DNA of 64,000 bases from Eledone cirrhosa (lineage: Eukaryota). The notes beneath the pieces are model-generated. The model had not been told where the DNA came from. It saw only the letters and a program-made list of their open reading frames with translations, and searched no databases. The position numbers were made by a program, and so were the translations under genes. Every line of letters begins with the position of its first letter. The stretch's first letter is position 1. Location: NCBI GenBank assembly GCA_964016885.1, contig OZ024741.1, positions 330,708,001-330,772,000 on the forward strand, given 5' to 3'. This document shows, piece after piece, positions 1 to 64,000 of the stretch.

Positions 1-133
1 ATCATATATACATACATAAATATATACATACATATATATATATACATATATATATATACATATATACATACATATATATATACATATATACATACATATA
101 TATATATATATACATATATATATACATATATAC

Positions 134-168
<35 letters not shown>

Positions 169-217
169 CATATATACATACATATATATATATATATACA
201 TATATATATACATACAT
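1..217. repeat. (TA)n/(CATA)n microsatellite
   Basis: Pure TA/CA low-complexity sequence. Confidence 0.97.
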
Positions 218-2043
218 ATCAGTTCCTGTACACAGCTAAGTATTCTATAAGTCTCTAGCTGTGTCATTCTCGATGAAAGCACTGGATATGTAGTCCTGAT
301 GATTTCTAACAAGAATGAAACGCGTAGATTACTTCCCTTGCTTTTATCGAGAATCTAATTGTAATACGTGACGTATTCTATTCTATAGCGATTAGGTCTT
401 CAAAATGTTTATTATAAACATACAGAATATTTTCGAATATTCTATGTCTATATTCACATATATATCGCTATTTCAGAGCATTTATTCCAATTTCTAATTT
501 CTGCCGGACCGGCAACCGCTCTTTCAAATCAGTTCCTGTACACAGCTAAGTATTCTATAAGTCTCTAGCTGTGTCATTCTCGATGAAAGCACTGGATATG
601 TAGTCCTGATGATTTCTAACAAGAATGAAACGCGTAGATTACTTCCCTTGCTTTTATCGAGAATCTAATTGTAATACGTGACGTATTCTATTCTATAGCG
701 ATTAGGTCTTCAAAATGTTTATTATAAACATACAGAATATTTTCGAATATTCTATGTCTATATTCACATATATATCGCTATTTCAGAGCATTTATTCCAA
801 TTTCTAATTTCTGCCGGACCGGCAACCGCTCTTTCAAATCAGTTCCTGTACACAGCTAAGTATTCTATAAGTCTCTAGCTGTGTCATTCTCGATGAAAGC
901 ACTGGATATGTAGTCCTGATGATTTCTAACAAGAATGAAACGCGTAGATTACTTCCCTTGCTTTTATCGAGAATCTAATTGTAATACGTGACGTATTCTA
1001 TTCTATAGCGATTAGGTCTTCAAAATGTTTATTATAAACATACAGAATATTTTCGAATATTCTATGTCTATATTCACATATATATCGCTATTTCAGAGCA
1101 TTTATTCCAATTTCTAATTTCTGCCGGACCGGCAACCGCTCTTTCAAATCAGTTCCTGTACACAGCTAAGTATTCTATAAGTCTCTAGCTGTGTCATTCT
1201 CGATGAAAGCACTGGATATGTAGTCCTGATGATTTCTAACAAGAATGAAACGCGTAGATTACTTCCCTTGCTTTTATCGAGAATCTAATTGTAATACGTG
1301 ACGTATTCTATTCTATAGCGATTAGGTCTTCAAAATGTTTATTATAAACATACAGAATATTTTCGAATATTCTATGTCTATATTCACATATATATCGCTA
1401 TTTCAGAGCATTTATTCCAATTTCTAATTTCTGCCGGACCGGCAACCGCTCTTTCAAATCAGTTCCTGTACACAGCTAAGTATTCTATAAGTCTCTAGCT
1501 GTGTCATTCTCGATGAAAGCACTGGATATGTAGTCCTGATGATTTCTAACAAGAATGAAACGCGTAGATTACTTCCCTTGCTTTTATCGAGAATCTAATT
1601 GTAATACGTGACGTATTCTATTCTATAGCGATTAGGTCTTCAAAATGTTTATTATAAACATACAGAATATTTTCGAATATTCTATGTCTATATTCACATA
1701 TATATCGCTATTTCAGAGCATTTATTCCAATTTCTAATTTCTGCCGGACCGGCAACCGCTCTTTCAAATCAGTTCCTGTACACAGCTAAGTATTCTATAA
1801 GTCTCTAGCTGTGTCATTCTCGATGAAAGCACTGGATATGTAGTCCTGATGATTTCTAACAAGAATGAAACGCGTAGATTACTTCCCTTGCTTTTATCGA
1901 GAATCTAATTGTAATACGTGACGTATTCTATTCTATAGCGATTAGGTCTTCAAAATGTTTATTATAAACATACAGAATATTTTCGAATATTCTATGTCTA
2001 TATTCACATATATATCGCTATTTCAGAGCATTTATTCCAATTT
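218..2043 (+). mobile_element. Tandem array of 310-bp hammerhead-ribozyme-containing units (retrozyme-like), about 5.9 copies
   Basis: AGTTCCTGTA recurs at 221, 531, 841, 1151, 1461 and 1771 (period 310). Copies look identical by eye. Each has a CTGATGA...GAAA-CGCG-TA core. Flanked on both sides by (TA)n. Confidence 0.85.
266..354 (+). ncRNA. Type I hammerhead ribozyme, copy 1 of 6 (others at +310, +620, +930, +1240, +1550)
   Basis: Stem I GTAGTC(290-295)/GATTAC(327-332); CTGATGA 296-302; stem II TTCT-AACA-AGAA; GAAA 317-320; palindromic stem III A-CGCG-T; GUA cleavage triplet ending at 326; distal stem I 266-281/339-354 (16 bp, one G-U). Confidence 0.85.
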
Positions 2044-4541
<2,498 letters not shown>

Positions 4542-4551
4542 TTAATAACAA

Positions 4552-4732
4552 TAATAATTGTTTCTACTTTAGGCACAAGGCCAGCAATTACCCAGTGCAT
4601 TACTGGTACTTTATTTTATCGACCCCGTAAGGATGAAAGGCAAAGTCAACCTCGGCGGGATTTGAACTCAGATCGTAAAGGGACGTAACTATGCTGGAAA
4701 GCATGGCGTCCGACCCTCTACCGATACTGCCA
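4552..4732 (-). mobile_element. tRNA-derived SINE (family A)
   Basis: - strand GGCAGTATCGGT (A-box-like) ... GAGTTCAAATCC (B box) ... GCCTTTCATCCTTACGGGGTCGATAAAATAAAGTACCAG core; many copies in the window. Confidence 0.85.
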
Positions 4733-4816
4733 TAAAGACAACAACAATAATAATATATATACATATATATACACACACGCGCACACACATAAAAATATCT
4801 ATACACACAATAGCAA

Positions 4817-6395
4817 CTAACAGCGCTGCGATCGAATGTGGCTTTTTAGCCCAGCCAATGATCTAAAATGTCTTGCACAGAGTCGGCAACCAAAACATTC
4901 ACTGGGAATAGTCGGCTGTGGTTGGAGTTCATGTACTTTTGCATGTCGCTTGAGCCCTCCTGCTGATTTACATTCTCTACCACATGCTTGGCAAGCATGA
5001 TGAGTAGCATCTCCAACAGCAGCCTGGTAGTCAACCACTGGTCTTACTTTATGACTGCGAAGATGACTTGCGAGTCCAGCTTTGCTTGGGCAGAGTCTCG
5101 CACAGACGCTGCATGTCAGCACCATAGGAGGACCCACGCCGTCTGGAAGTACACCAGCAATGCCCTTCCTCACATCCCGCTTTACTTTCTCGTATGCGAT
5201 TCGAGATGCCTCAAAGGCAACTTTTCCCTCATATACAGTCTTTCTCCATTTATTACGATCAGCAGCAATATTTTCCCATGTATCAGCAGAGATGTTAGCA
5301 TCTTTCAAAGAGGCTTTCAAGGAATCCTTATACCTCTTTTTTGGTTTATGTGGCGGTCGTTTTCCTTTAACTAACTCTCCATATAAAATAGTTGTTTTGG
5401 TATTCTAGAATCCTTCATCCTGGCAAGGTGACCACTCCAATGGAGTCGTTGCTTAAGCACAAGAGCTTCTTTACTGTCACACATAGAGCTTTCCAAAATC
5501 TCGACATCACTGATGTGATCCCTCCAGTGAACGCCATGGATCCATCCGAGACACATCTGATGGAAACGCTCCAATTGCTTAAGGTGGTGTCGATATGTGA
5601 CCCAGGTCTCGCAGGCATAAAGAAGAGAAGAGAGCACACATGCCTTGTACACCTTTATCTTTGTCTTCTTGCATATGTTTCGCCGACCCCAGAGACGCCT
5701 TTCTAGCTTTCCGAAAGCATCACTTGCTTTCCTAATCCTAAGTGAGATTTCACTATCAAGGTTGCTGTATCAATTGACAGTGCTTCCCAGGTAGACAAAC
5801 TGATCAACCACTCCAAGTCGTTTACCAGACACATAGATATTTGGTTCACTGTACTGCTTACCAGGGGCAGGTTGGTACATGACGACGGTTTTCTTGAGAC
5901 TGACAGTCAATCCTAAGGCAGTGCAAGCGTTAGAAAATGCATTCAAAATGTGCTGCATATCACTCTCTGTGTGCGCTACAAGATCGCAATCATCTGCATA
6001 CAAGAGGTCTCTTATGATTGATGTAAATACTTTTGTCTTTGCAGCAAAGCGCCTGATGTTAAATAAATATGTTGCCTGAGGTTCGATATTGGATGTAAAC
6101 ACCATGCTCACAATTCCTGAATGCAATACAGAAAACCATTGCAAAGTATATGGCAAACAGGGTCGGTGCTGGAATATCCCCCTGTTTCACTCCATTTTTT
6201 ACTGAGATAGGCTCCGACATTAACCCAAGCCTTCATGTAGTCATGGAAAGGCCTAACTATAGCAAGGAACTTATCAGGGTAACCAAGTTTCTGGAGAACC
6301 TTCCATAATGCATTTCTGTTAACAGTATCGAAAGCTTTTGTCAGATCGACAAAAACCTGATACAGATCCAAACCTTGTTCCATGCACTTCTCTAT
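4817..6395 (-). mobile_element. RTE-clade (BovB-like) LINE, 5'-truncated and frameshifted ORF with RT and three C-terminal C2H2-type fingers
   Basis: [40 protein letters not shown] and RIPKQLFY spread over several frames; C-terminus has three CxxC...GLxxH fingers. Confidence 0.9.
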
Positions 6396-6432
6396 ACACA
6401 TACATATATATATACACACATACATATATACG

Positions 6433-6506
<74 letters not shown>

Positions 6507-6620
6507 CATACATATATATACATATATATATACATACATATATATACATATATATATACATACATATATATACATATATATATACATACATATATATACA
6601 TATATATATACATACATATA

Positions 6621-7231
6621 TGGTGGTGGCTGCCAACTCGTTTTCGAGTATGGCCACTACTTTATATCCATGTAGGAGAACCCCTACCGATGCGCTGAAC
6701 GAGTGTGACTTTTTAGTCCAGCCAGCGACTTGAAAACTGGCACAATCACTACACTTGTGACAATTATTGACACATAGTGTTGGGCCCATGGTACCACGTG
6801 ATGACAAGTGCAGAGAGATCTCCAGATATAAAGCAATGCCTGTGCTGTGAAGCTTTTATAGTGAGCAAAGGCAATGCACAAAGCCAGTCCCACTCTCTTA
6901 ACCAAGATGATATTTACCAAAAAGAAGAACAAGTCAACATCATTGGATACCATCAGGGTTGCAGGTGTTATATCAGAGTTTTCCTTCTCCTAGAATTCTG
7001 CCTTGACAAAGGCTAAGGGGTCATCTCTCCCGGTGATTTTGGATGGCCATTGACTCTTAAGAGCTCCTTTACCCTTTGACAGGTTTTGTTTTTAGTCCTG
7101 CAGGATGTCCAAAGTCACCCTCCTCACCAAGAAACCTGGGTGGGGTTGCCAGTTTAGTCGCCAACGACCCGACCATGGGACAGGTTGTACTGGGATACAT
7201 GTCACCATTAGCACCAACTGGTGACCTGACA
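6621..7231 (-). mobile_element. Non-autonomous RTE-derived element (~610 bp), full copy
   Basis: Same sequence at 7478-7885, 8812-9420, 40735-41167 and 47102-47420; 3' part encodes [16 protein letters not shown], matching the RTE terminal finger. Confidence 0.75.
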
Positions 7232-7477
7232 TACATATACACACATACATACATATATACACACATACACACACACATACACACATACATACATATATAT
7301 ACACATACACACACACATACACACATACATACATACATACATACATATACACATGTATGCATATATATACATACATATGTATACACACACACACATATGC
7401 ATGTATACACATACATACATATGCACGCATGTACGCACATGTATGCATACATATACATATATATACATATACATACA

Positions 7478-7885
7478 TGGTGGCTGCCAACTCGTTTTCG
7501 AGTACGGCCACTACTTTATATCCATGTAGGAGAACCCCTACCGATGCGCTGAACGAATGTGACTTTAGTCCAGCCAGCGACTTGAAAACTGGCACAAAGA
7601 CTACACTTGTGACCATTATTGACACATAGTGCAGGGCCCATGGTACCATGTGATGACAAGTGCAGAGAGATCTCCAGATATAAAGCAATGCCTGTGCTGT
7701 GAAGCTTTTATAGTGAGCAAAGGCACTGCACAAAGCCAATCCCACTCTCTTAACCAAGATGATATTTACCAAAAAGAAGAACAGGTCAACATCATTGGAT
7801 ACCATCAGGGTTGCAGGTGTTATATCAGAGTTTTCCTTCTCCTAGAATTCTGCCTTGACAAAGGCTAAGGGGTCATCTCTCCCGG
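7478..7885 (-). mobile_element. Non-autonomous RTE-derived element, 5'-truncated copy
   Basis: Near-identical to 6621-7033; embedded in microsatellite. Confidence 0.75.
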
Positions 7886-8811
7886 CATATACATGCATAT
7901 ACACATACATGTACATACACATACACACACACATACACGCATATATACATATATACACACACATACACACATATATACATACATACATACATATACATAC
8001 ATACACACACATACACACACACACACACACACATACATACACACACATATACATACATACACACATATATATACATACACACATATACATACATATATAC
8101 ATATACATTCACACACATACATACATATACACATACATACATATATACATACATACACATATACATACATACATATATACATACATACATATACACATAC
8201 ATACACATATACATACATACATATACATATACATACACACATATACATACATACATATACATACATACATACATACATATACATACATACACATACATAT
8301 ACACATATACATACATATACATACACACATATACATACATACATACATATACATACACACATATACATACATATACACATACATACATATATACATATAC
8401 ATACATATACACATACATACACATATACATATACATACACATATACATACATACATATATACACATATACATACATACATATATACACATATACATACAT
8501 ACATACACATACATACATATACATACATACATACACATACATACATATACATACATACATACATATACATACATACATATACATACATACATACATACAT
8601 ACATACATACATACATACACATACATACATACATATATACACATATACATACATACATATACATACATACATATACATATATATACATACATACATATAT
8701 ACATATACATACATATACACATATACATACATACATATATATACATACATACACATACACAGATACATACATATACACATACATACATACATATATATAC
8801 ATACATACATA
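7886..8811. repeat. (CATA)n/(CA)n microsatellite
   Basis: Low-complexity CA/TA. Confidence 0.95.
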
Positions 8812-9420
8812 TGGTGGCTGCCAACTCGTTTTCGAGTACGGCCACTACTTTATATCCATGTAGGAGAACCCCTACCGATGCGCTGAACGAGTGTGACTTT
8901 TTAGTCCAGCCAGCGACTTGAAAACTCTGGTACAAACACTACACTTGTGACAATTACTGACACATAGTGCTGGGCCCATGGTACCATGTGACGACAAGTG
9001 CAGAGAGATCTCCAGATATAAAGCAATGCCTGTGCCGTGAAGCTTTTATAGTGAGCAAAGGCACTGCACAAAGCCAGTCCCACTCTCTTAACCAAGATGA
9101 TATTTACCAAAAAGAAGAACAAGTCAACATCATTGGATACCATCAGGGTTGCAGGTGTTATATCAGAGTTTTCCTTCTCCTAGAATTCTGCCTTGACAAA
9201 GGCTAAGGGGTCATCTCTCCCGGTGATTTTGGATGGCCATTGACTCTTAAGAGCTCCTTTGCCCTTTGACAGGTTTTGTTTTTAGTCCTGCAGGATGTCC
9301 AAGTCACCCTCCTCACCAAGAAACCTTGGTGGGGTTGCCAGTTTAGTCGCCAACGACCCGACCATGGGACAGGTTGTACTGGGATACATGTTACCAGTAG
9401 CACCAACTGGTGACCTGACA
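8812..9420 (-). mobile_element. Non-autonomous RTE-derived element, full copy
   Basis: Near-identical to 6621-7231. Confidence 0.75.
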
Positions 9421-9448
9421 ATATATATATACATACATATATACATAC

Positions 9449-9499
<51 letters not shown>

Positions 9500-9500
9500 C

Positions 9501-9535
<35 letters not shown>

Positions 9536-9588
9536 CATATATATATACATACATACATATATATATATATACATATATATATACATAC

Positions 9589-9619
<31 letters not shown>

Positions 9620-9700
9620 CATATATATATACATACATATATATATATACATATATATATACATACATATATATATATATATACATATATATATACATAC

Positions 9701-9731
<31 letters not shown>

Positions 9732-10066
9732 CATATATATATACATACATATATATATATATATACATATATATATACATACATATATATATATATATAC
9801 ATATATATATACATATATATATACATACATATATATATATATATACATATATATATACATACATATATATATATATATACATATATATATACATACATAT
9901 ATATATATATATATATACATATATATATACATACATATATATATATATATATATACATATATATATACATACATATATATATATATATATATACATATAT
10001 ATATACATACATATATATATATATATATATACATACATATATATATATATATATATACATATATAT

Positions 10067-10097
<31 letters not shown>

Positions 10098-10098
10098 C

Positions 10099-10129
<31 letters not shown>

Positions 10130-10185
10130 CATATATATATACATACATATATATATATATATATACATATATATATACATACATA

Positions 10186-10221
<36 letters not shown>

Positions 10222-10292
10222 CATACATATATATATATATATATATACATATATATATACATACATATATATATATATATATACATATATAT

Positions 10293-10325
<33 letters not shown>

Positions 10326-10330
10326 CATAG
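9421..10330. repeat. (TA)n-rich microsatellite
   Basis: Low-complexity TA/CA. Confidence 0.95.
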
Positions 10331-10886
10331 ATTACATATATACATTATATATATATACACTATATAGATACTATATATAATGTCCAGGTGAAAAGCAAAG
10401 GCCATTACAGCATGACACCACATTCTACACAACTCTTTCCCAGTTGAGTGGACTGAAGCAACATGAAATAAAATGTCTTGCTCAAGGACAAACTGCATTA
10501 TCTGCTTCAGGAATCAAATTTACAGCCTTACAACTTTGAGTGCAGCATCCTAACCACTAAGTCTGGAATTTTCAAATATGAAGTTAAAATAAATCAGACA
10601 TCAAGTTTACAAAATAATATTATTAAAAGCTGGAGGTCAACTTAGCCTTCCATCCTTTCATGGTTGATAAAACAGTACCAGTCAAGTACTGGGCAGATTC
10701 TTCCTCTATATATCTTTCTCACTTCTCAATCACTTTTTTCCCTCTTTCTCTGGGAGAAATTGGCCTGAAGACTGGGCTCCAGGTTTTAAATGCTCAAGAC
10801 ACGCCATATGTCATGACAGTGCTTCTACGGCTCCAAACATAAATACATAACTAAAAGCTAAACCCATGGTCTACTGATTGACTCAC

Positions 10887-11002
10887 CTGACTATTCCATA
10901 GTCCACCCTGTTTGCTTTGATGGTCGCTTGTTAACCTAATATAATTGTTGGTTATCATTGTGGATCCCAAAATATCCCATAATGGGATATGCATGCTCGG
11001 AC
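10887..11002 (-). CDS. LMAN2: VIP36/LMAN2-family L-type lectin, coding exon 2
   Basis: Polypyrimidine+AG acceptor at 11004-11003; translates (G)PSMHIPLWDILGSTMITNNYIRLTSDHQSKQGGLWNSQ; donor GTGAGT; phase 1 matches exon 1. LMAN2 and LMAN2L cannot be separated from this fragment. Confidence 0.88.
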
Positions 11003-11199
11003 CTAGAGAAAAAGTGAGAGTGAGAAATTAAAAAAAATCAAGAGACATTGTTGAGTAGATGAATAAAAGATAATGAAACAATGGGACATGGCCAAGTAGT
11101 TAGGGTGTTGGACAGATGATCATGAGATTTGATTCCTAGACTGAGTAACGCATTGTGTTCTTGTGCAAGACGCTCTATTTCTCATTGCTATTCATCATA

Positions 11200-11460
11200 G
11201 TATTGGAGTCCCTATTATTAAAACACCCGAGAAACCTTCTATGAGATACAACATTGTACAAGACCAGCTAAACTTATATAAGTGTGAGCTGTAACAACAA
11301 TAACATATGAGAAACCTATGAGATACTAACATGGAGACCAGCTAAATCTACACAGGAGTGAGCTGTAACAACACCCGTGCACCTATTATTAAAATACCTG
11401 AGAAACCTATGAGATACAACCTTGTAGGAGACCAGCTAAATCTATATAGGTATGACCTAT
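11200..11460 (+). repeat. Degenerate ~80-100-bp tandem/dispersed repeat
   Basis: CCTATTATTAAAACACC..GAGAAACC..TATGAGATACAAC..CCAGCTAAA units; same family at 57705-58200 (+) and ~21075-21170 (-). Confidence 0.65.
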
Positions 11461-12220
11461 AAATTTCATTTTCCATTTCATTTTCAAAATACAATGCAGA
11501 TTAGCTGAGAGTGGAGGGGGTTAAGCCTAAAATGGCCAACACCTCCTGGCAAGTCACATGCATGTTGAAAAAAAGGAAGCTGGAGTACTTTGGACACCTG
11601 ACGAGGGCTGATAGACTGCTGATGGGAAAGTTGAAGGACAGAAAGGACAAGGAAAGATGACACGAAGGAGTGACTGAATGACAATTTCAGGAGTTTGGTT
11701 GGTTGATAAGGACAGAGACAGACGTCAGACACTATGTTTTCTGAATCTCCCTGCAATCTACGTTAAAGGGGCACAAACCTTGTGAGTGAAATTGGGTAGA
11801 TGGAAACTGTTTGGTAGCCCATCAGCTGGACTGTACCTGTAACTTAAAGGGCCATGTGTGTAGAATACTGCCACTTACATGTTAATTTTACAAGCAGGCT
11901 ATTCTGTTGACTAAAACTAGAACACTCGTTAATTTAGTTTGTTGTATACTGTGTGTCATATACAGCATTAAAACAAAGCTTCAATGCTTAGACACCTAAT
12001 GTGAAAAATAACCATGTGTACGCTTACACACACACACTCAAACATGTATTTATACTTACACCCACACATTCTAGTGCTTATTATTCTTTGAATATATAAT
12101 TACTTTGGCTAATGAGTAAATTTAATTAAAACATACAAAACAGGTTTATACAGACCAATAATTCACAACCTGTTTCTATTTTACAATAAAAGGACTATGG
12201 GATTGATGCAAATGATAATG

Positions 12221-13410
12221 ATCATCATTGTCGTCTTTACGTTTGTTTTTCCAAGCTTGCATGGATGGGACAGGTCCTTTTCAGCACAGCATCTCTCCAC
12301 ATGCCATGTTCCTTTGCTATCTTCACTGTGAGTTTCAGAGACTTGAAATCAGCTCTCACCACATGTGCCCAGGTTTTTTGGGGCTCGGTGCTTTTTCACG
12401 TGATACCTACACGACCATTTTACAGTGTAGGCTAGGTGCTTTTTGTTATAACACCTACATGACCACCTTACAGTGTGGGCTGGGTGATTTTTATTGTGAT
12501 ACCAATACAACCATTTTTCTGTGTGGAGTGGTGACTGGGGTGTAAAGGCATGGGAGAATGGTGGTATGATCAGATGTGAGTGGAGTGTTATGTCATGGGA
12601 GGTGTATTGAAGGGAAGGGAAGATTGTGGTTAAGAGGCGAATACTAGATGTATAATTGAGTGCGTGCATGGGAAGGCAGGTCTTATGTATTACTGCATAA
12701 TGCCAAAGATCTCGATCCTGCGTCATTGTCTTTGAGGAGTGCAATTGTGTAAGGTCAGCTTTTATCACCTCATCCCAGGCCTTCCTGGATCATCCTAGTC
12801 TATAGCTTCCATCAACTTTGATCGCCTTGTACCTTTTTATACAGCTTTCATCATTCATATGCATCATATGGCCATACCAATGCAATCTCCTTTCTTGCAC
12901 ACTGCATCTGATCCCTCTTATGCCAAATTTCTCTCTTAGTTCATTTACGCTTTGCCGTTCGTGTATATTATTATTACATATCCATCGGAGGATGCAGGCT
13001 TAATTTCTTTCCAGTATTCGCAGGTCCTCTGCACACAGATCTCACTACCATGCAACACTGCTGTCTATATACATGCATCGTACAATCTGTCCATCATTTT
13101 GATGGAAAATCCTTTTGTAGCTATCAGAGGTAGTAACTCTCTGAATTTTTTCTATCCCATTCTTACTCTGCTGGCTATTGTACTTTCAGAACACCTTCCT
13201 CCACTGCTAATTTGGTCACTCAGGTAATGGAACCTGTAGGCTCTTGTAACTGCACCTGTGCATCGACTGCATATAAAACCTATGTTCTTTGATAGCCAGC
13301 CTGTGATCCCACTACTTTTTTTATGCACCCATAGCTTGCATTTGGGACATAGGATGGAAATTTTACCTACTCTTTTCCTGCACACAGAGCAAGGCCATTT
13401 CCCAATGACT
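12221..13410 (-). mobile_element. RTE-clade LINE 3' fragment (family with (GAT)n tail)
   Basis: CPKCKLWVHKK, GRCSESTIASRVRMG, IKADLTQLH; 3'UTR and GAT-repeat tail. Confidence 0.85.
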
Positions 13411-13424
13411 GGCGCTGCAACACA

Positions 13425-14925
13425 ATCATAAATTGCTACAAGAGCAAAGGTAATGCTCTAGAAAGGAGCATCTATAGAGGAATAAAACTAATGGACCAAG
13501 TTATGAAAGTGACAGAACGAGTTATAGCACAGCTAATTAGAGAAAGAATCAAAACAGATGAGATGTAGTTTAGTTTCATGCCTGGGAAAAGTACTACAGA
13601 TGCCCTCTTCTTAGTGAGGCAACTACAAGAGAAATTTCTAGCAAAAATAAGCCACTTTATTTAGCTTTTGGTGATCTAGAAAAGGCCTTTGACAGAGTAC
13701 CTCAATCTATCATCTGGTGGTCCTTAACAAAATTAGGTGTAGAAGAATGGCTTGTGAGAGCAGTGCAAGCTCTGTACAGAGGAGCTGTCAGTAAAATGAG
13801 TGTAGGAAAGGAATTTAGCGAGGAATTCAAGGTACAAGAAGGAGTTCATCAAGGTTCAGTTCTAAGCCCAATGTTATTTATCATAGCTCTTCAGGCCATA
13901 ACAGAGGAGTTTAAAATGGGCTGTCCATGGGAGCTTCTCTATGCAGATGATTTGGGCCTTATAGCTGAAACCTCAAAAAAACTAGAAAATAAATTCTGAT
14001 TATGGAAACTGAATTTGGAATCAAAAGATCTGAGAGTAAACTTAGCCAAAACTAAAGTGTGAGTGAGTAGGAAAGAAGATAGGATTCAGATTCTTTCACT
14101 GAAGTGGCTCTGTTCAATATGTAGAAAAGGAGTAGGCATAAACTCCATACAATGTAAATCTTTGGTACACAAAAGATGTAGTGGGATAATGAGTAGACAA
14201 ACAAGAAAGGAGAACTTAGCATGTAGAAGATGCGCAGGAGAAATCGAGAGGAAGAGTGCCAATGATATAAACCTTTTTCCAATCACATGAAGGATCTGTA
14301 GATGTAGTTGATAGCTTCTGCTATCTTGGTGACTTAATTAGCAGCAGAGGAGGGTGTGCTGAGGGTATAATAGCTAGAAAAAGGATAGGATGGAAGAAGT
14401 TTAGAGAGCTTCTTCTACTGTTGACAACAAAAGATTTCTCCCTACAACAAAAGGACCCCTGTATGATGCCTGTGTGCAAAGTACAATGCTGCATGGTAGT
14501 GAAACATGGGCTGTGACAACAGAGGACATGCGTAGACTAGAGAGAAATAAAGCAACCATGCTTCGTTGGATGCGCAATGTAAGTGTGAGAGAAAGGCAGA
14601 GCTTGGACAAAGTGAGGAAGAAGCTGGGTTTAAGAGGAATCTGAGGTGGTATGCAGGAGAGAAGACTGCATTGGTATGGACATGTGATGTGCATGGACAA
14701 TTATTGTTGGGTTAAGAAGTGCCGGAAAATCCCAGTGGAAGGAAGCCACAGTAGGGGATGACGAAGAAAGAACTGGGCAGAGGTGGAGAGCTGACTTCAA
14801 ATCACTAAGACTAGCAGAGGAGATGACGAAGGAATGCGACAAGTGGAGAGATGCCGTGCTGAGAAGGACCCATCCAACCCATGCAAGCATGGAAAAAAAT
14901 AGATGTAAAAACGATGATGATAATG
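13425..14925 (+). mobile_element. RTE-clade LINE fragment (RT to 3' tail), degenerate
   Basis: GVHQGSVLSPMLF and ELLYADD with stops and frameshifts; ends GCATGG...ACGATGATGA. Confidence 0.88.
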
Positions 14926-15741
14926 AGTTTTGTATCACAGAACCAGGGGTGGTTTCAAGTGGTTTGGAACATAGAAAGGTTCTTACATAAAATTATGATG
15001 ACAGTTTTGTATCATAGAATCAAGTGCTGTTTCAGGCAGTTTGGTATCAAAAGGGTTAAGGCTACATTCAATAATACAGTCCTACATACACTGTCGAAAT
15101 ATAATATAGGATCGTTAGAATACCATTGTGTTGCCTATATTAAATAGGATATAACAATTTAAACGAGATTATCTCTGTAAATTATACTAACTCTTCACAC
15201 CCTGTAATGGTTTACCAGAGAATATATCTAAAAACAGGTTTGTTAATTCAAATATCTATAGTATCTTTATTATTGCACAGAGCATTGTAAAAATTCTGTA
15301 GCGTTAGAGAAAAAGAATTGAATATTTAATATGATACAGTCATAGTGCTGAAAAAAACTTTTCAAGACTGTCTTGCTAATGTGGTTTGTTAATTCAAATG
15401 TTTTTTAGTGAACAGATTGATGTGAAATTTTGCATTAAATTAAAGACTTTAACATTTAATGTGATGCAGCTATAGTGCTATAGGATGTTAAGAATTAAAT
15501 AATTATGAGTGACAGAGAAAATGTCGAACTGGGTTTGATTTGTTTACAAAGAATCACATTCAATGATATTTCATCAGATCCTGAAAGATGAGACAAGATT
15601 TCAATTTCGAGTGTAGACATTGAACTAAATATTGAGAAGCAGTTGGCCTGACATTCACTGACTATGTGTGTGGTGTGTGGGGTGCATGTGTTGTGTGTGG
15701 TGTAGATGTGTTGTGAGCGATGAGTGGTGTATGTGTTGTGT

Positions 15742-16630
15742 CATCATCATCATCATCATCATCAACGTTTAACGTCCGTGTTCCACGCTTGCATGGGTTT
15801 GGACGGGGGCAGTCCCACTTGAGGCAAGAGTGATTGTCTTGCTCGCATAGGACTGTCTGGCAGGTTTTCTACAGTTGGATGCCCTTCCTAACACCAACCA
15901 CATTTACAGTGTGGGTCTGGGAGGTTTTTACCGTGTTGCCTACACGGCCACATTACAGCGTGGACTGTGTGTTTTTTTGTCGTGACACCTACACGATCTC
16001 ATTTGTTTCGGCCTCGATGGCGCGGCACCAACATAACTTTACATAGAACGGGGTGGTGTGGATCGGGTGGGGGTGGTGGTGGTGGGACGGGGTGTATTTT
16101 GTTAGAGATGCCTACTGGCTGGAGTAGGTTTTACTATATATTTAGGTAAGGCGGGTCTTCTCTGTTACTGAGTACCGCCAAAGGTCTCGGTCCAGTGACA
16201 TTGTCTTGGAGAGGTGTAAGTGTGTGATGTCGGAGTTTATCAGCTCGTCCCAGGTTTTTCTAGGTCTGCCTATTCCGTGACTACCGTCTATCTTTATTGC
16301 CCTGCACTTTGTTATACAGCTATCGACTTTCATGCGCATCACGTGTCCATACCAACGTAGCCTTCTCTCGAGTAAACAACATCTGATCCCTCTTATCTCT
16401 AATTTTTTCCTTAGTTCGTTTATGCTTTGCCGTTCACGTATATTACTGTTACACATCCAGCGGAGCATGCAAGCTTCGTTCCTCTCTAGTCTGCGTATAT
16501 CCTCTGCACACAATGCCCAGGTCTCACTGCCATGCAGCATTGCTGTTCGTATGCAGGCATCGTACAACCTGCCTTTCATTTTTAGTGAGAACCCTTTAGC
16601 AGCTAATAGTGGTATAAGCTCTCTGAACTG
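15742..16630 (-). mobile_element. RTE-clade LINE 3' fragment
   Basis: FRELIPLLAAKGFSLKMKGRLYDACIRTAMLHGSETW...GRPRKTW; (CAT)n tail on +. Confidence 0.9.
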
Positions 16631-16649
16631 TGTGTATATACATATATAT

Positions 16650-16751
16650 AACATGGTAGAGGAGGCTATATATATATATATAAAACATGGTAGTGGAGGC
16701 TATATATATGACATGGTAGAGGAGGCTATATATATAACATGGTAGAGGAGG

Positions 16752-16811
<60 letters not shown>

Positions 16812-16822
16812 TAGTGGAGGCT
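16650..16822. repeat. Minisatellite ACATGGTAGAGGAGGC(TA)n
   Basis: Five copies separated by variable TA runs. Confidence 0.8.
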
Positions 16823-17249
16823 CTATGTAAACAACATAAAAGGCCTGATGGATTTTGACCTTTGGTGAGACCCTTAGTTTAGAACAATGAAGATTTAGTC
16901 TTTTTACTAATGTTACATGTTACAACTTTTTCACATTTTATGTCAGCCATTCCTTTAGAAAAACTACACAAACCTCTAAGATGCATTTTCCCCCACCACT
17001 AAAATATAACTGCAAGCTTTCTTCCTATTTAGGAAATGATTACATGAAAGATATATCACAAATTTGTGTACTCTTACTTGTTTCAGTCATTAGACTGCGG
17101 CCATGCTTGGGCACTGCCTTAACGAGATTTAGTCGTTCATATCAATCATGGCATTTAGTTTTTCAAGCCTGGTAATTATTAACTATATTGATCTTTTTTT
17201 GTTGAGTTACTAAGTCACGGGACATAAACAGAGACACACACACACAATC

Positions 17250-18810
17250 ATCATCATCATTGTTTAACATCTATCTTCCACGCTAGCATGGGTTAGAGGG
17301 GTTTGTCTCGCTCATATAGGACCGTTTCTGGCTGTACAGCTGAATGCCCTTCCTAGTGCCAACCACATTTACAGTGTGTGCTGGGTGCTTTTTGCTGTGT
17401 CTCCTACACGACCACTTTACAGTGTGGACTGGGTGCTTTTTGTCGTGACACCCACTTAACTTTATAGAGAAAGGGTGGTGTGGGCGGAAGTGGGAGGAAG
17501 GTGTAGGGGATGTGGGGTGTATATAGGATTAAGAGGTGCTTACTGACTGTAGGTTTAAGTTCATACGCAAGGGAAGGCGGGTTTTCTGTATTACTTCATC
17601 CAAGATCTTGATCCTGTGACATTGTCTTAGAGAGGTGCAAGTGTGCAAGGTAAGCTTTTATCACCATGTCCCAGGTTTTTCTGGTTCTACCTACTCTGTA
17701 GCTTCCATCAATTTTGATCACTCTGCATTTTTTTATACAGCTGTCGTCCTTCATACGCATCACATGACCATACCAACGAAATCGCCTCTCAAGTAAACTG
17801 CATCTGATCCCTCTTATGCCTAATTTCTCACTTAGTTCATTTACGTTTTGCCGTTTGTGTATATTACTATTACACATCCATCGGAGCATGCATGCTTCGT
17901 TCCTTTCCAATCTGTGCAGATCCTCTGTACACAATGCCCAGGCCTCATTACCATGTAACATTGCTGTTCGTGTACAAGCATCATACAATCTGCCTTTCAT
18001 TTTTAGAGAGAAACCTTTTGTGGCCAACATCAGTATTAGCTCTCTGAACTTTTTCCATCCAGTTCTAACTCTGGCTACTGTACTTTCAGAACACCCTCCT
18101 CCACTGCTGATTTTGGCACCCAGGTAACGGAAAATGTCTACACTTCTGTTATAGCCTGTAGGGCAATAATAAACAAGAGAGGGCTATGGACGGAACCTTG
18201 GTTAACACCTATTTTTACGCTAAATTCTTCACTATATTCATTGTTAATTCTAACCTTGCTGACTGTTACTCTATACATGGCTTGTATAGCTCTCACAAGC
18301 CATTTATCTACACCTAATTTGTTAAGAGTCCACTAGATAATGGAGTGAGGGACTCTGTCAAAGGCTTTCTCCAAGTCAACAAAAGCTAAGTAGAGGGGTT
18401 TACTTTTAGCTAGGTACTCTCCTGTAGTTGCCGTACAAGGAAGAGAGCATCCGTGGGACTGCATTTCATCTAGATCAATTCGGTCTCTAATCAGTTGTGC
18501 AATAACTTTTTCTGTGACCTTCATGACCTGGCCAACTAACTTAATGCCTCTATAGTTTTCTCTATCTAGAGTGTCTCCTTTGCCCTTGTAGCAATTAATG
18601 ATGATGCTGTTATGCATTACATGGTTTACTATCCAGGTGACCATGGTATGCCCCACCATTCCAGATGCTTTCAACATCTCAGCAGCTATCTCCGAAAGCC
18701 CAGCTGCCTTGCCTGTCTTCACATCTTTGATTGCCTTACTACAATTAACTTGCACAGCTGGTCCCTCTGTTGGATCAATTTGGGGCAGACTATCTCTATC
18801 CCATTCATTC
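17250..18810 (-). mobile_element. RTE-clade LINE fragment with internal deletion
   Basis: CYKGKGDTLDRENYRGIKL, FVDLEKAFDRVP, KGRLYDAC; jumps over the YADD region near 18150. Confidence 0.88.
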
Positions 18811-19194
18811 ATATATATATATCATCATCATCATCATTTAACATCAATTTTCCATGTTAGCATGGGTTAGACAGGTTGTTCCATTTGAGGCAAGTTGGAT
18901 CAGGTGACCATGTCTTACTCATATAGAACTGTTTCTGGATATATATAACGGGCTTCAACAATTTCCACCTATCAAATCCTGTTTCAGGATATAAACAGAC
19001 ACACACACATTATATAAATATAAAACAGGCTTCTGTAATGTCCATCTATCAAATCCCGTGCATGAGGGATTGGTCAATTTGAGGCTATAGTAGAAGACAC
19101 TTGCTCCAAGGTGCTACACAGTGGGATTGGACCCAGAATCATGTGGTTGTGAAATGAACTCCTTGACCACACAGCAGCAATGACTGCTTTTATT

Positions 19195-19330
19195 TTAGCA
19201 TATACAGTAACCTAGGAATTGACAGGTAAGTCCTAAGTATAAAAAAAAAACCTTGATGGGGCTCAATTGCCTCAATATTTTTTAATAGTTGCTCGAGGCT
19301 AACTATTTTGGATAGAAAAATGGGTTTGAA
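19195..19330 (-). mobile_element. Short CRE-like non-LTR RT remnant
   Basis: IEPHQGFFFILRTYLSIPRLLYML resembles IDSHPALFLLRNCFAIPNLLYTL at ~34600-34670. Confidence 0.5.
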
Positions 19331-21577
19331 AAACTCTACTTCATATATTAAGTACTCTTTCCTTTGCTTGTAAACCACGTAAATATTTTGAATGGTCATA
19401 AGGGCAAGTCAACCTCTTTAGTATTGGTGATCTACATGATAAACGGACTCGGTACACACTGTAAAGTAGTTGGTGATAGGAAAAGCATCTCGCTGTAGCA
19501 AAATCTCTTCACACATACTGATCCCCAAATGACATCTGGCTCTTTATCTTGGTTGGCATCAATAGTCTGGAACGGCTGGCCAGCTTGAGGTGAAGTGAGA
19601 TTAAGTTTTTCTTTGGGTTATTCAACTTGGTTCCTTAAAAGAGAAGCATAACTTCAACTTGTTCAAGCAAGCAGCGAGATGTCGCGCTTAGCAAAACACT
19701 ATGGCCCTGTTGACAAGGGCCCGACAGCAATTCTTCCATTGGCACTTCAACCACACAGAGAATCATCTGCCTTTTTATATAGACAACATAGCTCACTTGC
19801 CACTGCAAGTTTACCTATGCTGGTAATACTGTCTGTAACACCGAGGCATTTTTTAACACTGTATTCATTTGTGAGTGCTACCATCAAACTTTATATTTTT
19901 ATGATTCAAAGTAATCTTATTCTTTTTCCTTTTTACTGAAGTGAAGTAAAGTTATACATCTAACCAAAATTATTGGTATTTGTCGTGTTTATCATCCGCT
20001 TCCACAACCCCAAAATTTCGCTTCACAGCTACATCAAACTTGTTAGCAAAGGGGTTAGGAGGACTCTTCAGCTGTGTCAAAGACATGGCAATCTCCCTTC
20101 TAATTTTTACACTATTTTTTAAAGCCAACTATGTTGGGGTAGAGAATCAAATATTTTAAGGTGGCATGAAGGGGGTATGGAGAAAATGTTTAGAGCCTGA
20201 CACAGTTTCCTCTCATCGAGTTATTTAACTACAGATCCACCCTAATAGAGTAGGTCTATAATTATGGGCATTCTAGTCGTGGTTACTTATAGGAGTAAGT
20301 AGAACATTAGCCAATGTTCGACGATTTTTTGTTTTAGGCAAACGCGATGTAAACCAGGACTTTGACCATTTTTAGAACGGAAGTTACGCATTAGAAATAC
20401 ACACACATAATGAAATATATATGTATATCTATCTAAAATGAAATATATATGTATATTTATTTATCTAAAATTATATATATAATTTGGAACATTTTCTTTT
20501 ACTAATTAAGTCCTGCAATATTTCTTTGATAATATTAATAAAAGATTAATAGATGGCAATTGAAAATGGTGAAGAACTGAGGAAACCCGGTGATTGCAAC
20601 GAGGGGAACGTGGATTGGGTGTCTGAGAATCACCAAGTAGAGATACCCTCAATGGTTAGATATATTATTTGAGGTGGATTTTTAAGCCTCAGAAAATAAT
20701 TTTGAAAACGCGTCTACCCACATATTGAAAGAATAGGGTGGCACCCGAAATATAGTTTAGACTACGCAGGTGTCTAACAGGTTTAATAGTAGTTATAAAA
20801 GTTCTTGTTCTAAATCAGACAACATCCAGGATTGTTCATGTTGAAGTTTTTCTGGCTATCCAGTTTTTGTATTGATAAGTTTTATTAAGGTCGAGTCAGT
20901 GTCCTGCTATTCTGGCGTTTCACTTGTATGGTATAATTACAGGGTCTTCACCGACAGAACATTATATACATATATTACTACTATAGCAAAGCAACACATT
21001 TGTAAAGGAATAAATACAAAACGACTTCCTGCAACGGGTACATGCATGAAATGAAATGAGAAAATGACATTTTTAGCTCATTCCTATGTTAAGTTTAGCT
21101 AACCTCCTACGAGGTTAAATCTCATAAAAGGTTTCTCGGGTGTTTTAATGATAGGGGATGACCCAGTCCCATCAAACTTCCATGCTTGGTACTTATTGAT
21201 TGAACTCAAAAGATTAGTGGTACAACATGAACTGGGGGCGTAGGGCGAAAAATCTAAAACGTAAATACTGTGAAACAGTTAGTTTGGGGGGGCCCTACCT
21301 ACCTTTTATGCTTTTTCAAGAAATAAAAATCTTTAAAAGTAGTATAGACATAATCTATTATATATAACAGAAAATGGTTTGCAAATCAAAATGTTCTGCG
21401 TATATTATCGTATTTTTATTTTGCCTCGATGAAGCGTGAATATCGTTATACTTTACTTCTACAGTTTATATTCTATACGTAGAATACTAAAATATATATA
21501 TATTTTCGTTGAACTATAATCAAGGATGATTGGGAAAAGTTGGATACAATATAATCGAGAAGTTTGTATAGACTTAC

Positions 21578-21710
21578 CTAAATAAGGTTTAACAAGCGTG
21601 TGTTCTCTTTTCAGGTAATCTTTCGTGTTCCATTCCCCCAAGACTGTAGAAAAGGTGGTAAATAGAAGAGTGAAGAGAAAATATTCGATACAGACCGCTA
21701 GAGAAGCCAT
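21578..21710 (-). CDS. LMAN2: VIP36/LMAN2-family L-type lectin, coding exon 1 (signal peptide and start of lectin domain)
   Basis: ATG at 21710; MASLAVCIEYFLFTLLFTTFSTVLG-EWNTKDYLKREHTLVKPYL(G); KREHxLxKPY is the family N-terminal motif; donor G|GTAAGT at 21577. Confidence 0.88.
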
Positions 21711-21831
21711 GTTTAGTCTTACAGAAAGATGTAACAACGTGATTCTATCCCACAATGCCGAGACACTGTTATCTTTTTAGACCTGGTTACACGCCTCGCT
21801 GTAGCTAGATTACACACACACATACATATAT

Positions 21832-21878
<47 letters not shown>

Positions 21879-22045
21879 AGAGAGAGAGAAATGTATATAT
21901 ATATATATATATAAAGAGAGAGAGAAATGTATATATATATACACACACACACAGATATACAGATCATTAAGTATGAAATGTCCGATTTCAAATTGAAAGT
22001 GCATAAGGAAATCGGACATTTCATACTTAACGACTTAATATATAT

Positions 22046-22081
<36 letters not shown>

Positions 22082-22084
22082 GTG

Positions 22085-22435
22085 TTTCTTTATTAGCCAC
22101 AGGGGCACAAAAGAAGGGGACAAATACAAAGGGGGAAGTTTACATACAATAAAAACGTGTAAAATGTTATCACGAATGCAATTTAAAAAATTAGTCGATT
22201 TTCCCCAATAGGGAGAGACAGTTCATATGGGTAACACATACCCCCGAAAAATGTGAAACCCTCATCTCCAAGAGTACGAAGAGTTTGTACTCCTTTCCTC
22301 CTCCTTTTCCTCAACCTACAGGCTGATATAGAGAGAAGGCCCTTCACTCGGGCCATTCTCGCCACTTTCACCCACCTTTCATAAAACATGCTGGGGTACA
22401 GCACCTCTCTCTCCATCCTGATTCTTCTTCCAAAC
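22085..22435 (-). mobile_element. Tx1/L1-like LINE 3' end
   Basis: [25 protein letters not shown]-terminus followed by 3'UTR and AATAAAG; bounded by microsatellites. Confidence 0.55.
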
Positions 22436-22450
22436 ACATATATATATAAT

Positions 22451-22523
<73 letters not shown>

Positions 22524-22568
22524 TATACACACACACATATATATATATACACACACACATATATATAT

Positions 22569-22611
<43 letters not shown>

Positions 22612-22633
22612 TATATGTGTGTGTGTATAAATA

Positions 22634-23757
22634 TCATCATCATCATCATCGTTTAACGTTCATGTTCCATGCTTGCATGGGTTTGGACGGGAGTTTTCCC
22701 ACTTGAGGCAAGAGTGGTTGTCTTGCTCGCATAGGACTGTCTGGCGGGTTTTCTACAGCTGGATGCCCTTCCTAACACCAACCACATTTACAGTTTCGGA
22801 CTGGGAGGTTTTTACCGTGTTGCCTACACGGCCACATTACAGCGTGGACTGTGTGTTTTTTGTCGTGACACCTACACGATCTCATTTGTTTCGGCCTGGA
22901 CGTTGTGGCACCAACATAACTTTACATTGAAAGGGGCTGTGTGGATGGGGTGGGGGTGGTGGGACGGGGGTGTATTTTGTTAGAGATGCCTACTGACTGT
23001 AGTAGGTTTTACTTTGTATTTAGGTAAGGCGGGTCGTCTCTATTACTGAGTACCGCCAAAGATCTCGGTACAGTGACATTGTCTTGGAGAAGTGTAAGTG
23101 TGTGAGGTCGGATTTTATCAGGTCGTCCCAGGTTTTTCTGGGTCTGCCTACTCCGTGGCTACCGTCTATCTTTATTGCCCTGCACTTTTTTTATACAGCT
23201 GTCGTCTTTTATGCGCATCACGTGACCATACCAACGTAGCCTTCTCTCGAGTAAACAACATCTGATCCCTCTTATTTCTAATGTTTCCCTTAGTTCGTTT
23301 ATGCTTTGCCGTTCGCGTATATTACTATTACACATCCAGCGGAGCATGCAAGCTTCGTTCCTCTCTAGTCTGCGTATATCCTCTGCACACAATGCCCAGG
23401 TCTCACTGCCATGCAACATCGCTGTTCGTATGCAGGCATCATACAGCCTGCCTTTCATTTTTAGAGAGAACCCTTTAGCGGCTAATAGTGGTATAAGCTC
23501 TCTGAACTTTTTCCATCCAGTTCTGACTCTAGCTACTGTACTTTCAGAGCACCCTCCCCCACTGCTGATTTTGTCACCCAGGTAACGGAAGCTGTCCACT
23601 ATTTCTATAGAACCCTCTGCGCAATTGAAAGAGCTAGTATTTTGTTGGCCCTTGCTGCTACTTATTGCACCAGAGCACCGGCCACATGTAAAATCTATGT
23701 TCTTAGTTAGCTTACTTATGATCCCACTACATCTTTTATGCACCCATACTTTGCCTT
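22634..23757 (-). mobile_element. RTE-clade LINE 3' fragment
   Basis: HKRCSGI...CGRC, FRYLGD, KGRLYDACIRTAMLHGSETW; (CAT)n tail. Confidence 0.9.
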
Positions 23758-23970
23758 TGGCAAACCTGTTAGTTTTTTCGTTGCTCTGGTATTGTATGTT
23801 AGGTTTTGCCTACCACAATGTTCAATTTGTCAAGCTATTTAAACGTATGTTGTTACTCTCCTACCCTTATTGAGTGCTTTGCTAACTCATTCATATTGTA
23901 GGTCGACTTTGCTTGCCCACAGCCAAAGCTTCTGTTTTACTAATCTTCCACATGTATATATATATATATA

Positions 23971-24171
23971 TGTACCAACTGTTGAGTACTACTTATCTGA
24001 TATATGCATAGTTTTATTGTTCTACAATATTGTAGAACAATAAAACTATGCATATATCAGATAAGTAGCACTCAACAATTGGTACATATATATATATATG
24101 TACCAATTGTTGAGTGCTACTTATCTGATATATGCATAGTTTTATTGTTCTACAATATTACTCACCTCCTA
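23971..24171. repeat. Direct-inverted-direct triplication of a ~58-70-bp Penelope-like terminal segment
   Basis: Palindrome centre at 24028/24029, second centre in (TA)n 24086-24099; 57/70 identical to the reverse complement of 28761-28830. Confidence 0.8.
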
Positions 24172-24519
24172 TATATATGTGTGTGTATATATATTCCCCG
24201 TCTAACACATGCTAGCGTGGAAGAACGGACGTAAAACGGTGATGATAATGATATATTAAGTCCTTAAGTATGAAATGTTCGATTTCCTTATGCACTTTCA
24301 ATTTGAAATCGGATATTTCATACTTAATGATCTGTATAGTGTGATCTGTGTGTGTGTGTATATATAACTTTGATAGGTTTCGGCCAGTATTGGCCCAGGC
24401 CATGTCTAACTTAATAGCACCATATATATATATACATATATATATCATGATCATCACTGTTTAAACGTCTATTTCCTATGCTTGCATGGGTTAGATGGGT
24501 CACTCACGTCATGAGACAA

Positions 24520-24900
24520 GTCTGGCCAGTTGGCCGCACCATACCCTGCTTATATCGGAACCATATTTTGGGAACCGGGTGGTCCCATTATGAGGAGGGT
24601 CTGGCCAGTTGGCCGTGCTGTACTCTCCTCACATTGGAATCATAATTTGGGAGCTGGGTGGTCCCATTATGAGGCAGGTCAGGCTAGTTTGCTACGCAAG
24701 GCCTTATTCACAGATGTTACTGGGTGGTCCTGATATTAGACACATCTGGCCAGATGGCTGCGCCATACCTTATCGGGACTGTGTGTTGGCTAGCGGGAAT
24801 GTGTTGGCTAGGAGGACTGTATCTTGGGACCTATTGGTCCATTATGAGGGAGGTCTAGCCAGTTGGCCGTGCCATGCTCATAGTGAGTCCATGCTTTGGC
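24520..24900. repeat. Degenerate ~66-bp tandem repeat
   Basis: GGGTGGTCCCATTATGAG...TCTGGCCAGTTGGCCG recurs several times. Confidence 0.6.
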
Positions 24901-24953
24901 TGGGTACGACTGCTGGTTGCCCTTCCTACTGCCACTCATATATACATACATAT

Positions 24954-25042
<89 letters not shown>

Positions 25043-25065
25043 CATATATATCATCATTTCATCAT

Positions 25066-25395
25066 CATTTCATTTTACGTCTGCTTTTCCCTGCTTGCAA
25101 AGGTGGAACGGGAACTGATTCTAGCTTGATTTCTACAGCTGGATGCCTTTCCAAACACCAACCTCATTTACAGTGAGTGCTGGGTGGTTTTTTGCCATGG
25201 CACCTCCACGACCACTTTGCAGTGGAATGATAAGGACCCCAGTCCCTATCATCTCATTTCTACAGCTGAGTAAACTGGAGCAATGTGAAATAAAATGTCT
25301 TGCTCAAGGAAACAACATATCACCCAGTCTGAGAATTGAACTCACAACCTTTCGATTGCAAGGCCAATGCTCTAACCACTAAGCCATGTACCTCC
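25066..25395 (-). mobile_element. Composite tRNA-derived SINE (family B) with RTE-type 3' tail
   Basis: GGCTTAGTGGTTAGAGC...GAGTTCAATTC head, CCTTGAGCAAGACA core, GGGACTGGGGTCC hairpin, RTE 3'UTR and GAT tail; copies at 30809-31187 and 56725-57071. Confidence 0.8.
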
Positions 25396-25456
25396 ATATA
25401 AATATATATATATACATACATACATACATACATACATACATACACACACACATACA

Positions 25457-25703
<247 letters not shown>

Positions 25704-25780
25704 TACCCACTCTACTACCCTAAGTATTGAGTACTTTGGTGCATTATGGTCCACCTGGTTCCTTACCACATTTCCTTTGT

Positions 25781-25876
<96 letters not shown>

Positions 25877-25879
<3 letters not shown>

Positions 25880-27100
25880 GAACTCCTGTATGCAGATGAC
25901 CTCGCACTTATAGCTGAATCTATGGTAGAACTAGAGAAGAAATTCCAAACTTGGAAGCAGGGACAAGAAAGAAAGGGTCTCAAAGTCAACATGACAAAGA
26001 CTAAGGTCCTTGTAAGTAGATGAGAAAACAGAACCCAGATCCCCTCAGAGAAATGGCCTTGCTCAGTATGTAGGAAAGGTGTAGGTAGGAACTCCATGCT
26101 CTGCCCCAAATGCAAACAATGGGTACACAAGAGATGTAGCGGGATCTCAGGAAGCTTAATTAAGAATGTAGGCTTCACATGTAGCAGCTGTGCTGGGACA
26201 ACAAGCAGCAAACAGCCACAGGAAACAAGTACCACCAATCTCTTGTAGGGCTCTGTAGAAACAGTAGACAGCTTCTGCTACCTAGGTGACAGAATTAGCA
26301 GCGGAGGTGGGTGTTCAGAAAGTACAATAACTAGGGTAAGAACGGGATAGAAGAAGTTCAGGGAACTACTGCCACTGCTAGCTGCAAAAGGCTTCTCCCT
26401 CAAAATGAAAGGCAGACTGTATGATGTGTGTATCCGAACAGCAATGTTACATGGTAGTGAGACCTGGGCGCTGAAGCTGGAAGACTTACGTAGATTAGAA
26501 AGAAACGAAGCCTGCATGCTCCGATGGATGTGTAATATACAAAGCATAAATGAATTGAGAGAGATACTGAGCATCAGAGGAATCAAATGCTGTGTGCAGG
26601 CGAGGCGGATGCGTTGGTATGGACATGTGATGCGTATGAAGGATGACAGCTGCATAAAAAGGTGTAGAGCACTAGAAGTCAATGGAAACCGCGGAGTGGG
26701 GAGACCCAAGATGACCTGGGATGATGTGATAAAAGCCAACCTTACTCAATTACACCTCTCAAAGGCAATGACACACAACCGTGACCTCTGGCGTCACGCA
26801 GTAATACAGAGTACCCGACCTCCCATGGGTACAAGCTGAAGCATATAGACAATATGCCCCCCCCCCCCCCACACACACACTGCAAAGTGGTCGTGGAGGT
26901 GCCACGGCAAAAAAGCACCCAGCCCACACTGTAAAGTGGACGTGTAGGCGCCACGGAAAAAAGCACCCAACACTCACTGTAAATGAGGTTGGTGTTAGGA
27001 AGGGCATCCAGCTGTAGAAATCAAGCCAAAATCAGTTCCTGTCCTACCCTTGAAAAGCGGACGTAAAATGATGATGATGATGATGAATGATGATGATGAT
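25877..27100 (+). mobile_element. RTE-clade LINE 3' fragment
   Basis: [38 protein letters not shown]; (GAT)n tail; 5' end inside (TA)n. Confidence 0.9.
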
Positions 27101-27108
27101 ATATATAG

Positions 27109-27290
27109 TAATTGTTTCTACTTTAGGCACAAGGCCAGCAATTACCCAGTGCATTACTGGTACTTTATTTTATCGACCCCGTAAGGATGAACGGCAAAGT
27201 CAACCTCGGTGGGATTTGAACTCAGATCGTAAAGGGACGTAACTATGCTGGAAAGCATGGCGTCCGACCCTCTACCGATACTGCTAATCC
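27109..27290 (-). mobile_element. tRNA-derived SINE (family A)
   Basis: Near-identical to 4552-4732. Confidence 0.85.
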
Positions 27291-27357
27291 ACATAGTAAT
27301 AATAATAAATTTGAAGACTAAAATCCAAAGATTCTTTGCTTAAACTTTAATCTGTTA

Positions 27358-27425
<68 letters not shown>

Positions 27426-28164
27426 TATATATATATGTAGCTAGCTCTCTCTCTCTCTATCTATCTATCACTTTTCAACTACACTAGGTAAATGATTTTG
27501 AGTTATTACCTCTTGCAGTTGGTATTTGAGATTGTGCCACACATTTTTGGCCTTGGATTTAATTTATTGAAGTGTGTCCTGAAAATAGGGGAGTGTGGGG
27601 GGCTATCTGTGTGCTTGACATTCTATTTTATCTGAGTGTTGAAATAGGCAGTAAGAATGTTTGGATTATCTTGTCTGGGGTTGATGGGAAGAGGCCAGAT
27701 GGTTGTAACCCTTTGCCTCTGGGTAAGAAGTAGATGTCTTGTTTGGGGTGCCACAGTTAGCAACTATTTTGCTCCTTACCACATCTTGGATGCTGCAGTA
27801 AAAGTCAGGCTAGTCTGTAATCAAACAGAATAATATTCTAAAATACCAAGAATTATCAGCAAATTATTTTTTTACTCTAGCTTGTGGCATTCAAGACACA
27901 TAGGGTAGCTGAACTGCTGACAATGAAGTTCTTGTCATCCAGAGCACAAAACTGTAGTAATGCTAGAAAACCTCTCATTAGTAACAGTAATGTGAAGGTG
28001 CATGGCTTAGTGGTTAGAGTGCTTAGCAAGGTTTCAAGTTCAATTCTTTGGCATTTGTTCCAGCTCACTGCACTCTGAGTTCAAATCCTACCAAGGTCAA
28101 CTTTGCTTTTCATCCATTTGAGGGCTAATAAATAAAACACCATTCCAGAGGTTGAGGGTTGGTG

Positions 28165-28358
28165 GAATTGTACACAAATACACAAAGACACCCAGACACA
28201 TACACATGTACACAACACACAAAGACACACACAGACACATACATACATACATTAACACACAGAGACATACACAAACACAGAGACACATACACAAGCACAC
28301 ATACACAAACACACAGACACATACACACACACAAATACACAGAGGCACACTCAGACAC

Positions 28359-28400
<42 letters not shown>

Positions 28401-28415
28401 ATTACACACATTACA
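28165..28415. repeat. (CA)n-rich low-complexity tract
   Basis: Degenerate CA/GA repeats. Confidence 0.85.
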
Positions 28416-28647
28416 TATGTCACCTCAAATAGCCACCAAATTATGAAACGCTACTGTTTTAAGGTATCTCTCTCATTCCAGTTAACAATAGATATAGAAT
28501 TACCATGATAACAGATTTTGACATAACTTGGTTTAATGACTCATATATATATAGAGAGAGATGTTACAGACAGATATTAAAATGTTCAGATTTTGGATTT
28601 TGTAATTCAATCATTCTAAGATAAATATCTTAAAAAGACAGTATTTC

Positions 28648-28678
<31 letters not shown>

Positions 28679-28705
28679 TATGTATATCTTATAGTCAGTA
28701 TTTTG

Positions 28706-28759
<54 letters not shown>

Positions 28760-28885
28760 GTAGGAGGTGAGTTTTATTGTAGTACAATAAAGCAATGCAG
28801 ATATCGGACAAGAAGTACTCTACAGTTTGTAGGACTGGAGTATATATAATATATAAGAACAAAAGATGGTTAAAAGAGTTCCATG

Positions 28886-28956
28886 TATTTTATTATGCGC
28901 ATTTCAAAAACAAATATCATCATGCAATAATATTTGTGTTTTCATCAGATAAAACA
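28886..28956 (-). ncRNA. Type I hammerhead ribozyme (mirror copy)
   Basis: Reverse complement of 29075-29145. Confidence 0.78.
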
Positions 28957-29074
28957 GGAGGACATGATATGAAGGTTAAAAAACACTTGTGGATAGTTCA
29001 GTTTTAAATCAACATATGTTGATTTAAAACTGAACTATCCACAAGTGTTTTTTAGCCTCCATATCATGTCCTCC

Positions 29075-29145
29075 TGTTTTATCTGATGAAAACACAAATA
29101 TTATTGCATGATGATATTTGTTTTTGAAATGCGCATAATAAAATA
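29075..29145 (+). ncRNA. Type I hammerhead ribozyme
   Basis: Stem I TGTTTTAT/ATAAAATA; CTGATGA 29083-89; stem II ACAAATATTATT-GCAT-GATGATATTTGT; GAAA 29126-29; palindromic stem III A-TGCGCA-T; AUA cleavage triplet ending at 29137. Confidence 0.8.
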
Positions 29146-29175
29146 CATGGAACTCTTTTAACCATCTTTTGTTCT

Positions 29176-29217
<42 letters not shown>

Positions 29218-29380
29218 TCATCATCATCATCATCATCATTTTACGTCCGCTTTTTCCTTAGATAGATAGATATTATTTATTAAAATTAAATGAGAAAATT
29301 GGGCATTAGTGACTAATTAACTTTTAATTAATATATATATATTCAATTAATGTATATATATATATATATACATTATATTT

Positions 29381-30797
29381 TAGCACAACTAATTAGAGAA
29401 AGGGTCAAACTAGATGAGATGCAGTTTGGTTTTGTGCCTGGGAAGAGTACAACAGATGCCCTCTTCTTGGTGAGACAAATGCAAGAGAGGTTCTTAGAGA
29501 AGAATAAGCCACTATACTTAGCCTTTGTTGACCTAGAGAAGGCCTTTGATAGGGTACCCCGATCTGTCATCTGGTGGTCCCTAAGGAAGCTGGGTGTTGA
29601 GGAATGGCTTGTAAGGACAGTGCAAACTTTGTACAGAGGTACTCTCAGTAAAGTCAGGGTAGGAATGGAGTTTAGTGAGGAATTCCAGATACAAGTAGGA
29701 GTACATCAGGGTTCGGTCCTCAGCCCGCTCTTGTTCATTATAGTCCTCCAAGCCATAACAGAGGAGTTTAAGACTGGCTGTCCATGGGAACTTCTCTATG
29801 CTGACGATCTGGCTCTTATGGCAGAATCAGTAGAGGAGCTAGAGAATAAATTCCGGCTATGGAAACAGCAGTTGGAAGCAAGAGGACTGAGAGTAAATCT
29901 AGCTAAGACAAAAGTGTTGATGAGTAGAAAAGAGGACAAAACCCTGATTCCGTCAGGGAAATGGCCATGTTCGATATGCAGAAAAGGAACTGGCATAAAT
30001 TCTATAAAATGCACACAATGTAGGTCCTGGGTACACAAGAGATGTAGCGGGATAGCAGGCAAACTAACAGGTAGGGAGAAATATGTATGCAGTAGATGTA
30101 CAGGGAAATTAGACAGTAGAAGTCGCACTGATAGACACATTTTTCAAATGCGAGAGGGCGCTATAGAAGTGGTGGATAGCTTCCGGTACCTAGGAGATCA
30201 GATTAGCATGGGAGGAGGGTGTTCCGAGGCCATAGTATCTAGAATAAGGACGGGTTGGAAGAAGTTTAGGGAGCTGCTTCCTCTGTTGACGAAGAAGGGT
30301 TTCTCCCTGCGTACGAAAGGCCGGTTGTATGATGCCTGTGTGAGGAGCGCGATGCTGCATGGTAGTGAGACATGGGCAGCTACCGCAGAAGATATGTGAC
30401 GGCTGGAGAGAAATGAGGCAAGCATGCTCCGTTGGATGTGCAGTGTAAATGTGCGTGAACGACCCAGCATAAATGTGTTGAGAGAGAAACTGTGTCTGAG
30501 AGGGATAGAATGTAGTGTACGGGAGAGGAGACTGAGGTGGTATGGACATGTGATGCGCATGGAGGATGACTGATGGGTGAAGAAGTGCCAGGAAATGCCA
30601 GTTGAAGGAAGACGTGGTAGAGGTAGACCACAAAAAACATGGGCGGAGGTGGTGAGAACAGACCTCAGATCATTGAAGCTCACGGTGGAGATGACGGGGG
30701 ACCGTGACGAGTGGAGAGATGCTGTGCTGAATAAGACCGGTCCCACCCTTGCAAGCAGGGAAAAGCGGACGTAAAATGATGATGATGATGATGATGA
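29381..30797 (+). mobile_element. RTE-clade LINE, 5'-truncated, relatively young (long RT ORF with premature stops)
   Basis: QFGFVPGKSTTDA, FVDLEKAFDRV, GVHQGSVLSP, LLYADD and an internal Cys-rich module; TGA stops; (GAT)n tail. Confidence 0.93.
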
Positions 30798-30808
30798 CAT
30801 TAATTGAA

Positions 30809-31187
30809 GGCACATGGCTTAGTGGTTAGAGCATTGGCCTTGCAATCTCAGACTGGGTGATGTGTTGTTTCCTTGAGCAAGACACTTTATTTCACATTGT
30901 TCCAGTTTACTCATCTGTAGAAATGAGATGATAGGGACTGGGGTCCCTATCATTTCACTGCAAAGTGGTCGTGGGGGTGCCACAGCAAAAAAGCACCTAG
31001 CCCACACTGTAAAGTGGTCGTGTAGGCGCTACGGAAAAAAAAGCACCCAGCACTCACTGTAAATGAGGTTGGTGTTAGGAAGGGCATCCAGCTGTAGAAA
31101 TCAAGCCAGAATCAGTTCCCGTCCCACCCTTGCAAGCAGGGTAAAGCGGATGTAAAATGACGATGATGATGATGATGATGATGATGA
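30809..31187 (+). mobile_element. Composite SINE (family B) with RTE-type 3' tail
   Basis: Same layout as 25066-25395. Confidence 0.8.
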
Positions 31188-31663
31188 TACAGTCCACGCT
31201 GTAATGTGGAAAAAGCTCCCAGTCCACACTGTAAATGTGGTTGGTGTTAGGAAGGGCACCCAGCCGTAGAAAACCTGCCAGATAATCCTATACGAGTGAG
31301 ACACTGTCACCCGACCAATCTTGCCTCAGATGGGACAACTCCCATCTAACCCATGCTAGCATGGAAGATAGACATTAAATGATGATGATGATGGTAATAA
31401 TACATATATATACACACGTCACAACAAAAAGCGCCCAGTTTACACTGTAAATGTGGTTGTTGTTAGGAAGGGCATCCAGCCGTAGAAACCAATCCAAAAT
31501 CAGTTCTGTTTGAGCAAGACACGGTCATCTGATCTGGCTATCTCACAACTCGTCTAACCTATGCTAGCATGGAAAAATGGATGGTAAACGATGATACATA
31601 CACATACATATATATATACACTCATGTATATCTTAAAGTCACAAGTTTATACATGTGTGTAAA

Positions 31664-32005
31664 GGCACGTGGCTTAGTGGTTAGAGCATTGGGCTTGCAA
31701 TTAGGAGGTTGTGAGTTCGATTCCATGACCAGGTGATGCGTTGTGTTCATGGGAAAGACACTTTATTTCATGTTGCTCCAGTTTACTCAGCTGTAGAAAT
31801 GAGTTATGTCACTGGGGCCAAGATATATATACCTTTACCTTTCCATTTGGGCAACATCAGTGGCATAGAGAGAGGAGACAGGTATGCATGGGCGACTGCT
31901 GGTCTTCCATAAAAACACCTTTCCCAGACTTATGCGTTAGAGGGGAACTTTCTAGGTTCAAATCCCATGGACACTCATGACCAAAGGGACTATTTACTCT
32001 TACCC
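31664..32005 (+). mobile_element. tRNA-derived SINE (family B head, different tail)
   Basis: GGCTTAGTGGTTAGAGC...GAGTTCGATTCC, GACACTTTATTTCA...CTCAGCTG. Confidence 0.7.
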
Positions 32006-32240
32006 TTTATATATATATGTCCTAAGGTTGTTAGAATTGAGAGGTAGTAGTGATTCGCCCAATAAGCTATACATACCCTACACACTTAGCAAACTAATAG
32101 GAAGGATCTGTTGAAGATAATTCACTAAGAGATGGTGGGGCATTATAACAACATGCTGCTTCGATCATCTCTGGGTAAAAAACAGAGACACTTTTTTCTC
32201 CTCTGTTTTTTCTTTGCTTTTTTCCTTAAAGCCTCTTGGA

Positions 32241-33450
32241 ATCATCATCATCATCATCGTTTAATGTCTATCTTCCACTCTAGCATGGGTTTAGATGGGA
32301 ATTGTCCCACTTGAGGCAAGATTGGTTGTCTTGCTCGTATAGGACTGTCTGGCAGGTTTTCTACAGCTGGATGCCCTTCCTAACACCAACAACGTTTACA
32401 GTGTGGACTGGAAGGTTTTTACCGTGTTACCTACACGGCCACATTACAGTGTGGACTGTGTGTATTTTTGTCGTGACACCTAGATGACCTCATTTATTTA
32501 AGACTGGATGTTGTGGTACCAACATAACTTTACAGAGAAAGGGGTGGTGTAGATGGGGGTGGGGGTAGTGGAATGGGGGTGTATTTTTGGTTAAGAGGTG
32601 CCTACTGACTGTAGGTTTCGCTTTGTACTTAGGCAGGCGGATCTTCTGTATTACTGCGTAGTGCCAAAGATCTCGGTCCAGTGACATTGTCTTGGAGAGG
32701 TGTAAGTGTGTAAGGTCGGAATTTATCAAATCGTCCCAGTTTTTTCTGGGTCTGCCTACTCTGTAACTTCCATCAATTTTGATCACCCTGCACTTTTTTA
32801 TACAGTTGTCGTCTTTCATGTTCATCACGTGACCATACCAACATAGTCTTTCGAGTAAACAGCATCTGATCCCTCTTATTCCTAATTTCTCACTTAGTTC
32901 ATTTATGCTTTGCCGTTCACGTATATTACTATTACACATCCAACGGAGCATGCAAGCTTCGTTCCTCTCCAGTCTGCGTAGATCCTCTGCACACAAGGCC
33001 CATGTCTCACTGCCATGTAACATTACTGTTCGTATGCAGGCATCATACAGTCTGCTTTTCGTTTTTAGAGAGAAACCTTTAGCGGCCAATAGTGGTATAA
33101 GCTCTCTGAACTTTTTCCATCCCATTCTGACTCTGGCTACTGTACTTTCAGAGCACCCTCCACCACTCCTGATTTTGTCATCTAGGTAACGGAAGGTGTC
33201 CACTATTTCTATAGAACCATCTGGGCAATGGAAGGAGCTAGTATCCTGTGGGCACGTGCTACTTATTGCACCTGAGTACCGGCCACATATAAAATCTATG
33301 TTCTTAGTTAGCTTACCTGTGATCCCACTACATCTTTTATGCATCCATACTTTGCATTTGGGACATAAAATGGAGTTTCTGCCTACTCCTTTCCTATATT
33401 CATTGTTAATTCTAACCTTGCTGACTGTGTTTTTATAGATGGCTTGTGTT
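32241..33450 (-). mobile_element. RTE-clade LINE 3' fragment
   Basis: 284-aa ORF HKRCSGI...LHGSETW...GRPRK; (CAT)n tail. Confidence 0.9.
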
Positions 33451-34063
33451 TACCATCATTCCGTTGGTATACATCTATTATGCAATATGCATCTGAAGAT
33501 GTCACTGGGTTCTTAAGCAACCTGGCCATGGAAATATGCAGTGTTTGCAGAAATAAATAATTAAGGAAATTCTACCTATTTGGCCTCCTGTCATTTTACT
33601 TTATAATACATTTGACTCCATTCCCGCACCACCAACATGATTCAACATCAAAGAAGGATGAGTTGCATAATGTTGAGTGCTTTTCTCACATTACCTCATG
33701 ATTAACATTGCAGAATGACCTATTGTACCCAGTTGTAACCCACCAAATTTAAACGTATATATGTGTGTGTGTGTGTGTGTGTTAAGGTGCAAGTTAATTG
33801 CATCCGTAGGCAGTATGACCACTTGATGCTCTTGGGGAGCAGAGTATCAATAGTATTAATATATAAAGGAACAAAGAATCAGTGTTGTTCTATATACATA
33901 TTTATTACATATTACATATCTTTCCCTGCCGATCAGCTCAAAGAACGATCTATTAATGATTGAACCTGACTCTTGAATCAGAATCTCCTCAGATATATTC
34001 TAATATGCAGGCTCGCCTCTGAGACTGTATGAAAATTTTCTGAAATCCTTCTTATAAATTACT

Positions 34064-34960
34064 ATGCATTTTATCTGGGACCATCTGCTTGATGCCTGCC
34101 TCAGCCAAGCCCCCTCTTCCTACCCGCTGGCCTACCTATCATATGGAGCCCCGAGCATGCTCCTTGCTGCCGATACGGTCATGCCTTCGGCCACTGGGGT
34201 CCAAGAGGGTGACCTTTTGGGCCCCCCTCCTGTTTGTCCTCGGTATAGACCACATTGCCCGGAGTATCACGGCCCCTCTCAACGTTTGGTATCTGGATGA
34301 TGCTACATTGGGCGGGTCCATAGAGACTGTTTGCCATGACCTACAATTGGTGGTTCCTGCCCTGGCAGGAATTGGCCTCCAGGTCAACTCGTCCAAGTTG
34401 GAGGTGGTGAATGTCAGCCATGATGCTGAGAGCTTTGCAGCTTCTATGTCGGACGTGCGGTCCATTCTCCACCAGGTACAGGTGAACCCCAAAGAGGATG
34501 TCCTCATCCTCGGGTCACCGATCCACCCACCGGTCATCCGCTCCACCATCAGGTCTAGGCTCCAACAACTCCAGACCCTCACGAGCCGACTGGGCTTGAT
34601 TGACAGCCACCCAGCTCTCTTCCTGTTGAGGAACTGCTTCGCCATACCAAATCTCCTCTATACCCTTCACAGTGCTCTGTACTACAGCCACATCTCTCCT
34701 CGCTGACCTCGATACTTGTATCTGAGCGGCAGCTGAGGAGATATGCAACATCAGGTTTGATGACATTGAATGGCAACAGGCCACTTTACTTATCAGATAT
34801 TATGGCCTTGGCCTCCGGTCTCCAATCTCGTTGGCTTTGCCAGCGTTTCTTTCATTGGTAACCTCATGCCGCACCCTCGTCAGCAGGGTTCTCCAAAACA
34901 CAATGGAACCCTCTGTGATCAGGGAACGTGAGGCCGCCTGTGAGACGTAGGACCAACAAC
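34064..34960 (+). mobile_element. CRE-clade-like non-LTR retrotransposon RT fragment
   Basis: SATGVQEGDLLGP/PLLF...VWYLDDATLGG...GLQVNSSK...LGSPI...LFLLRNCFAIPNLLYTL, with frameshifts. Confidence 0.8.
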
Positions 34961-35159
34961 CATATGATAACCTTTTGTCGTTTCTGAGAGTTAATCTTAT
35001 GTCAGAGCGTCGTATAAAATGCTGTGTAGTGTTTCTTTCTGAATTCAAAGCCCACCGTAAATAAAATAAAATAAAATAAAACGAAATGAAAATCGGCCGA
35101 GAAAACCTATAATGAAAGACATTCCTGTCGTGATCATACTGCCAAGTGCCTATAAAACT

Positions 35160-35850
35160 AGACGGTCGGACGCCATGCTTTGACGCATAGAGTTACGACC
35201 CTTGCCATTCTAAGTTCAAATCCCGCCGAGGTTAACTTTGCCTTTCATCCTTACGGGGTCGATAAAATAAAGTACCAGTAATGCACTGGGGTAATTTCTG
35301 GCCTTGTGCCTAACGTAGAAACAATTATCTAATATATAAGGGCGGTGGATTGGCAGTATCGGTCGAGCGTCTGACGCCATGCTTTGCAACAAAGAGTTAC
35401 GGCCCTTTATGGTCTGAGTTCAAATCCCGCCGAGGTTAACTTTGCCTTTCATCCTTACGGGGTCGATAAAATAAAGTACCAGTAATGTATTGAGTAATTG
35501 CTGACCTTGTGCCAAAAGTAGAAACAATTATCTAATATATTCTCTTTATTTGAAGACGATTGGCAGAGTCGTTAGAACGCTTTGCAGTATTCGTTTCGGC
35601 TCTCTGAATTCAAATCCTGCTGAGGTCAACTTTGCCTTTCGTTCATTCGAGGTCGATAAAAAAAAAGTACTAGTGAAGTACTGAGGTCGATTCTTCCTCT
35701 ATATCCCTTTCTCCCTCCCATTCTCTCTCTCTCTCTCCTTCTCTGGAAGAAATCTGCTGTACCTGGAGAGGATTGGGCTCCGCCAGGTTTTTAAAAAATG
35801 CCCTAGAAACGCAGCATGTTAATACGGCTCCCTCGGGAGTTTCGGGACTG
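35160..35850 (+). mobile_element. Cluster of three family A SINEs
   Basis: Repeated GTTCAAATCCCGCCGAGG...GGGGTCGATAAAATAAAGTACCAG. Confidence 0.85.
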
Positions 35851-36099
35851 TCCATTCAAGGTGTAGATTAAGGAAAATTTGGCTGGTGTTTTTAGCAGGT
35901 CGAATGACCAGGTAGATGCTTCAAAATACATATACTATAATAAGTTGCTATTTAGTCCTAAGTCAGCCTTGATAGAGGAGACATGGATCCTTAGACTATA
36001 TAGTCATGGTTAATTCACATTGTTTTCAGACTTAACGGATATTATCTAATGAAATGAAGGAATTTATTTGTTTCAAATATATTACAAATTGCTGACAAT

Positions 36100-36590
36100 T
36101 CTTTTAGAAATAAAATATAAACACATATAACAAATACAATCAACTATGACTATGAACCTCACAAAAACAACGCACCAAAATATATGACCAGAGCGAGAGA
36201 AAAAAGGGGAAACAAAAATAAAACGACCATCAATTCACCACCATGTGCGACAATCGGCCGCATATCACAAGGGTCAACGAAATATTTTGAGCCAAACCAA
36301 TACGCTTGCAGCATTACCACGGGTGATGGCGAGGCTAAGACGTTGAAACAACCAGGCACCCTCACAGGCATCACCTGACACCGGCCCAAATCCATCAAAA
36401 ATCTTGAACGCCATTGCCTGGAAAAAATATTTATTAGATAAATCCCAATGTTTCCAGATTTTATTCTTCAACGGAAGCAGTGACCCCCACATCTATGATG
36501 TGGGAGGGAGCAAAAGAGTCACTGACTGTGGTGTCCCAGATGAGACATTAAAATTTAATGAGGTGCCTCTGGGTGTGGTGAGTAATCTCT
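36100..36590 (-). mobile_element. CRE-like retrotransposon 3' end (restriction-like endonuclease region and 3'UTR)
   Basis: CLIWDTTVSDSFAPSH and GDACEGAWLFQRLSLAITRGNAASVL. Confidence 0.72.
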
Positions 36591-36629
36591 CAGAGGTTGA
36601 AGTCACAAGAGTAATTAAAAGCTCCACAA

Positions 36630-37675
36630 TGCCAGCAATTAACCAGTGTATTACTGGTACTTTATTTATCGACCCCATAAGGATGAAAGGCAAAGTTAAC
36701 CTCGGCGGGATTTGAATTCAGAATGGCAAGGGCCGTAACTCTATGCGTCAAAGCATGGCGTCCGACCCCCTACCGATACTGTCAATCCACCGCCCTTGAA
36801 TATAAATAATGTTGGGTTTGGGTTTAAATTGTCTTAATAATTGGTGGGTAAAATAAATAAATTTCTGTGTTAATTCTGTGTTGTTATTTTTAACGTTACC
36901 TGCCTTCATAATAATTGTTTCTACTTTTGGCACAAGGCCAGCAATTCACCAGTGTACATTACTGGTACTTTATTTTATTGACCCCGTAAAGATGAAAGGC
37001 AAAGTTAACCTCGGCGGGATTTGAACTCAGACCGTAAAGGGACGTAACTATGCTGGAAAGCATGGCGTCCGAGTCTCTACCAATACTGCCAATCCACCGC
37101 CCCTCATAATAATTGTTTCTACTTTTGGCACAAGGCCAGCAATTATCCCAGTTCTTTACTGGTACTTTATTTTATCGACCCCGTAAGGATGAAAGGCAAA
37201 GTAAACCTTGGTGGGATTGAACTCAGACAATAAAGGGGCATAACTCTATGCTGCAAAGCATGGCGTCGACCTTATACTGATACTGCCAATCCCCTCTCAT
37301 AATAATGCCTTCATAATAATTGTTTCTACTTTTGGAACAATGCCAGCAAATATCCAGTACATTACTGGTACTTTATTTTATCGATCCCGTAAGGATGAAA
37401 GGCAAAGTTAACCTCGGCGGGATTTGAACTCAGAATGATAAGGGCCGTAACTCTATGCGTCAAAGCATGGCGTCCGACCCTCTGGTTTAAGCACAAGACC
37501 AACATTTTAGGAGAGGGCAAAGCCAATTAAAACTATCCAATGCATTACTGGTACTTTATTTTATCAACCCCCATACGGATGAAAAGCAAAGCTAACCTCG
37601 GCGGGGTTTGAACTCAGACTGTAAAGAGCTGCAACTCTTTCCTGTAAAGCATGGTGTCTGACACTCTTACCGGCA
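36630..37675 (-). mobile_element. Head-to-tail run of about five family A SINEs
   Basis: TTTATCGACCCC..GGATGAAAGGCAAAG..GGATTTGAACTCAG at about 200-bp spacing. Confidence 0.85.
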
Positions 37676-37706
37676 AAATAGCTTAGGGGTCTATCTAACA
37701 TTATAT

Positions 37707-37970
37707 TGAGGTTAACTTTGCCTTTCATCTTTACGGGGTCGATAAAATAAAGTACCAGTAATGCACTGAGTAATTGCGGGCCTTGTACCAAAAGTAGAAA
37801 CAATTATATTATCAACATGCTTTGTGGCACAGAGTTACATCCCTTTACGGACTGAGTTCAAATCCCGCCGAGGTTAACTTTACCTTTCATCCTTACGGGG
37901 TCGATAAAATAAAGCACCAGTTATGCACTGGAGCAATTGCTGCTTTTGTGCCAAAAGTAGAAACAATTAT
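37707..37970 (+). mobile_element. Two truncated family A SINEs
   Basis: Core GGGGTCGATAAAATAAAG and tail GTAGAAACAATTAT, twice. Confidence 0.8.
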
Positions 37971-38443
37971 ATTATAATAATAATAATAATAATAATGAAA
38001 TTATTGCGTACAGTGCTCAGGTGCACTACAACTCATCAAAGGTGCATGTATAGTACATAAAATAATGTACAAATGTCAGGAAAATGAACAGTGTACGAGT
38101 CATGATATAATAACAATAACAATAATGAAATATTGTGTACAGTGCCCAGGTGCACCACAACTCATCAAAAAAGTGCATGTACAGTACATAGGGCAATGCA
38201 CAAACATCAGTAAAATGAAAAAATGAACAGTGCACGAGTCATGATACACACATGTGTGCATGTGCATGGAAGGGGTACATCAGGTGTAGTTTTGGCGTAT
38301 TTCGGGAAGCATGAGTGTCTTAAAGGATGCAGTGTCTCGGCAGCTAACAATTGATGCAGGCAGTTTGTTCCATGCTTCAGCAACTCTGAGCGTGAAAAAA
38401 TGTCTACGAAAGTCATGGGAGCTGTGCTGTTTTCTGATCTTAT
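37971..38443 (-). mobile_element. CR1/L2-group LINE 3' end with (TTA)n tail
   Basis: - strand RKQHSSHDFRRHFFTLRVAEAWNKLPASIV...SFK; duplicated 3'UTR segment. Confidence 0.7.
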
Positions 38444-38625
38444 GCTTTGCGGCACAGAGTTACGTCTCTTTACGGTCTGAGTTCAAATCCCGCCGAGGTT
38501 AACTTTGCCTTTTATCCTTACGGGGTCAATAAAATAAAGCACCAGTAACGTACTGGAGTCGATTTAATCGAGCCCCCCACCCCCCCAAAAAAATTACTGG
38601 CCTTGTGCCTATACTAGAAATGATT
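38444..38625 (+). mobile_element. Family A SINE
   Basis: B box and core present. Confidence 0.8.
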
Positions 38626-38943
38626 ATATTATCGAAGGGCAAAGATTTTTGATTAACAGTAAGAAAATGCCATATTAATGTATAAGAGAGCTAATTATGT
38701 AATAAATCTAAAAACCTTAGCCTTATATTTTATTCTCTAATTGTAAAACAGTAAATTCGGAGAGTATTCCACCACAGATGCAAATGTCCATAGAAATATT
38801 TTAACAGGGATATATGTGCTGCTAATACACCGGTTAATTTCACATGCTTTAACCTCTAGTAGTCTCTTTCTGGTATTCAACTTCGCACACAGGCGAAGAT
38901 CCCCCATTCTCATGCATTTAAGGATCACCAAGAGTCGAAAAAT

Positions 38944-39430
38944 ATGCTTTATGGATTGACAACATTTCAACTTTGGCGATATGTCCCCAGTCGTTCTTCA
39001 TCCTATGGAGTGAGGTCGTTTCATGAAGGGCAGAAATTATCGATGCACCTCAACTTTCCTGGGAATTTGACAACTCGAATGTTTAGAACGAATCTAAGTT
39101 TAACACGGAAAGCATTTATATTCGGTCCCGGTGGCATGACATCTCTACTATCAGGTTATTTACAGCGAAACAGTGTCACCTATTGTGGGGCACTTCGCCG
39201 CCACGTCTGTCAGTCTCAATACCAATTAAAACACTGGCCCCCTTTAATAAACACCCTTAGAACTTACTGCTCAGGTCGAAATTTAGTTCTTCGAGGTGGA
39301 CGTAATAGGTCTTGTTCTAAAACTATCGACAAGAATACATTTCAGATCAAACAATATGCTAAAGTACCCCATAGATCGGACTTAAGAAGACTGCTGGGGC
39401 TGGCTAAAGGAGAAAAATGGAAGATACTTG
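38944..39430 (+). CDS. ABCB10: ABCB10 mitochondrial ABC transporter, exon 1 (presequence)
   Basis: ATG 38944; R/S-rich, acid-poor N-terminus; ends DLRRLLGLAKGEKWKIL(G); donor G|GTAAGG; phase 1 fits exon 2. Start codon choice is inferred. Confidence 0.85.
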
Positions 39431-40186
39431 GTAAGGAAAACATTTTATTAAATTTATACGTTAGTGAAGGTTTCTTTTTAGACATTCTGGCGTTACAGCA
39501 TTAAAACACTAAACCGCTACTGTATTCTTTCTTTGTGTATATTTCTAATTCGGGTCGAAATTACACTTTGTTTTTCGTTGCCGCGATGGTACTTGGTTAT
39601 TTCAGTAACTTAGCCTCGCTATCATCCGCGGCAGTGCTGCAAGTATGTTGGTTTGCCTGTAAAATTATTTGAGGGAAGCTCTAGTGCCCATTTTTATGGT
39701 CTGTTATTAGGTGTGCGGCCCTCTTTTTTTTTTTTTTTTTTATCTAGTACTGTGTATATCTGCATAGACTTATTTATTATATAAATTGTGTTGACCCGTT
39801 TATTGATGTGTTGTTATTTCTGTTTACCTTTTACACACACACACACATATATATATATATAAAGTTTAAACGATATATAACAAGATATATCAATTGAGAA
39901 ATTGCTAGTATTTTTTACGTATATACAGAACAAATAATATATAAATAAATATGCATACTTCAAGATGGTATAATGGCCTACAATTACCTAGACAGATCTG
40001 TTTCTAGAAACCAATAAAACGAAGCAAACCATCGATTTCAGTGATTAGTATAAATCGCCATTTATCTATTTTGGTAATAAGCATCCTAAGACCTGTTAAA
40101 TATCGTTTCAACTTGTTTGATGCTTTGTACTGAGAAAAATTATTGATATATATATTTTATATGCATTTATTAAACCTAAAATTAGT

Positions 40187-40231
<45 letters not shown>

Positions 40232-40278
40232 CAATTCCAACCCGCCCATCCCCTCAATCTATCTTATTTCTCATTCTT

Positions 40279-40314
40279 TCTTCTGATGAAGAACTAGCGT
40301 CCGAAACGTTAAGA
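40279..40314 (+). ncRNA. Minimal type I hammerhead-like motif (Penelope-type)
   Basis: TCTT-CTGATGA-AGAACTAGCGTCC-GAAA-CGTT-AAGA; palindromic AACGTT stem III; only a 4-bp stem I and an imperfect stem II. Confidence 0.55.
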
Positions 40315-40395
40315 CCCTCTTCCTGCTATATCAAGCGTTAACCTAATATATCCCTTCCATATACTGTACCGATTGTGTTGTTATTTCTATTTACC

Positions 40396-40436
<41 letters not shown>

Positions 40437-40734
40437 CATATATATAAACAATGTGTATGTGTGTGTGTGGAGCAATGAAAATAAAACCAAAGTCAATGAT
40501 AAGTTCTTAATTAGTTCATTGTTTTACGATCGTTTCAGAGGGTTGATTGGTGATGGTAGATCGATATATCAACCAGCTGGTAGTTGTTATTTCCCTAATT
40601 ATTCCTAGTCTCAAAATCCCTGATCTATTACAGTCTTCCTCAGAAACAATTAAATCATAATCTTTATTAATAATCTAGAATATATATATACACACACACA
40701 TTATATATACAGTATATATATATATATATATATA

Positions 40735-41167
40735 GTGGCTGCCAACTCGTTTTCGAGTACGGCCACTACTTTATATCCATGTAGGAGAACCCCTACCGAT
40801 GCGCTGAACAAGTGTGACTTTTTAGTCCAGCCAGCGACTTAAAAACTCTGGTACAAACACTACACTTGTGACAATTATTGACACATAGTGCTGGGCTCAT
40901 GGTACCATGTGACGACAAGTGCAGAGAGATCTCCAGATATAAAGCAATGCCTGTGCCGTGAAGCTTTTATAGTGAGCAACGGCACTGCACAAAGCCAGTC
41001 CCACTCTCTTAACCAAGATGATATTTACCAAAAAGAAGAACAAGTCAACATCATTGGATACCATCAGAGTTGCAGGTGTTATATCAGAGTTTTCCTTCTC
41101 CTAGAATTCTGCCTTGACAAAGGCTAAGGGGTCATCTCTCCCGGTGATTTTAGATGGCCATTGACTC
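40735..41167 (-). mobile_element. Non-autonomous RTE-derived element, truncated
   Basis: Matches 8812-9250; (TA)n on both sides. Confidence 0.78.
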
Positions 41168-41168
41168 C

Positions 41169-41211
<43 letters not shown>

Positions 41212-44040
41212 AGTAAGTATGTTTTGAAACAGTGAGCAGGTTTGAAATTAGAAAATAGAATAGCTTTCACCGTATTTTTGACTAAAGGAATTTTAGCCTG
41301 ATAATGGGGTTTAGAACCCTCAGATAAATGGAAAAAGATGAGTATTGACGTACATGAGTATTGACGTACAATATATATATATATATATTAGACTATTAAT
41401 ATACACACTAGATTATTAATAAAGATTGTGATTTGACAATTGACTTTTAAACATCTAATAAACTCACTCGCAAACCGTATAGGATTTTATGTATTAAATA
41501 TGATACGTCATACTATGTCTATTTCTACAGAATTTAATTACATTAGACCATGATGACGATTATGATGGCAGTTGGTCTAATGATTCTAATTCATTGTGAA
41601 TACTTTCAGACAATGTATTTGATGGACAGCAAAGTAAATTTTCTAAATGTTCTCACCTTTTCTCCAGTGTAGCGTCTTTTTCGATAAGAATGAGATTTCT
41701 ATCTGCATATTTATTTGGTAGAACTGCTACTTCTTCAAATTGAGAGATCACAGCTCTGATATTATGGGCATGTAGTTAGAATATCTGAGGAAAGAGTCGC
41801 TGGGCAGATTTTACAGGAAAAACCAACTGGCAGAAGACTCAGGGGTAGACCCTGAGCTCGGCTGGTCTCACTTGGGGATCCAGCGGGATTAATTGGAGAC
41901 AGTTGTTTCTAAGAGGACCTGCTGGAAGGAGTGTTTGAAGAGTCTGCACCAACAACCATCCCAAGAATAAATGGGCGAAGAATATTTATTTGGGACCATT
42001 CCTATTTCGAGTGACACTATGAGGAACAGTCTTTAACATGTTAGATGTTTCTGTCACATGGGCAGATACACTACAATGGAAATCTTTCTTTATTGAAGCG
42101 AACGGTTAAACAGAGTGATACTATTCCTGGTTCCCTTTGTATTAAACAACTGAGAGTATAAGACTCTCCCTGGTTAGGATGTTGGTCTATTGCAGGATTA
42201 ACTCCCCAGCTACTGCTGGTATTCATTTTGAGCTGAGTGTACTGGAGCACTGTGAAATTAAGTGTTTTGCTCAAGAACACAACACACAACCCGGTCCAGG
42301 AATCAAACTGATGACATTTTGATCATAAGTCAAGCATTAGGTCGTGCACCTTCACAGTGATACTATTGCATTATTTACATTATTTTGATATATACCTTAC
42401 AGCTATGCAGAGGGAGAAGACAGCGTGTCTGTGGGCCATAGATTGGAAGGTATAACAGGACAGATACTTTATGGTGGCAACCTTTCTTTATCTTCCCCTA
42501 TCACAACAGATGTTAAACAAAATGATGTTCTAGCTTCTACCTTATTTAGTCTATATTTTACAATTACGCTATAATCAAAACCACAAACCTCATCTTGAAT
42601 TACCATCCATTATCTTCTTTTGAGTTTCAATTTTAATCCAAATCACAAGATCCCAGACCTCATTTGCTTACTGGGTAAGGTGAAACTTGTCAAATTGGAC
42701 CAAGGAAACAAAGTTTCCATTGGTCTTTCCAATTGTCGATACTATCAACCAGTTGTAACTCCTGGCAGAAAGAGCAATATGAAATAAAGTATCTTGTTCA
42801 AGGACATCACACATCACCCTGCCTAGGAATTGAACTCACAACCTCTCGATTGTGAATCCAACTCTCTCACCACGAAGCCATGCTGCATTTCAATAAGTTA
42901 ATGAACATGTACAGGCTTCTTCAGAAATATTTCTGAATGTTTATGAATGTTTTCGTAGCATGGCTAAATAGTTAAGAAGTTCTCTTAGCAATCCCAGGTC
43001 CCAGGTTCAATCCCACTATATGGCATCTTGGTCAAATGTTATTTATCATATCCTTGGGTCAATCCATGCCCTATGAGTGAAATTGGATAAACTGAAACTG
43101 TTTGGAAGCCCATCGGATGGACTGTATCTGTAATTCAAAGAGCCAGCCTTGTCATACACTATGTCATGTTGAATCTCCCTGAGATTTACCTTAAGAGTAC
43201 ACGTGGCTGTGGAATACTCAGCCATTTAGATGTTAATTTCACGAGCAGTCTGTTCTAACACTTTTTCCTTGCTATCCAACTTAAACACTCATCATCAAAA
43301 CCAATAGAAGTCCATTCCAGATGTTGATAATAAAAATAAAGGTCTTAGTACAATCTTCACCTGGAATAAAAACAACCATTTTTTTCAAATTCAAATTCAG
43401 CAACCATCCTGACTTTGAAAAGATAGTTTGTATATTGATTCTTAACTCCAATCTAATCTAGGGCTTTCTCACTCCTGTTGGAGGAACCCTCTCTGGTTGA
43501 CCTCCACCACTTTCTATTTGGTTTTGGTCATGTCTTCAGGGGTATAGCCATACTCACCATGCTTGGCCAATTGTAGATTGGTGAGGCTGTTTAACCCATA
43601 GTCATGGTGGGTGGCTGTTGATTCTGAAGAGTTCATCCACTCTTTTTTTAACATCTCTTGTTTTTTGTGCTGCGGGAGTTCCACTTTCTCTCCTCACCTG
43701 ACCAGGGTTTGGTGGAGCAGCCAGTTTAGTCTCCAACTACTTGACCATGAAGCAAGTTTTATTGGGTTAAATAGTACCAGTAGCAAGCAGACTTAATAGA
43801 CCTTTGATTAAACAATAAAAAAAAATACATAAGTTTCATGTTTGAACTCGTAACGTATTTAACAATTAAACTAAGAAATGTTAAGTTCTAAACACTGAGT
43901 TTTCTATTATAATTTCATTTGTATCTAGTATGTCTTATGTATGGTACCGTAACTCCCAAGGGAGCCGTAGGGGCACCGTATTGACATAAAGTGTTTCTAG
44001 GGCATTTTAAAAACTTGGTGGAGCCCATCTCCTTTCCAGG

Positions 44041-44199
44041 CAGAGCCGTCTTAACGCATGGGCACACTGGGCAGTTGCCCGGAGGCCCCATGAGGATAGG
44101 GAGCCCATTTGTAATTTTATTCCTGGGAGTGGTTGTGTAGGTAGGGGCCCCAGTGCTCTGCTTTGCCTGCGGGCCTATAATGCTGTTAAGACGGCCCTG
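44041..44199. mobile_element. hAT-type MITE (159 bp) inserted in a family A SINE
   Basis: TIRs CAGAGCCGTCTTAAC/GTTAAGACGGCCCTG; 8-bp flanks TTTCCAGG/ACTCCAGG. Confidence 0.7.
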
Positions 44200-44760
44200 A
44201 CTCCAGGTCTGAATATAGTGGATTTCTTCCAGAGAAGGATAGAGAGTGAGAGAATGGAAGTGAGAAAGAGATAGAGGAAGAATCAACCCCAGTACTAGAC
44301 TGGTACTTTTTTATCAATTTCGAAAGGATGAAAGGCAAAGTGGGATTTGAACTCAGAGAGCAGAAACGAATACTGTGAAGAATTCTATCTGACGTTCTGT
44401 TGATTCTGCCACTATGTCTTATATATATGTTAAGCTTCTGTGTGTATGCTTTCTGTTGCCCATTACCCAGAAAGCACACACTAAAACCAGTCACCATTCT
44501 CATCTAATATTAATGTCGGTAGTAGATTGGCAGAATAGGTAGAGTGGCAGATAAAATGCAATTGAGTATTTATGGCTCTTTACATTCTGAGTTCAAATCC
44601 TGCCGAGGTCAACTTCGTTTTTCATCTTTCAGGGGTTCATAAAATAGAAGCCAGTTAAATACTGGGGTTGATTTAAGCAGCTTTGCCCTTCCCACTTCCA
44701 AAATTTACTGGCCTTGTGCCTAAAATAAAAATCAATATAAATTGTTGCAAATCTACATTT

Positions 44761-44846
44761 GAGGGTTGACTGAAAAGTTCATAGGCTACCTATGAAGGAC
44801 TGATGCTAGAGTTGTGGTCAGCCTATGAACCTTTCAGCTGACCCTC
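44761..44846. mobile_element. Tiny mariner/Tc1-like MITE
   Basis: TIRs GAGGGTTGACTGAAAAGTTCATAGGCT/AGCCTATGAACCTTTCAGCTGACCCTC; another TIR copy at ~63960-63988. Confidence 0.6.
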
Positions 44847-44909
44847 ATACATACACTATTTTTGTTTTAGTGTTGAATTTAAGAAATTGAAATTTTTCTC
44901 TCTTTATAG

Positions 44910-45113
44910 GAGCCATCACATTCCTGTTAGTATCTAGCGCTGTAACAATGTCGGTGCCATTTTGTATTGGTAAGGTGGTGGACATCATAAACTCTGCTTA
45001 CAAAGATGGAAATGTTATGACTAAACTAAATGTAATGTGTCAATCTCTTATGGTGATCTTCTTAATTGGTGGCCTTGCCAACTGTGGACGTGTCTACTTA
45101 ATACAAATTTCAG
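44910..45113 (+). CDS. ABCB10: ABCB10 exon 2
   Basis: AITFLLVSSAVTMSVPFCIGKVVDII...GLANCGRVYLIQIS; AG/GT; 204 nt. Confidence 0.93.
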
Positions 45114-46422
45114 GTATGTATGTTTTACAAATGAATGTTTTACAAATGAACATTGTTCTACATTTTAACTCTTAATAGCCTGTAATGTTTTTTTTTAAAG
45201 AGATTTATTTATTTAGATCAAAGGTTCTCAACCCATTTCGGCCAAACGCCCTCTTTTGCCCCGCAAAATCACGAAACGCCACCCTACCCTATTTTTCCAT
45301 TTTTCAATATACCACTGATTTTGATATCAGTAGATTACTGGGCCAAATCAAGTTATGTTAGAATCTTTAAAAAAATCTTTAAAAGATACTCGTATGAATT
45401 AAATACAAAAAAGTTTCAGTCTAAAACAAAAGCAAGCTATTTCAAATTATATATTTTTGAAAAATAGACGTGAATGTTCTCAAAGATTTGATCTCAGTCG
45501 AAAAAGCTTTTTTTTTTAAATTCTATATTTCACTGTTTGCTGTTGTAATATTTTGAGTGGATAGACAATTCTACAATTCAAACTGTAAAGTCAAAATACA
45601 AAAGATGCAAAATATTAAAAATTTCTTACCTTTCTCTTGAATCACAAACTCAAGGGAAAAATAGTACCTTGCAAAATAAAGTGCCTCGATCACAAACTTA
45701 GTTGCAACGAATGAATTGAGATGCTTAGTGACAGTGAGCAAACAATATCTGTATCCCTTATATATATATATAGATACACACATACGCTCACACACTAACA
45801 CACACACACACACAAACAAACTTGTGTGTGTGTCTGTGTGTGCCTTGTTTTTGGTACAGAAAGAATTTTGTCTCCAGTTTTTATTGCCAGGTCAAAGGCC
45901 ACTGCTCTTTTCAATAATGTCAAATAACAACGCCATATATATATGTGTGTATATATATATATAGAGAGAGAGAAATGTGTGTGTGTTTGGTACACGTCTA
46001 TCTATCTATCTATCTCGCCAACAGGGGGCTCAAATATGCGGCTTGCGAACTACTTTTCTATGGCCTGTGATAGAACCAATATTTCAGATTCCATTATAAC
46101 TAGTGAAAATAAGACAGTGAGTTGGTGGAATCGTTAGCACATCTGGTGAAATGCTTAGCGGTACTTCTTCAGTTTTTACGTTCCGAGTTCAAATTCCGCC
46201 GATCTTAACTTTGCCTTTCATCCTTTTGAGGTCGATAAATGAAGACCAGTTGTGAACTGGGATTGATGTAATCGACGGGACCCTAAATTTCATGCCTTGT
46301 GCCTATAGTAGAAATGGTTATAACTGGTGAAAATCATCACCCACCACCACGTTTGGCCCACTGTGCCTCTCCTCCAGAACTTAATGGCCCTTTTATGTCC
46401 TTGAGTTTGAGACCTCTCTTCT

Positions 46423-46478
<56 letters not shown>

Positions 46479-47031
46479 ATACACTTTACTTTTTTCCTGT
46501 CTCTGAACTACGCCCATGCAGGAGCATCACCTTGGTAAGTTATGGAGACGTCAACAAACCAACAAGCATCGGTGGGAGGGCAAACACAAACGCAAAGACA
46601 CATACAGACATATATATGACGCGCTTCTTTTAGTTTTGGTCTATCAAATCCACTCACAGGGCTTTGGTTGGACCAGGCAGTGGGACTGAACCCGGAAATA
46701 TGTGGTTGGGAAGCAAGCTTCTTGTCACACTGCACATATATATATATATGTGTGTATGTGTGTGTTATCAAATTAACAAGGAAAATAAAAAGAACAAAGT
46801 CAAGTTACTTTATAACTTTGTTTTTATTTTATGTTTTTATTTTTATTGTTAATTTGATACCTAATATCTGACTCTGTATCTAAAGAATTAATTCATCTAA
46901 ACACAGAACTTCTCTATGGATTTTACAAGATTACATTGAGTCCTATCTACAGTACGGACCCTACCACCAGAGGTAGACGAGACTGAAAAAAAATATATAT
47001 ATATATGTGTGTGTGTCTGTGTGTGTGTATA

Positions 47032-47063
<32 letters not shown>

Positions 47064-47101
47064 GTAAAATATATATATATATATAAATCTACATACATGT
47101 A

Positions 47102-47420
47102 TGGTGGCTGCCAACTCGTTTTCGAGTACGGCCACTACTTTATATCCATGTAGGAGAACCCCTACCGATGCGCTGAACGAGTGTGACTTTTTAGTCCAGC
47201 CAGCGACTTGAAAACTCTGGTACAAACACTACACTTGTGACAATTACTGACACATAGTGCTGGGCCCATGGTACCATGTGACGACAAGTGCAGAGAGATC
47301 TCCAGATATAAAGCAATGCCTGTGCCGTGAAGCTTTTATAGTGGGCAAAGGCACTGCACAAAGCCAGTCCCACTCTCTTAACCAAGATGATATTTTCCAA
47401 AAAGAAGAACAAGTCAACAT
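47102..47420 (-). mobile_element. Non-autonomous RTE-derived element, truncated, nested in the hAT element
   Basis: Matches 8812-9131. Confidence 0.78.
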
Positions 47421-47439
47421 ACCAAAAAAAAGAACAAGT

Positions 47440-47564
47440 CATACATATATATATATATACACGCACATATATATATACATACATATATATATACACGTAC
47501 ATATATATATATACATATACATACATATATATATACACACATACATATACATACATATATATAT

Positions 47565-47595
<31 letters not shown>

Positions 47596-47764
47596 CATAT
47601 ACATACATACATATACATATATACATATACATACATATATATACATATATATATATATATACATACATACATATACATACATACATATACATACACACAT
47701 ACATATACATACATATACACATACATATATATATATATATATACATATATATACATATACATAC

Positions 47765-47795
<31 letters not shown>

Positions 47796-48320
47796 CATAC
47801 ATATATACATATACATACATATATATATGTATATATACATATACATACATATATACATATACATACATACATATATATATATATACATACACATATACAT
47901 ACATATACATACATATACATATATATATATATATATACATATATATATACATACATACACATATATATATACATACATATACATATACATACATATACAT
48001 ATACATACATATATACATATACATACATATATATATACATACATATATATATACATACATATATATATATACATATATATATATATACATATACACACAT
48101 ATATACATATAAATATATATATATATATATACACATACATATATATATATATACGTTATTCCGGGTTGAATCGGAGGTAACCACAGTATATATATATATA
48201 TATATATATACATACATTTACATACATATATACATATATATACATACATACATACATACATACATTTACCTATGTATATAACTATGCATTTATACATTTG
48301 TATATATACATGCATTTATA
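47440..48320. repeat. (TA)n/(CATA)n microsatellite
   Basis: Low complexity. Confidence 0.93.
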
Positions 48321-49148
48321 TTTAAGTGTGTAAGGATGTTGACATGATTTATGGGTTTTTTTGGGAAAGGAGAAAATTTTGACTCCATATTTTATTACCT
48401 AGGGAGATTAAATACCACAGCTCTAGCTGAAAGCTGACCAGGTTCTCAACCTCATCAAACACCAACACCGGCCTGTGTGTGTGTATGTATGTATGTATGT
48501 ATATACGTATGCATGTGTGTGTATGATTATATGTATGTATAGGTATACACACACACCTTTCATCACTATTACTTCTTTTTGTCGTTTCTGTTGTTCTTGT
48601 AACTGTTGTCAAAGTTGACGTTATCCTTATTTTCATTTTCTTTCATTTCTTTCATTTTTCTTTTATCTCCCTAGGAAATTCGTTGACAAGCTTCTTTTAA
48701 TTATTTTGTTTGTTTTCTTCATTCAAATGCATTTACACTGGCTGTCTCAGAGATGTACAAATATGGCTTATAAAACTTACCTAAGTAAATAGCCTTCCAG
48801 CGCCCCTCAAAGCTTATCCCCCCCCCCCCACACACACACACACACCGGGGGCAGGAGGCATATGCCCCCTCTTGAGAACCTTTGATTTAGATGTTTGTAG
48901 TATCTTTACTAGGTAATACAAATTTCAGGTATGTGTACTTTTGCAAATGGACATTGTTCTACAATTTCACAATGATCCGCCCCCTATTAAAGATACTACA
49001 AACAATTGAATTGTTAATATATGCAAAATTGAGAGTTAATATATGAAAATTGAATGTTAGGCAATGTATATTTGCTGTGAAAATATAAAATACATGCCGA
49101 TACTGATGTTAAATTACTGATGTTGAAGTTATTTGCCATATATTTCAG

Positions 49149-49351
49149 GACAGAATATTGTTCAACGATTGCGAGAAAAACTCTATTCTTCATTGCTGAG
49201 ACAGGAAATTGGATTCTTTGATAAAACCAAAAGTGGAGAACTTGTGAACCGTTTATCGAATGATACAGCTCTAATTGGTCAGTCTCTCACTGGAAATATC
49301 TCTGATGGTTTGCGATCTGTATGTCAGGCTGTTGGAGGCTTGGCTATGATG
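49149..49351 (+). CDS. ABCB10: ABCB10 exon 3
   Basis: [39 protein letters not shown]...NISDGLRS; 203 nt; AG/GT. Confidence 0.95.
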
Positions 49352-50021
49352 GTATGTATTTCATTTAATTTAACTTAGACCAGTGAGGGAAGAACACATT
49401 GATTAATTGTTCATTTTGTTTTGAACTGTTTTCGCTTTTATATTTGAAAAGAGGATAATAACCCTGAAATATTATGTTGAAATATACTGGGTAAAAAACA
49501 AAAACAAAATATTACTTTGTTTTGTTTTATTTGTCAATCTTTTACCCTTTAGATATTTCTACCACATTATACTGGCTTTCTGAAACTCATCAGTTATTTA
49601 TTACATATGTCACAATGCTACTACTTAGAACATAACATTATCTGAGCAAGGGGCAGACTATATAATGTCTTCATGCAAAATGCTGCATGATAGCAAGATA
49701 TGGGCAGTGTATGCAAAGGATATGTGAGGACTGGAGAGAAACAAAGTAAGCATGCTCTGTTGAATGTGTTAGTGTCCATGAATGATATGGATAAGTTGAG
49801 AGAAAAACTGGGTGTAAGAGGAATCAGATGCAATATATGTGAGAGAAGACTGCATTAGTAGAGACATGTGATACATATGTATGAGGATTGTTGAGTGAAG
49901 ACATGAAGAATTACAGAGTGGAAGGAAACTGCAGGATCTCTTGGTACTTTTCTGCCTAATGATCACTAACCATACACATTACAGGTAATTCTAATAAATC
50001 AATAATAATTTACCTTCCCAG

Positions 50022-50156
50022 GTCTATGTCTCGCCCCAACTATCTCTGGCGTCCATGCTGGTAGTGCCACCTGTTGCCATGGTGGCAATCATCTATGGCC
50101 GCTATGTAAAGAAAATTACAACTGACGTACAGACTTCACTGGCAGACAGTAGCAAT
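50022..50156 (+). CDS. ABCB10: ABCB10 exon 4
   Basis: VYVSPQLSLASMLVVPPVAMVAIIYGRYVKKITTDVQTSLADSSN; 135 nt. Confidence 0.93.
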
Positions 50157-51714
50157 GTAAGTATCATAATTTTCACCACCACCACCACCATCACGATCAT
50201 CACCATCACTATCATCATCACCACCACTATCACTATCATCATCATTTAACATTCACTTTCCCTGCTAGCAAAGGTTGGATGTGCCTTCACAGACCGAGTC
50301 TGTACTGAAACGGGGCTACTGACCTTCCAGACAAGTTGGGGGTTTGCATCTCACATACGATTCCATGTTCTACCAAGTATATTCTATCATGACACCAATG
50401 CTAGAGAGATTGTCATATCCTTCACACAACTGCAGGGTCCACCCAAGCCTTTGTTTAGCAAGTGTTCTATAACTGGATACCCTTCCTATCACCAACCATT
50501 TTACAGCATGTAGTGGGAGCGTTTATTATGTAGATCACCATAACTAGAGAGGTTGCACCATTGACACAACTGAGGGGTCTTTTAGGAATGGTTTCTACAT
50601 TGGGGAGAGGGGAGGGGCTTCCTATCACCTTACAGGGTGTATTGGGTGCATTTTCATGGCACTGTCTCTAGATAGGTTGTTGGTCATAGTCGCAACTGAA
50701 GAGCCCTCTCTGGTAGGCGGGGGGTTTTTTGGAGTGTGTATGTGTGGCGGGGGATGAGAGGAGAAGAGTGATAGGTATGAAGTTATAGGTGTCTGTGGTG
50801 ATTTGACATGGTGGATAGTAAGGGGAAGGGGTGACTGATAGTACAAGGAGAGAGATGTAATAGTGTGTGGAGGATAATGTGCTCAATAGCGCATGGGAGG
50901 ATGTAGTGATGGAGAAATAAGGGGTGGTAGTGTTACAAAGATAAAAAAGCTCCCTCCCACTTAGTCATGACTGGGAATGAGTTTAGTACCTATGATTGGT
51001 TGACCATAGGTTTGTCACTGAGGTACAAACCCAGGCAGGGTGTTTTTTGGAAGCTAGTTCTCCCTCTCCATACCACTGATGTCGAAGAGAAAGGCAAAAG
51101 CTTAAATGTTTTGGCACCAGTGACGTTGCAGCTCATATATACGCTATGCAAATACACTATATATACTATATATGATGCCCAGAAGAAAGGCAAAGGCCAA
51201 TACAGCTGAGCATCAGTGTCGTCACAGCTCATGTTTTGGACTGGAACAATGTGGAATAAAGTGTCTTGCTCAAGGACACAACCTGCCTCTTGATCCTGGA
51301 TCAAATACACAACCATAGTATTGTGAGCCCAGTACCCTAACTAGTGGAGGTACATGGCTTAGTAGTAAGGCTGTTGGGCTTATGATCATAATGTTGTGGG
51401 TTCAATTCCTGGATTGGGTTGTGCATTGTTCTTCAGCAAACAACATTGCTCCAGTATATTCAGCTGAAAATGAGTATCAGTAATAGCTGAGGGTTTAACC
51501 CTGCAATGGACTGCTGTCCTGTCCATGGGGGAGTGTGTCGCTTCACACCACAGAAACTGAGATAAGCACCAGCCTGATGTGCCTCCTGGCTCGAGACAGG
51601 CTTTAGACTTTTTTTAGCACTTTAACTACTAAGCCTTCACATGCACAATTATGCTACTGGTTACATGTATTATTTCTCATTTATCTTTCTCCTTTCTTGT
51701 CTTCCCTATCCCAG

Positions 51715-51861
51715 GTGGCCAATGAACGCTTCAACAACATGCGTACTGTACAGTCTTTTGTGCAGGAGAATCTAGAAGCAGACCTGTTTACTCACAAATT
51801 ACAAAATGTTATATTCCTCCAGAAGAAAGAAGCTCGAGCAAAAGCTTTGTTCTTTGGTTTT
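51715..51861 (+). CDS. ABCB10: ABCB10 exon 5
   Basis: VANERFNNMRTVQSF...KKEARAKALFFGF; 147 nt. Confidence 0.93.
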
Positions 51862-52176
51862 GTGAGTATCTTCCTAGAATTGTCTCTACATTTTCATGTT
51901 TCCTTGTGGTTGAGTAATGATATGCATGCCTTCTGATGAAAATCCAATTAGATCTGAAAATCGATTAAGGGTGTTAATCAATTTTTTCAATTTACAGGAA
52001 AATTCGTATTTTCTGGCATGTGTACATGCCTACATATTAGATATATGTATATAGTTATACATGTTGGTGCAGTCTTGGTTACACACTGTATTTATACAGA
52101 TGTAACTTTAACATGTGTGTGTGTATGTGTTTAATTTATATGTATTTAAACTGAAATTGGAAGTTTTTCTTTTTAG

Positions 52177-52312
52177 TCTGGTTTTTCAGGTAATCTTGTG
52201 GTGTTATCTGTATTCTACTATGGCGGAATTATGATGACTGAATCCCAACTCACTGTCGGAGAACTCTATACATTTTTAGTATATGCAGTTTATGTTGGTA
52301 TCTCCTTGGGTG
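52177..52312 (+). CDS. ABCB10: ABCB10 exon 6
   Basis: [45 protein letters not shown]; 136 nt. Confidence 0.93.
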
Positions 52313-52552
52313 GTAAGTGTCATAAGACTTAACTCTTAATTTTCTCTACTTCATGAAACTAGCAAGATGTTCTTGAAGGAAAGTTCAACTTATTCGTGTT
52401 CAGCTTACTCGTGAAATTAAGTTGCAGGCGGTTGAGTATTCCATAGACACCTGTATACTTAACATAATCTTCAAGGAGATTCAGTATGACACAGTCTTTG
52501 ACATAGCTAGCTCTTTGAATTACAGGTGTAGGCCATCTTGTATTATAATGTA

Positions 52553-52748
52553 AGGGCAGTGGATTGGTAGTATCGGTAGAGCATCAGACACCATGCTTTG
52601 CAGCATAGAGTTATGACCCTTTACGTTCCGAGTTCAAATCCTGCAGAGGTTAGCTTTGCCTTTCCTCCTTACGGTGGTCGATAAAATAAAGCACCGGTAA
52701 TGCACTGGGGTAATTGCTGGCCTTGTGCCAAAAGTAGAAACAATTATA
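52553..52748 (+). mobile_element. Family A SINE, full length
   Basis: A box, B box, core and tail present. Confidence 0.82.
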
Positions 52749-53119
52749 ATGTAAGTGGCTGTATATTCCACCGACATCTGTTCCCATAATGTAATTCTCA
52801 GAGAGATTCAGCATGACACAGTGTGTGACAAGGCTGGCACTTTGAATTACTAGGATAATCCATCAGACAGGCTTCCAGACAGTTTGTCTACCCAATTCCA
52901 CTCACAAAGCTTGGGTCAACCTGAAGTCATGGTAAATGACACTTGTCCAAGATGTCACACAGTGGGGTCAAACTCAGGTCCTTATGATTGAAAAGTGGAC
53001 TTTTAACCATTTGGCCATGCTGCATCCACATATTATATTAGTGATGTGTTTGGGGAAAGCATAAATGTCACACAATCTCCAATGACCACTCCTATAAATT
53101 CAAAGTTTCAATGTTTCAG

Positions 53120-53215
53120 GTATCACCTCTTTTTACTCTGAACTTATGCGAGGAATCGGTGCCAGCACAAGAGTTTGGGAGCTTTTAGATCGGCAGTCCA
53201 GCATCCAGCAAACTG
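53120..53215 (+). CDS. ABCB10: ABCB10 exon 7
   Basis: GITSFYSELMRGIGASTRVWELLDRQ; 96 nt. Confidence 0.95.
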
Positions 53216-53221
53216 GTAGGT

Positions 53222-53537
53222 TATATTTAGATATTAGTAATTAACTAATTATACGTAGTATTAGTAATTAACTAATTATATTTAATATTAGTTACCATTT
53301 ATATTTAGTATTGATAACCAATTAATTATATTTAGTATTTGTAATTAACTAATATTAAGTATTAATAACTAATTATATTTAATATTAATAACTAATTATA
53401 TTTAGTATTAGTAACCAACTAATTATATTCAGTATTAACTAATATTTAGTATTAGTAATTAACTAATTGTATTTAGTATTAGTAACTAACTAATTATATC
53501 TAGTATTAACAATTAATTATATTTTGTATTAGTAATT
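53222..53537. repeat. AT-rich ~27-bp degenerate minisatellite
   Basis: TTTAGTATTAGTAATTAACTAATTATA units. Confidence 0.8.
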
Positions 53538-54058
53538 AGGTGGCATTAAAATGTCAGATAGAATGCTTTGCGCATTCGTTCCGGTTCTCTGCTCTCTGAG
53601 TTCAAATCCTGCCGAGGTCAACTTTTCATCCTTTCAAGGTCTATAAAAAAGTACCAGTCTAGTACTGGGGTCGATTCTTCTTCTATATCTCTTTCTCATT
53701 TCCCCTCTCTCACTTTCTATCTTTCTCTGGAAGAAATCTGCTGTACTCAGGCCTGGAGGGGGATGGGTTCTGCCAGGCTTAAAATACCCAGGAAATGCCA
53801 TATGTCAATATGGCGCCCTATAACTCTATCAGGAGTTACGGACCATACATTCATTAGTAATTAACTAATTATATTTGATAAGTGTGGAAAATGGACATTA
53901 AACAATGATGATCATCATCAGTAATCGACTAATTATATTTACTATTAGTAACATTAGTCTCTGTTCAATTGTGATGTGTTAAACATCACAACATCATAAA
54001 ATTTCCACATTTTCTTATTAAATTTCTCTGACTGTTCTGAATTCTACATTACTTTCAG

Positions 54059-54265
54059 GTGGCCTAGTTCTGCCAAAGAAAGCTGAAGGTAAAATTGAAT
54101 TTCAAGACATTGTGTTCCATTACCCCAGTCGACCTGAAGTGAATGTCTTCAACAAACTCTGCCTTTCATTGGATCCTGGTTCCATAACAGCATTAATTGG
54201 TCACAGTGGTTGTGGTAAATCCACAACGGGATCACTCATGCTCAGGTTTTATGATCCCCAATCAG
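54059..54265 (+). CDS. ABCB10: ABCB10 exon 8 (Walker A)
   Basis: GKIEFQDIVFHYPSRP...GHSGCGKST...LRFYDPQS; 207 nt. Confidence 0.96.
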
Positions 54266-54367
54266 GTAATTTTGTGCATATGCATGTTCACACACTCTGT
54301 CTCTCTCACTCACACATACACTCTCACACATTCACTCACTCACTCAATCTCACACACACACTCACAT

Positions 54368-55621
54368 GGATACAGTATACCTATTGTAAACCAGATGCAT
54401 ATTGGGATACAGTGTTCCTATTTTAAACCAGATTCACACTGGGATACAGTGTGCCTATTCTAAACTAAATACACACAAGGATACAGTGTGCCTATTCTAA
54501 ACCAGATTCACACTGGGATACAGTGTGCCTATTCTAAACCAGATTCACACTGGGATACAGTGTGCCTATTCTAAACTAGATACACACAAGGATACAGTGT
54601 GCCTATTCTAAATCAGATTCACACTGGGATATAGTGTGCCTATTCTAAATCAGATTCACACTGGAATACAGTGTGCCTATTCTAAACTAAATACACACAA
54701 GGATACAGTGTGCCTATTCTAAACCAGATTCACACTGGAATACAGTGTGCCTATTCTAAATCAGATTCACACTGGGATACAGTGTGCCTATTCTAAACCA
54801 GATTCACACTGCGATACAGTGTGCCTATTCTAAACTAAATACACACACGGATACAGTGTGCCTATTCTAAACCAGATTCACACTGGGATACAGTGTGCCT
54901 ATTCTAAACTAGATACACACAAGGATACAGTGTGCCTATTCTAAATCAGATTCACACTGGGATATAGTGTGCCTATTCTAAATCAGATTCACACTGGGAT
55001 ACAGTGTGCCTATTCTAAACTAAATACACACAAGGATACAGTGTGCCTATTCTAAACCAGATTCACACTGGAATACAGTGTGCCTATTCTAAATCAGATT
55101 CACACTGGGATACAGTGTGCCTATTCTAAACCAGATTCACACTGCGATACAGTGTGCCTATTCTAAACTAAATACACACACGGATACAGTGTGCCTATTC
55201 TAAACCAGATTCACACTGGGATACAGTGTGCCTATTCTAAACTAGATACACACAAGGATACAGTGTGCCTATTCTAAATCAGATTCACACTAGGATACAG
55301 TGTGCCTATTCTAAATCAGATTCACACTGGGATACAGTGTGCCTATTCTAAATCAGATTCACACTGGGATACAGTGTGCCTATTCTAAACTAGATACACA
55401 CAAGGATAGTGTGCCTATTCTAAACCAGATTCACACTGGGATACAGTGTGCCTATTCTAAATCAGATTCACACTGGGATACAGTGTGCCTATTCTAAATC
55501 AGATTCATACTGGGATACAGTGTGCCTATTCTAAACCAGATTCACACTGGAATACAGTGTGCCTATTCTAAACCAGATTCACACTGGAATACAGTGTGCC
55601 TATTCTAAACCAGATACACAC
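54368..55621. repeat. 37-bp minisatellite, about 34 copies
   Basis: GGATACAGTGTGCCTATTCTAAACCAGATTCACACTG, period 37. Confidence 0.95.
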
Positions 55622-55691
55622 AGTTAATGATGAAAATAACTAAGGAAAATTTTGTTTGTAATTTTAATATTTTTATCATAATTTTCTCCAG

Positions 55692-55771
55692 GTTCTATTA
55701 AACTGGATGACCAAAACATCAAGTGTTTAAACCTGTCTTCACTTCGACAACAGTTTGGAATTGTTAGTCAG
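55692..55771 (+). CDS. ABCB10: ABCB10 exon 9 (Q-loop)
   Basis: GSIKLDDQNIKCLNLSSLRQQFGIVSQ; 80 nt. Confidence 0.93.
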
Positions 55772-55937
55772 GTAAGTTTAACTTTTAATGTCCTGAACCA
55801 CATTAGCAAGCTGAAGTGAGATTCACATTGGAATACATACAGCCCACCATTCTAGGACAGCATTGTTGCAACACAAAAAAACATAGATTGATTTAAAAAA
55901 GGGATGGAGTCATTCTCCAACACACTCTAACCATTAA

Positions 55938-56098
55938 TGTATATTTTCAAGAACCAAATTATACAGAAACCTTCAGTAATACTCTGTATATTTTCAGGAA
56001 CCAAATTATACGGAAACCTTCATTAATACTCCATATATTTTCAGGAACCAAATTATACAGAAACCTTCAGTAATACTCTGTATATTTTCAGGAACCAA
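55938..56098 (+). repeat. 47-bp tandem repeat overlapping the exon 10 acceptor
   Basis: TATATTTTCAGGAACCAAATTATACAGAAACCTTCAGTAATACTCTG, about 3.4 copies. Confidence 0.9.
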
Positions 56099-56272
56099 TT
56101 TTGTTCTCTAACACCATAGCTGAAAACATTGCATATGGTCAACCAGACCCATCCACTGTACCAATGGCTGACATTGAGGAAGCTGCCAAAAAAGCCAACG
56201 CCTACAGTTTTATAAAGAATTTCCCTGATGGATTTCAAACTTTGGTTGGTGAAAGAGGAGTCATGTTGTCTG
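56092..56272 (+). CDS. ABCB10: ABCB10 exon 10
   Basis: [16 protein letters not shown]...[30 protein letters not shown]; 181 nt. Confidence 0.95.
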
Positions 56273-56289
56273 GTGAGTAAAACATATAT

Positions 56290-57072
56290 ATATATATACA
56301 TGGTGTCACTCTCGTATATATAAACACATGGTGTCACTCTCTCATATATATATATGGTGTAACTCTCTCATATATACATGGTATCACTCTCATGTATATA
56401 TATATATATATATCTATATATATATATATATATACAGTTGTCACTCTCATATACACATGGTGTCACTCATATGTACATGGTGACTCTCTCATATATATAT
56501 ATACACATGGTAACTCTCATATATATATATATACATATGGTGACACTCTCTCATATATATACACATGGTGACACTCTCTCATATATATACACATGGTGTC
56601 GCTTTTTCATAGACATAGTGTCACTTTCTCATATACATGGTGACACTCTCTCTCATATATATATATATATATACATGGTGTCACTCACTGATACATGGTA
56701 ACACTCTCATATGTATATATATATGGAGGCACATGGCTTAGTGGCTAGAGCATTGGCCTTGCAATTGAAAGGTTGTGAGTTCAATTCACAGACCGGGTGA
56801 TGTGTTGTTTCCTTGAGCAAGACACTTTATTTCACATTGCTCCAGTTTACTCAGCTGTAGAAATGAGATGATAGGGACTGGGGTCCCTATCATTCCACTG
56901 TAAAGTGGTCGTGGAGGTGCCACAGCAAAAAAGCACCCAGCACTCACTGTAAATGAGGTTGGTGTTAGGAAGGGCATCCAGCTGTAGAAATCAAGCCAGA
57001 ATCAGTTCCTGTCCTACCCCTGCAAGCAGGGAAAAAGCGAATGTAAAATGAAATGATGATGATGATGATGAT

Positions 57073-57104
<32 letters not shown>

Positions 57105-57220
57105 TATACACATGGTGTCACTTTCTCATATATATTCACATGATATCACTCTCTCATATATATACATGTCACTCTCTCACATATATAAACACACATGGTG
57201 TCACTTTCTCATATATATAT
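56290..57220. repeat. CATGGTGTCACTCTCTC(AT)n minisatellite interrupted by a family B SINE (56725-57071)
   Basis: Repeated unit with variable AT runs on both sides of the SINE. Confidence 0.8.
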
Positions 57221-57704
57221 GAGAATATATATCTCTGGTAAGTAAAACAATGTGGGTTTGTTGGCCATATTAGATTCCAGTTGTCACCCTCGTATCATCA
57301 CCACCACCATCATCATCATCACCTTTTAGTGTCTATTTTTAACATTTGCATGGGTTAGCTGAGTTGTCCTATTGTGAGACAAGTCTGATCAGATGACCAT
57401 GTCTTGCCCATACAGAACTGTTTCTTGCCTGGTTTCTACAGCTGGATGCCTTTCCTAATGCCAACTACATTTACAGTGTGGACAGGGTGGTTTTCATAGT
57501 GGCCCCAAAATGACCAACATACAGTTTGGGCCGGGTGCTTTTTCGTTGTGTGTCTTTCATTCTAATTATAGTTTCTATGATGAATTGACAGCATGTGACC
57601 TAGTGGTTATGGTGTTGGACTCTACAATATAAGCTCATGGGTTCCATACCTGGACTGGGCATAGTGTTGAGTTCTTGAGCCAAATGATTCATTTCACATT
57701 ACTT

Positions 57705-58200
57705 TTCATGATAGGACTATGGACCCTATCTTTAAAAAATATGAGAAACCTATGAAATGCAACCTTATAGAAGCCAGCTAAACCTACATAGTTGTGAGCT
57801 GTAACAACAATATAATAGAACTGGGGGCCCTGTCATTAAAATACCTGAGAAACCTACTATGAGATAAACCTCATAGGAAGGCCATTAAACCTACATAGGT
57901 GTGGGCTGCCCGACAACAACATAATAGGACTGGGACATCCCATATCATTAAAACACCTGAGAAACCTCCTATGAGATACAAGCTGTAACAACATGATAGG
58001 ACTGGGGCCCCTATCATTATAATCTCCAAGAACACTCCTATGACATGTGACTTCATAGAAGGCCAGCTAAATCTACATAAGTATACTCTGTAATAATGAT
58101 AGAACTGGGGCCCCTATCATTAAAACATCTAAGAACACTCCTATGAGATGCAACCTCATAGGAGGCCAGCTAAACTTATATAAGTGTAGACAGTAATAAC
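57705..58200 (+). repeat. ~100-bp degenerate tandem repeat (same family as 11200-11460)
   Basis: ATAGGACTGGGGCCCCTATCATTAAAACACCTGAGAAACC...TATGAGAT...GCCAGCTAAA, about five units. Confidence 0.75.
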
Positions 58201-58281
58201 CATCACAACATCTTTTATAGTAAATCAAAGAAACACAAAAGTCTCTTATCTTTGAAATATAATTCTATCTCTCGTTTTAAG

Positions 58282-58325
58282 GTGGACAGCGACAGAGGAT
58301 TGCCATAGCCCGAGCAATACTAAAG
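58282..58325 (+). CDS. ABCB10: ABCB10 exon 11 (ABC signature)
   Basis: (LS)GGQRQRIAIARAILK; 44 nt. Confidence 0.95.
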
Positions 58326-59918
58326 GTAAGCACACATTGTTGTTTTATTCAGATTTCAATATTTTGGTCATGTGTTCTAGACTATCCCATCGGTATCTTG
58401 GACTTTTATTAATCCTTTTGATATCAACCTGAAACTGTCCCTGGTCTTATATGTTGGCTACATGAGGATACTCCATGTTGGGGTTTTTAGTGTAAAATAT
58501 ATATGTCAGAGGTCATATTGCTGTGCTGATGAATAGCATTAGCTGCTGTCATGTAATCTAATGGATGTATTCTTATCTTTATATATTGACAATATGAATT
58601 TAGTATTTTTAATATCCTGTACCATATGAAACCATGTTAGTAAGACATTCTTGAAATGTCCAAACAGCACTATGACTCCATTGTAAGTCTTTATTTTAAT
58701 TAACTGCAAATTTTCATAACCATTTTTTCACTAGTAAAGGTACTATAAACATTTGAATTAACAAACTCCCTTTTAAGATATTTTCTGCTAGAGAATTACA
58801 CGTAGTTAAGAGTTAATTTATACTATTATATAAAACCTTATCAATTAATTGTTATTAGAAATTTAGAAATGCTGAATGGTGAAACAGAGACTGATGTATT
58901 AATGATTGTGCGACACCAACCAAGTGGAATATTTGGGGCACAAGTGGAAACTTTTTTTGTGTTCCAAATACACCACTCGGTTGTTCGTTTCATTTTGTTT
59001 TGAATTGTTTTCATTTCACATTTGAAAAGAGGGTAATAACTCTGAAATATGTTGAAATATACTGGGTAAAACATTACTTGGTTTTGTTTCTCATCCTTTG
59101 CCCTTTATATATTTTTACTGCATTATACCAGCTTTCTGAAACTTATCAGTCATTTATTACATATCTCAAGTTCAGAAAATATGAAGTAGTTCTATAAAGG
59201 ATTTATAAACATTCAATTTTCATCATAGAAAATAAATATTTCACTACATTTTCTTCTTTATAATAAGTGAAACCAGTTAATTTTATAATGAAGAGGTGAA
59301 CAACATTCTCTCTATTTTCTTATGTTTTGTTTGTATAATGGCATAACTTCTCCTGTCTTTGTCTCTACCTGTTTTGTTATGTCCTAATTGCACTAGAATG
59401 AACGGTATCAACCTTAATGCACTGACACCGTAGTGATTTCCAGAAGTTGACTATCTGACTTTCCGTTGTTTTTTTCTATTGTCTTTGTCCTGTGCACCTC
59501 TATTTGAATGTATATATACACACACAGACACAAACATACACACGTGTGTGTTTGTGTGTATAATGTTTTAAATATTTTGGCACAAGGCTAACAATTTTTT
59601 GGGGGAAAGAGAAGTCATATTCATCATCATCATTTAACGTCTATCGTCCAACGATGATGATGATGACTTCTCTTCCCCCCCCCAAAAATTGCTAGCCTTG
59701 AGCTAAAATATTTAAAAACATTATACACACTGGAAGGGATGAAAGACAAAGTTGACCTTGGTAGGATTTGAACTGAGAATATAAAGTACCTGACACTCTA
59801 ATGATGACTCTACTAATCCACCAAGTGAAAGAAAGTGGTTCTGTGTTTGTTGTCTATGTTGGAACAGTTAATATATGTTGACTTCAGAGTTTATCATTGG
59901 ATGTTTTCTCCATTTTAG

Positions 59919-59953
59919 GATCCTCAGATTCTGATTCTTGATGAAGCTACAAG
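59919..59953 (+). CDS. ABCB10: ABCB10 exon 12 (Walker B); terminal exon not found in the window
   Basis: DPQILILDEATS; 35 nt; AG/GT. Confidence 0.94.
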
Positions 59954-60235
59954 GTAAATGATAATCCAATCGCTGAAAATTGGTGACTTTCTGTTTTGTG
60001 TGTGGTTTGCTTTGTTCTTATGTTGAAGATCATAATCATGTCACAGTATGTTTATTATTCAAAAATATATAATAATGCAGCTGGTTCCCTGGACCTCCTT
60101 GAAGGGCTATGGTGATAAAGTTTATATAAAGAATGGTGTGCTCATGCACGGAGATGCTATAAAATAGCTTATAGGGTGAAGACCCTTAAAGGTAGAAAAA
60201 GAAGTTGCCATCAGTCACTATGAGGAATTGAACCC

Positions 60236-63160
60236 CATCATCATCATCATATGTCCATCTTCCACACTAGCATGGGTTTAGATGGGAATTGTCCCACTTG
60301 AGGCAAGGTTGGTCGTCTTGCTCGTATAGGACTGTCTGTCAGGTTTTCTATGGCTGGATGCCCTTCCTAACCCCAACCACATTTACAGTGTGGAACTGGG
60401 AGGTTTTTACCGTGTTACCTACACGGCCACATTACAGCGTGGACTGTGTGTTTTTTTGTCGTGACACCTACACGACCTCATTTGTTTAGGACTGGATGTT
60501 GTGGTACCAACATACCTTTACAGAGAAAGGGTTAGTGTTGATGGGGTAGTGGGATGGGGGTATATTTTTGATTAAGAGGTGCCTACTGACTAGGTTTTGC
60601 TTTGTATTTAGGCAAGGGGGTTTTCTGTATTACTGTGTAGCGCCAAAGATCTCGGTCCAGTGACATTGTCTTGGAGAGGTGTAAGTGTGTAAGGTCGGAA
60701 TTTATCAAAGTGTCCCAGGTTTTTCTGGGTCTGCCTACTCCGTAACTTCCGTCAATTTTGATCACCAGCACTTTTTTATACAGCTGTCGTCTTTCATGCG
60801 CATCACGTGACCATACCAACGTAGTCTTCTCTCGAGTAAACAGCATCTGATCCCTCTTATACCTAATTTCTCACTTAGTTCATTTATGCTTTGCCGTTCA
60901 CGTATATTATTATTACACATCCAACGGAGCATGCACGCTTCGTTCCTCTCCAGTCTGCGCAGATCCTCTGTACACAATGCCCATGTCTCAGTGCCATGTA
61001 ACACAGCTGTTCATATGCAGGCATCATACAGTCTGCCTTTCATTTTTAGAGAGAAACCTTTAGGGGCCAATAGTGGTATAAGCTCTCTGAACTTTTTCCA
61101 TCCCGTTCTGACACTGGCTACTGTACTTTCAGAGCACCCTCCACCACTGCTGATTTTGTCACCCAGGTAACGGAAGGCATCCACTATTTCTATAGAGCCA
61201 TCTGGGTAATAGAAGGAGCTAGTATCCTGTGGGCACTTGCTACTTATTGCACCTGAGCACCGGTCACATATAAAATCTACGTTCTTAGATAGCTTACCTG
61301 TGATCGCACTACATCTTTTATGCACCCATACTTTGCATTTGGGATATAAAATGGAGTTTCTACCTACTCCTTTCCTACACACTGAGCATGGCCATTTCCC
61401 AGATGGCACCTGTGCCCTATTTTCCTTCCTACATACTAGAACTTTAGTCTTAGACAAGTTAACTTTAAGGCCTTTTGATTCTAGGCCATGCTTCCATGTT
61501 TGGAATTTCTTCTCTAGTTCAGCCATCGATTCAGCTATGAGCGTTAGATCATCTGCATAGAGAAGCTCCCATGGACGGCCGGTCTTGAACTCCTCTGGTA
61601 TAGCCTGAAGGGCAATAATAAATAGGAGGGGGCTAAGAATAGAGCCCTGATGAACACCAACTTTTACACTAAATTCTTCACTATATTCGCTGTTAATTCT
61701 AACCTTGTTAACTGTTTCTGTTATACATGGCTTGTATAGCTCTCACAAGCCATTCATCAACCCCTAGTTTTCTAAGGGCACACCAGATAATGGCGCGGGG
61801 GACTCTGTCAAATGCTTTCTCCAAGTCAACAAAAGCTAAAAGTATAGGGGTTTACTTTTAGCTAGGTACTTGTCTTGCAGTTGTCGTACAAGGAAAAGGG
61901 CGTCTGTGGTACTTTTACCTGACACAAACCCAAACTGCATTTCGTCTAGATCAATTCGCTCTCTGATTAGTTGCGCTATAACTTTTTCTGTGACCTTCAC
62001 GACCTGGTCAATTAATTTAATGTTCTATAGTTTCCCCTATCTAGTACATCTCCTTTACCCTTGTAGCAGTTAATGATGATGCTGCTACGCCAGTCATTTG
62101 GTATGACCTGGTTTACTATCCGAGTGACCAGTGTGTCCCACCATTCCAGATGCTTTCAGCATTTCAGCAACTATCACCGAAGGCCCAGCTGCCTTGCCAG
62201 TCTTCATATCTTTGATTGCCTTACTTACTATGCTACCTTCAACTTGCACTGCTGGTCCCTCTATTGGATCGTTGTGGGGCAGATCTTTTTCCCATTTATT
62301 CTCCTCATTTAGTAGCCTCTCGTAGTGACACTTCCAAGCTACCTTCTTATCAGCATCAGTGATTGCAAGTACACCATCATCATTACGGACACACTTCTCC
62401 CCGACAATATCACTGTTTTCCTTGACACATTACCTAGCAATCCTGAACTCCTCACGTAGAACATGCTTGAACTTTCTTTCCTCTGCTTCCCTTCTTGCAA
62501 AGTACACTTCACTCCTGGCCACTTGATAGTGTTCTCTATTTCCCCCATCCCGCCATACTTTCCAAGCTTGCTTTTTGGCCTTGATTGACTCCTCCACCTT
62601 ACTGTTCCACCACCATGTTACTCTCCTCCTGCCTATAGGTCTGCTCCAGCCACAGATTTCATCTGTCGCCTTCAGCAGGTTAACTTTCAGGAATTCCCAC
62701 TGTTCTTCTATACTGTACATCTCTAATTGCTCTTCCTTACTGTCAAAAGCATCAAGTAATATGCTTTTAAATTTGTTACTGGCTGTGGGGTCCTTTAACT
62801 TCCATATTCTTCTCCTTAGGGTAGTACTCCTCTGTTGTCGAGTACGTCTCGTCCTGACTATGAGGCTATGTTGGGAGGTGCATTCTTCATGGGGGAGGGA
62901 TTTAGTGTTTACAACAGACTCTCTGTCACATCTTCTGGTAAGGACTGACTGGTGTGTTCCCCTGATCTATAGGTGATCAAGTGATTGTCTCGTTTTTTGA
63001 AGTTTGTGTTACAGGTAGTTAGGTTATTAGCGTCACAGAATTCCAGGATTCTGGAGCCATCCTCATTTTTAGTACCAAACCCATCGCCTCCATGGATTCC
63101 GTCATAGCCGTCACAATGTTGTCCAACATGACCATTTAGGTCGCCGACAATAATTATGTG
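60236..63160 (-). mobile_element. Longest RTE-clade LINE copy (APE endonuclease C-half, RT and 3'UTR), degenerate
   Basis: IIVGDLNGHVG...ILEFCDANNL (APE), WWWNSKVEESIKAKK, QFGF, LLYADD, LHGTETW; (CAT)n tail. Confidence 0.92.
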
Positions 63161-64000
63161 TTATCTGCAAAATCTATTAAAGCTATCAGCTTATTTTGCT
63201 CCAGTACTGAGTGAATAAATGTTACTGAAGATGTATAAAAATACTGAAATACAAGGGTTTAGCATTCTCACATGACTACTGAGATAGCTGTGACATGATT
63301 ACAGCTTAAAATACTTATGGTCACATTTGTGTTGCATTATCATCATCATAGTTTAACATCTGTCTTCCCTGATAGGTAGGGTTGGATAGGTTTTCATAGA
63401 CCATGTCAGTACTCAAATGAAGCTGCTGACCTCTTAGATAAGTTGGGGGACCTATATTTAGCTTACATATGTTTCTGTGCTCTACTGAGTGCATTTTATC
63501 TGGGCACCAACAGTAGGGAGGTTGTCATGTCTTTGACACAGCTGAAAAGTCTTTCCAAACTTTTTTTTGGCAGGTTTTTTTTTTTATCACAAATTACTTT
63601 ACATAGTGTGCTGGGTGCATTTATCATGTAAATCACCAACACTTGAGAGGTCATGTCTTTGACCCAAAAGAAGGGTCCAAATCCTTTGTTTATCAGGCTT
63701 TCTATAGCTAGATGCCTTTCCTAACACCAACCACTTTACAGTATGTACTGTTTGTTATATATAAACATATTGTAGTATATACTTTCATATACACCTAAGC
63801 ATGGAAAAGCAGATGAACTATGAAGGAATGATGCTAAAGTTGTGAAATCTTGCATGCATTAATTCCAACTCTTCTTATTAATAACTGCAATGTTTCTTTC
63901 CAAGGACTATGTTGAAAAAAATAAACCTCATTTGGTCATTCCATGAGAATATCATAGTCAGCCTATGAACCTTTCAGCCAACCCTCGGTTATATTTTTGT

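What the first reader, a model, noticed from the sequence alone, without database searches (positions are those of the whole stretch)
28760..29190. Spacerless 350-bp palindrome encoding two outward-reading hammerhead ribozymes
Seen in sequence: 175-bp arms with only two mismatches found, centred on AACAT|ATGTT. Each strand encodes TGTTTTAT-CTGATGA-[long stem II with G-U pairs]-GAAA-TGCGCA-TA-ATAAAATA. This is unrelated in primary sequence to the 310-bp array but has the same type I design with a palindromic stem III. The left arm continues about 80 bp further to a 3' terminus, and both ends fall in (TA)n. Established knowledge: Penelope-like elements carry hammerheads in their terminal repeats and often integrate with an inverted truncated repeat. 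Inference: a read-through transcript would fold into a long dsRNA hairpin that masks its own ribozyme. It lies between the divergent LMAN2 and ABCB10 starts.
Basis: partly seen in the sequence, partly recalled or inferred. Interest (0 to 1): 0.75.

Follow-up and report, generated by a model that had tools for sequence, protein, structure and literature searches.

The report
Back-to-back stub of Penelope retrotransposon
This 350-base palindrome is real but ordinary: two head-to-head stubs of a very abundant Penelope-like jumping gene, each with a hammerhead-ribozyme motif (cutting untested) and with a centre shared by hundreds of other sites in this genome, likely made when the element's RNA was copied twice, once from each end of a break in TA-repeat DNA.

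Summary
The palindrome is real: centre 29015|29016, 175-bp arms, two mismatches. It is two head-to-head copies of the ribozyme-bearing terminal repeat (pLTR) of a Penelope-like element (PLE) with most Hydra-clade protein motifs, inserted in (TA)n. Parent copies with an intact 809-aa ORF exist. It is not special: a 22-mer of its hammerhead has 16,534 exact hits, and its exact 22-nt centre occurs at 867 sites. Inverted pLTRs, a one-sided tail and hammerheads on both strands are all in print. The family statistics add mechanism. Of 46 two-armed insertions, 43 have one arm with the 88-nt tail and one without. In 24 of those 43 neither arm contains the other, and 29 of 86 arm starts fall in one 8-nt window. 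This favours two cDNAs, primed from both ends of the cut at two fixed RNA sites, running to the RNA's likely 5' end and annealing over ATAT. Rfam finds no hammerhead; cleavage and transcription are untested. Masking by a hairpin is predicted only. Flanking genes start 7 and 10 kb away. The scan reported this layout and reading before on other DNA of this genome.

The parts
28711..28757 (.). (TA)n target, left side
   Evidence: sequence, tandem repeat row 28648-28757
28758..29017 (-). Tailed arm: pLTR from the 5'-end hotspot (ATATG) through the hammerhead to the end of the tail
   Evidence: 97% identical to the inverted copy of parent locus L035
28758..28845 (-). 88-nt tail; in full elements this is the sequence between the pLTR and the ORF start; two predicted hairpins
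   Evidence: L035 layout; family copies; fold
28886..28956 (-). Type I hammerhead motif, mirror copy; predicted cut after 28894
   Evidence: mirror of 29075-29145
29014..29017 (.). Self-complementary ATAT shared by both arms; family 5'-end hotspot, inferred RNA start
29014..29185 (+). Tailless arm: pLTR from the hotspot to the short 3' end
   Evidence: 98% identical to the 3' pLTR of L035
29075..29145 (+). Type I hammerhead motif: stem I 29075-82/29138-45, core 29083-89, long stem II 29090-29125, GAAA 29126-29, 8-nt palindromic stem III 29129-36, predicted cut after A29137
29186..29215 (.). (TA)n target, right side
   Evidence: sequence, tandem repeat row 29176-29215

Best explanation
The palindrome is one insertion of an abundant (TA)n-targeting Penelope-like retrotransposon, made of two head-to-head copies of its hammerhead-bearing end, and it likely arose by double-ended target-primed reverse transcription. 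Shown: parentage, copy numbers, the one-tailed/one-tailless rule, independent arm lengths, the 5'-end hotspot, repeated origin across subfamilies. Inferred: the endonuclease cuts both strands in (TA)n; each 3'-OH primes a cDNA, one at the tail end and one 88 nt further 5'; here both ran to the RNA's 5' end, whose first bases ATAT are self-complementary, so the two cDNA ends annealed and were filled in without a spacer. The two ribozymes are a by-product; each would need a dimer through its palindromic stem III, or the element's protein, to cut.
For: Polarity: each arm, read from its flank inward, is antisense to the element, as cDNA from a target 3'-OH would be. Tail rule: in 65 loci covering the first 100 hits, 43 units have one tailed and one tailless arm, 2 have two tails, 1 is ambiguous, none has two tailless arms; 21 loci were unresolved. 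In 51 same-centre loci: 45 tail+tailless, 6 called tailless twice, 0 two tails; of the 38 with two full arms, 37 by script and the 38th (L133) by eye. Independence: in 24 of 43 units the tailless arm reaches at least 15 nt further 5' than the tailed arm, and in 9 the tailed arm is almost tail alone, so neither arm can be a copy of the other. Hotspot: 29 of 86 arm starts in one 8-nt window against 1.7 expected; 5,377 genome-wide non-native junctions at that point; 13 of 15 shown joints in public-run contigs touch 29013-29017 (41 more not shown). Repeated origin: 27 haplotypes among 38 palindromes; palindromes and long copies interleave on a tree, 23 label changes, at least 8 forced. In vitro a PLE protein cuts and extends both strands and starts at two fixed internal sites that bound the tail (PMC11167929, parts 1-2 of 4 read).
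Against: No experiment on this family. Two, possibly three, units carry two tails, and about nine unresolved loci look solo. The 43-unit table was read off by hand from BLAST hits, on the first 40 Mb of one contig. The RNA start is inferred. A cap-derived extra G is only suggestive: 41 G, 44 T, 15 A in the first 100 non-native junctions (hand count), and several G's are explained by the partner arm; 14 G against 8 C after A/T-only flanks (hand count after setting aside 78 native-type rows). Arms within a locus are much alike (2.2 differences against 10.8 between loci; private shared variants in 9 of 38), which also fits fold-back copying or later arm homogenisation. For this locus alone, fold-back cannot be excluded because the short arm is contained in the long one.
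Confidence: 0.7

Rival explanations
1. Self-priming or fold-back: one strand is made, snaps back at its end and is copied to give the second arm (self-priming on an antisense template is the published proposal).
For: PMC3846280 discussion (section 11 read) reads palindromes at inverted junctions this way. Arms are near-identical within loci and share private variants in 9 of 38. In this locus the short arm lies within the long one.
Against: 24 of 43 units are non-nested and 9 have a tail-only partner. A spacerless turn needs a primer with no paired bases. Fixed outer ends on both arms are not explained.
Confidence: 0.15
2. The palindrome is itself a non-autonomous unit that spreads whole (MITE- or retrozyme-like).
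For: 867 identical centres; 9 of 43 units have both arms at the hotspot, about twice what independent truncation gives; weak clustering on the tree (17 of 500 shuffles as low) and one clade of 5 palindromes.
Against: Palindromes interleave with ORF-linked copies, including identical haplotypes; many near-centre junction variants with small fillers exist; arm lengths form a continuum up to 3 kb.
Confidence: 0.07
3. The locus was kept for a host function: a dsRNA, editing or siRNA source, or a ribozyme switch for the flanking genes.
For: A read-through RNA is predicted to form a 170-bp hairpin; both hammerhead cores are intact.
Against: Young copy (1 difference from a long copy) among hundreds alike; 7.0 and 9.8 kb from the gene starts in a repeat-filled interval; arm differences across 38 loci show no A/G excess (11 of 72; L139 left out), though DNA does not test editing.
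Confidence: 0.05
4. Assembly or amplification artefact (fold-back chimera).
For: No raw read across the centre could be examined.
Against: Unique, different flanks; biological asymmetry (tail on one arm only); two mismatches; the same centre in 867 places; hotspot joints also seen in contigs of a public run.
Confidence: 0.03

Closest known systems
Hydra clade of C-terminal EN+ Penelope-like elements (Craig et al. 2021, PMC8557442; passages, section 11 and supplement part 2 read)
   Same: DKT motif, CxCX5C linker, CxxC and CxH around conserved E and N, no CCHH, (TA)n target, hammerhead in the pLTR. Penelope-13_HM has an inverted 5'-truncated copy with a hammerhead on both strands; an octopus member (Hydra-1_Obim) is listed.
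   Different: RW followed by T or I rather than K; unit about 3.3 kb against generally <3 kb; hammerhead sequence unlike Hydra-1_Obim, with a 15-bp stem II; tail 88 nt against the 30-40 bp stated for PLEs; over 16,000 arms.
Inverted pLTR with one-sided tail in Penelope elements (PMC3846280, passages and discussion; PMC8557442 fig. 2 legend; PMC2377424, passages)
   Same: Head-to-head inverted 5'-truncated copy, tail on one end, palindromes at the junction, Inr-like pLTR promoter.
   Different: Here both arms are often ORF-less and stop at one base, giving a perfect spacerless palindrome hundreds of times; the statistics argue against the self-priming proposed there.
Minimal/dimeric type I hammerheads of metazoan PLEs (Cervera and de la Pena 2014, PMC4209133, passages)
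   Same: Type I, long helix II, palindromic helix III; dual motifs 100-700 bp apart on opposite strands already noted; low activity in vitro, none as a monomer for the motif tested.
   Different: A-U or G-U instead of G10.1-C11.1; no extra nucleotide between 9 and 10.1; AUA cleavage triplet; 8-bp helix I.
Poseidon PAc in vitro mechanism (Frangieh et al. 2024, PMC11167929)
   Same: Two fixed RT start sites bounding the tail, AT-rich cuts, both strands extended, predicted dimer.
   Different: Other clade; the two parts read report no strand difference in start site and do not derive inverted pairs from it.
L1 twin priming (recalled, not from a call)
   Same: Two primings from two target strands give an inversion joined by microhomology.
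   Different: In L1 the second priming site is variable and the two pieces do not overlap; here both sites are fixed and the arms overlap.

Membership tests
EN+ Penelope-like element | Single ORF with RT and C-terminal GIY-YIG-type endonuclease linked to this terminal repeat | tested here: met
   L035 and L216-L219: pLTR-tail-ORF-pLTR, 809 aa from first Met, YRDDG and IY..YFG motifs. Pfam gave no RT hit for P0001 and only a weak GIY-YIG hit (E 6e-4) for a related family, so the call rests on motifs and four unnamed homologues.
EN+ Penelope-like element | pLTRs in partial tandem or inverted arrangement, tail at one end | tested here: met
Hydra clade | DKT in place of DKG | tested here: met
   SDKTN at 143
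Hydra clade | CxCX5C linker; CxxC and CxH around E and N; CCHH absent | tested here: met
   CNCRIKNKC, CNLCLNE, N..CLH; one Cys only inside the GIY-YIG core
Hydra clade | RWK motif | tested here: inconclusive
   RWT or RWI here; RWK in a related family in L038, RWR in three homologues
Hydra clade | Insertion in (TA)n | tested here: met
Hydra clade | Placement in the RT phylogeny with reference Hydra proteins | not tested
   no reference proteins were fetched
Type I hammerhead ribozyme | Core CUGANGA, GAAA, NUH and three helices | tested here: met
   98.9% of cells paired in 35 hand-picked of 99 core-filtered variants, against 34-62% for slid controls
Type I hammerhead ribozyme | Compensatory covariation | tested here: inconclusive
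   11 pairs change on one side only, none on both; score equals shuffles; copies too close
Type I hammerhead ribozyme | Rfam hammerhead model score | tested here: not met
   no hammerhead row at gathering score or among 36 matches to E 10; the 310-bp unit is missed too
Type I hammerhead ribozyme | Self-cleavage | not testable with these tools
   needs an in vitro assay
Non-LTR retrozyme | Head-to-tail tandem units each with a type I hammerhead | tested here: not met
   head-to-head and ORF-linked; definition from bioRxiv 10.64898/2026.07.22.740005, part 1 of 5 read

The most novel reading that the evidence does not exclude
PLE insertion is intrinsically double-ended and asymmetric: one ribonucleoprotein primes one cDNA at each end of the tail from opposite target strands, so inverted pLTRs are the normal product. 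In this family a self-complementary RNA start turns the process into a factory for hundreds of perfect 340-bp hairpin loci, a potential genome-wide dsRNA source.
Probability: 0.5. Interest if true: 0.6.

Novelty: new member of a known kind. Interest (0 to 1): 0.33.

Why it matters
The locus itself matters little. The family does: how PLEs make their inverted repeats is named as open in PMC8557442, and the published idea is self-priming (PMC3846280). A young family with intact ORFs, thousands of arms, two fixed 3' ends and one 5' hotspot gives sharp predictions for an in vitro system like that of PMC11167929. It also means that spacerless hammerhead palindromes in this genome should be annotated as PLE stubs, not as new RNA genes or microRNA precursors.

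Tried and rejected
Rfam: only hairpin-driven microRNA matches below their gathering scores at the centre; rejected. Folding energy of the hammerhead alone is not unusual (z -0.8 to -0.9). An early idea that arms differ recurrently at one position (T/C, 44 nt from the centre) because of two templates or editing was dropped: it came from ranking by my query, and the C variant is seen in only 1 of 74 scored arms of the unbiased set. The cap-G test was confounded by a subfamily with an A/T-rich native upstream. No RNA holder was listed, so expression, cleavage ends, editing and siRNAs were not examined. Contigs of four runs cover the family but no listed piece spans the locus. A sequence look-up in earlier findings returned nothing. 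Paper searches for twin priming in Penelope (2 listings, neither on PLE mechanism by title and abstract start), head-to-head/both strands and octopus with Penelope and hammerhead or editing found no paper deriving PLE inversions from double priming; subscription journals are not covered and bioRxiv supplements are closed. The dimer-cleavage paper of Lunse et al. 2017 is recalled and was seen only as a phrase in listings.

Full report
Observation. The palindrome is as described: centre 29015|29016, no spacer, 175-bp arms, two mismatches. Each strand reads outward through a type I hammerhead motif with an 8-bp stem I, a 15-bp stem II rich in G-U pairs, an 8-nt self-complementary stem III and an AUA triplet, with the predicted cut after 29137 (mirror 28894). 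Rfam reports no hammerhead here or in the 310-bp array. The left arm continues 88 nt to a sharp end at 28758, and both ends abut (TA)n.

What it is. One arm has 59 matches among the 40 of 97 candidates scored in the window's own 3.0-Gb genome, many in head-to-head pairs. A 22-mer of the hammerhead has 16,534 exact hits, control 0. Longer loci gave the parent. L035 reads: (TA)n, inverted copy with tail, direct pLTR plus tail, ORF, 3' UTR, pLTR without tail, (TA)n; the unit is about 3.3 kb. The tail is therefore the sequence between pLTR and ORF start. Four further loci hold an open frame of 809 aa from the first Met with YRDDG, SDKTN, a CxCX5C linker, CxxC..E and N..CxH. These match the Hydra clade as defined in PMC8557442 (section 11), except RWT/RWI for RWK; no tree with reference proteins was built, and Pfam does not recognise the RT. 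That paper's supplement (part 2 of 59) lists an octopus Hydra family with a different hammerhead and a Hydra element with an inverted 5' copy bearing a hammerhead on both strands. That this genome is an octopus is my untested guess.

The locus is one of many. Its exact 22-nt centre occurs at 867 sites; the native read-through junction at 5,417; non-native junctions at the same base at 5,377. I examined the window plus the first 50 of the 867: 45 tail+tailless, 6 tailless twice by script, none with two tails. Thirteen were dropped because one arm is cut short or interrupted; of the 38 left, 37 are tail+tailless and L133 is too by eye. They fall in 27 haplotypes, and on a tree of 44 palindrome arms and 49 longer copies the label changes 23 times, at least 8 forced by well-supported branches; clustering is weak but present (17 of 500 shuffles). 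The palindrome has formed many times rather than spread as one unit.

Mechanism. In 65 loci covering the first 100 hits, BLAST against two natural pieces of L035, tabulated by hand, gives 43 units with one tailed and one tailless arm, 2 with two tails, 1 ambiguous and none with two tailless arms; 21 loci were unresolved, about nine of which look solo. In 24 of 43 the tailless arm reaches at least 15 nt further 5' than the tailed arm, and in 9 the tailed arm is nearly tail alone, so neither arm can be copied from the other. Of 86 arm starts, 29 lie in an 8-nt window at ATATG (1.7 expected); contigs of a public run show the same pile-up in 13 of 15 shown joints. Each arm is antisense when read inward from its flank, which is what priming from the two 3'-OH ends of a break gives. 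PMC11167929 (parts 1-2 of 4) shows a PLE protein cutting and extending both strands and starting at two fixed sites that bound the tail. I infer two cDNAs, one from each tail end, that here both ran off the RNA's 5' end and annealed through ATAT. The hotspot sits in an initiator-like context (TCA, motif recalled), and Drosophila Penelope has an internal promoter with an Inr (PMC2377424, passages). An extra G at junctions, expected from a cap, is only suggestive.

Against this. Arms within a locus differ by 2.2 positions against 10.8 between loci, and 9 of 38 share private variants. This fits one RNA template, but also fold-back or later homogenisation. For this locus alone fold-back is not excluded. 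The published reading of such junctions is self-priming on an antisense template (PMC3846280, passages and section 11). Nothing was tested at the bench.

The ribozyme. In 35 variants that I picked from 99 core-filtered ones, 98.9% of cells pair and 11 pairs change on one side only; there is no two-sided change and the covariation score equals shuffles. The isolated motif folds no better than shuffles. Stem I has probability 0.01-0.03 in single-arm RNAs and 0 in the read-through hairpin of -287.5 kcal/mol; two stem III palindromes pair at -10.5 kcal/mol. This fits the dimeric, weakly active PLE hammerheads of PMC4209133 (passages) and the protein-assisted one of PMC11167929. Masking by the hairpin is thus predicted, but is a by-product.

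Context. An LMAN2/VIP36-like exon starts near 21710 on the minus strand (weak, E 0.19), ABC-transporter exons lie to the right with a likely first exon near 38944, and an RT-bearing LINE begins 140 bp right of the palindrome. The starts are about 7.0 and 9.8 kb away; I see no link.

Known and new. PLE pLTR hammerheads, inverted 5'-truncated copies, a tail on one end and (TA)n targeting are in print (PMC8557442, passages). My searches found no paper that derives the inversion from double priming; coverage is limited to open papers. Earlier notes of this scan reached the same reading on other DNA of this genome; I had stated it before looking, and they are not independent support. Verdict: a real, ordinary insertion of a new, very abundant PLE family, with useful mechanistic statistics. 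Interest 0.33.

Noticed in passing
window 23973-24174: Three alternating copies (sense, antisense, sense) of a tail fragment of a related subfamily (85% to this tail), between (TA)n runs; it gives the spurious mir-15 hit at 24050-24135.
   Followed up: partly
window 218-2043: 5.9 identical copies of a 310-bp unit, each with a type I hammerhead motif (GUA triplet, 6-nt palindromic stem III): retrozyme-like array, unrelated in sequence.
   Followed up: partly
window 40283-40320 and 51933-51970: Two further minimal hammerhead-like cores of other sequence, possibly ends of other PLE families.
   Followed up: no
L038:525-3203: A second, related PLE family with RWK, DKT and CxCX5C motifs, frameshifted.
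   Followed up: partly
G000, one search list; L216-L219: Several copies with an 821-codon open frame; the family is young and may be active. The linker between RT and endonuclease is asparagine-rich, recalling the N-rich inserts of PMC3846280.
   Followed up: partly
L101:7023-8879: One insertion sits directly in the (TA)n end of another, and carries two tails.
   Followed up: no
window 29216-29260 and 29332-30800: An (ATC)n run that looks like the 3' tip of a LINE abuts the right flank, followed by an RT-bearing LINE ORF with a PHD finger.
   Followed up: no
window 54368-55621: 34 copies of a 37-bp unit inside an intron of the ABC-transporter gene.
   Followed up: no
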